In this document: positions 1 through 64,000 of the stretch, piece by piece
How the letters are laid out: every line of letters starts with the position of its first letter
Numbering within the stretch: position 1 is the stretch's first letter
Source: Tetramitus jugosus
Lineage: Eukaryota; Protista; Heterolobosea
Length of the DNA: 64,000 nucleotides
Reading direction: 5' to 3'
Assembly: GCA_937625935.1 (NCBI GenBank)
Contig: OW569370.1
Coordinates: 310,001-374,000 of the forward strand
Position numbers and translations under genes: made by a program
Notes under the pieces: generated by a model
Databases searched by the model: none
What the model was told of the DNA's origin: nothing
What the model saw: only the letters and a program-made list of their open reading frames with translations

Positions 1-2
1 CA

Positions 3-1205
3 GATTTGACAAAGCTGAAGCTACTAGCTTACACACATGACATAACTCTACCAGAGATCATTGATGACAGAGAAGAGAGTTCCACTATATCCATTCTAGA
101 CTATCACTCTGATTCAGACAACAGTATAATAGAACACGAGTATGATTTTTCTGAATCTGAAGAAAGTTCTGAAGAAATTGAGATGAACGAGAATATTGAA
201 CAAGTAGAAGAGGAAATTGTTCCCGAGGAGAGCAAAGAAGAAGACAAAAACTGTTCAGAAAGGGGAGATTGTGAATCACCAAATTCTTCATTTCAACTGA
301 ATCATATAGAAGTTGGAGAAGAGAAACACGTTAAATTTGAGGAGATGAGTGGCTCCCTCTTCATGCAAGTTGAAGGCAAAGCTGATTTGAAAAACGAGCT
401 AGCAACTCCAATAATAGTAGAGGGTCCTGTAGAGCAGCCGGTTATGGCTACCAAAGAGCAATTCATCAGTTTTTATGACGATGGATTCATGGAATGTGAA
501 AACATCGTGGACGACACGGATTTTGGCACGTTTGGCAGCTTTGATGAGAGTAAGTTTGGAAAGGAAGATGATGAAAATGTTACTGAGGTTCATGATGCCG
601 AATCGTACTTGAATAATTTTAAGAACAAGAATGAAAACGAGGAAACTCATTGCACCCCAAAAGTTGTCAAAAAACGAAAACTTAGCACCATGATATCGAG
701 CTTAATAGGAGACAGATCTAATTTATTACCAAGAACCCAAGCGATACCGAGTCATACAGAAGATTTCAGTTTAACAGAAGGATCAACAGTCGATTCTGTA
801 CTATCTCCTGTGACATTATCGTCCCACATCTCGAAGTGTGAGTTCGAAAGTATGGAGAGATGTCTAATAAGTTTGTTCACTGGCGATATAATGTGTATAA
901 CAAAGAGGGGAGCAAGTAAACCAAGTCGACGGTATGTTTGGGTGGACACTCAAAGGATGCATATCTGTTGGAGTAAAGGATCTTCCAAGAATGTGAAAAA
1001 CATGAAGGAGTTCCCCATCACAGAAATAAGAATGGGAACGTTCCTAGCAAGTGTTTCCATCACTGAAGAACAGAACAACAGATCGTTCACAGTTTGGTCA
1101 ATACAAGGATCGCAACTTCTTTTCTCAGCGAGCTCAGAATCATTAAGAAATGATTGGGTGAATTATATCACTGCTGTACTAGAGATCAAGCATCGAAAGC
1201 ATTAA
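3..1205 (+). CDS. PH-domain protein with acidic low-complexity region; 5' end probably outside window
   Basis: Frame open from the window edge; C-terminal ~110 aa has a PH-like pattern (KRGASKPSRRYVWVD...SFTVWS...LLFSASSESLRNDWVNYI). Confidence 0.65.
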   Translation, partial: DLTKLKLLAYTHDITLPEIIDDREESSTISILDYHSDSDNSIIEHEYDFSESEESSEEIEMNENIEQVEEEIVPEESKEEDKNCSERGDCESPNSSFQLNHIEVGEEKHVKFEEMSGSLFMQVEGKADLKNELATPIIVEGPVEQPVMATKEQFISFYDDGFMECENIVDDTDFGTFGSFDESKFGKEDDENVTEVHDAESYLNNFKNKNENEETHCTPKVVKKRKLSTMISSLIGDRSNLLPRTQAIPSHTEDFSLTEGSTVDSVLSPVTLSSHISKCEFESMERCLISLFTGDIMCITKRGASKPSRRYVWVDTQRMHICWSKGSSKNVKNMKEFPITEIRMGTFLASVSITEEQNNRSFTVWSIQGSQLLFSASSESLRNDWVNYITAVLEIKHRKH

Positions 1206-1688
1206 AATGTTGCGTCCGTTTCACGAACCGTTCCCCATCTTTTGCAAGTATCCAGTCATCATGAGATGATAAGGATATTCAGTCATGAAGTAAGAATCTG
1301 AGAAACATCGACGATCACATACTGGTCCGAATCCTTCACATAGGGACCCCCTGGTTGACAAGGAGCCGAATCCTTTCGATTGGATATCGGAAGAACGATC
1401 TATTCAAGCGAAAAAAGTCACTAGTTGCCCATGTCACCCAACAAAAGCTAATTTGATATGGAGTTTGAGATAGTCCGCGTTTTATTTCAAGCGTTTTCAC
1501 AGAATTTTTAACTATTTGTCACTGAGATCCAGCTCACGGCGAGCCCCATACCTCAGATCTCAGGCCTATAAGAACTCGAAGCCTTCGGTTTGGGCCTTCA
1601 AGCTTCCAAGACAACCAAAAACAAACATACACACGTTATAAAACATCCATCTATCTGTACATATTCATCAGCATTATCGTAAAATAAC

Positions 1689-2996
1689 ATGGTTGAAGCA
1701 ACTCAAACTCAATTCAATCCAGCGTATGACACTACCACTACAGCCAACACTGGACTCAAAGGAAAATTGGCTAGCTTGAAGAGCAAGTTGGGAGGACATC
1801 CTGCCACTACCGACAGTACTCTGGGAACATCTGGTGTTCAACCAACCTCCTATGGCACCACCCAACAATCAATGCTCGGTGGTCAAAACATCGGCGGACA
1901 GAACCTCGGCGGACAAACCTATGGTGGTCAACCACTCGCCGGTCAAACAATTGGCGGTCAACCACTCGCAGGCCAGCAACTTGGTACTCAACAAGGTTAT
2001 GGCAGTCAACAATCCTTTGGTGGTCAACAACTGACTGGACAAACCCTTGGTTCTCAACCTCTGTTGACTCAACAACAGCAACAACCAGGATTTGGCGGTA
2101 CCTCTGGCTTCAATCAATCCTTTGTTCAACAACAACCAACTACTTCCTTTGTTCAACAACCATTGTTGAGCTCCTCATCGACCACTCTCCCAGGTGCTAC
2201 TGCATCATCATTGCCTCTGAGCGGTCGCAGTTCATTAAGCTCCACAAGTGAACAACAATTCTTGTCATCTGGTTTTCAATCATCTGAAATTATTCAGGAG
2301 AAGCCAGTGTTGGACCGTGTTGAAAAGATTATTCAAAAGGAAGTTGTGCAAAAACCTCGCATCCAAGAACAGATCAGACAGGACATTATTGAGGTTCATG
2401 AGAGGCCAATTGAGAAGAGATTCATGCATCCTGTTCAAGAGTTCAGAGTGCAAGATCAAACTCAATTTGAGATTCAAGGAAAGGAAGCAGCTGACTTTGA
2501 GAGACAAAACTTGTTGAATCGATTGAGAGAACAAGACAGGTTGCATCAAGTCACAGTCGATCAAAGACAAGATGTCAAGATGTTCCAAGAAGCACCTCTC
2601 ATGTCACAAACCAAGGAGATGAGAAAGGAAGTGATCTACAAGCCAATTGTCACAGAGATTCATGAACAACCAATTCGTGAGATTCATGAACAAGCCATTC
2701 AAAGAACCATCTATGAGAAGCCAATTGTGACAGTGATCAGAGATCAGAGCATCATTGAGAACATTTCCAGTGGTCAACCATTGACTGGAATCAACTATCA
2801 AGCTACTCCATTGATGCAACAACAGCCTATCCTGACTCGAACTGTCCCAGTTCCAGTTGTTGTCCAACAAGTCCCATTGGCTCAGAGTGTCATTATTGAG
2901 AAGGGAGCTGCAGAGAACCTGCCACATGTTGTTGGAACAGGTGTCAATGCGGCCGAAGTCGATGCCTATGAGAACAAGTCTTTCTTGAGAAAGTAG
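1689..2996 (+). CDS. Gln/Gly/Thr-rich repetitive protein with EKP/HE-rich C-terminal half (possible structural or cyst/stress protein)
   Basis: 435-aa ATG ORF; upstream TATA-like CTATAAGA (1566); AATAAA shortly after the stop; GGQxL pentapeptide repeats. Confidence 0.7.
   Translation: MVEATQTQFNPAYDTTTTANTGLKGKLASLKSKLGGHPATTDSTLGTSGVQPTSYGTTQQSMLGGQNIGGQNLGGQTYGGQPLAGQTIGGQPLAGQQLGTQQGYGSQQSFGGQQLTGQTLGSQPLLTQQQQQPGFGGTSGFNQSFVQQQPTTSFVQQPLLSSSSTTLPGATASSLPLSGRSSLSSTSEQQFLSSGFQSSEIIQEKPVLDRVEKIIQKEVVQKPRIQEQIRQDIIEVHERPIEKRFMHPVQEFRVQDQTQFEIQGKEAADFERQNLLNRLREQDRLHQVTVDQRQDVKMFQEAPLMSQTKEMRKEVIYKPIVTEIHEQPIREIHEQAIQRTIYEKPIVTVIRDQSIIENISSGQPLTGINYQATPLMQQQPILTRTVPVPVVVQQVPLAQSVIIEKGAAENLPHVVGTGVNAAEVDAYENKSFLRK
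1878..2063 (+). repeat. Coding ~15-nt repeats encoding GGQ(N/T/P)(I/L/Y)-like pentapeptides
   Basis: GGQNI GGQNL GGQTY GGQPL AGQTI GGQPL AGQQL ... TGQTL GSQPL in the translation. Confidence 0.8.
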
Positions 2997-3209
2997 ATCT
3001 GACCTTGAGGATGATGATCAAACATTCAAGTCGGATGATGTAAATAAAGAAGAAAACTCGAACAACCCTTAAAAAAAATCCGTTCAAGTATCTCGAACAC
3101 CTGAAGAACTCCCGCAACGAACAACAAGTCACCAATTAAGGATGTTACGAAAAAAGTTCAATTAGATAAAAACACAGAGAACAAACCAAAGTACTCAATT
3201 AGAACAAGA

Positions 3210-3470
3210 ATGAACAGTAACACTTCAGAGCTTCAAAGAGCCCGCTTGGCCAATAGCACACAAACTCTGAGACAATCCTCAACCAAATTACAAGAGTCTC
3301 TCCGATTGCTTGCAGAGACTGAAGCTACAGGTGCAGAATCTCTTGCTAGACTGAGGGCACAAGGCGAACAGATTCATCAAATGAGATCAAAGCTGGGAGA
3401 TGTGAACAGTGAGATCAAAGAAGGTGGAACAATCATTAGGAGAATGACTAGATGGTCATGGCTTTTCTAA
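3210..3470 (+). CDS. Small Qb-type SNARE-motif protein (Vti1/SNAP25-N-like) without a transmembrane anchor
   Basis: 86 aa; SLRLLAETEATGAESLARLRAQGEQI...IIRRM matches the Qb SNARE heptad with a zero-layer Q. Confidence 0.7.
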   Translation: MNSNTSELQRARLANSTQTLRQSSTKLQESLRLLAETEATGAESLARLRAQGEQIHQMRSKLGDVNSEIKEGGTIIRRMTRWSWLF

Positions 3471-3935
3471 ACAATTATGCACCTGAGCACAAATATATGA
3501 AATTGGTGCCATAAGGAACCCATGGAACAAAAAATGTCTCGATTCGAGTCATAACCACAAAAGGAACGTTGTTGTAACGGACAAACAATAAACAATTCAG
3601 TGCTGGAAAGACTGGATATTCAGCTTATTCCTAGCTCGTTTTTTCTTCCTTCGTTGATTTCTCCGCATCATATTTACGAAACGCTTGTGAGATGACCACA
3701 CACAAGGAGATGAGAGGATGTGAAAGTGTCTTCTGCTATGGTGAAATGAGAGTTTCAGAAACGTACACAGAATTGAAAGACAACTCGAAAGAAACGGTCA
3801 GTTATTCATTTCGCTTTGTTCTTTACTCATGGTTGTGTTCACTCAATGATCTTGGTTTCTTACTTCTAGAAGAGTCAAGCGAGAAAAGTTTTCCCAGGAA
3901 TAGGAGGACATAAAAAGCAGAAGAGTCGAGAAGAA

Positions 3936-5345
3936 ATGTCAAACTTTTCACAATATGAAGACATGGTACATCCAAAGAACTTTTTCATCGATCCTACGGC
4001 CATATCAACATTTCAAACGAGTATTTCAGGGTTTCATGGCGATCTAATCCGAAAGATATCATATTCTTATAACCATGGTATGCTCTTACTCACAAATGGA
4101 GATGTATATAGCTTCGGCGAGAGTAAGCATGGAAAATTAGGTTTTCTGACTGAGGAGAAAGCAAGCTTGAAACTAAGAAGGATCTTAAGTCATGCTTCAG
4201 ATGTAGCTACTGGAAGAAATCATTCGGCTGTCATCAGTGAGTATGTTGATTTTTTTCTCTATTTTCGGAGTTAACTGTTAACAACAACTCTGACCTTTAC
4301 TTAGTGGTTTGTTGTATACGTTCGGCTGTTCTCAGTACGGTCAAACTGGACACGGCCACATACAAGATGTGAACGAGCCCACAGTCGTAGAATATTTTAG
4401 AAAGATTAATGTTACACCTCTTTCGGTGTCTTGCGGGGAGAATCATACATTGGTGATGTGTGAAAATGGACTTGTCTATGGTTTCGGTCATGGAGAAAAA
4501 GGTCAACTCGGCATGTTATCTCATTTACATCCACCCTTATCATGCGAAAGAGAAGCGCAAATCGTGTATCACTTAACTCCTAATGTCATGAAGCACTTAG
4601 AGAAAATACCAGAAGTGTCCAAGCATTTTAGGGAGTTTCATGTCCGAAGGTCCTTTTTTCTCTCTCGTTCTATTGCTTGTGGTGCGAACTATTCTCTGGT
4701 TGTGAGTGATCGTGGAAAGTTGTTCTTTTGTGGAGAGAACATCACAGGTTTGGGAGGACAAGGTTCACTTTCTAATCAATTCAAAGTAGTGCCTTGTATT
4801 TTCGAACGATTTCTAAACAGGAGTGTGGACCAAGTAAATGCCGAATTAACCTTAAAAAACACCAGTGATGAGATGCTGTCAGTCAATATTCAAGCGACGA
4901 TTACTTCGGGGATTATTACAAGTCCGGAACCAGCTGAAATTATTCAAGTAAGTTGTAGTTCTGAACACATTGTATGCCTAGACAAGAACTCCAACGTTTT
5001 TGTCTGTGGATTAAATCGTAATGGTCAACTTGGCTTGAACGATAAAAAAAATAGGAAGAAACTCAGCTTTGTTCCACTCCCCAGAAGACTGAGAGAAAGT
5101 GGAATCAAAACCATTGGCAGTGGTACTCGTTTCTCGGCTCTGTTGTCAAGTATGTTCAACTATTTCCTTTAATTATGTGTTAGAATCATCACTAACTTCC
5201 CATGGTAATAGATGATGGAGAGTTGTTTGTGTCAGGAAGAATTGAAGCTTCTTGCTCTGATTTGTTAGTTCCTACCTGTGTTCCCAATCTTCCGTATGTT
5301 TCACAACTATTCAGCGGGAAAGATTGTCTCATAGTAGTGTTATGA
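3936..5345 (+). CDS. RCC1-repeat protein, 3 exons (3936-4240, 4305-5149, 5212-5345)
   Basis: RCC1 motifs (VATGRNHSAV, SCGENHTLV, GLNRNGQLG); GTATGT..AG introns 4241-4304 and 5150-5211 splice to give VISDGLLYTFG and LLSNDGELFVSG. Confidence 0.85.
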
Positions 5346-5444
5346 AACCTGCCAAACTGAATAAACCAGTCCGCTCATTATTCCGATTCTACTCTTTCCT
5401 TGTACCGCAACAACAGAATTAAACAACATCGACAACGTTGGAAT

Positions 5445-6899
5445 ATGAGCTCTGATAGCAAAAAGGAGCTGGATAAGAAACAACCCCCTCCAACAGAACA
5501 AAAGAAGGAGAACAAACCCTCACCAGTTAGAATGTTCTTCACTAAAGCTCTAACAAGGATAAAATTTGACCCTGATAGCAGAGGTAGATCACTATGGGAC
5601 ATGTTTGTCTTGATCTTTGTCGTGTATAATGTTGTTGTCATTCCACTGAGGATGGGATTTAAGATGCATTCTATAAAACAGTGGGTAGCCACAGATCTAT
5701 TGGCAGACATTGTGTTTTGGGCCGATATCATTTTCAACTTTCGAACGAGCTATTCTGTCAATGGACAAACCATTTACGACTCTAGACTCATGGCCAAACA
5801 TTACTTAAAAACTCAATTTATGTGGGATATGCTCGCGTCTTTTCCACTTGAAATAGTTGGTTATTCTTGGAAGTGGTACCCATGGTGGAGATTACCTCGG
5901 TTAATTCGATTCTTTCGATTTAATCATTACTTTAATGCGGCTGAGAACATTTTCAGTGGCATGCAATTGTTGTTCGAACTTTTAAAAACAGTGATTTATA
6001 CCTTTCTGATTTCCCACTTTTCAGCATGTGGCTATGTGTGGGTCATACTGCATCAACCCGAAGTCAATGACGACTTTCTTGTGGGAGGAGTCAACATTGT
6101 TGGTAGACCATTCTGGCGGCAATATCTTCGTGCATTCTATTGGGGATTCTCTATGTTCTCTGGTTATGCGAATACTCAACCAGTGACCAATCTCGAATAT
6201 GGATTCTCATTAGTCGTGGCCGTAGTCGGTATGGTCGTCTATTCGTACATTATCGGTATGGTTGCTCTACTATTGCAACAATACGATGACAGAGGAGCTG
6301 AGTTTCAAAGGAGAATCGAATCTCTACAAGCGTTTATGGACTACCGACGGTTACCCTCTCAAATGAAGAAGGATATTATCAGATACTACAACTACATTTG
6401 GTATACGAGAAAATCGTTGAATGAAACTCAGATTCTGGAGGATTTGCCTATTCATTTAAGAACTGAAGTCGCCCTATTCTTCAACAAGCAGATTATTGAA
6501 AAGGTTCCCTTCTTTGCCGAGTTAGAACCTCAGTTTATCAACTCGATTGTACTTAAACTGAAACCAAAGGTGGCTCTTCCCCAGTCATTCATCATCAAGA
6601 AGAACGATATTGGACGTGAGATGTTTTTCATCAGCAGAGGTGCTGTCGAGGTTGTATCAGAACCCAATGAACAAGGAGAAAGAATGATCTTTGCAACATT
6701 GAACGAAGGTTCGTTCTTTGGAGAGATTGCCCTCATTAACAATACGAAACGTGGTGCATCCATTCGAGCAAAAGGTTTCTGTGATCTGTTCGTTTTCACA
6801 AAGGCAGACTTTCAAGAAGCACTCAAGACCTTTCCAGAGAGTGTCAAGCAACAGATCATGGATACTGCCAACAAGCGAGACCAATCACAGAAAAAATAA
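5445..6899 (+). CDS. Cyclic-nucleotide-regulated 6TM cation channel (CNG/HCN/KCNH superfamily)
   Basis: S1 WDMFVL, S4 RLPRLIRFFR, pore helix YLRAFYWGF, C-linker, CNBD GSFFGEIAL; first ATG at 5445. Confidence 0.9.
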   Translation: MSSDSKKELDKKQPPPTEQKKENKPSPVRMFFTKALTRIKFDPDSRGRSLWDMFVLIFVVYNVVVIPLRMGFKMHSIKQWVATDLLADIVFWADIIFNFRTSYSVNGQTIYDSRLMAKHYLKTQFMWDMLASFPLEIVGYSWKWYPWWRLPRLIRFFRFNHYFNAAENIFSGMQLLFELLKTVIYTFLISHFSACGYVWVILHQPEVNDDFLVGGVNIVGRPFWRQYLRAFYWGFSMFSGYANTQPVTNLEYGFSLVVAVVGMVVYSYIIGMVALLLQQYDDRGAEFQRRIESLQAFMDYRRLPSQMKKDIIRYYNYIWYTRKSLNETQILEDLPIHLRTEVALFFNKQIIEKVPFFAELEPQFINSIVLKLKPKVALPQSFIIKKNDIGREMFFISRGAVEVVSEPNEQGERMIFATLNEGSFFGEIALINNTKRGASIRAKGFCDLFVFTKADFQEALKTFPESVKQQIMDTANKRDQSQKK

Positions 6900-6924
6900 A
6901 GAATCATTTTCACAATATGATATT

Positions 6925-9828
6925 TTAGTGAGAGTATTGGTTCTCTATCTGTTGGAGGGCATACACGAGAGCCACTTGCTTTCGTGCTTCCATCGCCAGC
7001 AGGTTTACATGAATCTTTTCTCTCGATTTGAATTGGAAACCCATATCCACAAACTGTTCTCTCTCTGTTCTCTCAGGATAGCAAACAACAGTCTTAATAT
7101 ACTTCTTCAACCCTATGTTAAGTAACATGTTGACGCCCTTGTAATCGTAGTCATCCTCCAATACACCGTACAATCGTTGCACGTATACCCAGATGGCATT
7201 TCTAAAAGCAGTCGTATCAACATTCTGCGCCTTGTAAAAATTATTTTCGGTCATGTTGCGGATGAAATCGAATTCTTGGTCTAATAAATCAGCGTATCCA
7301 TTGTAGAATCTGTTGAGCAAAGGGAAACAATCGCTCTGCCAATTGAATTCTAACGAATATAGTACAGAGTAGTCTCGACTACGCACATCAAAGTCAGTAT
7401 ACTTCATATCCGAGAACTTTCCTTGTTCGGATGAAGCAGAGTCCAGATATCGTTTGTAGGCTCTCTGATCGTTCGATGAAAGCCTCTTCTTTCTAACATC
7501 GAATGCAGAGTTTGGATCGTTCTGAGAGGTAGGAGAAGTTGATTGTGTTCCCCAAAACATGAGCGATGTGAATCGATTACTAAAACAATCAAAGTTGTTG
7601 TAGTCTAATACTGCTGGACCACTGATTGGAGTGCCTAGACTCTGTCTCGCTTGTTTCTTCTCCTCGTGATCCAATTTACGCTCATCTCTCGCAGAGTCGT
7701 CAGTATCAGCTTCTCCATTGGATATCTTGGTTAGAGTTTGAAGCACCTTCTCATTCTCTTCGCTCAACTTGTGTTCGACATTGGTTTCAAGTTGCTTCTT
7801 ATAAGCCTTGAATCTCCGTATATCATCAATTACATCACTCACTGGTGTAACGTCATCATCAGGCAACAAGCCACATCCGAAAACAAAACCACTGTACGCA
7901 TGGAAGTGGCACATGATGACAACAGCATGAACCAACTCAGCAATGCTCCACAGGGAACTGTAGTCTTGATCAGGTCCAGTTGGCTTGACCAAGCGCTCCA
8001 CATGCTCCTTCCGGAGAGTCCATGGAGCATGAGCCAATATGGCGTTCAACTCCAACAGACTCGACATCTTTTCAGGAACGTACTTTATGCCGCGCAACCA
8101 TTGTGGATCTCCTCCATTATTCAAGAATTCCACCTCTTGTCTCCGAATTAAATAATTACATTGATGTCTGCTTGCTGCCATAATCGCAATATAGTTACGC
8201 AGTACCGTAGGCAATGGACCGTCTCTTCTCATGGCAAAATGATATGCCTTGTAGAAAATCTCAGCAAACTGTGGAAATGTTATCAAGACACGAGCCAGGT
8301 GAGACACGACACCATCCTCCAAAAAGAACGTCTTGAAATGCTTCTCCACCAAGTGTTCAGTGCTATTAATGAGAGCCAATCCTGTAGGTGTGAAGAAGCA
8401 CGATGGAGAATTGAGAAATCCGACTTCTGACTTTGGCATTGCAATACCCTTTTGTCGCAACTCATCCGCCTGTACCATATCGATATATCACTTGTCAGTC
8501 AATCAAAAATGATATACGACGAAACACAAAAAAAAGACAATCAAGGTAGAATATACGCACCAATTGTTGGAAACGAGAGCTAATGTCCTCAAATGGAGAA
8601 TCATATGCAAATCGAGCAATAATGGATCGATAGAAGGCAAAGAATTGTTGTCCATTTCTCGATTGCTGCTGTTGTTGTTGAGCCAAGGCAAGAGTGTTTG
8701 AATCTTCTTCTGCGCTGTTCGCTCCTCCTTCCTCCTCTGACTCGCTCTTCTTCTTTTTTTGTGCAGCTTCACTCTTGACCAACTCATCTGCATGCTGTCT
8801 AATGATTTCAATCACATTGTTGATACCAATCCTTCGTTTCTCCACTAATGTTGTTTTTAAAAATGAAAAAATGCATGTGTGAAAAAAATGATACTCAAAA
8901 ACAATGTGATTGAAAAACACAACATACCATTCGCCTTCAAAATTTGTCTAAACAAGTGAGTGTCACTCAAGTGAATGGCATCATCAAACTCCTCAGAATA
9001 CAGTTCTGGTTGCAAATCTTCATCACTCTCTGCATCTTCCTCATCACTCTCATCATCATCATCATCATCATTTTCATCATCATCGTCATCATTCTTATTG
9101 TCACTACCACCCTTATTCTTATCATCATCACTTTCATCCCCCTTTTTCTCATCATCCATGTCAATACTACTGTTACCTCCACCACCATCACCATCACCCT
9201 TCTTCTTCTTCTTTATTTCGTGATGATCATAAAAATCATTGTCATGATTATCAATCTCATCATTATCACCAAGATGATCATCATCATCAAAATCATTTTG
9301 TGAGTGAACATCACCACCACTACTGGCACCACTTGAAGAACGAGAACGATTATTGTCATTCATGCATTCCTCATTTTGATTGATGACATCATCATAATCG
9401 TCTCTTAATCGAATTGGATCAATCATTGTAATGGTCGCTCGCTTATTATTATTGCTATTGTTGTTGTTGTTGTTGTTGTTGTTATTGTTGTTCATTATCG
9501 AAGGATCAGAAGCCCACAGTGGAGAATCACCTGGTGAGCTACTCATGAATGACGATGATGATAATGCATCATTGTTGTTATTGTTGTTTTGATAATAAAT
9601 AGGAGTAGTAGTGTTGGTGGTGATGTTGATGTTGGTGATGTTAGAGTGATGAGTGTTCATGTTGTTGTTCATGTGAGAAATCCAATCAGGTGTTTTGGAG
9701 AATTGGTCTTCCTCATCATTATGATTTTTATTGTTGTTATTATTGTTGTTATTGTATGAGTGTACGTTAGTACTACTATTGCCAATGATTGGATTAATAT
9801 TGTTGTTGTTTGGTGTGTGAGTGCTCAT
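6925..9828 (-). CDS. SESN: Sestrin (PA26 family), 3 exons (9828-8928, 8844-8561, 8469-6925) with an Asn/Asp-rich N-terminal extension
   Basis: YIAIMAASRHQCNYL, WSIAELVHA, DDYDY, EKIHVNLLAMEAR motifs; GT..AG introns join three ORF-track pieces in frame (LKANVEKRR; FQQLADELR). Confidence 0.88.
9458..9492 (-). repeat. (AAC)n coding microsatellite (poly-Asn), one of many such tracts in the window
   Basis: Run of TTG units on the + strand in sestrin exon 1. Confidence 0.85.
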
Positions 9829-11026
9829 GATTTGCACGTGATTGTGTGTGAGAGGAGAAGCAAATTGTGTATGAACGTAGCCTTTTGAGAGCTTTTTTTT
9901 TGTCAGTCTGCTCTCTCGTCGTGTGTGTGTTAATCTTTTTGTGTGTGAGGTTTTTTTTTTGGTGTTGGTGAGCTCGGGGGTTTTTTTTCTCTTTGCTCTT
10001 GAAAGCTGTTTGAGTTGCTTTTTAGCTCTTGTCACTTACCTGGAGGTTGTTGCTGTTGGTGAGGTGTCAGGAGTTTATCCCACGATGATGTTTTGAATTC
10101 AATTTAATCTTGTTGGAATTAGGATTACCATCATGCAAATCGTGTCTTGTCGAAACAAATTCTCTGGGCTTCAATTTCACTTGCCAAATCGCCCTTCAAA
10201 ATTGCACTTCGAGAAATTGCAACCGAGAATTGAATGGAAGAGTATTCGATCCGCACGGAAAAACATAAATACTGACATGGAAAGTCTCTCAAATGGACCA
10301 TTGCAGCTCTATGTCAATTCCCTCAAAGGCTTGTTGAACAGTTATAGTTACCTGATGATGTCCTCTCGGGTAAATTCTTTCTTCATTGTGACCTGTAAAC
10401 TCACAACCTGTCAAAAACATTGTTGGCAGCTCTTGGAACTTTGCGGAGAGGACTGAAATAAACGGGCGTTCTTTACACATGCTATTTTTGTGCTTGTGGG
10501 CAACAGAAGCCGATTACGTGGTGATGAAAAACAGCTTCAGGGATATCCAAGGAGATCCGCCAGTGTATGTGATCCGTAATCACGACTTAAACCTTGTATA
10601 GAAGGAGAGGGCCGGTGTCATGAGGCTTAAAGCAATCTCTCATTTAAGTTTCTCTAATTATATCTCAACATTTCCTTGAAAGTATCAAACTAATGCTGGC
10701 AAAAGGCCCTTCGATGCTATCTTGAGGCTCATTACGGTTTTCTTATTCTTAAGTTGGACGATGTATGGAGTGTTTCTAGGAACCCCCGAAGGTTTCCAGC
10801 ACCCAACAAACATTGTTTGGAATTAAAACACCAGCAACAAACAACGGCCCTTGCACAAGTGATATTAATATTTATGGTTATAACAATCTGACCTGCTTCA
10901 GTTCTATCTCAAGGAAATATACAGAATCAACACCAAGGCGCAAAACCTCTTCAAAGCACCAACAATCGTGAATATATCAAAACTCATTCAATCCAACATC
11001 AGCAACAATAGTTGTCAAAACAAATC

Positions 11027-12652
11027 ATGAGAAATCAACAAGGCTCCTCGACATCCAATCGTTCCTCTCCTTCAGCACGCACAGGCTTCCCATTTCATCA
11101 GCAGGAGCAACAACAAAAGCGAAGTGATCAACAACAACAATCCCAGCAATACCAATCTCAGTCGTTTTCTACAACAAAGAGCTATGGAGCTAGCACCTCT
11201 CAATCTCCTCCGATGCCGAATCGCTTAATACAACTCACTCAATCACCTCCGATCATACCACCCGCAATCGAAAGGCGAGGATCTCGTTCTTCTTCTCCAA
11301 TCTCTCCGCCTCCTCCACCACCCATGTTATTGGCTAGCATGCGAGAAAAAGAAGATACCAGGCTGGGTATCGCAGATAAGCTTCTAGCTTTCAGAGCAGT
11401 CATTGACGCCCCAGGACCACAACATCATCATAAACAGGAGCAACGTTCTGTCATACCACTACCATATTCAATTCAAACTACTTCATCGTCTGTCTCCTCA
11501 TCTGCTCAGCAACATTCTCACCCTTTGTTAGTGAGTGACAGGGAGACTGTGAATGTTTCTCACGCACAACAACAACAACAACAGTACACAAGTACTTCCA
11601 GTAGTGCAGTAGGAGCCAGTCGAAGATATATGAGGCCGTTAACTGCAACAACATCCAATTCTTCCTCTCACATGGATCCTCACTCGTATTCCTCCTCAGA
11701 TTCTGATAGTAGAGAGGGTATGGAGGATCAAGAAGCTGAATTATTCACACAGAATCATCAGTACAGCCAATATGGAGGCTTGCAAGATGATCAGCAAACA
11801 GCTGGTTTTCACCAAAAGCATCACATATCTCTCAAACATGACCCCTCTTCTCTTCCAAACAAACGCAATAGTCATCCTGATCTATCCACGAGTAGGGCTG
11901 TCTCGAGACGTGGCTCAACTTCCTTTTCACCTCCACCAGCTCAAGAGCACCACAGCGCAAAGAGAAAAAGATCCAACAGTCAACCCACACCTGGTACTGA
12001 AGTGAAAAAGAAAAAGTCTCGAGCAGATCGTGACAAGCAAATTACCAATGATCCGTGTGTCATCTGTGGGCAATTGTGCCCAAAGAGATGTTATCAAGCG
12101 CATCACTATCTTGAGGAATACAAGGCTGTGTTTCCAACCTATGATGGAACGCTGGGTAAAGTCTGCCCTGGTTGTTACTACAAATGCTATGCTTATCGTC
12201 AATCCAGAACGAGAAAAGGATCAGTGAGTTCTTCTGCCTCATCTGCTTCCTCATCTGGATCCATTCATCCATTGGTCGCCTATCAGCAAGCTGCCAGTGG
12301 TCAATGGTCCAGCAACAGTGCTCCACAAGCAAGTAATCTCCAACAGAGGACTATACCCGAATCAGGATCCCATCAGCCAGACTTAGGTGTGAGCCAACAT
12401 GAAGAGAATGCACCTAAACGAGATCGATCTCAAATGGAAGAAGTGCAAGAGAGATCCGGCCAAAGTGTTCCATCAGATGATGAATCACCTTCAAAGAGAG
12501 CAACAGAAAATCTTATCCAACAACTAAGATCTACCTTGGAGGAAAAAGAGCTCGTAATCCAATTTTTGCGCCAGGAAATTAACACTACCAGAAGTAGATT
12601 AGATGAAGTGTTAGCAAAACAATATTCATCTCCACCGAATGACACATCCTGA
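11027..12652 (+). CDS. Ser/Gln-rich putative nuclear regulator with a Cys cluster and C-terminal coiled coil
   Basis: Long ORF; basic NLS-like KRKR/KKKK, then CVICGQLC...VCPGCYYKC; terminal heptads; AATAAA downstream. Confidence 0.65.
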   Translation: MRNQQGSSTSNRSSPSARTGFPFHQQEQQQKRSDQQQQSQQYQSQSFSTTKSYGASTSQSPPMPNRLIQLTQSPPIIPPAIERRGSRSSSPISPPPPPPMLLASMREKEDTRLGIADKLLAFRAVIDAPGPQHHHKQEQRSVIPLPYSIQTTSSSVSSSAQQHSHPLLVSDRETVNVSHAQQQQQQYTSTSSSAVGASRRYMRPLTATTSNSSSHMDPHSYSSSDSDSREGMEDQEAELFTQNHQYSQYGGLQDDQQTAGFHQKHHISLKHDPSSLPNKRNSHPDLSTSRAVSRRGSTSFSPPPAQEHHSAKRKRSNSQPTPGTEVKKKKSRADRDKQITNDPCVICGQLCPKRCYQAHHYLEEYKAVFPTYDGTLGKVCPGCYYKCYAYRQSRTRKGSVSSSASSASSSGSIHPLVAYQQAASGQWSSNSAPQASNLQQRTIPESGSHQPDLGVSQHEENAPKRDRSQMEEVQERSGQSVPSDDESPSKRATENLIQQLRSTLEEKELVIQFLRQEINTTRSRLDEVLAKQYSSPPNDTS

Positions 12653-12734
12653 ACATTCTTGTATTTTTGCACAAAACAAAACCCAATTTTCTTATTCAAT
12701 AAATAATTTCACTGTACATACTAAATACATTGGT

Positions 12735-13393
12735 TTATTGTTGCTGAATTGGTCTTGCTGGGCCACAAGCCGCTTTATGAATAGGCCCTATAGAAAGCAA
12801 TGAATTGATTGTTAGTGAACATTGACACATATATCATTCAACAAAACAAACTTACAACATTGTAAAAACAACATACAATCTTTCACTTGGCACTCACGTC
12901 CACAATAGTACACTTGTTGACACCGAGAACATCTCTTTAGATCAGGTGTCGTCTTTGCACATACCGCACACTTTGCCACCTGTTCTTGTTGATTCTGCTG
13001 TTGTTGTTGCTGCTGTTGCTTTTGAGCCATCTTGTCAACAAATTCAGGAGCATTTCTTGGCAATGCAGATGCCTTGTACATCCATCGACCACTGCTATCA
13101 GCACAAGCTAAGCACAAAACAAACTGATTGTTTGGATCATATTTTACAATACTCGTGTCCAACACATCATACTTTCTCTTCTTTGCCTTGTATTGAGAGA
13201 GATAACCACCGACATAACCATTGAAATCAGCTGCTTCCATCTTCTCAACAGATGAAAACTCAATGTACAGGCATCCTCTTCCTTCTTTTTCATAATTCTC
13301 CTTTGCCTGGCCAAATAGCTCCTCACTGTGAGCCACGATCATGGAAAGTGCAGCTGCAAAAGCCTTCTGACATCTCATGTAATGTTCGTCCAT
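12735..13393 (-). CDS. MYND zinc-finger protein, 2 exons (13393-12877, 12787-12735)
   Basis: CAVC...CSRC...YYCGRECQVKD; removing the intron 12876-12788 completes the motif as DWPIHKAAC. Confidence 0.88.
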
Positions 13394-13658
13394 TTTTTAC
13401 GTCGGTGTTTTTGTTGTTCGAAACGCGGTCAAAAAACGATATTGGAACGATTGAATCACGCAGGGAATCTCCCTTCTGATCAACGTTCAACGAACATTCT
13501 CGTCTGTCAGCGAAAAACGCCAAAAGTCAGAAGGAACAGCCGAACCAAAAAAAATCCCAAAAATTGTTACTTGTTGTTATCAATAGAAGAAGAAGCACGT
13601 TCATCCAACAACAACAACAACAACAACACACAACAACAACATATACCACTACAACAAA

Positions 13659-14660
13659 ATGAACATTTTCAAGAAAAAGGAAGAAAAGCCAGCGTTGCGT
13701 GAAGACACCAAATATGAGAGTGTTCAGGGAACGGGTGCCTCTGTCGAACAATTCAATTTTCCTAGGGCAGCTCCAGGCATGGCCGACCTAATGAGACGAC
13801 TGTATCAAATCCGTGTCGACTGTGGAGCCATTCAAGTCGACAAGTCCGATGCGGAACAACAGGCAGAACAATTGAAGAATATGAGAAAGTTGGACGCGTT
13901 CGAGAGGAGCAAAGTCGAAATGAATGAACTGTTGGAGGAGACGAGAGGCTTCCTCGAAGAGAGAGCCAAGGGAGAGGACGATGCACTGCTGAGGAAGAAT
14001 CTGATCAAGAATATGACTGCGATTGAAAAGTTGTACAAGGAGATGGAACGATTGCAGCACGAAGCAGTCAACAGAAAGGGTATTTGGGCTCAGTTGGGCA
14101 AAACAAAAATGACACCAGAGATGCAACAGCAGAGAGATGATGACTTGAGTCTCATTCACAAACACATTCAACAAGTCAAGAAGGAACATAAGCGATTGTT
14201 GATGGGTAAGAGCAAGTCTTCCTCCTCTGACGACAATAAGAAAAAGAAGAAGAATAAGAAGATTGAGTTTGATTCTGTTGAAAACATGAAGGATATGAGC
14301 AAGGACGATGATAAAAACTTGCCAAAGATTGATATTAGTGCTGGATTGGCTCAATTGAAGGAAATGAAGGACAAGGAGGATCAATACTTGGACATTTTGT
14401 TGAATCAAGTCGGTACGATGGGAGATTTGGCCCAGAGCTACAAGGATGAGCTCGAATTACAGTGTACTCTATTGGACAAGTTGGAAACTGATGTGAATAA
14501 GCACTTGGAAACCATGGGAACTGTAAATAAGAATATGGATAAGCTGATTGAGGCAGCAGGAGGCAATCTTAAGCTAACCATTATCGGTATCTTGATCATT
14601 GTTGTGATTGCCATTGTAGGAATAGGATTCATCTTCTTGAAACAATTCTTGCTCAAATAA
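13659..14660 (+). CDS. Qc-SNARE, SYP7/syntaxin-like, tail-anchored
   Basis: Helical N-terminus, SNARE motif (EDQYLDILLNQV...ELELQCTLLD), C-terminal TM helix. Confidence 0.8.
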   Translation: MNIFKKKEEKPALREDTKYESVQGTGASVEQFNFPRAAPGMADLMRRLYQIRVDCGAIQVDKSDAEQQAEQLKNMRKLDAFERSKVEMNELLEETRGFLEERAKGEDDALLRKNLIKNMTAIEKLYKEMERLQHEAVNRKGIWAQLGKTKMTPEMQQQRDDDLSLIHKHIQQVKKEHKRLLMGKSKSSSSDDNKKKKKNKKIEFDSVENMKDMSKDDDKNLPKIDISAGLAQLKEMKDKEDQYLDILLNQVGTMGDLAQSYKDELELQCTLLDKLETDVNKHLETMGTVNKNMDKLIEAAGGNLKLTIIGILIIVVIAIVGIGFIFLKQFLLK

Positions 14661-14874
14661 TCAACCCAACCAACTCTCCATTGTCCAACATCCAATAAAA
14701 CTCTTCGGTCCGGAAGCGCGACTTTTTATTTCACTCTCGGTTGGGCACACACAAAAAACAATCATCACTACCATTCTCCAAAGATCAATCATTTATTTGA
14801 ACAAGGTCATCGATCATCAACGTCGCCGCCGAGTATACCATTGTTATCATCATCATTCACATCTTTCATGCACC

Positions 14875-16125
14875 ATGTTCGGCAATATCGCTGCAAGGAT
14901 CAAACAAGAAGCTCTGGAAGAAGAAGCACAACAACAAGAGCAACAACAACTTGATCAGCCACAACAAGATGAATTACTTCATGTTGCTGCCATACCATCC
15001 GATCTAGTCAAGCAAGAAGCCGAAGAAGCCGAAGAAGAAGAGCGAGAGATCACAAAGCAAGAAGAAGAAAAATTGATTATAAAAGCAGAAGAAGCAAAAG
15101 AAGAAGAGTCCATTCCCCATTCACCGATTCATTTACAGACAGATGCATCCGATACCATTCTCAAAAAGTTTCATGCGGCGTATGACCTCATTGATGCAAT
15201 GAGAAAGTTGACTGTGGCACCTGTTGATACCATGGGTTGCACATCGACACTGCAAGAAAAGTCAACCAAGGAGCATCGTTTTCAATGCCTCATTTCACTT
15301 GTTTTGTCCAGTCAGACAAAGGATCAAGTTACACATGCAGCCATGAATCGATTGAGACAGCATGGCTGCACTGTGTCAAACTTGTTAAGCAACGAGGCGA
15401 CACCAGAAAAATTGTTGTGCGAGTTGATTTATCCAGTTAGCTTCTATAAGCGGAAGGCTCAGTACATTAAGGATATTTGTCGAGTGTTACACAATCAGTA
15501 CGATGATGATATACCGGATACAGTGGAAGGATTGATGAAATTGAGAGGAGTGGGGCCAAAGATGGCCTATTTGGCAATGTCAGGTGCTTGGATGAACACA
15601 GTTGGCATTGGTGTGGATACACATGTTCATCGTATCTCCAATCGGTTGCCGTGGGTCCACACGAACACTCCAGAGGAAACAAGAAAGCAACTGGAGAGTT
15701 TTGTTCCCAGATCACTGTGGGACCCAGTGAATGTCATGTTAGTTGGCTTTGGACAAACAATATGCAAGCCTGTGGGTCCTCTCTGTGGTCAGTGCAGCCT
15801 CAGAACAGCAAAGTTGTGTGCCTACGGTATTAAGCACTATAATCCAAAAACAGGTAAGGCGAGCACACCATCAAAAATCAAGAATGAGAGTCCAGCGTCA
15901 TCATCGGCTGAAAAGAGGAAACGCAGAGTGAAGAAAGAGAAAGAGTATGAGGAGGATGATGAATCAGAAGATGAAGTAATTCTTAAGAGTGAAGACAGAA
16001 ATGATGACAACGAATACAATTATCCCTTGTCGAACGACATTGAAGATTTAGTTTCTTCGAGTGGTCGTAGAGTAACTCGTGCGGTCTCTAGAAGCTTGAG
16101 TAAACGGGCAAAACAAGAGAGCTAA
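14875..16125 (+). CDS. NTH1: Endonuclease III-like DNA glycosylase/AP lyase
   Basis: LSSQTKD, HhH LRGVGPKMA, GIGVDTHVHRISNRL and a 4Fe-4S Cys cluster (CKPVGPLCGQC...C). Confidence 0.95.
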   Translation: MFGNIAARIKQEALEEEAQQQEQQQLDQPQQDELLHVAAIPSDLVKQEAEEAEEEEREITKQEEEKLIIKAEEAKEEESIPHSPIHLQTDASDTILKKFHAAYDLIDAMRKLTVAPVDTMGCTSTLQEKSTKEHRFQCLISLVLSSQTKDQVTHAAMNRLRQHGCTVSNLLSNEATPEKLLCELIYPVSFYKRKAQYIKDICRVLHNQYDDDIPDTVEGLMKLRGVGPKMAYLAMSGAWMNTVGIGVDTHVHRISNRLPWVHTNTPEETRKQLESFVPRSLWDPVNVMLVGFGQTICKPVGPLCGQCSLRTAKLCAYGIKHYNPKTGKASTPSKIKNESPASSSAEKRKRRVKKEKEYEEDDESEDEVILKSEDRNDDNEYNYPLSNDIEDLVSSSGRRVTRAVSRSLSKRAKQES

Positions 16126-16163
16126 CAGGATACGAGTTTATTCAATCAAATGTGGATTCTGAC

Positions 16164-16451
16164 TTAGGCAGACGAAGTTTTTACGATTGAAGATGTCACA
16201 GATGTGAGCACCCGGAGGCCTAAAGCAAGCAAAATTGTATTCATCGTGTGGGAGTCCTCTGTCGATTCTTCCTCATCTCTATGGAAATTAATCGGTAGTT
16301 CGGGGTCTGTGGAAGCATGGGATTCCGTCCTCCTTCTCTTATTCGAGGAATTTATGTTGTCAGGTTCATTACAAAGTTGCAAAACTATTGCATCCTCACT
16401 GTTATCATCCAAAGCAGAGGGTTGGTCATACTTTCTCTTCAGTTGAGACAT
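16164..16451 (-). CDS. Small hypothetical protein (95 aa)
   Basis: ATG ORF filling an intergenic gap; AC-rich leader; AATAAA on the minus strand just past the stop; basic NLS-like motifs. Confidence 0.5.
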   Translation of the reverse strand: MSQLKRKYDQPSALDDNSEDAIVLQLCNEPDNINSSNKRRRTESHASTDPELPINFHRDEEESTEDSHTMNTILLALGLRVLTSVTSSIVKTSSA

Positions 16452-16822
16452 GACAGATTATTTGGGTTTGTTTCTCTTGTTATTGCTGCTGTTGTTTTCG
16501 GTTGTCCAAGGAGAACCAAAAGTGGTCATCCTCTATCATCATCAAGTCAACCCAATGTTTCTTTTCGAAACTTTTACTCTTGGGCATTGAAGGAGAGGGA
16601 TTGGAATTTCGAACGTTTGAATCTCGACAGCACTTGCCGAAATTAGAGAGGGACATACTGAAGAGCTAAAAATAAGTTGATGAAATCTTTTCTCAGGTTT
16701 CAAGAACGAACAAAAGTTGATGTCAGACAAGAGGTGAGAACAACAAGAAACAACACCATTCTTCGGAGAGAAATTTACACACCACACTTCTGGTTCCAAA
16801 ATATACTAAAAAGTTACACATT

Positions 16823-18286
16823 ATGCGAAGTCCAAGAACTCCGTTGAGCCCGCGCGACCTTACAGTGCGCCTCAACATCTCTGGTCAAATTTTTCAATGC
16901 AGCATGCACACGTTAGCTGCTGAAGATGGCAGCTATTTTTCAAGCTTGGTGAGTTTTCAAGCCATGGCAAACGGATTCCATTGCCAAAGTAGTCAAAAGA
17001 ATCATCACTTGCAACCACCGCCACAGAACCAATATGGTGGTGGTAGTAGCAGTGGTCATAGCAATGGAGCAGGAGTCCAAGAACTTTTTATCGATAGAGA
17101 TCCCACCTACTTTCACTTGATTTTGAATCATTTGAGAGGATATGATATCGCAAACTCGATCGAGCGGTTGAGGGATGACGAACGTGATTTACTGGCGCAA
17201 GACGTTCGTTTTTACAATATTCATTCCATGTTTCGCTACTTTCCACTCATGAGCTGCACCAAAAAATTTGTGGTAGCGTTGGGAGGTCAAGTCAAGGTGT
17301 TTGATGCGAGAACTGGTCGTTGCTTGCACTCCATGGACGCGCATCGCGTCGGTGTCAACATTGTTCGTTCTCCGAGTTGTATTTTGCAACTGTCGGATCA
17401 ACACTTTGTCACGAGCTATAAGAATGAGATGAAATTGTGGGATAGCTTTACAGGTGCTTGTCAATGCTCGTGGTATGACCAATCGGATGACATTACAAAC
17501 TTGTACGCGCTGAATAGTACGTTGTTTGCAAGTCTATCGAGAAATCATGAACTCAAAGTGTACAGTTTACAAACGAGACAGTGCCTGTACTCGCTAGTGA
17601 ATATTCTAGGTATCGTTGTGCTGTCAGACGAACTATTTCTAAGTCAAATGCCCAATGGCTTTATTCACGTGAGGCGGAGTGCGAATAACGAGTTTGTGAG
17701 AACGATTAGTGATGCTCAGGTTTCTTCTTGTATTGTTTCACTCGATGATTGTCGATTTGCTAGTGGCAGTAGTCATTCTGTCAAGATATGGAATGCGATG
17801 AGTGGAGCGTTGGAGGGACAACTATCGGATGTGAATTCATGTTTTGACGATATGACTCGTATGACGAACAATCTTGTGGCAACAAAACATAATCAAGTTG
17901 TTCATCTCTGGAACTTTAAGACACTGACGCGAGAGTACGCCACTCGAAGCTACAGTTGCCCTGGGTTGAGTCAGATTGTTCAGCTAACGGACAATAGCTT
18001 TGTGAGTGTTGGTTGCAGTGCGACGAATGCTCTGTCTTCTCTGTATATCTGGGATATCGCACATGGAAAGTGTTCTCTACCGCATATTAACAAGGGTGGG
18101 TTCACGTTTAAGGATATTGTTCGATTATCGAATGGAGGCTTCGTTATTGTTTGCACAAAGGATGAGGACAATACTGTACGGATAGGTGTTTGGAATCCAT
18201 CATCCGACATCATGTATACTTCAGAAGTTTTATTCGAAAAGACAGATCATCCCTCAGCACACAAGATATCTATCATTTCTTTGTAA
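16823..18286 (+). CDS. KCTD-type BTB/POZ + WD40-repeat protein
   Basis: VRLNISGQIF...FIDRDPTYFHLILNHLR BTB motif followed by degenerate WD repeats (VKVFD, MKLWD, VKIWN). Confidence 0.85.
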   Translation: MRSPRTPLSPRDLTVRLNISGQIFQCSMHTLAAEDGSYFSSLVSFQAMANGFHCQSSQKNHHLQPPPQNQYGGGSSSGHSNGAGVQELFIDRDPTYFHLILNHLRGYDIANSIERLRDDERDLLAQDVRFYNIHSMFRYFPLMSCTKKFVVALGGQVKVFDARTGRCLHSMDAHRVGVNIVRSPSCILQLSDQHFVTSYKNEMKLWDSFTGACQCSWYDQSDDITNLYALNSTLFASLSRNHELKVYSLQTRQCLYSLVNILGIVVLSDELFLSQMPNGFIHVRRSANNEFVRTISDAQVSSCIVSLDDCRFASGSSHSVKIWNAMSGALEGQLSDVNSCFDDMTRMTNNLVATKHNQVVHLWNFKTLTREYATRSYSCPGLSQIVQLTDNSFVSVGCSATNALSSLYIWDIAHGKCSLPHINKGGFTFKDIVRLSNGGFVIVCTKDEDNTVRIGVWNPSSDIMYTSEVLFEKTDHPSAHKISIISL

Positions 18287-18315
18287 ATATGTAAAATTGT
18301 TAGTATTTATTACAC

Positions 18316-19545
18316 TCACTTGGATGTATCAACAATCTTCTGAGTTGCAATGCTCTTGTCGAACAGATCGATGAAATCCTCTCCGAATGCCATGCTTGGG
18401 GTGACGCATCCATAACGATCAACCTCACCTGCCAATACTTTCAAGGTACTCAATATAGCAGATTGTGCAGTGAATTTATAGCCTGGTCCTGCCACTGCTT
18501 CACCTCTAGTACTCTTCTTTCCATCCTTTGACTTGGCAATTGCAACAATTTCTGGAGCAGAAGCGGATGTCTCATCTGGGCCTGGTGGAAGCAAAACCTC
18601 CACCATCTTGTGCAACACTGGCAACAAGAATGGAATCCTGAAGAATAATGACAAAATCCATTGAACAATGAACAAGTTAACAACTGTTCGAACAAATGCT
18701 GGTGCACTAAAAGGGAAATAAACAGTAATGTTAGGAACGCCATCAGTTGAGTAATAAGATGTTGAAACATCGCCCCAACTCACAGCACTGCACTCAACAT
18801 CCTTTCCACTTGGTTCAAAATGGAACTTTTGACACTCAGCAAGCATGTTGACCTTTGTAATGACACCATTTCTTCTGACATGAGTCTTTCCATGATTGAC
18901 AACCATGCCCTCAATCATTGTTTTCAATGTGCCACGAGATACGCCGCTGCCCTCTGGAAATCCGACTGCAATTTGCAATGAATCTGGTGAATTACCCTCG
19001 TGTTGATCACGGTATGCCTTGACAACCTTTCTAGCGAGACAATCGGTTGGAACAACATCGAATCCCACACCAGAAATGATGCAAATCTCTCTCTTTTCTG
19101 CACTGGAATCCATGATGCGATCAGACAAGCTATACTCGAACACGTCAATCTCTCCTGTAATGTCCAAATAGGACACACCAGCACTGACACATGCATCAAT
19201 CATTGGTTTTGCAGTTTGACTGAACGGTCCAGCTGCATTCAACACGGCTCCCACTTTTTGTTCTCTCAGAATTTGTGAGATTTTGGCGACAGACTTTGGA
19301 CCAACAGTAAAGTGAACCGTCTGTTGCTTAAAGTTGAGTTTTTGAGCGAGTTGGGTCACCTTCTTGGAGTCTCTACCACCCAATATCATCATGTCATCTC
19401 TCAACGTGTCATACTTGGAGGCCAATTCAGCAATTAAATTTCCAGTGTAACCTGTGCAGCCGTAGAGCAAGAATCGACCATTGAATTCAGCAGAGGACTT
19501 TCCACACTTCTTGATGAGACGAAGAATCTCTTGTTCAAATGTCAT
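18316..19545 (-). CDS. Saccharopine dehydrogenase-like NAD(P)-dependent oxidoreductase
   Basis: LLYGCTGYTG Rossmann motif, VLNAAGPF, YLDITGE, GVGFDVVPTD, TPSMAFG. Confidence 0.9.
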   Translation of the reverse strand: MTFEQEILRLIKKCGKSSAEFNGRFLLYGCTGYTGNLIAELASKYDTLRDDMMILGGRDSKKVTQLAQKLNFKQQTVHFTVGPKSVAKISQILREQKVGAVLNAAGPFSQTAKPMIDACVSAGVSYLDITGEIDVFEYSLSDRIMDSSAEKREICIISGVGFDVVPTDCLARKVVKAYRDQHEGNSPDSLQIAVGFPEGSGVSRGTLKTMIEGMVVNHGKTHVRRNGVITKVNMLAECQKFHFEPSGKDVECSAVSWGDVSTSYYSTDGVPNITVYFPFSAPAFVRTVVNLFIVQWILSLFFRIPFLLPVLHKMVEVLLPPGPDETSASAPEIVAIAKSKDGKKSTRGEAVAGPGYKFTAQSAILSTLKVLAGEVDRYGCVTPSMAFGEDFIDLFDKSIATQKIVDTSK

Positions 19546-19712
19546 TTGTTGTCAGGTGGATGATTGGATAACGAACGCTTTGTTTCTTTGGGTTTGTTTT
19601 TTCAGGAGATCAATCTTTTATTTTTAGGCAACCTTACGATTCCCCGTCAGAGCGGATCAATAAATATATTATCGGGATAATGGGATCAGGAAAAATGTAC
19701 AGGTGTTGTATT

Positions 19713-21515
19713 CTATGGCGAAGGAGCGAAGAAGAAGCGACCGTCGCTTGAAACCTTGTTGAATCCGGCTGACTGTGGATTGAAAACATACCACATGACT
19801 AACCGAGAAACGAGAACGGAATCCTTTTCATTGTTCGGATCACCATCCTTCTTTAGCAGGCGAACGTTGTCCAACGTGGCCACATAATTCTTGTTCATCA
19901 TATTCCTGAGACACCAGCCCATAGCCATTGCGACATCGGATGGATGGAACAGCTTCGTGTACGATATCTTACCACTCTCTAGATCACTTCTCGAATAGCC
20001 AACCTTGCTCAAGAAGAAATCATTGGCTTGAAGAAGCCCGTTGCTTCCATTGGCCAGAGCCATGCCCATTTGTTCATTGTTGGATGACCATCGACCATCA
20101 CGTATCAACTCACTCAACACCATCTCATGACCCAAGCAAGTGTGCTTTTGTTTCCTCAGTGTGCCTAGTTCACTCTCTAATCGTTGTTTTTGTAGCTTTA
20201 GTGTTTGAACATGCTCTTGCAAGTGTTTCAATCGAATACGTGACAGAATGGGACTCTTTTGTGGAGCTGTCATTGTCGTAGTAGTACTGGATATGGAGTC
20301 ATCCAATGATTCATAGTTGGTAGGTGGTGTAGCACTCTTCTTCTTCTTGCTCTTCTTGCTGCCCCTTGTTGTTTTTGTAGGAGACGTCTTTGATGTAGGT
20401 GTTGTTCTTCTTGCTGCCTTGGTTGGAGTAGTTGTGGTGGTGGCATTCTTTGCTTGATAAGTCTCATCATTGGTCGTCTTGCTGCTTGTTTGCTCAATTG
20501 GGATCGCTGCCTTGTTGACTGTTGTCGTTGACTTGACTGGTAGTCCTATTGTTGGTTGTGGCAATGGAGATGGTGTAAATAGTGAAGTCGATGATGGTGA
20601 TAATGGATCACATGAGAAATGACTATCAAACGAAGTTAGCATCGAATGTTGATCGTGCAATGTCAATGGCGAGAAGGGTGGGAATAGATCACTCAATTGG
20701 AAATAGCCATCTCCACCACCACCATCCAAAAGATTTTCAGTGTTCAAGCTCTCTACTACTTCTTGTGACTCTGTTTCTTCTGGCTGGACATGGTCTTGTC
20801 TTGGTTCAGAGAGCGATGGTTGATTTAGGAAGAATGGCTGTTGCGGCTGTTGCTGTTGCAATGGAACCTTAAAGTATGCTTGTTGTTGTTGTTGATGAGG
20901 AGGAAGCACTTGAGCAGAGGCACTATGATCCAACACGCCCATCACATCTCTCATCTCACCGTTCAACAACAGAAATGGATCACTCATATCCATCATGTTC
21001 ATGGAGCTTTGTATGTGAGGATAAGCCACATTTTTGTTTGTTGCTTGTATGTTGTTGTCGTTGTAACTGTTCGTTACAATGGATAATTTTTGTCGCTTCG
21101 GAGTGGGCTCTTCGGAAGGTACTTGATCAAACATGGAAGGAGGATTATTACTCGTGGGGAAAAGAAGGGTCGACGACGTGGATAAAGTTGTTGACGTCGG
21201 AGAAGCTGTCATTACCATCTGTGGATTATTTTGAGTCAACTGTTGCTGCTGTTGTTGTAGTTGTTGTTGTTGCAGTAATTGTTGTTGTTGTTGCTGTACA
21301 AGTAATTGGTTCTGATAAAATGATGCATCATTCATGTAGTTGTTCAATGGTGGTGGAGGAGGAACGATCAGACCACTCGGAGTTGTTGAAGTAGAGGTAG
21401 TGGTGATAAACAATGGTGGTTGCGAGGAATCGGAAGGAGACAATCTGTTTCTCTTCATATTTGGCTGTTGTGGTTGTTGCTGATAGTGTGGATAATGGGG
21501 TTGGTGTTGCATCAT
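19713..21515 (-). CDS. Gln/Pro-rich putative transcription factor with a leucine zipper and C-terminal PAS domain
   Basis: Leu heptads (LQEHVQTLKLQKQRLESELGTL) followed by PAS-like GLLQANDFFLSKVGYSRSDL...LFHPSD. Confidence 0.7.
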   Translation of the reverse strand: MMQHQPHYPHYQQQPQQPNMKRNRLSPSDSSQPPLFITTTSTSTTPSGLIVPPPPPLNNYMNDASFYQNQLLVQQQQQQLLQQQQLQQQQQQLTQNNPQMVMTASPTSTTLSTSSTLLFPTSNNPPSMFDQVPSEEPTPKRQKLSIVTNSYNDNNIQATNKNVAYPHIQSSMNMMDMSDPFLLLNGEMRDVMGVLDHSASAQVLPPHQQQQQAYFKVPLQQQQPQQPFFLNQPSLSEPRQDHVQPEETESQEVVESLNTENLLDGGGGDGYFQLSDLFPPFSPLTLHDQHSMLTSFDSHFSCDPLSPSSTSLFTPSPLPQPTIGLPVKSTTTVNKAAIPIEQTSSKTTNDETYQAKNATTTTTPTKAARRTTPTSKTSPTKTTRGSKKSKKKKSATPPTNYESLDDSISSTTTTMTAPQKSPILSRIRLKHLQEHVQTLKLQKQRLESELGTLRKQKHTCLGHEMVLSELIRDGRWSSNNEQMGMALANGSNGLLQANDFFLSKVGYSRSDLESGKISYTKLFHPSDVAMAMGWCLRNMMNKNYVATLDNVRLLKKDGDPNNEKDSVLVSRLVMWYVFNPQSAGFNKVSSDGRFFFAPSP

Positions 21516-22137
21516 GTTTGTTGGTTGTTACTTCAAGTAAAAAGAACGGATCTCACGGATAGGATTTTGTTGTTGTTGGAGTCCGGAAACGGGGGAGGTA
21601 CTGTTAATGCGTTCTTTCTTTTGGTTTGCTTGTTTGAAATAAAACAGGTTTTTGGTGAAATTGGACTGTGTGCGCAGATTACTTTTCTCACGTTCTAATG
21701 GCTTTGGAAAAACACGTGTTGGACGCTTTATGCAATTTCCTTTTGTGGACCTAGCGAGGTTAAGATGATGAAGCTTTGGTTGTTGATGTGTGCGGCGGCT
21801 TGTTGTGTTTCGTTGTCTTTGTGTTGGTTGGTGTTGATGAACCAAGATGAATAAAGATAAGTAGAGAGGATGGAAGAGAAGTGTGTGGTTTGGTGAGAGG
21901 TGATGGAAGCAGTTTTTTTTCGAGATTATAAGTTATATTTACGCCGCATCCCCAGGGGGGATTGGCTGTAGCGAACCGATTCGGTGAGCTCTTTTTGTTG
22001 CCTTCTTGCCTGTTTGGGGTGAACTTCTCAAAGTTGGAAAAGTGGTCCGTTGTTCAAAAGCTCGGTGCGCAGTGCGCAAGTCTAAAATGTGGATGATTCC
22101 TGTACTGAGTGAGCTGTTCAGAGCAGATGCTCACTCA

Positions 22138-23634
22138 TCAGAGAGGAGAGAAGCTGCTGTTTAGTTCGTGCGCATCTTCGACTTCCAACAGGAAATCGCA
22201 GATTTCACTAGCGGATGGAGGTCCCATGAGTGATGTTGAGTATTCATCTGATTCCAACAGGTCTACTGTGTGCATGCCTTGCCGTAATTTCTGACACTTT
22301 ACAATCTGTTTGTCTGCTTGTTCAGTGAACCCTGCGCTCACTCGTTTTGCTTGCTTGTAGGCTGTAATTGCTGAATCGTAATCACCACTCTTTCGCTTTA
22401 TGGAACCAAGGGTATCATATACAGAGTAAAGATCAGGATCGTTTTCAGCTGTCCCTATTTCCAATGCCACATTGGCAAACTTTGTTGCTTCTTTGTACTT
22501 TTTCATTTTACAATACGTGTAGGCCAATTGATTGGCGACACCCATGGTCTGTACCGAATTGTATGACTGCAACAGCAATGCAATTGCACTGTCATATGTT
22601 TTCTTTTGTCCGTGAAGATATCCTAACGTGTGCAACAGCCTTGCTTTGTCCTCCTTATTAAAGTTCATGTGCAGAGCTTTTGTTAAACTGTGCAGAGCAA
22701 TGTCGTATTGTGTGGGATCGTTCGCGCCAAGTTCATCCCGTATTGACGCCTCCGTTATATAACCCTCAACGAACATCTCATCCGTCTCCTGTGCCATAAG
22801 GACATACTGTAGTGCATCACTCAAATTTCCCAATATCTGATGCGTCAGTGCGATATCATTGTACGAAATGGCAGATTTCTCCAGTTTGGCCACCTGCACA
22901 AAACACTTCAATTCGGCTTGGTGATCCTCCAATTCATTGCACACACTGGCCTTGCCTCTAAAACTCCGTATCACCGAATCCTTAAAGTCATCTCTTTCCC
23001 GTCTCGATGGCAACTCCTTCCAATACGTGTACTGTTCCTTGATGACTTCATTGTACTCTTCTTTCGCCCCCAAAAAATCACCCTTCAAAAATTTCATCTT
23101 TGCCAAATCGCAGTGCATATCGAGGTACACATGACCATTGTCCTTATCCATATCCATTACCTGTTCAATGATTGAAATGGCATCTGCATACTGTCCCAGC
23201 TGTTCATACGTCAGTGCCAGTGCACTCTGAGCAGTAATATCCGGCTTTGGATTCATCTCAATCACTTTTTCAAAGCATTTCGCAGCTTTTTCATACTCCA
23301 ACTGATTATAGTACGATTGACCCTTTCGAAACACCTCCAAATAGGGCAGATGAGCGGATCGCTTGCCGTCCTTGGGTGTTCGTTTGGCCGTTTTCTTGTT
23401 GCTGCGACGACGTCGAACTGCTGCAACATTCTTTTTTCTTTTCGAACCTTTTTGGTGGTCATCATCGTGATCACTCGTGTCTGTCAGAGCACCAAACATG
23501 ACAGATTGGTTCATTTCATCAACCGGACGGTGATTGTTCTGGTCTTCTTCATAGTCACCGTTGTCATTGTCACTGCTACTGCTACCACTGCTAATTTCTT
23601 GGTAGGATCGCTTCTTGTCAACGTTGTTTTCCAT
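22138..23634 (-). CDS. TPR-repeat protein
   Basis: Multiple TPR consensus units (GQSYYNQLEYEKAAKCFEKVIEMNP; LGSIKRKSGDYDSAITAYKQA); basic NLS. Confidence 0.88.
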   Translation of the reverse strand: MENNVDKKRSYQEISSGSSSSDNDNGDYEEDQNNHRPVDEMNQSVMFGALTDTSDHDDDHQKGSKRKKNVAAVRRRRSNKKTAKRTPKDGKRSAHLPYLEVFRKGQSYYNQLEYEKAAKCFEKVIEMNPKPDITAQSALALTYEQLGQYADAISIIEQVMDMDKDNGHVYLDMHCDLAKMKFLKGDFLGAKEEYNEVIKEQYTYWKELPSRRERDDFKDSVIRSFRGKASVCNELEDHQAELKCFVQVAKLEKSAISYNDIALTHQILGNLSDALQYVLMAQETDEMFVEGYITEASIRDELGANDPTQYDIALHSLTKALHMNFNKEDKARLLHTLGYLHGQKKTYDSAIALLLQSYNSVQTMGVANQLAYTYCKMKKYKEATKFANVALEIGTAENDPDLYSVYDTLGSIKRKSGDYDSAITAYKQAKRVSAGFTEQADKQIVKCQKLRQGMHTVDLLESDEYSTSLMGPPSASEICDFLLEVEDAHELNSSFSPL

Positions 23635-23800
23635 TTGTGTTGGTTGTGAATTTCTTCAACGATAAGATCTTATTTTCTGTGTGAGGCGGGAATTTTGGTG
23701 AAGTTGCTGGATCACTTCAGAGAAGTCACAGTGAACAACAGGTGGATGTTATTATGCACAAAATAAATAAACACACTCGAGAGTTTTCACAGGACACCTC

Positions 23801-25576
23801 CTACGATTTGGACACTGCTTGTCCAATTGCCTTTTCCCATTCATCAGCCTTACCAGACACGTCCTCTAGTACATAGACACGCTTAGGAGTGGAGATGTAA
23901 AAGTGACGATCTGATTTTTTGTCTACACGAATGTCTTTTGACCAGGGTACTTGTCCCTTGAGCTTCATGGTGCTTGGATCTACATAGAGCAACCGATGCT
24001 TGTCCGTGAGGATTAGTTGTCTTGTTTTCGCAGTCATTCTACTTCTCTTGATCACGGACGACGTGTACAGAATCTTTTCGCCACTGATCAGGAACCTTCT
24101 CCACTGTGATGCATCGCTCACATTCTTCCTAGTGCTGGTTGCAAAGCGAGTGCTGCTCTTACTGATACCGTTGCTCATGGATATATCAGCCAATTGTTCG
24201 CTTCTGACACTATGGGGCACGATCCTAGGCGGTATCATTTCATTCAATTTACAAAAGTCGATACCATTGAAGAACGGATGTTGTTTCAGCTCGGCATAAC
24301 CACCTGCCCTAGCACCTAATCTCTCCTCTGGGGCCAACCGTAGCAAATTATCGACCAAATCTCGGGCCACTTCAGGAAAGCTCGATGGAAACTCAAAGTC
24401 ACGACTCAAAATTCTCTTAAACGTCAAATACTCACTGTCCGCCTTAAATGGATAATTGCCTGTTAGGAATTGATAGACAATGCAACCTAGAGCCCACAGA
24501 TCCGTTGCTTTCGAAGGCATTTGATTCGTGAGCACTTCTGGTGAGACGTACTCTGCTGTGCCACAAAACGTCTGGCGAGATCTCTTCAACAAATCTGACA
24601 CTTCAATCCCATCGGCCTCATCCTGCGTCAACACTTTTGCCGTTCCAAAATCCGTAATCTTCGTGTGCATGTCCTTCCCCAGAATCAGATTCTCCGGTTT
24701 CAAATCTCGATGGATAATGTTCATTGAGTGCATGTACTCTAGTCCATTGACAATTTCTGCAGTGTAGAAAATGGCGGCCTCCAACGAAAAGGGACCATAT
24801 TTGCTAATGTAGGAAAACAGTTCACCACCAGGCGCCAACTCCAATGCAAAATCTTTTTTTGTGCGTGTTAGCTCACAGTGATCAACAAGACAAGAGAGAC
24901 ACTGAAAAAAAAAAATGAGAGTAGCCTCAATCAACAAACAAGACCACTCACATATAACCTAACAACATAAAAACACAAGACACACAAAATAAAAAATGGC
25001 GGCATTATCCTATCTCTCTCTCTCATGATATATATACATACACAAATTTTCCTTATCTTGAAAAGTACAAAACAGACGAATAATATTGGGATGATTCATC
25101 ATATTCAACACATCTCTCTCCATCTTGACCGTCTTTAGCTTATTCTGACTAATGATTTGTTGTTTGAGAATCACTTTTGTAGCATAACGTTTTCCAGTGG
25201 GTTTAAAAATGGATTTGACGACACGAGAGTACGCTCCTTCACCCAACACTTCTCCAAACTCAAAATCTTCTCTAGAGTAGGGCCGTTTACTGTTGGCCCC
25301 ATTACTCGTAGCTTTTGATCGTTGTTTTTGTTGTTGTTGATTGGTTGATGTTTTACTATTGTTATTTTTCGTAGTGTTATCATCATCTTTATTTTTACTG
25401 TTATTATGATTATTGTTGCTACAATTGTTACTACTGTACACTTCATCACCAATACAAGTCATGGAGTTGGAGAAGGGAATACTGGAGAGGAGAGGTGAGG
25501 AACGAGGAGTTGTCGGTGTCGATGTTGATGACGATAGAGAGGACGTTGATGAAGCAGAAGATGATAGTGAGGACAT
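23801..25576 (-). CDS. PDPK1: 3-phosphoinositide-dependent protein kinase 1, 2 exons (25576-25042, 24852-23801)
   Basis: LGEGAYS, HRDLKPEN, DFGTAK, TFCGTAEYVSPE and a PDK1-type C-terminal PH domain (RQLILTD...LYVDP...KGQVPW); the splice gives ENLYFALE. Confidence 0.93.
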
Positions 25577-25755
25577 TTTTTTTTTGGTTTTTTGTTGTTG
25601 ATAATCGAGTCGTTGTTGGTTTTTGAGAGCTAAAATCCCGAAGTTCCAATCAAGGCAATTTGCCAAGGCTGGTCAAATCAATTGAGTGAGTGATAGCGAA
25701 AGAGTCGTTTCGCGATGGCCTAAATTTCTTGTGTGTGAATTTATTGAAGAGCTCA

Positions 25756-27099
25756 TTATTGGTTCAGGTTGTCAAGCAGTGAGAATGCAAGAACGCTGGA
25801 ATCGTCAGAGCATGAGAACAAGAGAGATTTGGACTTCATGATACTCAATACAATGTCTCTGTGGCCCTTGAAAACCTTGATTGGTGACGATGTTCTCACA
25901 TCCCAGACACAAACCGTCTTGTCAACACTGCAACTGTACAAGAGTGGTTGATCTTCATCAAAGAACACCTTTGTAACACCGTCATTGTGCTTGAATGTTT
26001 GTCTCAGACTCAACGTACTCACGTCCCACAGATTGATCCTATTGTCCATACCACCGGTTGCCATGAGTGGAGCAACAGGAACACCAGCTTTGAATGCACT
26101 CATATCAATGGTTTCAATTGATTCTTCATGGCCACGCAACACACCCAATGTCTTCTTGTGAGTAATGTGAGACAATTGTGCAGTACCGTCTTCAGCTGCA
26201 GTCAAGATCAAATTTGGTTCTTGCTTTTGACTGGCGAATGCAGTGATGGGTGCAGTGGTAAACATGATTTCATTGGGTTGGAACACGTGAACACATTCGG
26301 CCGTGACTGGATTCCACACACGGACACTAGCGTCTTCTGAACCAGTGACCAATAGCTTACCGTCCGATGTGAAACCACCAGTGGTCACAGATCCCGAATG
26401 ACCAGAGAACACATTGAGACAAGACTGTGTCTTCACATTCCACAACCAAGCAGTCGTGTCTGCACTACCACATGCAAGCAAATTTCCCTTTGGATGCCAC
26501 TGAATCCATTCAATTGACTCGGATGGACCATCCAAGAACAATTCACTCACCACATTGTTCATATCACTGACATTCCACACACCAATTGTACCGTCCATGG
26601 ATCCAGTAGCCAACTTTGTTCCATCATAATTGAACGAAACATCGACACAAGTGTCCTTGTGACCCAACAAGTGTCTCACATTGGAGATTTGATTGTTGGT
26701 TGTGTCGTACTGGAAGATGAAACCAGTGTCATCTCCACTCGCAGTAGCAATCAACAGTGAGTCATCACTCTTTTCAAATTTGGCAATCTTGTACACACTG
26801 TCCGTATGTTTTGTAAACTCTGCAATGGAATCATTGGGGCCATCATAATTTTCCCGATCTCCGCCCATGGTTTCATCATCTTCGTATTCTTCGTCGTCGT
26901 CGTCATCATCACCTTCGACTCCTTCTCCATCTTCTTCATCAAACTTTGCCTTCAAAAAATCATCCATGTCCATCACAATTTGATCTTCAATGTCATTTGG
27001 GTCCATGAACTCTGCTTCTTCTTGATCATTGATTTCTCCATTGTCAAATTGGTTGTCTTCTTCTTCGTTTTCTCTAAAGTTTTGGTTACTGCTGCTCAT
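25756..27099 (-). CDS. SQT1: WD40 protein of the SQT1/AAMP family (uL16 chaperone)
   Basis: Acidic N-terminus plus WD repeats with family-type ATASGDD, LDGPSESIEWIQWHPKGN and FSGHSGSVT. Confidence 0.8.
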   Translation of the reverse strand: MSSSNQNFRENEEEDNQFDNGEINDQEEAEFMDPNDIEDQIVMDMDDFLKAKFDEEDGEGVEGDDDDDDEEYEDDETMGGDRENYDGPNDSIAEFTKHTDSVYKIAKFEKSDDSLLIATASGDDTGFIFQYDTTNNQISNVRHLLGHKDTCVDVSFNYDGTKLATGSMDGTIGVWNVSDMNNVVSELFLDGPSESIEWIQWHPKGNLLACGSADTTAWLWNVKTQSCLNVFSGHSGSVTTGGFTSDGKLLVTGSEDASVRVWNPVTAECVHVFQPNEIMFTTAPITAFASQKQEPNLILTAAEDGTAQLSHITHKKTLGVLRGHEESIETIDMSAFKAGVPVAPLMATGGMDNRINLWDVSTLSLRQTFKHNDGVTKVFFDEDQPLLYSCSVDKTVCVWDVRTSSPIKVFKGHRDIVLSIMKSKSLLFSCSDDSSVLAFSLLDNLNQ

Positions 27100-27268
27100 G
27101 GTTTTTAGGATTAGTCAGTATCTAGTTGTTGTTGTTGCTGTCGTTGTTTTGTGGAAGTGTGAATTTCATGTTTCTTTTTTCCCCGATGGGTTCAACGAGC
27201 AATTTGATATTTGAAGCATCAATCGTTTGGTTGAATGAAATTATCCGCATTGTATTTGGAATGTTTGA

Positions 27269-27604
27269 TCATTGATTCAATCCTCTTCTTTTGTTGCAGC
27301 TGTTCATGTGCACGAGGAGACGATCTGGTTCAAATCGACGAGAACAACCTGGACATTGAGCCATGGATTGCTTGTAAATCTCGTAGGCTTGCTTGTTCCA
27401 CTCCTGAATATCTTTGGCTGTGCTCTCAGAGGTGGGTAGAGGAAGAGATGGTGCTTCTGGGATTGGTTTTTGTAATTCCTCTGGTAGCAATCTCCAGTAG
27501 ATCTCTCTCTTGGTGGGACAATCCTTCAAGTGAATAGGAAGACTGGCAGATCCATATTCCTGACCACAACAATAGCAGACAATCATCTTTCGTTGCTGAT
27601 AGCC
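27269..27604 (-). pseudogene. Paired C2HC zinc-finger unit (ZNF474-like); probably a 3' gene fragment
   Basis: CYCCGQEYGSASLPIHLKDC and CPGCSRRFEPDRLLVHMNSC; its 5' side runs straight into VPS35-derived sequence with no room for a promoter. Confidence 0.6.
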
Positions 27605-27615
27605 TCTCCATTGGG

Positions 27616-28825
27616 ATTGAATTTTTCGTCGACCAATGATTTAGCATTGCTAGTCAATTGAATAGCACTGCACTTGCTTCAGATGAAATTGTAGACATGT
27701 TGAAGCGATTGTTGTTGGTGCCACTCGAGTCATACAACAATGTGCTAACAGTTTTGAAGTTGGAGAAGTATGGTGATATTATTCATTCTCTTGGATATGA
27801 ACAGAGAAAGTTTATTGCACTGAGCATTGTGAGATGCGCACTTGACAATGGACACAAGATTTCAACATTTGAACAAGTGAACAAACTGTTTGATTTGATT
27901 CGTCCACTGTTGAAGGATGAGGAAGACCAGACAACATTCTCACCTTCTGACGACTCACCAATAGCTGCAACATTGCTCGAAGATTTCGAAGAAGAACTTG
28001 ATTGCCAGATTGGTTCATTTGTTTGATAATAGCGATACTGATCAATTGTTTAAAGTTTTGGCCGCAGCCAGAAAGCACTTTGGTCAGGGTGGTGTCAAGA
28101 GAATTCAATACACATTGGTACCGCTTGTATTCTCCTACTTGAAACTTGCTCAGAGAATCTACAATGCACAGGAGGAGGAAAAGGTGATCAATGTAGACAA
28201 GGTGTTCAAGTATGTACTCGAAATTTTGCAGGTTTATGCCAACCACAGACCAAGTGTCGCCTTGACACTCTATCTCCAAAGTGCTCAATGTGCTGATCAA
28301 TGCGCCTCTGATCAAATCGTGTACGAATTCCTGACACAGGCATTCATGATCTATGAAGAGGAAGACAGCAAGATTCAATTGAATTATTTGACCTTGATCA
28401 TCAACACGCTGCAAAATATGAAGAATATGACTCGCGAAAACTATGACACATTGTCCACAAAGACCTGCCAATACTCATCCAAGCTATTGAGGAAGCCTGA
28501 TCAGTGCAGAGCTGCCTTCACTTGCTCTCATCTGTTCTGGCCGTTCGTGAATAACGAAGAGCTTCAGAACAGTTCAAAGGCACTTGAATGCTTGCAATGG
28601 TCGTTGAAGATTGTCAAGGCATGCATGCCTGCACAACAAATTCCATTGTTTGTTGACATTTTGAACGTGTACGCTTATCACTTTGACAAGGACAATGACA
28701 AGGTGACTGCCGAGTACATTAACGGTCTCATTGATCTAATCGCTGACAATATCTCAAAGATTGAAGAAGAGGAGACTCCTGATGATGTCTTTGCACCAAC
28801 CAATGCCGAGATTGCTATTTACTAA
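27616..28825 (+). pseudogene. VPS35: Retromer subunit VPS35, C-terminal-half fragment with an in-frame stop and a frameshift
   Basis: LLLVPLESY, ARKHFGQGGVKRIQYTL, KLLRKPDQCRA, CSHLFW, ALECLQ motifs; TGA at 27637-27639 after FVDQ; frameshift near 28000; N-terminal half absent; ends abruptly at IAIY*. Confidence 0.85.
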
Positions 28826-28950
28826 CCAAATCTAGAGAATAAACTTCTTCACTCAACAAGAGGAACAGACTCGCTCTCTCAGCACTCAACAACTTGCCAA
28901 CACCAGAGATCAAATGCTGCAAATAGACACCTCTTGTCGACTCTCCATCT
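28815..28950 (-). pseudogene. Short fragment resembling the start of a GAF domain
   Basis: ISGVGKLLSAERASLFLLLSEEVYS resembles the GAF pattern LLxA(D/E)RxSLFL; the nearby ATG (28948) is out of frame. Confidence 0.4.
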
Positions 28951-29229
28951 TTTTTGATTGATTTGGTTGTTGTTGTTGTTGTTGATGTTCGTTGTGCGAC
29001 TTGTGTTTTTCGTTGTTGTTGTCGTGTCAGAGAGAAAGTTTTTCGTTGGTTCAAGATTGGATAGATAGGTGGATATATTATAAAAAAATACAATAAATGT
29101 TGTATCAGTTTCCTCTAAGCTGCGGAATTGGTGCAGTTGTAACAATTTCCGTTGAGACTGTCTTTACAACGGCAACGGCCATCTACCTCGGTTTAAAAAG
29201 CGCTGTCTTTTTCGCTGTTTGATTCAACT

Positions 29230-29277
29230 CACACAACAAATACAACACACAACAAATACACCACACAACAAATACAA
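29230..29277 (+). repeat. 3 x 16-bp tandem repeat CACACAACAAATACA(A/C) in the Fanzor leader
   Basis: Units at 29230-29245, 29246-29261 and 29262-29277. Confidence 0.9.
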
Positions 29278-29284
29278 TAACATT

Positions 29285-31105
29285 ATGCCACGAGGCGTGC
29301 CGAAGGACGGCAAGAGAAAGAGAAAGAGAGAGACTGTCAAAAAGAATGAATACTCATCACATTACGTGGTCAAAATCGGTTTGAAATCCTTGTTGTTGCA
29401 TCATCCAACTCTGTTACCAATCATACAAACTCAAGCTCTGGAGATTACAAGGATTGCTCTTAGAATCACTCGATTCATAAATGTGTTCGTGTTGAGATAC
29501 TTGGAGAACGATTGCAACATTCCTCCATTGGATCAAGGATTTATTCAACGGATTGTCTCTGTCTTGTTTGGACCAAAATCAGAAACAAGAGACGGTAATG
29601 TTGCCCTTGCCAATGAATCTGTTAATATGGATGATGTCATAGTCAAACTCAGAAAGCTTTATGAGAATTTTTCCACATCCATCAATTACGTTGCAAAGTC
29701 TCTCAGGGTCAACATCTCCAACATGCTCAAGTTCACGCTTGAACAAAGACTGAGAAAGTATCTGATAGTCAGAATGAGTCAATTGTGTTCGGATCCATCT
29801 ATCCCAAGATCCGAATACAGAAGGGTCGTTGAATACATTATCAGAAGGTTGACATTCAAAACTCCAGTCTATGACTTCATCAAACTGCCTCCAAGGGGGT
29901 TGATTGAAGTCATTCCTGTATTAATTCATGAGATCAAAACACTTGCTGCTGTTGGAACCGATGAAGTTATTGATGAATCTTTTGTGGATAACAACACTAA
30001 CAATATGCTGAAGTTTTACTGGCATGTACAACAATTTCTGACATATCCAAATAGAAGAAAGAAAAATGACATTCGTGAACCGATAGAATTCAAATACAAT
30101 CTGAAGTGTTTGAACACCGGCGAAAAGAAGATTCAGATTGATTCTATCAGAACTGACGGTATTCAAGCCTCTGTTGTTGTCAGACATCAACTCATTGGCA
30201 ATCACAAGAACAATAAGGCAGAGAAATCTAAAGGCGAGAAACAAGCAAAGAAGATGAAGAAAGAAACAACTATTGTTGATCAATATGCAGATTACTTGAT
30301 TGGTATCGATCCTGGTATTGTCACATTGATGAGTTGTGCTGATTCAGATGGTAAAAAGTGGGAGTTCTCCAATAAGGCATACAGACGACTGTCTCATCAT
30401 TCACAGAACGCCAAACGTTTGTTGAAATACAAAGCAAAATGGAACACGAAAACTGGAAAAGATTTAGATGAACTCCATAACTCGATCAAACAAGCCAGTG
30501 TATCGACAAGTGATCTGTTTATCGAACACATTGATTCTGTTTTGAAAGTCGAAGATGACTTGCTTGGTTTTTATTGCACTCCAAAGGTGAAGAGACTGAA
30601 TTGGGACAGCTATATTATGAGAGACAAAACAATTGCTGGAGTAATGAATGATTTTCACAAAAGAGCAAATGGAAGAAAGATGGTCATTGGCATGGGCAAT
30701 GCTGGTTTCAAAAATAGTTACAGAGGACATGCTTCAACGCCCAAGGGCAAACTGTTGAAGAAACTGAATGAACGATTTGAAGTGAAAATGATTGACGAAT
30801 TCATGACCAGCCAAAAATGTTGTGCTTGCCATTCCCATTTGAAGCCAGTCAAGCACAAACGAATGGACAAGAAAGGTGTATCAGCAATCTCTATTGTACG
30901 AGGAGTTAAACAGTGTGCAACCACTAAATGTTTAGTGACTCACAACAGAGGCATCAATGCGGCCAAGAACATGCTCCATCTACTGAGAACAGAAATGGAT
31001 GGACAGTCACGTCCCGATGCCTTCAAGAGGAAGAAAAAGGTCGCAAAAGAATTAATCAAAATGGTGGAACACCTCCAAGGCTCACTCCATCAAGCTGCTA
31101 TGTAA
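29285..31105 (+). CDS. Fanzor (eukaryotic TnpB-family RNA-guided nuclease), Fanzor1-like, 606 aa, RuvC-III Asp replaced by Gly
   Basis: N-terminal NLS and VVKIGLKSLL; IRTDGIQASV; RuvC-I LIGIDPG; VIGMGNAGF; rearranged RuvC-II IDEFMTSQKCCAC; second Cys pair CATTKC; RuvC-III HNRGINAAKNM; intronless. Confidence 0.88.
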   Translation: MPRGVPKDGKRKRKRETVKKNEYSSHYVVKIGLKSLLLHHPTLLPIIQTQALEITRIALRITRFINVFVLRYLENDCNIPPLDQGFIQRIVSVLFGPKSETRDGNVALANESVNMDDVIVKLRKLYENFSTSINYVAKSLRVNISNMLKFTLEQRLRKYLIVRMSQLCSDPSIPRSEYRRVVEYIIRRLTFKTPVYDFIKLPPRGLIEVIPVLIHEIKTLAAVGTDEVIDESFVDNNTNNMLKFYWHVQQFLTYPNRRKKNDIREPIEFKYNLKCLNTGEKKIQIDSIRTDGIQASVVVRHQLIGNHKNNKAEKSKGEKQAKKMKKETTIVDQYADYLIGIDPGIVTLMSCADSDGKKWEFSNKAYRRLSHHSQNAKRLLKYKAKWNTKTGKDLDELHNSIKQASVSTSDLFIEHIDSVLKVEDDLLGFYCTPKVKRLNWDSYIMRDKTIAGVMNDFHKRANGRKMVIGMGNAGFKNSYRGHASTPKGKLLKKLNERFEVKMIDEFMTSQKCCACHSHLKPVKHKRMDKKGVSAISIVRGVKQCATTKCLVTHNRGINAAKNMLHLLRTEMDGQSRPDAFKRKKKVAKELIKMVEHLQGSLHQAAM

Positions 31106-31205
31106 ATCCCGATTATGTAGGAGCGTTAAGGTGTCTTATCGGGAAACCATAATGTTTTTATTATGGCTTACAGTAGACCGCCACCTTAATACTTTGTAAA
31201 ACCAG
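31098..31205 (+). ncRNA. Predicted Fanzor omegaRNA (scaffold ~31098-31189, guide from ~31190)
   Basis: Stems TCCCGAT/ATCGGGA and CCATAAT/ATTATGG, closing TGTAA/TTACA, and an 8-bp loop-to-3'-end pairing TTAAGGTG/CACCTTAA, immediately 3' of the Fanzor ORF. Confidence 0.65.
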
Positions 31206-34200
31206 GATAGAATGACATTCCTGCTTTCCATTCAGCAATTAGAGCTGGCAACACTTCAGGTTCTCTCATTTCGAATGACTCCTTCTCAGTTTCAGAGAGA
31301 CAGTTTTCTGGTACTGAAGTACTCGTGGCGTTATCCATAGCTCCATGTCTCTGTGATAGATACTGAATGATCATTCTTCGACAATTTTGGCTTGACAGCA
31401 GCAGATAGTTCTCAAAGAAGTGCAATAGATCACTCTTCTTCAATGTGGCCAATGCTTCTAACTTTCGCTCGGCTCTATCAAAGAGATATTGTCTTGCCAT
31501 AACTTCTCTCCAGAATCTAACTGCTTCATCCTTCAAATGCTTATCCTTTTCTTCAATCGTAGCTCTCAAACCACTGATATGGGTGCTAATTTCCTCATCG
31601 CTTGTTTGCTCCAAAACGTCATAAAATTGTTGCATGAAGAGATCAATTCTACCCTGAATGAACTGTGGTGTCTTTGTATCAGATTGGATGATAAAAGAAA
31701 GGGAGTTAATGTTATTATCTCGTCTGGCTCTTGAAAACACTAGATAACCGAGTTGTTCCACAGTTCTCAACTGTGAGTAGAATGGAGTGGAGATAATTTG
31801 AGCCAAAAGATCCAAAATAACATCCTGTTGAATGTTTCTCAATCCAATTTGATAAATAACCTCGATAGCAGAGTTCTCGTTCTGGTTTGGAACTGGTTTT
31901 TGAACAAGATAATCCTTTCCTTCCTCAAGCTTAACAATTCGTTCCATGGGTATTTGAGATGGCAATGGTTCTCTGTGCTTGAATTTACGATTGTTACGCT
32001 CTCCAAATAAGATATCTTCGGTTTTATCAGCCAAATTGAGTGCTTCAGCTTCGTTCATATTTCCAATCATTAAAAACTCAGCTTTCAAACACAATAAATA
32101 TTGAGGCACAAAATCGCTCAGCATTTCGAACGTGATATCACCAATGACATGTGCATATTGATCGTAAGTCCACTTTGATAAGTATGTACTTTCAAAACTT
32201 GTGATCAATACGTGCTCATATGGTTGATTTTGAGCCATGTTATTATATTGTTCAGTCAAATCATTCTTGAGCACTTCGAATCTGCTGCGCTCAAAGCTAT
32301 GATCAGCAAACTTTTCAAACACAATGTGATTGAGCTCAACAATTCTGTCATTGTAGCCACTCAAATAAATAGTGAATCCTGTTACGCTGGACTGAATATC
32401 ATAGTAGACACCGGCCATCTCTGCTTCATATGCAATTTCATTCAACTGATCGGCAACTAACATTGACAACAACTTGCTCAAAACTACAACTCTTGGTGAG
32501 GTATATGACTCAGGAATGATCAAGTTGTAAAAGATGTTAACCTTTGGTTGCTTGAAGACATAATCTTGCTTAAACCAAAGTTTCACTTTGCCATTGTCTC
32601 TGAGTAGCGAAGGGAAAGGGTTTCGCTCTTCAACTTGCTTGATTGCAAAACTTTGCGGAATGAATGGATTTGGACGTACAAGCTTCACTGCAGCAGGTTC
32701 TCCAACATGTTCTCCCTTTGCCCAGTTTGTAATTAGTTCAGCTTCAATATCAGATTTTGAATATTTGATCTTGTACCACTTTTCTTCCTCTGTTCCTTCT
32801 TCTTCGTGTCCTTGACTGGCAAAGTATATGTTCATATTTGAAGGAACTATATAATTTAGATAATCATTGAGAACATCTGGAGAGTAATCAAATGAAAGGA
32901 AGCTGGCACTCATAACCTTATCGGCTGGATACTTTTGCATATTGCCTGCCAATCTACTGATGTAATCTGGATCAGATCGCTTGTCCATGTATTGGAATTG
33001 AGCAAGAGACAAGTTGGCTGTCTCATCGAAAATGTGTTTCTGTGGTCCTGCTTCTCTCAACAACTTTAGGTATTCAAACACTGAAGAAACAACCTTTTTC
33101 CACTGCTTTTCACCTTCGCTGGTCATTCTCATGCTGATCATAAAGAGTTGATATCCATTAAATTGGTGGGCAACACCGGCAGCGAACGAATAGAGGAGAC
33201 CCAGACCCTTCAAATAAGAAAATAGTGATCCTTCTCCTTCGTGTCCAAGATAATGGGAATAATAACGATCTGGTTTGATCATCCAATTCACTGTTGTATC
33301 ATCGATACGAATTGGAAATATAAGTGTCATCTCCTTCGTGTCCTTGATTGGTACATACTTGTAAAACTTGGTCAGTTCACTCGGAGTGAACACCTTCTGT
33401 TCCACATACTCCAAACTCGGAAGTGGAACATTCATGTTTTTGACTTGCGAGAAGGATTCACTGACCCAGGAAACAAGTGTCTCAATGGAATGATTGGACG
33501 ATATGACCAATCGCATCAAATTAGCCGAATAATACTTGGAATGAAACTTGATCAACTCATCTCGAATGTTCAACGAATTTTCAGTTGGAATCCGATCCAG
33601 AGTCTCCAAATTACCAGTACCAAACTTGTGGAACGGATGAGATGAATTGCACGATGTTTTCACGAGTTGAAACCTTCGCCACATGTCCTGTGGAATATTC
33701 TTTGAGTGTTCACTCTCAATCGCCATCATTTCTCTTGCCGTAGCATCCTGAGTGAACAATGGAGCAATAAAGAATTGTGCAAATCGATCCAGTCCCTCTT
33801 TAAATGCATCATTGGCCACATTGAAGTGATAATTGGTGGACTCCATATCCGTAAATGCATTTGTGTCTCCACCATTCATCTTTACACTAAAACAAACAAC
33901 AAACCATGTCAATTACAAAAAAATCAACAAATCATGATTACAAAAAACACCACAAAACTTGTTTCTTACAATTTTTGATAAGATCCTTCTTCAGGATACT
34001 TTTCTGTGCCTAAAAACAACATGTGTTCACAAAAATGAGCCAAACCAGCGATACCCTCAGGATCATTCAAATGACCCACATTGATGTCCATTGCTGCAGT
34101 GCTTTTTTCAGCACTCTTATCACTGATCAAAAGCACAGGCAATTGGTTCGTTTCAAGTTCATAGTAATGATAAATTCTATCATCTGTGATTGGTTTTTGA

Positions 34201-34490
34201 ATTTCTGTGTGGCTGTTCATGTTTGTCTGTGCTGTCTTTGTTTTTGTGTGAGCGCAATCGCTTTGTTGATTCAAATTCCAATAATTATTATTCTTGTCGG
34301 AGGAAGAAGGTAAAGTCTTGAGTTCTGCAAAAGGAGCTGTTGTGTTCGTCGTTTGATTGTTGTGACTACTCAAAGAATGAGGAAGATGTCCGTTGTTGTC
34401 GGTATTGGCTGAAACCAAAGCAAGAAGAAACCATGGTGAGAGGATAAAAATTGCCAACAACAGGAGAACAGAAGTGGTAGCTCTGAACAT
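31186..34490 (-). CDS. IDE: Insulysin-like M16A metallopeptidase, 2 exons (34490-33970, 33886-31186), predicted signal peptide
   Basis: GLAHFCEHMLFLGTEKYP (HxxEH), LRTVEQLGY; the intron 33969-33887 gives YQKFVKMNGGDTNAFT. Confidence 0.93.
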
Positions 34491-34622
34491 CCTTCGATTG
34501 AGAGGGTACGATTGTTTTGATTGTGGTGTAAAGTCACAAAAATAAAATTTTGGGGTTTTATGTACAAACTGGGGGCTTCTTTCCTGTAAGAAGTTAGTAT
34601 GTTGGTGATTCGAATGAAACAT

Positions 34623-36029
34623 TCATTCGTCGTCGTCATCAGATTCCTCTTCCCAGTCTTCTTCATCCGAGTCCGAGTCTTCCTCAGATTCATCGTCATC
34701 GTCTTCTTCTTCCTCATCAGATTCATCTTCCTCATCAGAATCAGAATCATCCTGATCTTCAGTATCAGAATTGGATTGATCCATGACTGCTGCATCGGCA
34801 GACTGAACAAAGTCAAACTGGTAGATGCTATATGGACAGGAAGATGAACTTACGACAAGTAAATCCATGTAGCTGGGCCTGGAGTGACCCTGTGGTTGAC
34901 CTGATAGCTCCTCTGGTTCTTCGTCAAGAACACCGACGCTGTGACAACTACGACCAGAGATTGAATAACAATAATCATTGTGAGTGCCTTGTTCCAATCG
35001 AGAATGTACTTCATAATTGAAGTCTTGATACAAATCATCTTCGTCGTCATCGTACTCGTCGTCCACATCGTCATAGTCCTCATATTCCTCATTCTCATCG
35101 TCATATCCGTCCTCGTCATACTCATCACAGTTCCAAGTCTTTTCTGGTTGAGTTCCATCTTCTGACAATGAGAAGTCAGGATTGGAGAAGGATTTGACCA
35201 TGCGGATGGTGTCTCGTTGTTTGAACACAGCCTGGGACATGAGATCTGAATATGTGACCTTGTTGTCACAAATGTCTTCGCATCCTGATACGCCGTCTGC
35301 TGAGTAATATCGGAAATCATTGTCAATCTTGCTTCCAAACACTGGCAAGCAATAGAGAATATAGGGAGAGGAACAATGGGCATCATTTTCATCACTGTAG
35401 TCATCGTCATCACTGTCACTGTTTCTGTTGGATGGTGCAGTCACAGTTTCAAATCGTACCGGTGTTCCATCACTCTTGTTCCACACAGTTTTGAGATTAT
35501 ATCGTCGTGCGAATGCCATGAGATGATCCGGTGATCTTCCCTTGTCTCTAAAGAAAAGGAATACCGTATCCATTGTAATCAATTCTCCTTCACTTAATTC
35601 TCCGGGATACTTTGAGAGTTGTCTCACCACTTTACCAATGAATTCCTTTGGTCTCATGGCACAACCACTCCCGGAGCCACTACTGCTCAGTGAAGAACAT
35701 GAGGAGCGACTGGGCATCGATGATTGCTCATAAATGTCCAATCGAAAGTGCTTTGCATATTGTTTCAAAATGAACTCAATCTGAGTCTCCTCTTCGTGAC
35801 CGAGCCAAAAGGGAACAGTCGAATTGTGTTGTTGCTGCTGATGCTGATGGAGCAACTTGTTCGCAGCAGTGACAGTTGCATGTGCAGAATCCGATGCCAG
35901 TTCGTTCTTCGGCGCACGCAAGTTCTTCATTTGATGGTACAAGAGCTTCTTGTTGTTCATGGATAATTGTTGTTGTTCTTGTTGTGGTTGCGGTTGTTGG
36001 TGAGGCCAGCCAGGTGAAAAGTTCATCAT
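34623..36029 (-). CDS. Hypothetical protein with Gln-rich N-terminus and long acidic tracts
   Basis: Long ORF with a globular-looking core; start codon uncertain (36029 or 36071). Confidence 0.6.
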   Translation of the reverse strand: MMNFSPGWPHQQPQPQQEQQQLSMNNKKLLYHQMKNLRAPKNELASDSAHATVTAANKLLHQHQQQQHNSTVPFWLGHEEETQIEFILKQYAKHFRLDIYEQSSMPSRSSCSSLSSSGSGSGCAMRPKEFIGKVVRQLSKYPGELSEGELITMDTVFLFFRDKGRSPDHLMAFARRYNLKTVWNKSDGTPVRFETVTAPSNRNSDSDDDDYSDENDAHCSSPYILYCLPVFGSKIDNDFRYYSADGVSGCEDICDNKVTYSDLMSQAVFKQRDTIRMVKSFSNPDFSLSEDGTQPEKTWNCDEYDEDGYDDENEEYEDYDDVDDEYDDDEDDLYQDFNYEVHSRLEQGTHNDYCYSISGRSCHSVGVLDEEPEELSGQPQGHSRPSYMDLLVVSSSSCPYSIYQFDFVQSADAAVMDQSNSDTEDQDDSDSDEEDESDEEEEDDDDESEEDSDSDEEDWEEESDDDDE

Positions 36030-36917
36030 GTACTTGTTGGTATTGTAAGATAGAGTAGTCAATGTCATCATTTGTTCTGTAGTTGTCGTTATAGCAATAA
36101 TAGTTGTTGTTGATGTTGTTGGTTGCAAAGAGCATTGAGTTAATGGTTGTTGTAATAGTTGAAAAACTGTAGTAAGTTTTTTGTGGTTGTTGTGGGTAGT
36201 TTTGTTGGTTTGGTCGGTAGAGCTGTAAGCTAAGCGTCGTTTGTAAGTTCAAACTTCTGATATTTCAAATAGTTTTTTGGTTGGAGAACAAAATAGTTGT
36301 TGTGTTCTTTGTTTGCTTTGTGTGCGGGAGAGAAGGTAATATGTACGTTTTACTGTGGATCCTTTGTCAGGTTGTGAAGTTCTCTCTATGTTCTCTCTTT
36401 TGTTGAGTCTGTTTTTTCAGAGTTTGTGTCACAACCAGACATATCTTTCACAAGAGTATCTCCAGAGATCGAGGAACCAGCAGGAAAGTTGTTCTGCCAG
36501 AAGTGCCATGAAGGAACACCGGTTTTTGCTCAGGTTATAATTAGTTCGCAGCTTGTTATTTGTGGATAAAAGCCCGATGGGCGGAGATCAATCTGGTAGG
36601 TGAACCTATTCATCTACGGACCAATAAGCGGATTGATTACCACTTGATTGGGAATTGGGGTAATTTTTTGGGATATTTGATGTTCTCACTATTTAGAGAG
36701 AATGGATATTGAGAGGATGAAAAAGATCTGTAGCTGGATAACGGATGTTAATTGCCCTTAGAGTGGACAAGTGACATGAGAATTAACACCAATTCATAGT
36801 GTTCTTTTTGTTGTTATTCTCTTACAAGGCGTCGGTTACCATTGGTTAACACACCTTCCAAAAAACGAAGAACAGAAACACAAAAAAAAGCAATCACAAA
36901 CACATTCATCTGATTCC

Positions 36918-37343
36918 ATGTACATTACCAACCGAACCAAGTATTCCCTAATTGCTTTTGCAGTGATTTGTCTGCTGTATTGCACTATAATCCTACCCTA
37001 TCCAACTGTGCAGAATCGTTGGCTAACGAGTTGTTCACTGACTTCGTTTCTAATGTTCGGTTGGGACAAAAAATTGGCTTATCGGGGTGGCAAGAGGCGA
37101 GTACCGGAGCATTCCATGTTTCTTGTGACACTCATTGGAGGTTATGTCGGATCTTTCTTAGGAATGATTTTGTGTGCTCACAAAACCAGGAAACCAAAAT
37201 ATTGGTTGGTTCTTCTGCTTTCGGTGCTGGTGTTTCACGGTGTTCAAATTGTGCAAGCTCTGATGCCCTACATTGAGCTTTTAATCTTTATGTGGAAGCA
37301 ACTTCGAGCTTCTCCTAGAGTCAACGTTGATACAATGGGGTGA
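36918..37343 (+). CDS. DUF1294-family small membrane protein
   Basis: MFGWDKKLA...RRVPEHSM...GGYVGSFLGMILCAHKTRK signature. Confidence 0.85.
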   Translation: MYITNRTKYSLIAFAVICLLYCTIILPYPTVQNRWLTSCSLTSFLMFGWDKKLAYRGGKRRVPEHSMFLVTLIGGYVGSFLGMILCAHKTRKPKYWLVLLLSVLVFHGVQIVQALMPYIELLIFMWKQLRASPRVNVDTMG

Positions 37344-37367
37344 ACCGTAAAGTTAAGATTTGTGATT

Positions 37368-38609
37368 TTATTCTTCCTTGAGCAATTGTCTGCTCATGAT
37401 CAATCTCATGACTTCATTCGTTCCTTCAAGGATGGAGTGAACTCTCAAATCTCTGAGATATCTCTCAATTGGATAATCTTTCAAATAGCCATAACCTCCA
37501 TGCATCTGCAAGCATTGATTCACAACATCGAAGCACTCATCAGTCACAAATCTCTTAGCCATCGAACACTTGAATGTGTAGTCTGCTTCCTTTGCATCAA
37601 GTGCCTTGGCTGCCTCTCTGACCAACAATCTACTTGCTTCGACTTGAGTGGCCATATCAGCAATCTTGAATTGAAGGTATTGATTGTCTGCAATTGGCTT
37701 ACCGAATTGCTTTCTAGTGCGAATGTAATCACGAGTCAAATCCAAACTTTTTTGAGCACCACCCAACGAGCACGTAGCAATGTTGATTCTGCCACCGTCG
37801 AGACCACTCATGGCAATCTTGAATCCCTGACCTTCCTTACCGAGCAAGTTCTCCACTGGCACCTTGCAATTGTCCATGACAACAGCTCTTGTTGGTTGAG
37901 AATTCCAACCGAGCTTGCTCTCATTCTTACCAAAGCTCAATCCTTCGAATCCCTTCTCAACAATAAAGCAAGAAATGCCCTTTGCAGACGCATCACCCGT
38001 TCTTGCCATAATCAAATAAACACCACTCGATCCAGCTCCACTAATAAACGCCTTTTCACCAGTCAACAGATAATGACTCTTATCTTCGCTCAGAACAGCA
38101 CGGGTCTTGAGTGAGGCAGCATCCGATCCTGCACCAGGCTCCGTCAAACAATAACTCGCAAACGTTTCCATGGAACAAATATCAGGCAAAAATTTTTCCT
38201 TTTGTGCATCACTGCCAAACGTATCAATCATCCAAGCACACATGTTATGAATGGTAATGTATGCCGTAGTGCTGGTACACCCTTGACTCAATTGCTCAAA
38301 AATGATACTTGCATCCAGTCTCTTGAGCCCAGTTCCACCAAATTGCTCATTGACATAAACTCCGCCAAATCCCAGTTCAGCAGCCTTCTTGAGAGTATCA
38401 ATGGGGAAAGTCTTGTTTTCGTCCCATTCGGCAGCATGAGGATACATTTCGTTCATGGCAAAATCACGAGCCATTTGTTGAATTTCCAATTGTTCACTGG
38501 TGAGGTTACTCGATTGGTAGCTGTTGAGAAAAGTGGAGTAGTAAAGATGTTGTTGGAGCTTGCGACCTTGTGCGAAAAGTCTAGACGTCTTGTTCAGTGA
38601 TCTCAACAT
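37368..38609 (-). CDS. ACAD8: Isobutyryl-CoA dehydrogenase, mitochondrial
   Basis: Transit-like N-terminus; [54 protein letters not shown]. Confidence 0.92.
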
Positions 38610-38757
38610 GTTGTGTGGGTGCGTGGAGGTGTTGAAAAAAGCTTGTTTGTTGGTGATGATTTTTTTTTGGTGCAGGTTTTGGATGTCGATTGGAGGTGAT
38701 CGGTTTTTTGCTTCCTGGTTGATTTGGTTATTCCGCCAATTGTCATTGGTGGTTTCG

Positions 38758-40746
38758 TTAGTGATTCCGCCGGTGTTTATTGGGCTGATCATCATTAAAG
38801 GTAACTCTGGGTCGTTTGTTTGTGGTCAAAATGGATCTTGTGGTGGTTGGTGCAACAGCTCTGGGTGGTGGAGCAGGAGCCTGTTGGGAGTGGAGCACAA
38901 ACGTAGAGTAGTCAATTTGTGGCTGCTGCACATTCGGTTCTTCATTCTTCCTATGATCCACAGCTCTTCTTGTTGTATCTGACCGAGGAGGTTGGATTGT
39001 TTTTGCTGGGCCTGCTATTCTCTGGTTAGATGTATCAGACGTAGTGGAGTGAGAGGAAGGCCGGCCTGGAGTATGGCGTCCATTGGGTACAAAGAGATCA
39101 TAAATAAGACGGGTGATCCTGTATGCTGAAATGTTTTGACAGTTAGGTTTGGCTCGTGCCTTCGATTGGACTTCTTCTTTAGAAGTGGAAAAGACATAAT
39201 GAGTTGGGTTGGCATCATAGCCATCAACAAGGATGGCACCTCCGATTGATAACACATGCTTGAGACTTTGATCATTATTAGAATGAGTAATGAACACTCT
39301 CCACTGATGAAACAACTTCTCAATTGTTGTTTGATTGCGCCAATATCGATTGGCATTATCTAGAACCTCGGATAGCTCTTGTGACACTGTGCCCTCCGTA
39401 CGATTCTGAGATATGTACAGAGAGAATGATTGTTCACTGCGCCATCGATTTGCGGTTCTTGATTCAGTAATATACTGCGATGTTACAATTTGCAAATTTG
39501 CTAGTAGTGCAATCAAGACCTTCGAAGTTGGAATCAATTTACCAGGTGGAACCAACAAATGTGTGCAACTAGAGTCATAAGTATCCACTAGCAATCCATC
39601 TAACGATTCAATATCACTCTTTAGTTTTTCTTTTTCTTTGTGCGATCCGGTCATCAAAAACACTTTTGATTTCATACCGGTTGGAAGTGCAGTGCTGGTG
39701 CTACTGCTACTCGAAATTGGAGTCCTGATAGGGCGATCTTGCTCCCAGCTTCGGGGACCAGTATCTCTAGACTCTCTAGACCTCGTATCATCACCTCTTG
39801 CACTTCGGTAGCTAGCTCTATCATCTCTATAATCACGATCTCGGTCATGAATATCTCGTTCTTCAATATTCCGGTAACGATGATCATTATCGTGTATGTT
39901 TGAGCGATGATTGTTCATGTTTCTGTTGTTTTCGTGGTTCGAACGATGAGAGTAAGAGTGTCGGTCATTGGAACTATCAACTGTTGGTGGTTCGAGATGA
40001 TTAGTCTTGTTTGTTGTCAATGGCTCACTCACTACAGCTTCCTTCTTCTTCTGCATTTCTTTCTTCAATTGATCCAATTGCTGTTCATACTCTCGTTTCA
40101 ATTGATCACATTGTTGTTCGTGCTCTCGCTTCAAATGCTCCGATTTTGTTTCTCGTTCTTCTACTTCATTCTTCTGTACTCGTTCCAAATGTTCCAAATA
40201 ATGAACGAAAGACTGTTTGTTTATACTAATCATCGCATCATCAGCATCAGCATTCTCCTGATTCTCAATGTTCGATAGTGCGTTTAGACAATCATTGATC
40301 GTGTTCCAATGGTCATCTATTGCGAATAATGGAGGTGCACAATGAGCATCAACTGTTTTTGTCCCACTCGCATTTGTCACATCACTATCATAACCACTCA
40401 ATTCATCGTTATTATCATCATCTCCATTACTCATTTTCTTTGCGTGTTGTTCCTCTTCTATTTCTTCCTCCTCCTTACTATTGTTCTTGATGTGATCATC
40501 GTCCGAGTCATATACTACACTTGTATTGTCATCATCCTCGTCATGATCATCAATTTGAACAGTACTCTCACTGTTCTGCCGTGGTTCACTATCTTCATTT
40601 TCCTCATCATCATCTGGTATGATTATGGATGTCTCGTTGGGAACAACTTGAGTGAAAATACCCATGCTGTCATAGTAGTCCATTTCATCGTTCAAGTCAA
40701 GCTTATTCGCATCACTGCATCTTGGTAAGGGCCGTGATGATGACAT
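38758..40746 (-). CDS. BRCT-domain protein with acidic, coiled-coil and RD-rich regions
   Basis: CTHLLV...[24 protein letters not shown] followed by a second degenerate unit (LFHQWRVFI...VLSIGGA). Confidence 0.75.
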
Positions 40747-40845
40747 GTACACTACTTGGCGACTACAACAAATTGCTAACAACAAAAAATTGTTTTTGTG
40801 ACGATGTTGTTTTTTTTTCTGATTCCTTCAAAACAAAGAAAAAAA

Positions 40846-42489
40846 ATGGCGGCAAACAGCAAGAGCGGAAATAAGATCTTGTTGTTTGATCTTGTGAGAT
40901 TTGCAGTGTTGGTTCGTTTGGGCGTCATTTTGTGGACCATTTTGACTGATTTATTGGTGACCAATTATGATACGTCAACTTTCTCTCCACAAACCAGCAA
41001 CAACAATGAACTTTTTGTTGATGGAAGTAAGCTATTGGTGATTCTTCATCGATTGGTACAGCCGTTCAGTCACTGGGACAGTGTCTACTTTCTAAGAATA
41101 GCCAAAATGGGATTTTACGAATATGAGAACTTTCATGCTTTTTTCCCATTGTATCCCTATTGTATTCGAGGATGTTCAAAGCTCTTGATGACACCATTGT
41201 TGTCATTGTTTTTTACTGTATCGCAAGGGCAACAACAATTGTTGCAAGATACGAGCTTAATGTTGTCTGGCTTTGTCATTTCGAACGTTTGCTTTGTCGT
41301 GTCTGTTATTTTCATGTTTCATTTGTCGCGGCAACTGTTTACGAAACGAGTGGCGTGGAATGCAACAAGAATTTATGCCATTAATCCTGCATCGATCTTC
41401 ATGTCTTCCATCTATACAGAGAGCATGTTTGCAATGCTGTCGTTGATGGGAATGTATTGTATTGTGAGGTTGGAGTCGCTGGAAGAGTTAGGCAATGCGT
41501 CCATGAACAATTACTTGAGAATTGGATTGCATCTGTGTGGTAGTACAGTGGCATTCTGTCTGGCATCCCTCGCTAGAGGAAATGGTATTGTTTGTTGTGG
41601 CTTTTTTGTATATTATTGGTTGTTGTTCATGGTGAAACAATTTGGGAGGTCCTCAACCATATCAAGCAACGAAATGGCCTTGAAGTCATTTGTTTCATTC
41701 TTTGTAAGATGTTCTATTCCATGTTGCTTTGTTATCGGAGCATATTTTGCGTTCCAGCTTTATGGATTTAAGCTCTATTGTCTTCCAGAGTCCAATAATC
41801 ATTTTCAGCAACAACAGAGCACGACTGCCTGGTTGGCTTATGTACAAAAGAATCATCCATGGTGTCTTCAGAACCCATTCCAATTTTACGGCTACATACA
41901 AAAGAAGTATTGGTATGTTAATTCGTTTTGCATTTGAAGTTCTGTTACAAGAGACATTAACACTTTCTACCCACAGGAATGTTGGCTTTCTACAGTATTA
42001 TGAGATGAAACAATTACCAAACTTTATTCTGGCCTCCCCTATAGTATGTACACTTTCATTAATGAACTGCTTTGCAACTAAATTGCTCTAACGATTACAT
42101 TTTGTTTTATTCAGATATTCTTGTCGCTCTTTGGGGTATTCAGATATGCTCGGCATGGCCTGTCCCGCTTCTTCACTTTCAGTCTTGCTCGACCCAAAGT
42201 GGAATCAAGAACATTTGTCGAGAGTGATAGAACTCTCGTCTTTGTTTATTATTGGGCATTCCTGACCTTGTCTGGTCTCTTGTTCATGCATATTCAAGTC
42301 CTCACGCGATTTCTTGCCTCCTGTCCTCCATTGTATTGGTACATGGCTGAATTGTTGGCGCCACCACGTGCAGCCAAGCAAAACCAAGTCTATAGATCAT
42401 CGATATGGCAGCGTGCTATACTAGGGTACATTGTCCTGTTTGTTCTTGTTGGACCGGCACTGTTTGGCAATTTCTATCCATGGACATAA
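40846..42489 (+). CDS. PIGV: GPI mannosyltransferase 2, 3 exons (40846-41912, 41977-42043, 42115-42489)
   Basis: WDSVYFLRIA, AFFPLYP, NPASIF, YTES, IQKKYWNVGF (after splicing), QVLTRF, FYPWT. Confidence 0.93.
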
Positions 42490-42544
42490 GAACTTTCGAA
42501 TTGATAAAGAGTATTGTTTTTTTATAATGGAGAGAGCAGATTTC

Positions 42545-43711
42545 TTAGAAATCAATGACATTCCGTCCTCTCTTCTTTCCAGCAGCGCCCTTCTTGCCCT
42601 TGCCTCCCTTCTTGTCTTGATTGGAAGTGAATCGTGTCTTGTTCTGACCGAGCAAATGAACCTTCTTGTTTGATCTCTGTTGTTGTTCGGCAATTTGTTG
42701 GAAGACTTGAGCGGCATTCGACTTGACAGCTCTCTTCTTTTGAGCATTGGTCTTCAACACTCTGTCCAAGAGCTTCAAGCTCGCTTGCTTCTCATCAGTT
42801 TGTTGAGCGTCATTGCCCAGGGCAGCCTTGCCTGACAACTTGTTCTTTGGCTTGACAGTGCTCTTCCTTGGTTCCTTGGACAACTTCTTGTCAAACTTGC
42901 CCATGGAAGCAGTGGAGACAGAGGCCATGGAATGAACATCCTTCAAATCATGCTTCAAATCAAATCTTGCTCTCTTGGCATCCAATCTTGGAAGAGCAGC
43001 AATGTTCAATTGAGCAGGAATCTTTGTCTTTTCCTGTGATTTACTCATATTCTTCTTTTGATTCTTCACTTGTTGCTTCTTTGACTTGTTCTTTGCTTGT
43101 TGCTTCTCCAAGAATGGATCACTCTCAGTGTAGCCTGCAATTTCAAACTTTGATTTCTTGGTAGGTGCTTCTCCATTGCTCAATCTCGCATTCTTCTTCT
43201 TATTCGCATTGTTAGTGTTGTTATTGTTATTGTTATTGTTACTAGCATTCTTCTTCGTATTGAGTGAGTTTCCTTGATCCTTGACTTCCATGACCCAATC
43301 ATTTTCAATTTCCTTGTTGGCTCTGCCCATTCCGAATCTCGGACGGAACTCATCATTCACCTGATCATAAACAAGCTTCTCCTTATCATGTAATCGCATA
43401 TTCTTTTGTTTAGCAAAGTCTTCCCAGGCAGTTGTCTTCTTCTCTTTTGGAACTGGTTTTTCTCTTGGAATAGGAACGGTGCCAGTCTTTGGTAGAGTGA
43501 TGAACAAGCCGTCTTCTTCACTTGATGTAGGTAGTCCAAAGAGCTTTGACATGAGGAATTGAGTGTTTTGTCGCGAGTGTTCCATGAGATACTTTTCGCC
43601 TTGTTTTTTGTATTGGGCGAGGTCAATAGGATGTGTGTCGAGTGCACTCAAGTTGTACACGTCGAACAAGAGGTCATTTTGTTTGTCTGTTGTTGTTGTT
43701 GTGGTGGTCAT
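42545..43711 (-). CDS. RRS1: Ribosome biogenesis regulatory protein
   Basis: RQNTQFL, IPREKPVP, TAWEDFA, LVYDQ...RPRFG, STASMGKFD. Confidence 0.92.
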   Translation of the reverse strand: MTTTTTTTDKQNDLLFDVYNLSALDTHPIDLAQYKKQGEKYLMEHSRQNTQFLMSKLFGLPTSSEEDGLFITLPKTGTVPIPREKPVPKEKKTTAWEDFAKQKNMRLHDKEKLVYDQVNDEFRPRFGMGRANKEIENDWVMEVKDQGNSLNTKKNASNNNNNNNNTNNANKKKNARLSNGEAPTKKSKFEIAGYTESDPFLEKQQAKNKSKKQQVKNQKKNMSKSQEKTKIPAQLNIAALPRLDAKRARFDLKHDLKDVHSMASVSTASMGKFDKKLSKEPRKSTVKPKNKLSGKAALGNDAQQTDEKQASLKLLDRVLKTNAQKKRAVKSNAAQVFQQIAEQQQRSNKKVHLLGQNKTRFTSNQDKKGGKGKKGAAGKKRGRNVIDF

Positions 43712-43889
43712 TTTGTTGTTGTTGTTGTTGTTGGTCTGTTGGTGTGTTGTGAATGAGGTTGGGTTTTGGTTGGAGATGCTGTTTTTTGTTGTTGCTGTGA
43801 AAAAATTATCTTTTTGGTGAATTTCAAATGTTTGATTGAACCGGATTATTATCATCGGAGATTTTGAATGGAAAGGAGAAGCAGAGAAA

Positions 43890-46800
43890 ATGAATGAGGA
43901 AAACAATGATGGCCGTGGTTCTTCTTATTCGTTCCAGTTGAAAAGTTTTTCAAGCAAGCTACGGCACTTTACACTCTATGAATCTGATCAACGGTTCTAT
44001 CTCGTTGGTTGCGACGTGACACGAAAACATTATCGAATTCTCAAATTGGACAAACAATTCAAGTATATCAACACCAACAACAGTAGAGGTGGTGGTAGTC
44101 ATCAACCGACACAATTGATTGAGGGTGCATCATCATCATCATTGGCAATGTTGAACATTTCAGAAGACGCAGGCGTGTACACACTGTCTCAAATGAATCA
44201 CTTGTTGAACATGATTCATTTGTCGTCATTGCGCAGTAGTCAAAATCAAAGCAATATCGGCGCGAATAGTAGTAGCAATAGCAGTACAAATAGTAGTAGT
44301 AATAATAGTAGTAATAGTAGTAGTAATAGTAGTAATAATAATGGTGGTGTTGGTGTTGGTGGTAGGGGATTGGTGAAGCGTGTTTCGAATGCGCATGGCC
44401 TACTTGGTTTCATAAAGTTCACTCATGGTTATTATTTGATTCTGGTGACAGAGAAGAAGAAGGTTGGAATGATTGCGAGTCATTCGTTTTATGAGATTGC
44501 AAAGACTGAGTTGATACCATTGTTTGTTACGATTGATGTATCGTCGATTGAGTATACTCGGTTGAATAGCAGTGGTGGTGCTCGAGCATCTTTGTGGATC
44601 AAGAATCAGGCGAGTTCATTCTTTCAGAAGCGGTTGAGTCTTCACAGGGATGACGAACAAAAGTACAAGGAGATTTTTATGGGACTCGATCTGACAAAGG
44701 ACTTTTATTTTAGTTATACGTATGATATGACCAATACGTTGCAACGGAATATGATGATGATGAGCGATGAGGATGATAATAGCAATCATCATCAACAACA
44801 AAAATCCATGTTCGAATGGAATTCGTTTCTCATGAAGCCGTTCAAGGAGCGTATACCGAACAATGCATGGTTATTGCCTATTGTTCACGGTCATTTTGGT
44901 CAATCAACGCTATCTGTATTCGGAAAGATTGTAAATATTGTACTTATAGGTCGCAGATCTCGTTATTTTGCTGGAACTCGATATCTGAAGAGAGGAATCA
45001 GTGATAATGGTTATGTGGCGAATCATGTAGAAACAGAACAAATTGTGTATGATCAGGACTCTCTGTCTTCTAGACAGAGCAAAGGATTATTCAGTTCGTT
45101 TGTACAAACAAGAGGCTCCATTCCTCTATACTGGTCACAAGCAATTGTAACAAAGATGGTGAATCCGAAACCGGAGATTGTTATGGGAAAATTCGATCCA
45201 CTGTATACTGCATCAGCGAAACATTTTGATAATTTATTGGATAGATATGGAACGCCTGTGTGTTGTTTGGATTTGGTGAAAACAAAGGAGAAGAAGCCAA
45301 AAGAACAAGTACTTGGTGATGCATATCGTGTTTGTGTTGACTACTTGAATCAAATATATCCTTTGGACAAAAAGGTCAAGTATACCTCATGGGATTTCCG
45401 AAGAGCAATCAAAGAGAAGCCTGAAAAGGCATTGAATGAACTAACAGCTTTTGCAGAAGAAAACTTTGAGTCAACAGGAATGTTTTGCAGCAGATCCTTG
45501 GTGCATAAGGATGGATATTGCCTGCAGAATGGTGTTTTACGAACAAATTGTATTGATTGTTTAGATAGAACGAATATTGCCCAATTCTTTGTTGGAAAGT
45601 ATGCACTAGGTCAACAATTGTATGCTATGGGAATATTGGACTCTCCTCATTTAGTGTACTATCCCGATATAGTTCGAATCCTTATGGTACTCTATGATCA
45701 AATGGGAGATAAAATAGCATTACAGTATGGAGGTTCGAGGACCGTGAGTGCTGGTATTAATCATAGAGGCTACAGTTGGGATCTGTTGACTTCCTTGACC
45801 AGATACTATAGCAATAATTTTAAGGACACTACCAAGCAGCATGCTATGAATCTATTCCTGGGAAACTTTGTTCCCAATTCACACCAAAACATGCCCTTGT
45901 TATGGTATCTGGATACTGACACATACCTTCACGATAATGATAAATCTGATAGCTCCATAATGGAGGAGTATTTCATACCAGAGAGAGATGATACCGAACA
46001 AATTGAGGACTACTATGAGGAAGTGTATGGTCAACATAAAGTTTCAGATTTAGAAGGATATGTGGAGTACAATGATATGACCACAGAATCACCCAGAAGA
46101 AACTCAAAGAAGCTAACTGCTGATTCTCCTCGCCAATCTCTGGAGAACAATAATACTGTAACAGAAAGTGATACTCAGAAAAAAGAAACTGATATCGATG
46201 TCGAGGATACTTTTGATTATGTTGCTGATTCTACAAGTCAAGCTGAACTTCTCACACATTTTGAGGGCAAAATGAACGAACCGTCCATTATTCATTCCGA
46301 GTTGACTCATAACGACTCATTCGTGAAAGACCTGAGCAAAAATATGCTTCGCTATCAAAAGGAGAATGAAGCAGTCATACAAGTTATGAGTCATGAACAA
46401 CAGGACATTGATTTGCTCAAAATGTACGTCAACGAGTACTCGGGTGACAAAATTTCAAGTGTGACAAAAACAACAAGAAGAACGATCAATAACAAGAAGA
46501 GGACTATCCTCGCGCCAACAGAAACCGCACTTGTGTCCCAAAAAGCTCTACAGAGCAAGAGTGCGTACGAATCATACATGAATCGCTTTTCTCCAAAGAA
46601 AGGAAATCTCACTCGATCAGAATTGCTCTCAAAAGATTATGCACTCTATCAACAGTATTTGAATGTTCGAACTTCAGATAATATGCAAGAGCAAAAGAAG
46701 GAGCAATACCAGAATTTAATCAAGACTGGAGACGCTGATGCGATTTTCCTTGAGACAGCAAGAGTGAACAGCTACCCACATCCTCACTTTACAAAACTGC

Positions 46801-48179
46801 AACCATTTTTCACAAATCTAGACTCAAATCAACAATTATCAACGAGAATAGCTCAGATTATCTATAAGATGAGAAATGAGATCACTATTGTAGATAGAGT
46901 TAGGCATCCAAGGCCTGCAAAAAAGAAATTCTCTCAGATTGGCCTACTTGAGTTGCTCAAGGGACGTTTGTATCGTCACTGCTTCTTGGGATGTCATGCC
47001 ATCGATTGGGTGATTGAGAATAGTGGTCATGGTGATTACATACAGAAGCGAGTGGAGACAAGGGAGGAAGCAAGGAGTTTCTTGCAAATATTACTGGAAG
47101 CGTACGTGTTCCATCATGTAGCATTTGCTAGATCATTCTTGGATGGTCATTATCTGTACAAGTTTGCATCTGATGACCCTGTCAGTGTTTTGAATATGCA
47201 TCAGCTACATCAAGCAGAAGCCAGACCTGCACTTGTTGTTTCGCTTGATGCTTTAGCCAAGGTTACAGAAATTTACCAAGAAATGTTTCTCGTGGATCAA
47301 AGATCCTTGAGCATCAAGGGAAAACAGTTCTTTGAAAAGCTATCTGAAGCATCGCGGAGCGTAATTTATTCGGCACGATTCAAACGCTTCCTAGATGTTT
47401 TATGTGAATTACAAAGAGTCGATTTGCATCTGCCTCGTCGAGAACGATTATGTTTCTTTTTAAATATTTACAACGCACTGCTATTGCACGGATTGCTCAT
47501 TTCAAGCTTAGCACCAGATTGTAAGCTTCATGGTATGGCCACTCACTCATTCTATCGAAGGATATGCTATCAGATTGGAGGTTTTAAATTTTCGCTGAGT
47601 GACATCAGAGATGGAGTCCTAAGAAACAATAAGAGCTACCCTAACACGTACATCCCCGTATTCACCTCCATGGATGGAATTGATCCTCGCCTAAGATTCT
47701 GTATCTCTCCTGAAGAAGTTCGAATTTTGTTTTTGTTGGACAAGGTGGATCATTTGTGGAATACTGAGGGATACGTAACCATTCCCAGAGTTGGAAACGA
47801 ACAATTAGATAGCCACAATATTTATCATACCGATTCAAACGAACAATATGAAAATGTATTCTCGCACGTCGAGCCTCGTACATTAGAAGCGGTCCTACAA
47901 AGAGAAGCCGAGGACTTTTGCATGAACAATATTTTTATAGACCCAAACACTTGCCAGATTAATTTGCCCTCATTGTTCGGTATATATTGTGATGACTTTG
48001 GTGGCTCTGACAAGGCTGTAATTCAAACATGCTATCATTTGACACCACCTTCATCTCTCCTGCGCTCCCAGCTATCTGAAATGTTTGAAGTGGAAAACAT
48101 AAGCATAAGCAAATCGAGCCTTTTCGACTCGAGTCTTACTTCCCCCCAGAAAGTTCTCCCAAATATTGGTTATAATTAA
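43890..48179 (+). CDS. FIG4: FIG4-like SAC-domain phosphoinositide phosphatase with C-terminal DEP and DUF547-like domains
   Basis: RRSRYFAGTRYLKRG, VANHVETEQIV, RGSIPLYWSQ, catalytic RTNCIDCLDRTN, IALQYGGS; then CFLGCHAIDWV and FFLNIYNALLLHG. Confidence 0.88.
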   Translation: MNEENNDGRGSSYSFQLKSFSSKLRHFTLYESDQRFYLVGCDVTRKHYRILKLDKQFKYINTNNSRGGGSHQPTQLIEGASSSSLAMLNISEDAGVYTLSQMNHLLNMIHLSSLRSSQNQSNIGANSSSNSSTNSSSNNSSNSSSNSSNNNGGVGVGGRGLVKRVSNAHGLLGFIKFTHGYYLILVTEKKKVGMIASHSFYEIAKTELIPLFVTIDVSSIEYTRLNSSGGARASLWIKNQASSFFQKRLSLHRDDEQKYKEIFMGLDLTKDFYFSYTYDMTNTLQRNMMMMSDEDDNSNHHQQQKSMFEWNSFLMKPFKERIPNNAWLLPIVHGHFGQSTLSVFGKIVNIVLIGRRSRYFAGTRYLKRGISDNGYVANHVETEQIVYDQDSLSSRQSKGLFSSFVQTRGSIPLYWSQAIVTKMVNPKPEIVMGKFDPLYTASAKHFDNLLDRYGTPVCCLDLVKTKEKKPKEQVLGDAYRVCVDYLNQIYPLDKKVKYTSWDFRRAIKEKPEKALNELTAFAEENFESTGMFCSRSLVHKDGYCLQNGVLRTNCIDCLDRTNIAQFFVGKYALGQQLYAMGILDSPHLVYYPDIVRILMVLYDQMGDKIALQYGGSRTVSAGINHRGYSWDLLTSLTRYYSNNFKDTTKQHAMNLFLGNFVPNSHQNMPLLWYLDTDTYLHDNDKSDSSIMEEYFIPERDDTEQIEDYYEEVYGQHKVSDLEGYVEYNDMTTESPRRNSKKLTADSPRQSLENNNTVTESDTQKKETDIDVEDTFDYVADSTSQAELLTHFEGKMNEPSIIHSELTHNDSFVKDLSKNMLRYQKENEAVIQVMSHEQQDIDLLKMYVNEYSGDKISSVTKTTRRTINNKKRTILAPTETALVSQKALQSKSAYESYMNRFSPKKGNLTRSELLSKDYALYQQYLNVRTSDNMQEQKKEQYQNLIKTGDADAIFLETARVNSYPHPHFTKLQPFFTNLDSNQQLSTRIAQIIYKMRNEITIVDRVRHPRPAKKKFSQIGLLELLKGRLYRHCFLGCHAIDWVIENSGHGDYIQKRVETREEARSFLQILLEAYVFHHVAFARSFLDGHYLYKFASDDPVSVLNMHQLHQAEARPALVVSLDALAKVTEIYQEMFLVDQRSLSIKGKQFFEKLSEASRSVIYSARFKRFLDVLCELQRVDLHLPRRERLCFFLNIYNALLLHGLLISSLAPDCKLHGMATHSFYRRICYQIGGFKFSLSDIRDGVLRNNKSYPNTYIPVFTSMDGIDPRLRFCISPEEVRILFLLDKVDHLWNTEGYVTIPRVGNEQLDSHNIYHTDSNEQYENVFSHVEPRTLEAVLQREAEDFCMNNIFIDPNTCQINLPSLFGIYCDDFGGSDKAVIQTCYHLTPPSSLLRSQLSEMFEVENISISKSSLFDSSLTSPQKVLPNIGYN

Positions 48180-48180
48180 T

Positions 48181-51100
48181 TTATGTATTTTTTGAATTGG
48201 CACTCACCAAATTTTCTACGTAATCCTTCAATTTTCCAATCTCTTTCTGTTGTCGTTCGAAGTCTCTGTTGTTGTTGTCGATTGTTTCAAGGAACTCCTT
48301 CACCTTCGACCTATCCAATGTTGTTTGAGAGGAAGTGAGGCTTCCTCGAGTCGTGGAACCTGAATTACTTCGACTACGACCACTCTTAGTGCTGAAAAAT
48401 GAGTCTGGTGTCCGGACTCTTGTGATTATCGAAGAAGCTTTAGATACACCCCTCACCTTGCCACTTGAACTTATCGAAGACCGGAGAGAATCTAATGTCT
48501 CAAAAAGTTGTGTTGTATTCTTTTCTTCATGTTCATCTTTAAGTCCCTCCACATCTGGCAGCTGCTGTGGATCTATATTCGAGCTCTGCGTCAATGTACT
48601 CTTTAGTTGATACTCCAATGATAAAATCTTCTGTCTTTGTTTTTTCTGCTCCTTCCTCAATTGATTGATTTCTTCTACCAGAGTTGAGTTCTCTGTATTC
48701 CTCCTAACGATTTCCATCTTTGAATGTGTTGACTTGTGTTCAAATGCTTTCCGGAATGTATTCATTTGTTGTTCTAAGAATTCTCTCTGTCTGTCGAACT
48801 CCATGATTTGATCTCGAGAAGTTCGTTCTTCTTCACTTCCTTTGTCAAGAATGGCTGAGTACTGATTGATGATTTTTTTCAACTTTAATAGGCTCGTCTT
48901 GTTGTCACCACTACTGCATAGTTGAGAGAGATTACCCAGTAGTAATTCTAAAACTCGTGATTTATCCTCGAATAATTGCCTGTACTTCAGAATTTGCTTT
49001 CCCATTACGTCTGACTTCTCGATCTTGTTCGCAAGTTGTCCTTGTATGCTATCCATGGTAGTCTTCACTTTCTGAAGCTCCTCATCTTTTGCTTTTAAAT
49101 CATTTCTCATTTCTTTGATGAGCTCTTCCTTTGGAGCTACTTCTCTTGTCAAACGATTGAATTTGAATGTCAGAACATATCTTAATTTCTCCAACTCCTC
49201 CGTTTGCTTCTTCAACTCCTGAATTCTTTTTTCTTGAAGTGCTATCTTCAAATTCTTTTCCTCCTTCTCTTCTTCCAGTTCTACAATTTGTTGTTTATCA
49301 TCCTCTCCCTTCTTCTCCGCTCTTCGAAGTTTGTTTGTTTGTTCTTGATGCTTGAGCTCCATCTCTTTCCATTTCCGTTTAAAAACCTCAGCATTATTGG
49401 AAAATGTCCCAGCTTTGGCTTTCTCTTCTGTTATCTGTTTCTTATGAATTTTGATGTTGTCATGAAGAACTTCCTTTGTTTTTTGTAATTCCTTCTCGAA
49501 GTCCCTCTCAATATCATCTTGGGTTTTTTCAAATACTTCGTTCAATCGAGTGTACTGATCAGATAATTGCTCCATTAATTGATTTTGATTCAACCTATCA
49601 TGTTCGTACTCCTCTTTAATTCTAGTTAATTCTCGCTCTTGTGTGTCTCTTAACTCTTGGATAATATCCGTGAGATTTGATATCTCCTCGTCTTTGTCGG
49701 TCTTCGTTTGTTCCAGCAGTCGCTTAGAACTCGTCTCGAGTTTCAAAATCGTGTCCTGAGCCTGCATCTCAGCTCTGGTTTTACTTTGCTCGAGTTTCTC
49801 TAGTTTCTCTTTTGCTCTGATTTGCTCATCAATAATTTTCTGTTTCAGTTCGTTGTATCGCGATGTCCACTCAGAGATCTCCTCTTTAAAACTTCTTCTT
49901 TCTTTAGCTAACGCTTGCTCGTTCTCCATCTCCGACTTTTCCCTTTCACGATCAAAGTCAGTTTTCAACTGTTCTATCCTAAGGTTGAGATTTGCTATCA
50001 TGGTTTCGGACTCCTCCAGCACGGTACCGTTCGCTATGAATAAATCCTGCATTAATGAATAGTCGAATTGTAATCTATTTCTCGCACCGAGAGTTGTTAA
50101 ACTAGAATCAGATAATGGTACTGATAGATCGCTCGATACCCCTTGAGAATCTCCGTGATATTCATACATGTTTAGAGTCGACATCATGCTGACGATAGTC
50201 ATCATAAATAAGCTTCCATCGTTTCCCATAGTCAGAATGAACTGTTCATCCGTCGTAAGAGACACACAACATATAGCGCCTACATGTACATCGTACTGGA
50301 GGTATGGCTGGGCTAGTGGTGGCCAATCCGAAACTAATAATCTTCCACAGCTTGTTCCCACAAATAACAGTGAATGAAGCTTCGATATTCGGGCACAAGT
50401 TAGATCATATTGAGGGATATTAATCTCAGAAAATAAGTCATTTCCTCTGAAGCTATATATCTTTCTATCGTTTCCCACTGCCACAACAATATTTCGATCA
50501 CCATCAAAATCGCAAGACCGAAAAGAACAACTCTTAATAATATTTTCAGATATTTTACCTGAACCAATGACTGTTGTGGCCTTCTCAATAGATAAATTAA
50601 TTGAGGGTGATTGAGATATACCAGATGAACTGTTATCCATCAGTTGAGTGTAGAACAAATGAAGTGAACTTAACGTACATGGATGAACAATTGTCCACTC
50701 ATATTTTGCTCCCTCATGACCAACACTTACCAGCCTCATATCTTGACCTGGGACATCTTTATCCAACTTACTCCATTGAGCTGCTTTCACAAGACCAGAA
50801 TGCCCCCGTAATGTTTTCAATACTTTGAAGCTGTAAGCTGATATGATCAATACGTTAGTACTAGTCACTGCGAAAAATCTATCGCCACTTCCACTGAATT
50901 GGACGATTGACACATTTTTCAACTGCCAAGAACAAACCAAGGATAATTTATCTCTCTCAATGTTAAAGAGACAGAGTTTGAATCGAAAACCAATTAAAAT
51001 GCGAAACCCAGTGGGACTTAAGGACACACTTAGTGTTTCTTCTGGAAAACTCTGAGTGAGTTCGAGACACCTTCTACGATAATTATATATTCTTACAGTA

Positions 51101-52598
51101 CGATTACTCACAGATGCAATCAAGGATTTCTGATAGCATGTATCAGTCGAAAATGTTCCATAACTCGCTTGTTGATGAATATTCGAATTGACATTCAGTT
51201 GTTTGGCAAAAATTGATGCATTATTGGAAACTGAACCTTGAATTGATGAATTGCCAGAAGATTTTTGGTAATAATGATAATCATGAAAGGAGACAGGCAA
51301 ATGATTGAAGTTGTCTAAAGAATTTTCTTTCAGAATATCCACATTCGCAAGTGCAAAATGAGCTATTTGATTATCCTCATAGGCTACAATAATTGATTCC
51401 TCCATTTTCGAAACACACATTCCAAGTATACTCTCCTTTCTATTGTTCGATGATCTGAACCTCTTGTAATGATTGAAATATTCTGTGTCATATGTTCGTT
51501 CAAAGACAGACAAGTATCCTCCCTCTCCTCCACAAACAAAACCTCTATCAACACTACATAATGTTAGTATTCCTCCCGCTACATTTTGTGGATGAATGTC
51601 CCGAATTTCTTTTACGATCTGCATTTTATCTACAACAAGAACTACACCTTCCTCAGTTCCAACAAGTAATTTTTCATCGTCGAACCATACATGACAAGTG
51701 AATGCATATTTTCTACTAGCTGGAAGAGTTGTGCTTTGGATAGTATTTGAAGAACCCTGTTTCTTCATTGAATTATTGGATGTATTGCTAAATATTGGAT
51801 CGAAACTCTTCAATTCGTTTTCTGTAAATCGCCAAATTTTTAGATCCTCACTTCCTGTGCTTGCAATCTGCCAATGTGCATAAGGATTCATGCTAATAGA
51901 GTCAAGTGTATGAGCGTATAGTTTACTTCCTAGTTTTTTCATCTTATCCAAAGCATATAGAACCACTTCATTATCCAAAGCAACAACAAAGTATTTACAA
52001 TCTCTGCTCCAGAAAAAGGATTTAATCTCTCGTTCACCAAATTGTAACACTTTAAACTTTGAGGCTTTTTGAAAATCATAAATAGATAGTTGACTTGTCA
52101 TCGTTCCGGTCGATGTCAACTCGTTGGTTTTCGATACAGATTCACATAACGTAATGTATTGTTGATCTGGTGATACGACGAATGCGTTAATTCTTGTGGT
52201 TTTTGGAGATTTCAGAAAGAATCGATGAGTTCGCTTCTCATAGTTGTACTACATTACATCCAACAACAAATAAATATGTATCAGAAATAATTTCAAAGTT
52301 GACAACGGTGTTGAATGTCATTACATACCAGAGCTACATGTTGACCAACCAGATACACAATATGCTCATCGTCGTCCAAGTGTTGAATAATTGGAGACCC
52401 GGTGCTGCTCCCTCGAAACCCCAGAGCATGTAAATACTTTAGATGAGGTTTTGTTACTGATCCAATCGGGTTTCTTTGGCTCATTGGGGCTTGGATAGCA
52501 CTTGAATCTTTCTCCTTGTTTGAGGAACTGATAGGATCAACTATCAAAGAGGATGACACTTCATTCTTACTTGTGGTGGCCTTAGACCGAAAACTCAT
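48181..52598 (-). CDS. CFAP57: Cilia/flagella-associated WD40 + coiled-coil protein, 2 exons (52598-52329, 52248-48181)
   Basis: WD40 N-terminal half (SVSLSPTGFRILIGF, LRGHSGLV) and long coiled coil with ELEKLRYVL and ENSTLVEEINQLR; the intron 52328-52249 joins in frame (GQHVALYNYEK). Confidence 0.8.
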
Positions 52599-52900
52599 CT
52601 CTCACTTGTTCGTTGCTAACCTCCTCCTCCGGAATGAAGCATTTTGCGCGCTTTCCCGCAATTAGCCGATGGATGCAACCAACTGTAAAATGACATTAGG
52701 CGCCAATTAGTGTTCAATGTCCCAAGTTTTGGCAAGAGAGCAAGTCATGTGTGATAATTTCACGGTAGTAGTCTAGACATAATTGGATTTTTTTACTGTT
52801 GTTTGTTGTACTAGTAGAGTATGATACTTAATGTGGTTATTATTATTCTAGATAGTATTTGTGGTCGTATAGCACAGTAGTTGCAGCTATGAGAGCGAAT

Positions 52901-53749
52901 TTACTCTTGCTTCTTGTTCTTCTTGCTTTGCAATTGTTCCAACTTCTTTCTGTGAGAAGCAGGAATAAAGTCCATATTGACCTTCTCGTTACCAACAGAG
53001 AGAATCTTGTCCTCAGAGACTTGATCTCCAGTGGAGGTGGTAGTGCTGCCACCAACCTTCTTCTTTGCAACCTTGCTTCCAGAGAATGCAAAGTAAGCAC
53101 CATAGAAAACAACAGTCATCATACCGACAATCATGGTCATTTGAATCAAGGATCCAATGGACAACAATGAATCTTCCTTGGCAACAAAGGTCAAAGTCTG
53201 GTTGAATGCAATGCTTCCAAAAGTGTCCTTGTTGGAATTCAAGTAAAACACTTCAACAGCAACAGTGTAGTCTCTGGCTTCCAATTGTGGGGAGGCAAGG
53301 AAGGAGTAGAGCAAACTGGCGGATTGGTTTGGACCAATGGTCACATTGTAGTTGAATCCAGTAAAGTTTTGAATGATAAAGGTTGGATCAATGGTGGAGA
53401 TCAAGTAACCTCTGGCATATTGAATGTTGAAGATGGCTTCTTCACCTTCACCAGTGTTCTTCAAACCAAGCAAAACATCGACTTGTTCAGCAACTGGAAT
53501 CTTGGAGGCGTCCTTGGCCAACAACAATGAGTGAGTAACGATATCAGGTGAGCTAATGAAACCAGTGAATGTTTCTTCACCGATTGGTTGTTGTGCATCG
53601 ACTGGCACTTCATCACCAATGGTGTTGGCACCACTTGCATCTTCATCAATGGATGCATCCTCTGCATCTTGACAGACAGAGAAATTAATGATACAGGAGA
53701 AGACTACGAGAGCCAACACGCACAATAGTAGAATTTGTGAAACTTTCAT
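52901..53749 (-). CDS. SSR1: Translocon-associated protein alpha subunit
   Basis: Signal peptide, acidic patch, SPDI, IQNFT, AFNQTL, TM helix, MDFIP tail. Confidence 0.88.
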   Translation of the reverse strand: MKVSQILLLCVLALVVFSCIINFSVCQDAEDASIDEDASGANTIGDEVPVDAQQPIGEETFTGFISSPDIVTHSLLLAKDASKIPVAEQVDVLLGLKNTGEGEEAIFNIQYARGYLISTIDPTFIIQNFTGFNYNVTIGPNQSASLLYSFLASPQLEARDYTVAVEVFYLNSNKDTFGSIAFNQTLTFVAKEDSLLSIGSLIQMTMIVGMMTVVFYGAYFAFSGSKVAKKKVGGSTTTSTGDQVSEDKILSVGNEKVNMDFIPASHRKKLEQLQSKKNKKQE

Positions 53750-54002
53750 GTTTTTGTTGTTGTTGTTGTTGATAATGAATTGTTGTGTTCTTTTTTTTTC
53801 ACCGACAAAAAACTTGTTCTTCTGATCGTCGATCACACTTGGGAGAGAATTGCTGTTGTTGCAATAGTTTCCATTCCACGCACAGTTTACAATCGAAAAA
53901 TGCCCACACGTCACACTTCATTCATCTCATTGAAGTCGTTTTTTTCCCTCGTAAATCTTCGGGGAAAATAAAAAAGAAACATTTACGTTTTTTCTCAATC
54001 CA

Positions 54003-54941
54003 TCAGCAACATTTATTCGAGTTCTTAGTCTTGCCATTGTTTTCTGCCTTCTTGTTTGCTTTTTCAAGGTTAAATGGCCGATCCGTAAAATTATCATCTC
54101 TGTTGTTCTTCGTATTTACATTGTTTTGATTGTTGTTGGTGTTTCCACGGCCTGCCTTGCCCTGTGATTGCTGCTGTTGCTGTTGTTGTTGCTTTTGTTT
54201 CATGTACTCAACAGCAACATACTGAAACACATTATCGACATTGAAATTGTTCTTGACACTAGCTCTGTAGAACTTGACTTGCAATCGAGTGGCCAACTGC
54301 TCTGCCTCATCCTCTTCCACCACTCTCTCAGACAAGAGATCAATCTTGTTCTGGATCAACACTCGGCATATACTGTCATCACACTCTTTCAACACTTTTT
54401 CATTCCATGTTTCAATTGCTTCAAACGAGGCTCGATCAGTTGTGGAGAATGCAAGAACGCACGCCTTGGCACCTCTATAGTATTGTTTTGTCATTTCTAC
54501 AAATTGTAATTCACATGTGTGCATTGCATTACATGATGTATTTATAAATGAGACATTGCATTTCGAAAGAAAACAAATAAAATTGGTGAGCTTCCAATAC
54601 CACAAAAAGCAATATCATGATGCCAAAAAAAAAACAAAACATTGAGAGCGCGCGAATGAAAATCTCTCGCGCTCAACTGGCAGTTTTGTCATCAACAATA
54701 ACAACATACCTGCAAATTCTTCTTGTCCAGCCGTATCCCACAACATAAACGTAATATTCTGCTCAATGTCCTTGACAAACATTTCCTTCTCTGTGAAACT
54801 GACACCAATCGTCTGTTTATAATTCTCATCGTACTTTCCAGTGGCAAACTGTCTGACGAGACTCGTTTTTCCGACTCGGCCATTGCCAACGACAATGACT
54901 TTCATTGTGTTGTCAAAATCATCATCAAAATAATCATCCAT
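54003..54941 (-). CDS. RAB23: Rab23-like small GTPase, 2 exons (54941-54710, 54496-54003)
   Basis: GNGRVGKT, WDTAGQEEF, TKQYYRGAKACVLAFSTTDRASF, QNKIDL, C-terminal CC. Confidence 0.85.
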
Positions 54942-55340
54942 TTTTCTTCTTGTTGTTGTTTTTTTGTAAAGTTGTTGTCGTTGTTGTTGTTGTTTTCGCT
55001 GTTATGATTTTGAGCTAGTGATAGGTTATGTTTGTTGAATTGTTTTGTTTTTGAATATTCCACGTGGTTTTCACACAACTCACCAAATTGAGATTGTTGA
55101 GATAGAGAGATAATTGGTGGTGGGCTTATGTGAGTGAGCTCTGTGTCGTTTTGGTTTGTTGTTGTTAGTAATTTTGTCTTGTTGTGGCACTGTTTCAGCG
55201 AATCAAGGTTTGTCGGAACTCGGGCAATTTAAAAATGACATGTGACAGCATGAAAAAAATTGGAGATGCAGAAATTTATTTGGTGTTACGTTTGAGGTGT
55301 TGTGAGCCCCTTTTTGCCCATTGAGGATAAGGTTTGATTG

Positions 55341-57023
55341 TTACAGCCATTGTTCATTATTGATGTATCTGTCTTGTCTCTTGACAAACTGGTTCTTCTT
55401 CAAAATTCTCTTCCAAACCAAATCTGGAGGCACGTATTCCCTTTCCAATGCGCCCATTCCCTTCTCCTGCAAATATTCAGTCACGGAGAACTCGTATTCA
55501 ATCTTTGAGTAGCACAGACCATGTGGCAGACGATTGTTGAACATTTTGGCCAGAGACATGCTTCTTCTGTCATTGTAAGCTTGAACGAGCTTTGGATCAA
55601 CAGTGGAGCCATTGTGGTTCAATCTGTATTCGGAATCTCCAATCTCGGAAGCTTCGACAGTGGATGGATCGAATTGAGACAAATTGTGAATCATCTTTTG
55701 ATCAATTTGAGTAAACACGTGGTCTTGCTCATACCAGTGAACATTCTTTGACATGTTCTTCAAATGATCCAAATATCTCTGAGATTGCTTGTACTTTGCA
55801 TCAACAGACAATTCCTTGAATTGATCGAGTGACTTGTTGTCAATGGTTGCATCCTGTTCATAAATCATGATGTAGTATCTGCCAACACCACCATACTCAC
55901 ATGGCAATGGTGCCAAATAGTCGTACATGACATGAGTAGAGTTGTTGTTGTTGTTGTTGTTGTTGCTTGTGCATTCCTTTTGAATGAATTCGTTCATTTG
56001 TTGGCAATTGTTGGTGCCAGGAATGTTGGCGACCCACCAGTGAACAAACACACCAGGATCAGAGTGCAATCGATGTGGATAATCGCTAGTCACCAAAACG
56101 ACCGAGTACAGCTTGTTCGAGTCGAATTGAGTGGTATCGGATGGGAAGTGAATGCTTGGAATGTTGGATTGAGTCTGATGAGGTCTCACCCAATTTCCCT
56201 GCAAGAATGCATGTTCCCATATCTGATAACGCTTGTTGCCTTCACTACTGTTGTTGTCATCATCATCGTCATACTTTGCACTGGTTGGATTCCATTGTGC
56301 ACTCACATTGACACAAAGAGTCTTTCCGTGATCAGTCGCATTGACATATGTTTTTTCATACTGTTCCAATTGATCCAAATTCAATGTCACAGTATCCACG
56401 GTTCTACTCTGTGAGATTTCTGCGTGTTGCGGTGTAATGCGATCATAGGGCATTCCAATCTTTGGCTTCAAATCGTTCGTCTCTTCAAAAAATAACTCTG
56501 ATTGAACATCATCAGCAATCATGTTGACCAACAATGAGTCTCTCAGTGTCAAATTTCCGTTTGGATCATATTGTCCTTGATGATCCTGAGGCATACTGTT
56601 GAATTGTTTGTTGGAGATGGACTGTGGATTTCTGAACACGGCACTGCGCTTCTTCATCAAATGTGGTCTCTTCTTTTCCTTGTCGTTCAATGGATATCTT
56701 GGATGATTCATGTGAGAATCAATCTGTTTTTTGCTTGGGAACAGAGTCAAGTGACTAATCAACTCCAATTCAGGCTTCTTGAGATAGGGTTTCTCAAAAG
56801 CAAGAGGTGTGGACTCTGCGGTGCGTCGTGCTTGGAACAGTGTTGGTATGTGATGTTGTTTGTATGGTGGCAGTGTTCTACGATGCAATTGGAATTGACC
56901 ACGGTTCATTTGCTTTTGAACAAGTGGATTAGGATGGTGCTTCATGACTGGTGATGCTGAGGATGAGGATGATGCTGATGCAGCAGTGGCTACACTGGTT
57001 GCCAATCGCTTCTTGGAGGACAT
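55341..57023 (-). CDS. MRPL38: PEBP-domain protein, probably mitochondrial ribosomal protein mL38
   Basis: LYSVVLVTSDYP, FVHWWVANIPG, DYLAPLP...GRYYIMIYEQ; basic N-terminus. Confidence 0.7.
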   Translation of the reverse strand: MSSKKRLATSVATAASASSSSSASPVMKHHPNPLVQKQMNRGQFQLHRRTLPPYKQHHIPTLFQARRTAESTPLAFEKPYLKKPELELISHLTLFPSKKQIDSHMNHPRYPLNDKEKKRPHLMKKRSAVFRNPQSISNKQFNSMPQDHQGQYDPNGNLTLRDSLLVNMIADDVQSELFFEETNDLKPKIGMPYDRITPQHAEISQSRTVDTVTLNLDQLEQYEKTYVNATDHGKTLCVNVSAQWNPTSAKYDDDDDNNSSEGNKRYQIWEHAFLQGNWVRPHQTQSNIPSIHFPSDTTQFDSNKLYSVVLVTSDYPHRLHSDPGVFVHWWVANIPGTNNCQQMNEFIQKECTSNNNNNNNNSTHVMYDYLAPLPCEYGGVGRYYIMIYEQDATIDNKSLDQFKELSVDAKYKQSQRYLDHLKNMSKNVHWYEQDHVFTQIDQKMIHNLSQFDPSTVEASEIGDSEYRLNHNGSTVDPKLVQAYNDRRSMSLAKMFNNRLPHGLCYSKIEYEFSVTEYLQEKGMGALEREYVPPDLVWKRILKKNQFVKRQDRYINNEQWL

Positions 57024-57179
57024 TTTTGATGAATGTGTTTTTGTGTGAATGCTGCTGATTGATGACTCCCAGTACTTTTTTTTGTTTTTGCGATTGTGTG
57101 CGTGAAAAATGTTACAAAGAAAAAATGCTTTGCGGAGAATCAATCTACTCCGACATCTTTGGAGCCAAGTGTATTATTG

Positions 57180-58736
57180 TTACAACAGATTGCTTGCCTG
57201 TTGTTGCAAGAGGAAGAGTCCAGTGCTGACACCGACAGTCAGAAATACGGTGGCCCACATGACCCACGACGAGGAAGAACCGTGTTTCAATGCCGGTGAC
57301 TGTGACCTTTGTTGTTGTATGCGCCGCAAACGACGTTCCTGCTCCATTTCTTCCCTTTCGAGCTCTCTTAGCTCTTCTTCACCAATGAGAGGTATCGTTT
57401 GCATGAGTTCCTTGATTTTCAAAGCTTGTTGTATGATGTATTCCCACACTGTCATTGTTTCCTGCTCATTGTTGTCATTAATGCGACGATTCGTGCTCTG
57501 TGTGGAGGGTGGCACATATTGTTCATAGCACCACTCTTGAGGTATCCGATTCAACAGAGCAAACACTTGAGCAAAATCAGGCCTACTCACCTCTTTTCTC
57601 TTCTTCTTCTTCTTCTGCTGCTTGTTACTAACATCTTGATCATCTTCATCTTCACTCTGATTGTCTTGATCACTGTTATCGTCATTATCGTCATCATCGT
57701 CATCAGTGACAGTGTCATCATCATCCCGTTTTCGATACAGCACTTCCTGTTTTCGATAAATAACAATACTAACGGCCATATAGATACAAAATATGCTTCC
57801 ATGAGCAATCACTGCATCCATCACCTTTTCTGCCACACTCAAATCATCAATCACATGACTGTACCATGTCAACACCCAACTCAACGCATAATGACCCTGA
57901 TCCAAATCACACTTTTTCAAATAATGTGCATACTCTTTTTCTCCGACAGAGTACAATATCGAATAAATGGATTGGAGTTGATTGAGAACAGACTCCAATG
58001 TACTATTGTTGACATGAAGGTTCAAATACGTGCGCATCGGCATCAAATACCGATTCATTAGTTCGAGAGTCATGGATGGACCTACTGATAGCATTAACAC
58101 TGAACACAATTCATGAAATCCTTGATAGTAATGTGGAGTCATTGTTGTTATTTGTTTTGTATCATCATCATCATCATCATCATTGTCATTTTCATTTTCA
58201 TCACCATCATCACTAACATCACTATCATTATTGTATTGAGCAATCGGATGAGAGAGAATCGAGTTGACCAAATGAGACAATTGTTGACGTTTGATTGTGC
58301 GATCCGATTCATCGGGAACAAATTTGTAGAGACTTCGAATCACGTCCTTGTCTACTTGATCCACATACTCGTGATGATATTGACCACCATCATCACCATC
58401 ACCATTATTACTATTATTACTACTATTATTAGTCATCACTAATGTTGATGGAAAATGTTCATCATTTGAATCATGATGATGCATCATGGATGAAACATGT
58501 GGGAATTGATGAGAGAGTAAGAGTGCATAGATTCTCTGTCGAAAGTGTCGATTGTGATAGGCGAGTTTATGCGTGGAGAATTGAATCAGTTGATCAACAT
58601 CTGCATCATCAAGTGCCGATTGTAATTTGGATACATGTACTTGTTGTTGTTGTTGTTTGGTTTGAACATGTTGTTGTTGGTGGTGAGTGTGGGATGATGA
58701 GCTGGGATGAGAAATGGAAGTCGAATAATTTATCAT
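57180..58736 (-). CDS. TBC1D20: TBC-domain Rab GAP of the TBC1D20/Gyp8 family, tail-anchored
   Basis: QVDKDVIRS, HYYQGFHEL, YALSWVLTWYSH, C-terminal TM helix. Confidence 0.85.
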   Translation of the reverse strand: MINYSTSISHPSSSSHTHHQQQHVQTKQQQQQVHVSKLQSALDDADVDQLIQFSTHKLAYHNRHFRQRIYALLLSHQFPHVSSMMHHHDSNDEHFPSTLVMTNNSSNNSNNGDGDDGGQYHHEYVDQVDKDVIRSLYKFVPDESDRTIKRQQLSHLVNSILSHPIAQYNNDSDVSDDGDENENDNDDDDDDDTKQITTMTPHYYQGFHELCSVLMLSVGPSMTLELMNRYLMPMRTYLNLHVNNSTLESVLNQLQSIYSILYSVGEKEYAHYLKKCDLDQGHYALSWVLTWYSHVIDDLSVAEKVMDAVIAHGSIFCIYMAVSIVIYRKQEVLYRKRDDDDTVTDDDDDDNDDNSDQDNQSEDEDDQDVSNKQQKKKKKRKEVSRPDFAQVFALLNRIPQEWCYEQYVPPSTQSTNRRINDNNEQETMTVWEYIIQQALKIKELMQTIPLIGEEELRELEREEMEQERRLRRIQQQRSQSPALKHGSSSSWVMWATVFLTVGVSTGLFLLQQQASNLL

Positions 58737-58789
58737 GCTGCTGTGTTTGTGTTCGTCGTTTTTTTATCGCTGTGCCGTGATGCCTGCTT

Positions 58790-60112
58790 TCATTTTTGAA
58801 AATTGAAAATAGGACAGAGTCTGTTCTTCATCCGTTCCTTTCTCTCTCTGAGTGCTTTCACTTCCTGCTGCAGTTCACTGATTGCTTTCTCTTTTTGTTC
58901 CACTTTGAGATCAATTTGCTCCACTAGGGAGATCACTAACTCCAAGGGTGCCATACTTTGGTCAGTCGATTCGGACTCTGGTTCAGATTGTGGCTCTATT
59001 GTTGGTGACTGTGGATTGTTTCTTGTGACTCTTCGCTCGGCTTTGGTAGGTGAAAGAGTCTCGTCTGTTCTCACCTTCTTTGGTGATGGCTCATTGTAGT
59101 TCTGATCCCCTTTCTCATAATCAGATACATCATCGTAGTCGCTATTACTGTCATCTTCAGACCCACGGGGTCGTTTCTTTGAGAGATCGGACATCAACAT
59201 TTGGCCATTGTATTGCTCTCTTTTGTTTCCATTCACGCAATGGTTTATCATGTACTCTCTCGTGAAACACTCGGCTGTCTGATTTTGGTCTTTGTACTTG
59301 ATGAGCTGCCACTTTTCATTCACCATGATTGCAACTCTCCCTGCCCACCGATTGTGTCCTCTACCCTTTCTGCGAAAAAGAAGATCAAGGATGAGACCTA
59401 TTCTAGATACCAGAGCTCCTTTCTGGAGAAATGGTTCTATCGAGCTATCAGCGATACTCATTACTTTTACAACAGATATTTGACTGTCGACAAAGAGCAA
59501 TTCTCCCTCTATCACCGTTTTGTTCTCCTTGAAAAACCTTACTTTGGTGGGAACAGGGATGATAGATGGTAGCGGGGTGTTGATGGTACCATCAGAGGTT
59601 TCAGTCCCGAAAGGTGTATCATTACTGTCTTCATCTTCACTAGAAGCTTCCTCATCGCTATTTTCATCACGACTTTGAAACAAGTGAAGAAAGGCTTCTT
59701 TTTTTTTCTTGTTGGTGGCATTCAACTCGAGATACTCTTTACAAAGCCTCTTTCTCAGATCAACAGGGTCGTTCAAGTCAACACTGTTTCCAGGTTCAAT
59801 CATTTTCCTCCATTGTCCGCCTACTTTTATGGAGACTCTGCCAGCCCAAGTAGTCACAGAGCCCTTGTTCTTTGGGTACATCTCGAGGATGTCATTAACC
59901 ATTGCAAACTGTTGGGTTTTTTTGAGTGTCCGGAATTCTTCTGGAACCACACCGACATTGGGTATCTCATCCATTGTAACAACGGAATAGACCTGGTCAA
60001 TGTACTCTAATATTCCCTCGGCAACAAGTTTGCCATTGCAATGGAACCTGATGGGGGTTGGGACGACGAGTTGGATCTTTGCTTGATTGCTGTTAGAACT
60101 TGAGTTCGACAT
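58790..60112 (-). CDS. Hypothetical nuclear protein with an internally duplicated ~100-aa domain and C-terminal coiled coil
   Basis: Two VPTxxRF...EGxL...SVV...WAGRVxIxVxxxW units; NLS-like KKRPR and PKKVR; first ATG at 60112. Confidence 0.7.
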   Translation of the reverse strand: MSNSSSNSNQAKIQLVVPTPIRFHCNGKLVAEGILEYIDQVYSVVTMDEIPNVGVVPEEFRTLKKTQQFAMVNDILEMYPKNKGSVTTWAGRVSIKVGGQWRKMIEPGNSVDLNDPVDLRKRLCKEYLELNATNKKKKEAFLHLFQSRDENSDEEASSEDEDSNDTPFGTETSDGTINTPLPSIIPVPTKVRFFKENKTVIEGELLFVDSQISVVKVMSIADSSIEPFLQKGALVSRIGLILDLLFRRKGRGHNRWAGRVAIMVNEKWQLIKYKDQNQTAECFTREYMINHCVNGNKREQYNGQMLMSDLSKKRPRGSEDDSNSDYDDVSDYEKGDQNYNEPSPKKVRTDETLSPTKAERRVTRNNPQSPTIEPQSEPESESTDQSMAPLELVISLVEQIDLKVEQKEKAISELQQEVKALRERKERMKNRLCPIFNFQK

Positions 60113-60818
60113 TGGGTATGGCAGTTGATTTGAGTCACTTGTTTGTTTCGATGACACGCTGCTTGGAGCTTCTCCCTAACGATCTTCTCCCAAGAAACTT
60201 TCTTACAATTTGGATAGTTCAACAAAGTTTGATTGGTGTCCTTCTCTGAGTTGGGGTGAGTTGTAAGGTCATTGTAATTTTTCTCCGATGCAAGCAAAAA
60301 TCCTTGCCGGATCTTCACTTCCAAGGCGAGAAGAAGATTGTGAGTCTTGATTTTTGTGAACACCAACGCCTGCACACCTAGAAAAGGACGTCCAAGTATC
60401 TCCTCCTTAAGAGTCTAAACCCTCGTGTGTTCAATAGCGTCGGAGTTTCAATGCGTAACATCTCTCCAAATCCTGTGTCCCTGGTACCAGAAGAATGCCG
60501 ATGAGTATTGCTCGCCCGAACATTCAGAGTTAACCAACAAGTTTTATCAATACCTGACCCGAGGAAAAAGGTGCTCTATTGGTTTGCATGGGTTTCTGAG
60601 TTTTCTAAATCGCCAGCGACATTTCAGGGTTAATCTCCACCCTCGAGCTTTTCTTTCAATTCCATCGGCAGGGAAACTATTGACCAGAAGTCCAATTCTA
60701 CTGCCCGAATGCAAAGAACCCGAGAAAAAGATCTACTGTTGTTTTGTGCTGACTGCGAAGTTCGTCGGAACGGAGAAATGAAATCAAAGAACGGCAGTTC
60801 AACACAAAACAACAACTT

Positions 60819-62060
60819 ATGAAGCGTGATAACAAACTTCTGTTTGTGTCCATTTGTTTCACAATCTTCCTGTTCGTTTTACTCTTTTCCAACAACAGAA
60901 ACACAAAAATTGATGTCCCCGTTGTGTTCTTTGTGGAGAATGCACGTTCCCCTTGTGTAAAGGGTGTGAACAGCGTGGTACACATGGCTGTGACTCAAGC
61001 TGCTCTCTATAATGATCGAATCATTATTGTTGGTTGTAAGTTGTTGGCTCAGTTTGTCGAAGAGAACAACCACGATTTCCCATGGTCTTCCGTTCAAGTT
61101 TATGACTTAGAGCAGTATCTCGATGATCCAGATGTTCTCGATTTCAAGAAAGAATACTTTTCAGGTGATATCCCAAAAGCTGATGATTCATCTTTGCGTC
61201 AATTCGAGTTTATTTGCTTCCAGAGATGGTTCATCTTGTCAAAATTGATGAAGGATGCACAACTCGAGTACATTGCTGCTATGGACAATGATGTTTTATT
61301 GTACACAAATATGACAGAATATTTTAATGTGTATAGAGGAGCTCATCGAGCTGATTTGTACCTGTCGTTCCTTCCACATCGAGTTTCAGGTCATACTTCG
61401 ATAATGAGCAGGCGGGCTCTCTTGGAGATTGTTGATTTCATTAGGGATGGAATGAAGTCATTGAGAGCGTCTGGTGATAGTCGAAGATCTAATGACATGG
61501 AATTCCTCAGATATTACTCCTATAAAGCTATTAATGACAAGCTGAGGCAACATGGAGATGTATTTGATTATAAGGAGCAGTGTTGGGTTACAGAGTCATA
61601 TGAAACCTGTAGGGAGTATTCCAATTTTGGATTGTCTGAACCGTGGAAAAGTTTGAAGTCGTCTTTCGAGCCAGTTTCCTTGACAAAGAAACAACTCTTT
61701 AAGGCACCTGTGTTTACCTACCTGGATGAAAGGCATTTTAGCTGGCGCTATAGAGAAGAATCAATCAATGGCCATCGATACAGAAGAGATGTTGGCGCAC
61801 TTGATCATAACTTTGATCATGATCCAGAGTTGCAATATGAAACAAACAAGAATCGAACGAAGGTTGTGTACTGGATCAACAGGTTCCCTTACTTTAATCG
61901 ATTCGACACACCATACCTCATATCTGCCATGAGTCTTCACTTCCAAGGTGAGAAGAAGAAGATGATGAGTCGATATATGCAAAGAAGACGACCACGATTC
62001 AACGACCCACCTTGTTTTTGCATTTCAACTGAGGTGGATGATTGTCAATCCTGTAGATAG
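60819..62060 (+). CDS. Type II membrane glycosyltransferase-like protein (GT-A, DxD)
   Basis: N-terminal TM anchor; ICFQRWFIL...MDNDVLLY; LHFQGEKK. Confidence 0.7.
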   Translation: MKRDNKLLFVSICFTIFLFVLLFSNNRNTKIDVPVVFFVENARSPCVKGVNSVVHMAVTQAALYNDRIIIVGCKLLAQFVEENNHDFPWSSVQVYDLEQYLDDPDVLDFKKEYFSGDIPKADDSSLRQFEFICFQRWFILSKLMKDAQLEYIAAMDNDVLLYTNMTEYFNVYRGAHRADLYLSFLPHRVSGHTSIMSRRALLEIVDFIRDGMKSLRASGDSRRSNDMEFLRYYSYKAINDKLRQHGDVFDYKEQCWVTESYETCREYSNFGLSEPWKSLKSSFEPVSLTKKQLFKAPVFTYLDERHFSWRYREESINGHRYRRDVGALDHNFDHDPELQYETNKNRTKVVYWINRFPYFNRFDTPYLISAMSLHFQGEKKKMMSRYMQRRRPRFNDPPCFCISTEVDDCQSCR

Positions 62061-62736
62061 TTGCTTGAATAGCAGTTCAAAATTTCTCTTCGTCGAGGAA
62101 CTATTACCTGGTACAGAAGTTTTTAGAAGAGAAAAGAATGGATGAGTCTCAAGTTTGGAAAACAAGGAGGTCCATCCTAAAAACCCGCCGAGACAGGTGC
62201 AAAAGTCAGGTAAACAATCACAATACGAGAGTTACGCTCTTCCAAAAAGTCTTCTTTGTTAGTTACATGCCCGTCTCTTTGATTGGATTGTTATGTTCTT
62301 GCTTCTATTTGCTTCTCACTCCTTGTTTTGGCTAGATTTTGAGTCTGGAGCTCAGGCATCTTCAATACCAACAGCGACCAAGTCCCCTCATATTCTTTGA
62401 GCTAATACATTGTCACAGTTGATGAGAAGCGAAATAGAGAACACCTGGAGAGAGGTAGGTAGTCGGAAAATACCGTAGCACATCTCAGTATCTATTCTGG
62501 TTGAGCCTAGCAATCAAGAAAGAAACTTGTCAATGGAATGCATTCTTGGGTTGTCTCTGTAAATCACCCAACTATCCTCCTTGTTTAGACTCCGATTCAT
62601 CTCGAGATTGAACCTCCAGATTTTTTCCTCCTCGTTTCACACAAAAAAAACACTCACTATTTACACTCTTGCACCACCCGACTGCTCTGACATTTTGTTC
62701 TCCTCTCTTTGTCAATCTCTCTTATCTAAAAAGCCA

Positions 62737-64000
62737 ATGATGACATCATCACCACCACTAGCAGCAGTAGCATCGCAACACCTTCCCACCACTGACCACA
62801 TTCATCATTATTCATCATCATCATCTACTACTACCACTACCACTACCACTACTACTACTAATAACAATATCACACAAAATACCACCATGAATGATTGTCA
62901 TTGTCGCCCACAAGAATTACCAGATGAACTATTGATTCACATATTGTCATTCATTGATCCCATTGACCTGTATCACTCGTATCGCACAGTATTCACATGC
63001 AAGCACTGGATTATGAATTTGTGGCCCTATTGCAAAACCACTCTACGATTCAATTCCATGCACAAGATTTATCGTCAAATGAATCAGTCTTATTCACCAA
63101 TGAAACTATTGCAACAACAACAACAATCCATGAACAATCACTACAATTCTATGCATATGAACAATCACAATCACAATCATACGATTCGTAGTAGTAGTCT
63201 TAGTAGTAGTAGTAGCAGTAGTAGTAGTGCTGATAAGAATAGTATCGCCGTACAATCATGTGATCATGATACTGATCAATACAATATGGATTATTATCAT
63301 TATGTATTGTGCAATAATAAGAATAGGGGTTTGGATGAGAGTCATCCATTCATGAGAAGCAATCATTTATTGTTGGATCCATTCATGATTCAATATCCCA
63401 ATATTCAACACTTGTCCATTCAAGAGTACAAGTGCATGACTGATTCATTCATTGATAAACTGTTGAACTCGTATCACAAGAATCAATTGATTGATTTGGA
63501 TTTGTCTTATCACTATTATCATCAGAGTACTCCTACTACTACTATTACTACTACTACTACTAACAATAACAATAATAGTAATACTAATAGTAATAGAAGC
63601 AAATTTACGAGTAAATCATTGGAATTGATTGGTCAAACATGTTCATTATCACTAGAGACGTTGAATATTGCTGGTAGTGAGAATTTGGTGACTCAGAGAT
63701 TGTCTCTGTTTAATGATGACAAACGAAGGAGGCACTACAAGAAGAAGAGTTATCAACAACAACAACAACAGAATAATGACATGACATCTTTATCAGAGTC
63801 ATCAGAGTCATCATCCTATTCAGTGAGTCAATTTATTCATCAACAACTCAAGAATTGTGTAAAGTTGAAAGAATTGGATTTGACTGATCTATCATGCATT
63901 GGATGGGATCAATTGTTTCAATTGATTCAACTCTTTTCTACTACTACTACTACTACTACTACTACTAGTACTAGTACTGCTCTTAACACTGTGAATACGA
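62737..64000 (+). CDS. F-box/LRR protein, runs off the window (absent from the ORF track)
   Basis: Manual translation from ATG 62737: ELPDELLIHILSFID F-box, then LRR units (LIDLDLSY, LETLNIAG, CVKLKELDLTD) with Thr/Asn/Ser tracts. Confidence 0.85.
   Translation, partial: MMTSSPPLAAVASQHLPTTDHIHHYSSSSSTTTTTTTTTTTNNNITQNTTMNDCHCRPQELPDELLIHILSFIDPIDLYHSYRTVFTCKHWIMNLWPYCKTTLRFNSMHKIYRQMNQSYSPMKLLQQQQQSMNNHYNSMHMNNHNHNHTIRSSSLSSSSSSSSSADKNSIAVQSCDHDTDQYNMDYYHYVLCNNKNRGLDESHPFMRSNHLLLDPFMIQYPNIQHLSIQEYKCMTDSFIDKLLNSYHKNQLIDLDLSYHYYHQSTPTTTITTTTTNNNNNSNTNSNRSKFTSKSLELIGQTCSLSLETLNIAGSENLVTQRLSLFNDDKRRRHYKKKSYQQQQQQNNDMTSLSESSESSSYSVSQFIHQQLKNCVKLKELDLTDLSCIGWDQLFQLIQLFSTTTTTTTTTSTSTALNTVNT

Follow-up and report, generated by a model that had tools for sequence, protein, structure and literature searches.

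A probably inactive member of a Fanzor1-carrying transposon family with TTAA ends in the heterolobosean Tetramitus jugosus

A stretch of 64,000 nucleotides from the protist Tetramitus jugosus (positions 310,001 to 374,000 of contig OW569370.1, assembly GCA_937625935.1; hereafter the window) contains an open reading frame that a sequence-only reading had taken for a Fanzor1-like protein with its cognate RNA, set in a housekeeping region and forming a eukaryotic RNA-guided system. We asked whether this locus encodes a working RNA-guided nuclease and how it came to lie where it does. What stands of the earlier claim is a Fanzor1 gene with a predicted right-end RNA. The window copy itself is very likely not a working nuclease, and in our judgement it is with good probability a decayed copy within a family of Fanzor1-bearing DNA transposons that move by cut and paste and are non-autonomous.

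The open reading frame (29285..31105, plus strand) encodes 606 aa and, by a reading-frame check of the window, is intronless and stop-free, as had been claimed. Motif and alignment checks located the RuvC-I Asp (D342, codon 30308, motif GIDPG), the Gly of VIGMGN (G471, codon 30695) and the relocated Glu (E505, codon 30797) at the positions given for them, E505 lying seven residues ahead of the first Cys (C512) of an intact CxxC/CxxxxC zinc finger. The VVKxxL and IxTDG motifs are also present, the latter as IRTDG. A relocated Glu before the zinc finger with an upstream Gly defines Fanzors (PMC13565253, PMC3627910), and the window protein has its RuvC-II Glu and its Gly in just this arrangement. 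Its Pfam match is to Cas12f1-like_TNB (E 6e-8), and its sole significant PDB sequence match is SpuFz1 (E 7.6e-13). Upstream lies a core region found in nearly all copies (29105..29284, plus strand; 24-copy comparison), presumed to contain the Fanzor promoter and an AC-rich leader, in which 29105-29254 is 97-100% identical across all 24 copies compared and a 16-bp repeat occurs three times (29230-29277).

A search of the genome (26.35 Mb) for further copies returned 92 protein matches, about 25 of them near-full, and copy anatomy was read from 60 fetched loci. A WD40 protein encoded by the host has Acrasis kona and Naegleria fowleri as its top named matches, which fits a heterolobosean amoeba. 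The closest sister of the window copy discussed here, C48, is 98.2% identical to it over the core. Its intact, 92%-identical protein was modelled with AF2 (pLDDT 91) and stands in for the window protein in all statements on fold. Foldseek matched this model to SpuFz1 (E 1.7e-24, TM 0.69), PpFz1 (4e-19) and GtFz1 (2e-15), as against 5e-5 (TM 0.24) for Fanzor2 and 3e-5 for TnpB; the modelled REC/WED/RuvC/TNB fold is nearest the solved Fanzor1s, above Fanzor2 and TnpB. Profile searches gave 8e-93 for Fanzor1 vs 2.5e-10 for Fanzor2. Motifs, profiles and model together support assignment of the family to Fanzor1, and the earlier preference for Fanzor1 over Fanzor2 was borne out. A Fanzor2 or IS607-like identity was rejected on the length of full-length members (628-649 aa), the presence of terminal inverted repeats (TIRs) and TTAA, and a weak ApmFz2 match. 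To call the family uncharacterised was fair: the solved Fanzor1s are 14-18% identical to it, and its closest matches in the databases are metagenome proteins without a name (55-82% identity), relatives this close being seen in metagenome contigs only. In 19 of 21 long ORFs rebuilt from the fetched loci, D-E-D is complete and the WED motif is present. Between subfamilies dN/dS is 0.14 at dS about 1, and the nuclease is therefore under selection in the family.

Conservation among copies ends at ...CC-TTAA. Complete copies start with TTAA-GG... and have TIRs of 13-16 bp, of two types, that enclose 2.2-4.6 kb and are bordered by TTAA on both sides; 26 of the 27 right ends examined finish in TTAA, and the termini are GG...CC in both types. 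This is a Fanzor1 gene in a eukaryotic TIR/TTAA transposon without a serine recombinase. The window copy retains a right TIR of type 1, ending ...CGCCACC (31173..31185, plus strand), which is an exact inverted match to the left ends of complete sisters (e.g. C4:104060), and behind it the right copy of the TTAA target-site duplication (31186..31189), identified by copy comparison. No left TIR, left TTAA or variable target-site duplication was found in the left flank. One copy (C24:244713, L025), which is without RuvC-III, is the only one with C before the left TTAA and also the only one with a damaged right TTAA.

No element copy contains a transposase. The genome's matches to PF13843 (12) and PF13359 (29) lie off these TIRs, and a search with PF20700, which we take as a proxy for the Kolobok transposase, gave 0 candidates, its control also giving no match. 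None was found beside the relatives in metagenome or viral contigs; a TIR pattern scan of the viral contigs gave 11 scattered single matches, taken as chance. Several of the genome's 12 piggyBac-type and 29 Harbinger/ISL2EU-type DDE matches occur in identical multiples. A piggyBac identity was rejected, the termini being GG...CC and none of the 12 piggyBac-type matches lying at these TIRs. Kolobok, a superfamily known from Naegleria, has as its published signature a TTAA duplication combined with 5'-RR...YY-3' termini (PMC9587614); it is missing from the Fanzor hosts listed in a 2026 review (PMC13565253). The element carries this signature, with no Kolobok transposase or KolX found here, and Kolobok is the candidate superfamily; the call is made from the ends because no transposase occurs in any copy or is tied to these ends, whose TTAA/GG...CC letters are readable also as a TA duplication with AGG...CCT ends.

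The type-1 end accompanies relatives at 75% and 55% identity, the type-2 end a relative at 41%. Another, conserved right end without TTAA or TIR goes with relatives at 60% (59-69% for L061, L063 and L100). Fanzor and scaffold therefore move between transposon ends, these three loci marking a host-element switch within the clade. The type-2 TIRs at C32:2808-4989 enclose a divergent Fanzor (35-44%), probably the one to which this type of end first belonged. TIR matches with no nearby Fanzor occur at C10:247203, C24:126315, C11:254181, C25:365140, C47:119538 and C15:15258; these six are candidate ghost loci or candidates for an autonomous element.

The housekeeping surroundings did not hold up on the upstream side, where VPS35 sequence from 27642 onward belongs to the mobile element: 22000-27641 is single-copy, and the sequence is multi-copy from 27642. 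The cargo begins with captured VPS35 sequence, the 3' half of the gene together with its 3' flank (27642..28834, plus strand), 99% identical to the full-length native gene at C22:81999-84539 and present in parts in more than 20 element copies. It is followed by two captured pieces of one C11 host gene (28835..29083, minus strand), which point away from Fanzor and were recognised by sequence match: an internal fragment (28835-28943; 99% to C11:503912-504020) and a segment (28945-29083; 88% to C11:502404-502547) presumed from its position and the abundant cargo RNA to be the promoter and 5' leader of that gene. A leftward ATG near 28948 was considered as the start of a lost transposase and rejected, this being host DNA from C11.

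On the left the element abuts a single-copy host gene (27269..27626, minus strand) with an IQ motif and two C2HC zinc fingers, identified from Pfam (zf-C2HC_2, E 6e-15; the IQ match is weak), copy number and the contigs of other samples. Its 5' side is cut off and its frame runs into the junction. As cargo this gene was rejected, since it is single-copy in the genome. Host alleles from two other samples match up to 27626 only and then differ, with 424 letters in X2 and 732 letters followed by VPS35 28281-28805 in X1. The host match ends at 27626 and the element match begins at 27642-27645, leaving about 18 nt of filler (27627..27644), for which no source was found. Because the host gene is 5'-truncated and the alleles diverge at 27626, we conclude that one deletion took the left TIR, the element start and some host DNA, and left the filler. 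The X1 contig that links the zinc-finger gene through its 732 letters to the cargo at 28281 is possibly a differently truncated allele of the insertion.

On the right lies a host insulinase (peptidase M16) gene (31186..33912, minus strand; Pfam and RNA contig 31170-32500), whose transcript, by that contig, extends into the right end of the element. Its ORF ends at 31186 and was undamaged by the insertion because the TTAA at 31186-31189 contains its stop codon. In another copy (C19:168k, L021) the TTAA likewise falls on a stop codon, here that of a long ORF converging on the element. The right junction is filled in two further samples, one DNA and one RNA, and no empty allele of the insertion site was seen in the contigs of other samples. 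One X1 flank contig begins 6 nt inside the right end (31184) and may represent a second allele, empty or with a type-2 end.

RNA depths were taken from assembled contigs of a poly(A) library (oligo-dT, X14) and are rough and unstranded. Summed depth over the cargo at 27645-28170 is 15,000-25,000 vs 224 for the rest of VPS35, the cargo part common to most copies being about 100-fold deeper than the remaining VPS35, and the element-only joint 28170-28917 reaches 4,700. The Fanzor ORF is almost without poly(A) RNA (depth 0-3), which rules out DNA carry-over as the source of the cargo RNA. The captured C11 leader points leftwards, and the cargo RNA may be antisense to VPS35, an essential trafficking gene.

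The sequence-only reading had placed a structured RNA of about 90 nt directly after the ORF. Folded alone, 31098-31205 is no better than shuffles (z -1.35), whereas a segment that begins inside the ORF, 31056-31189, has z -2.0, and those of four relatives have -2.8 to -6.4. The predicted omegaRNA scaffold (31061..31189, plus strand; RNAfold on window and relatives with pair counts, the 5' end also predicted) consists of a hairpin within the ORF (31061-31090), a hairpin over the stop codon (31099-31119) whose loop (31107-31113) can pair with 31138-31144, and a terminal stem of 31126-31133 with 31182-31189 around an inner hairpin (31147-31166). Three RNA domains are common to the window and its relatives, with a long stem closed by pairing of TIR and TTAA with an internal TTAAGG; inclusion of TIR and target-site duplication in a Fanzor1 RNA scaffold has been described earlier (PMC10711439). 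In an alignment of eight related sequences 93.7% of cells are paired, with four pairs changed on both sides, vs 36-48% for slid controls; this we count as supportive only, because the sequences are few and related. The 7-nt loop and its partner at 31138-31144 covary in relatives (CCCGA/UCGGG, CCCAA/UUGGG, CUAAA/UUUAG), cognate helices being 5-7 bp vs 2-4 across groups (shuffle p 0.0006 to 0.2), and the 41% relative has 3 bp only. This predicted contact is internal, in contrast to the guide-adjacent pseudoknot of TnpB, and Fanzor1 RNAs have been reported without a pseudoknot. An Rfam search gave nothing relevant.

The right end is thus conserved and structured through TIR and target-site duplication and then passes into variable flank, as expected of Fanzor1. 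The predicted guide (31190..31204, plus strand) is host flank antisense to the last insulinase codons, placed there because copy conservation stops after TTAA and given a length of ~15 nt after PMC10711439. A 215-nt contig of the poly(A) library spans 30930-31144. From fold and alignment, a cognate right-end RNA is supported.

The life cycle that we propose for the family builds on what was read directly (the element family, its ends, cargo and copy number, the Fanzor1 fold, purifying selection and the lesions of the window copy) and draws its mechanism from known Fanzor1 biology, the tested Fanzor1s (PMC10432273) serving as analogy. A transposase encoded elsewhere would insert and excise intact copies at TTAA. 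Transcription of the right end would yield an omegaRNA with TIR and TTAA in its scaffold and, as guide, the ~15 nt of host sequence that follow. On the empty allele, Fanzor would cut downstream of a TAM that contains TTAA. Repair from the filled allele or a sister copy would restore the element (restorative homing, shown so far for bacterial TnpB/IscB only; PMC13565253), and incomplete, template-switching repair would produce left-truncated copies, chimeric copies and captured host pieces. The window omegaRNA still folds in prediction and could load on the protein of sisters.

Copies without a left TIR number about 8, vs about 2 without a right one. Three sisters truncated on the left have retained the TTAA and between 1 and 9 bases of the target: at the C48 left junction, 13 nt (TTAA plus target bases) with a 3-nt microhomology are joined about 43 nt inside the element, and C38 and C2:592k have 5 nt each (TTAA plus target base). 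Chlamydomonas CRe elements show a like pattern, which was reported without an explanation (PMC3627910). Identity to the window copy is 98-99% at both core ends in all copies but 56-85% inside, and four copies switch subfamily near 30200-30300. By analogy with TnpB and IscB, we infer that truncation bias, junction scars and chimeric interiors are consistent with Fanzor-driven homing. The left junction of the window copy, a deletion with filler and without TTAA-plus-target duplication, is not specific to homing, because aborted excision or any break could make it. At C2:613k (L048), the fetched locus opens, at its left edge, on 10 nt identical to the right flank, followed by about 130 nt of unrelated sequence and then the element, perhaps a fourth duplication with captured filler.

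Gap repair after excision and ectopic conversion are established for P and Ac/Ds elements. The most serious competing explanation accepts the same family and decay, overlaps our own in all but the homing step, and has these processes, following ordinary excision, generate truncations and chimeras without any Fanzor cutting. Internal deletions, fillers and the window junction are all accounted for in this way; duplications of TTAA plus right-flank target bases, the excess of left over right truncations and selection on the nuclease do not readily follow from it. We consider it the less probable account, though one with an appreciable chance of being right.

The base before the left TTAA (T7 A3 C1) differs somewhat from that after the right TTAA (G12 T7 A6 C1; Fisher two-sided 0.057). 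This hints weakly at a TAM that does not accept C, and such a TAM would leave the filled right end uncut. A joint reading, which we put forward tentatively and as rather unlikely to be right in every part, is that this is the first Kolobok-borne Fanzor1, that eukaryotic Fanzor homing has left its natural record in the scars and the end-homogenised chimeras, that a C-rejecting TAM avoids self-cutting at CC-TTAA-target, that dead copies supply guides in trans, and that a pseudoknot forms inside the omegaRNA. With about 19 Fanzor1 genes that are intact, divergent (63-99%) and have guides that can be read, all within a single small protist genome, the sister set offers a tractable test of whether Fanzors really home in eukaryotes, and the family is a candidate new transposon host and a source of candidate TTAA-TAM nucleases.

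Among known systems, SpuFz1 of Spizellomyces punctatus (PMC10432273; PDB 8GKH, 9CEY) shares the fold (TM 0.69) and D-E-D layout, and its element Spu-1 is also a multi-copy TIR element without transposase, with a right-end omegaRNA and many partial copies. Spu-1 has 30-nt inverted repeats, whereas the present family has two types of TIR, of 13-16 bp, with TTAA at the ends, is 18% identical to SpuFz1, carries host-gene cargo and has a longer predicted RNA that begins in the ORF; the third Asp is moreover missing from the window copy. GtFz1 of Guillardia theta (PMC11423790; PDB 9CER) uses the TTAA TAM that the family ends predict here, and has a long multi-stem omegaRNA with tertiary loop contacts such as we predict, at 15% identity. 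The CRe-1,2,3 Fanzor1 elements of Chlamydomonas (PMC3627910) are alike in frequent 5' truncation with intact 3' ends, in variable-length duplications from the target tetranucleotide and in short extra sequence at the 5' junction, but they are Helitron-type with introns, and the elements here are TIR elements with fixed TTAA duplications. The insect-virus elements HVav-1 and SFav-1 (PMC3627910, PMC10711439) resemble ours in short TIRs, 4-bp duplications starting with TT, lack of a transposase, and TIR and target-site duplication within the RNA scaffold, as predicted here; they are viral, with TTAN and no cargo described, whereas ours have strict TTAA and cargo.

The lesions of the window copy bear on the question of function. 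A RuvC-III region had been noted earlier, but its catalytic Asp is absent: the motif reads HNRG, with Gly at aa 556 through a private A-to-G change at 30951. The motif is HNRD in 19 of the 20 other long genome copies (the 20th has the region deleted), and Asp occupies this position in 114/114 ungapped rows of a 117-homologue alignment. The window protein therefore has RG after the zinc finger where 19 sisters complete the triad with RD. The ORF is uninterrupted in frame, but relative to the C48 sister it has a 105-bp in-frame deletion (35 aa) after 30040, at codon 252-253. The stretch so missing from WED is ungapped in 96-100% of the 117 rows, with P262 in 112, and comprises the F-x-L-x-P and I-x-I motifs, one strand and one helix in the AF2 model of the sister; the WED domain is not intact, and the protein has 606 aa vs the 628-649 of full-length members. 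Among the 21 long ORFs, only that of the window copy has the Gly and the WED deletion. Further lesions are a private frameshift through loss of 5 bp at 27992, a deletion of 63 bp near 28803 and a private 5-nt deletion after 31169, which spreads the damage over cargo, ORF and RNA; the other copies in the same assembly are clean of such lesions. The 105-, 63- and first 5-bp deletions terminate in 3-5 nt microhomologies. Judged from these letters, the window copy is Fanzor1-derived and not an intact Fanzor1 nuclease. It probably neither cuts nor is excised, because a catalytic residue, part of WED and the left TIR are lost, and we hold with high confidence that it belongs genuinely to the Fanzor1 family but is decayed, immobilised and probably inactive. 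As a pseudogenising member it is a poor choice for assays, for which its sisters are more worthwhile.

It seems improbable that faulty assembly produced the lesions and that the true allele is undamaged, though some of the lesions may be errors of this kind. Contigs of X1, X2, X5 and X14 carry undeleted forms at 27992, 30041 and 31169, and among the contigs listed none bridges a deleted form; these contigs, however, consist mainly of sister-copy sequence, from strains about 1% different in the flanking genes, while the microhomologies resemble those of real repair deletions and the other copies in the assembly are clean. Domestication as a nuclease-dead, TldR-like RNA-guided regulator of the insulinase gene is very unlikely: catalytic loss, an open frame, immobilisation, a guide matching the insulinase 3' end and an insertion common to other samples would suit it, but the lesions are private to the assembly and scattered, a comparison with the closest sister beyond aa 90 gives a dN/dS of 0.69 from 11 changes, DNA recognition should suffer from the WED deletion, and the target is a gene end and not a promoter. 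The marks of such a regulator, catalytic loss conserved under purifying selection and a promoter target, are not seen here. Hardly to be credited either is a compact Fanzor1 that remains active with an unusual residue in third catalytic position; the frame is open with D342, E505 and the zinc finger intact, and the RuvC-III position is not absolutely fixed, since GtFz1 functions with Asn there (PMC11423790), but Gly has no side chain, the Asp and the deleted WED segment are kept by the homologues as given above, both changes are private, and the ORF has almost no poly(A) RNA.

We retain the reading of the window copy as a decayed transposon member and add two minor observations. At 26906-27124, an allele found in three runs has 22 other letters in place of 217 bp around the start of a WD40 gene. 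A 154-aa ORF, absent from the window copy, occurs inside these elements only (L052:128-592, minus strand; C26:154.9-155.4k; about 20 sisters); it has no host source in the genome and gives weak F-box, CCCH-finger and chromo-like signals, and its Atlas neighbours are giant-virus proteins (score 0.78), which we treat as a lead only.
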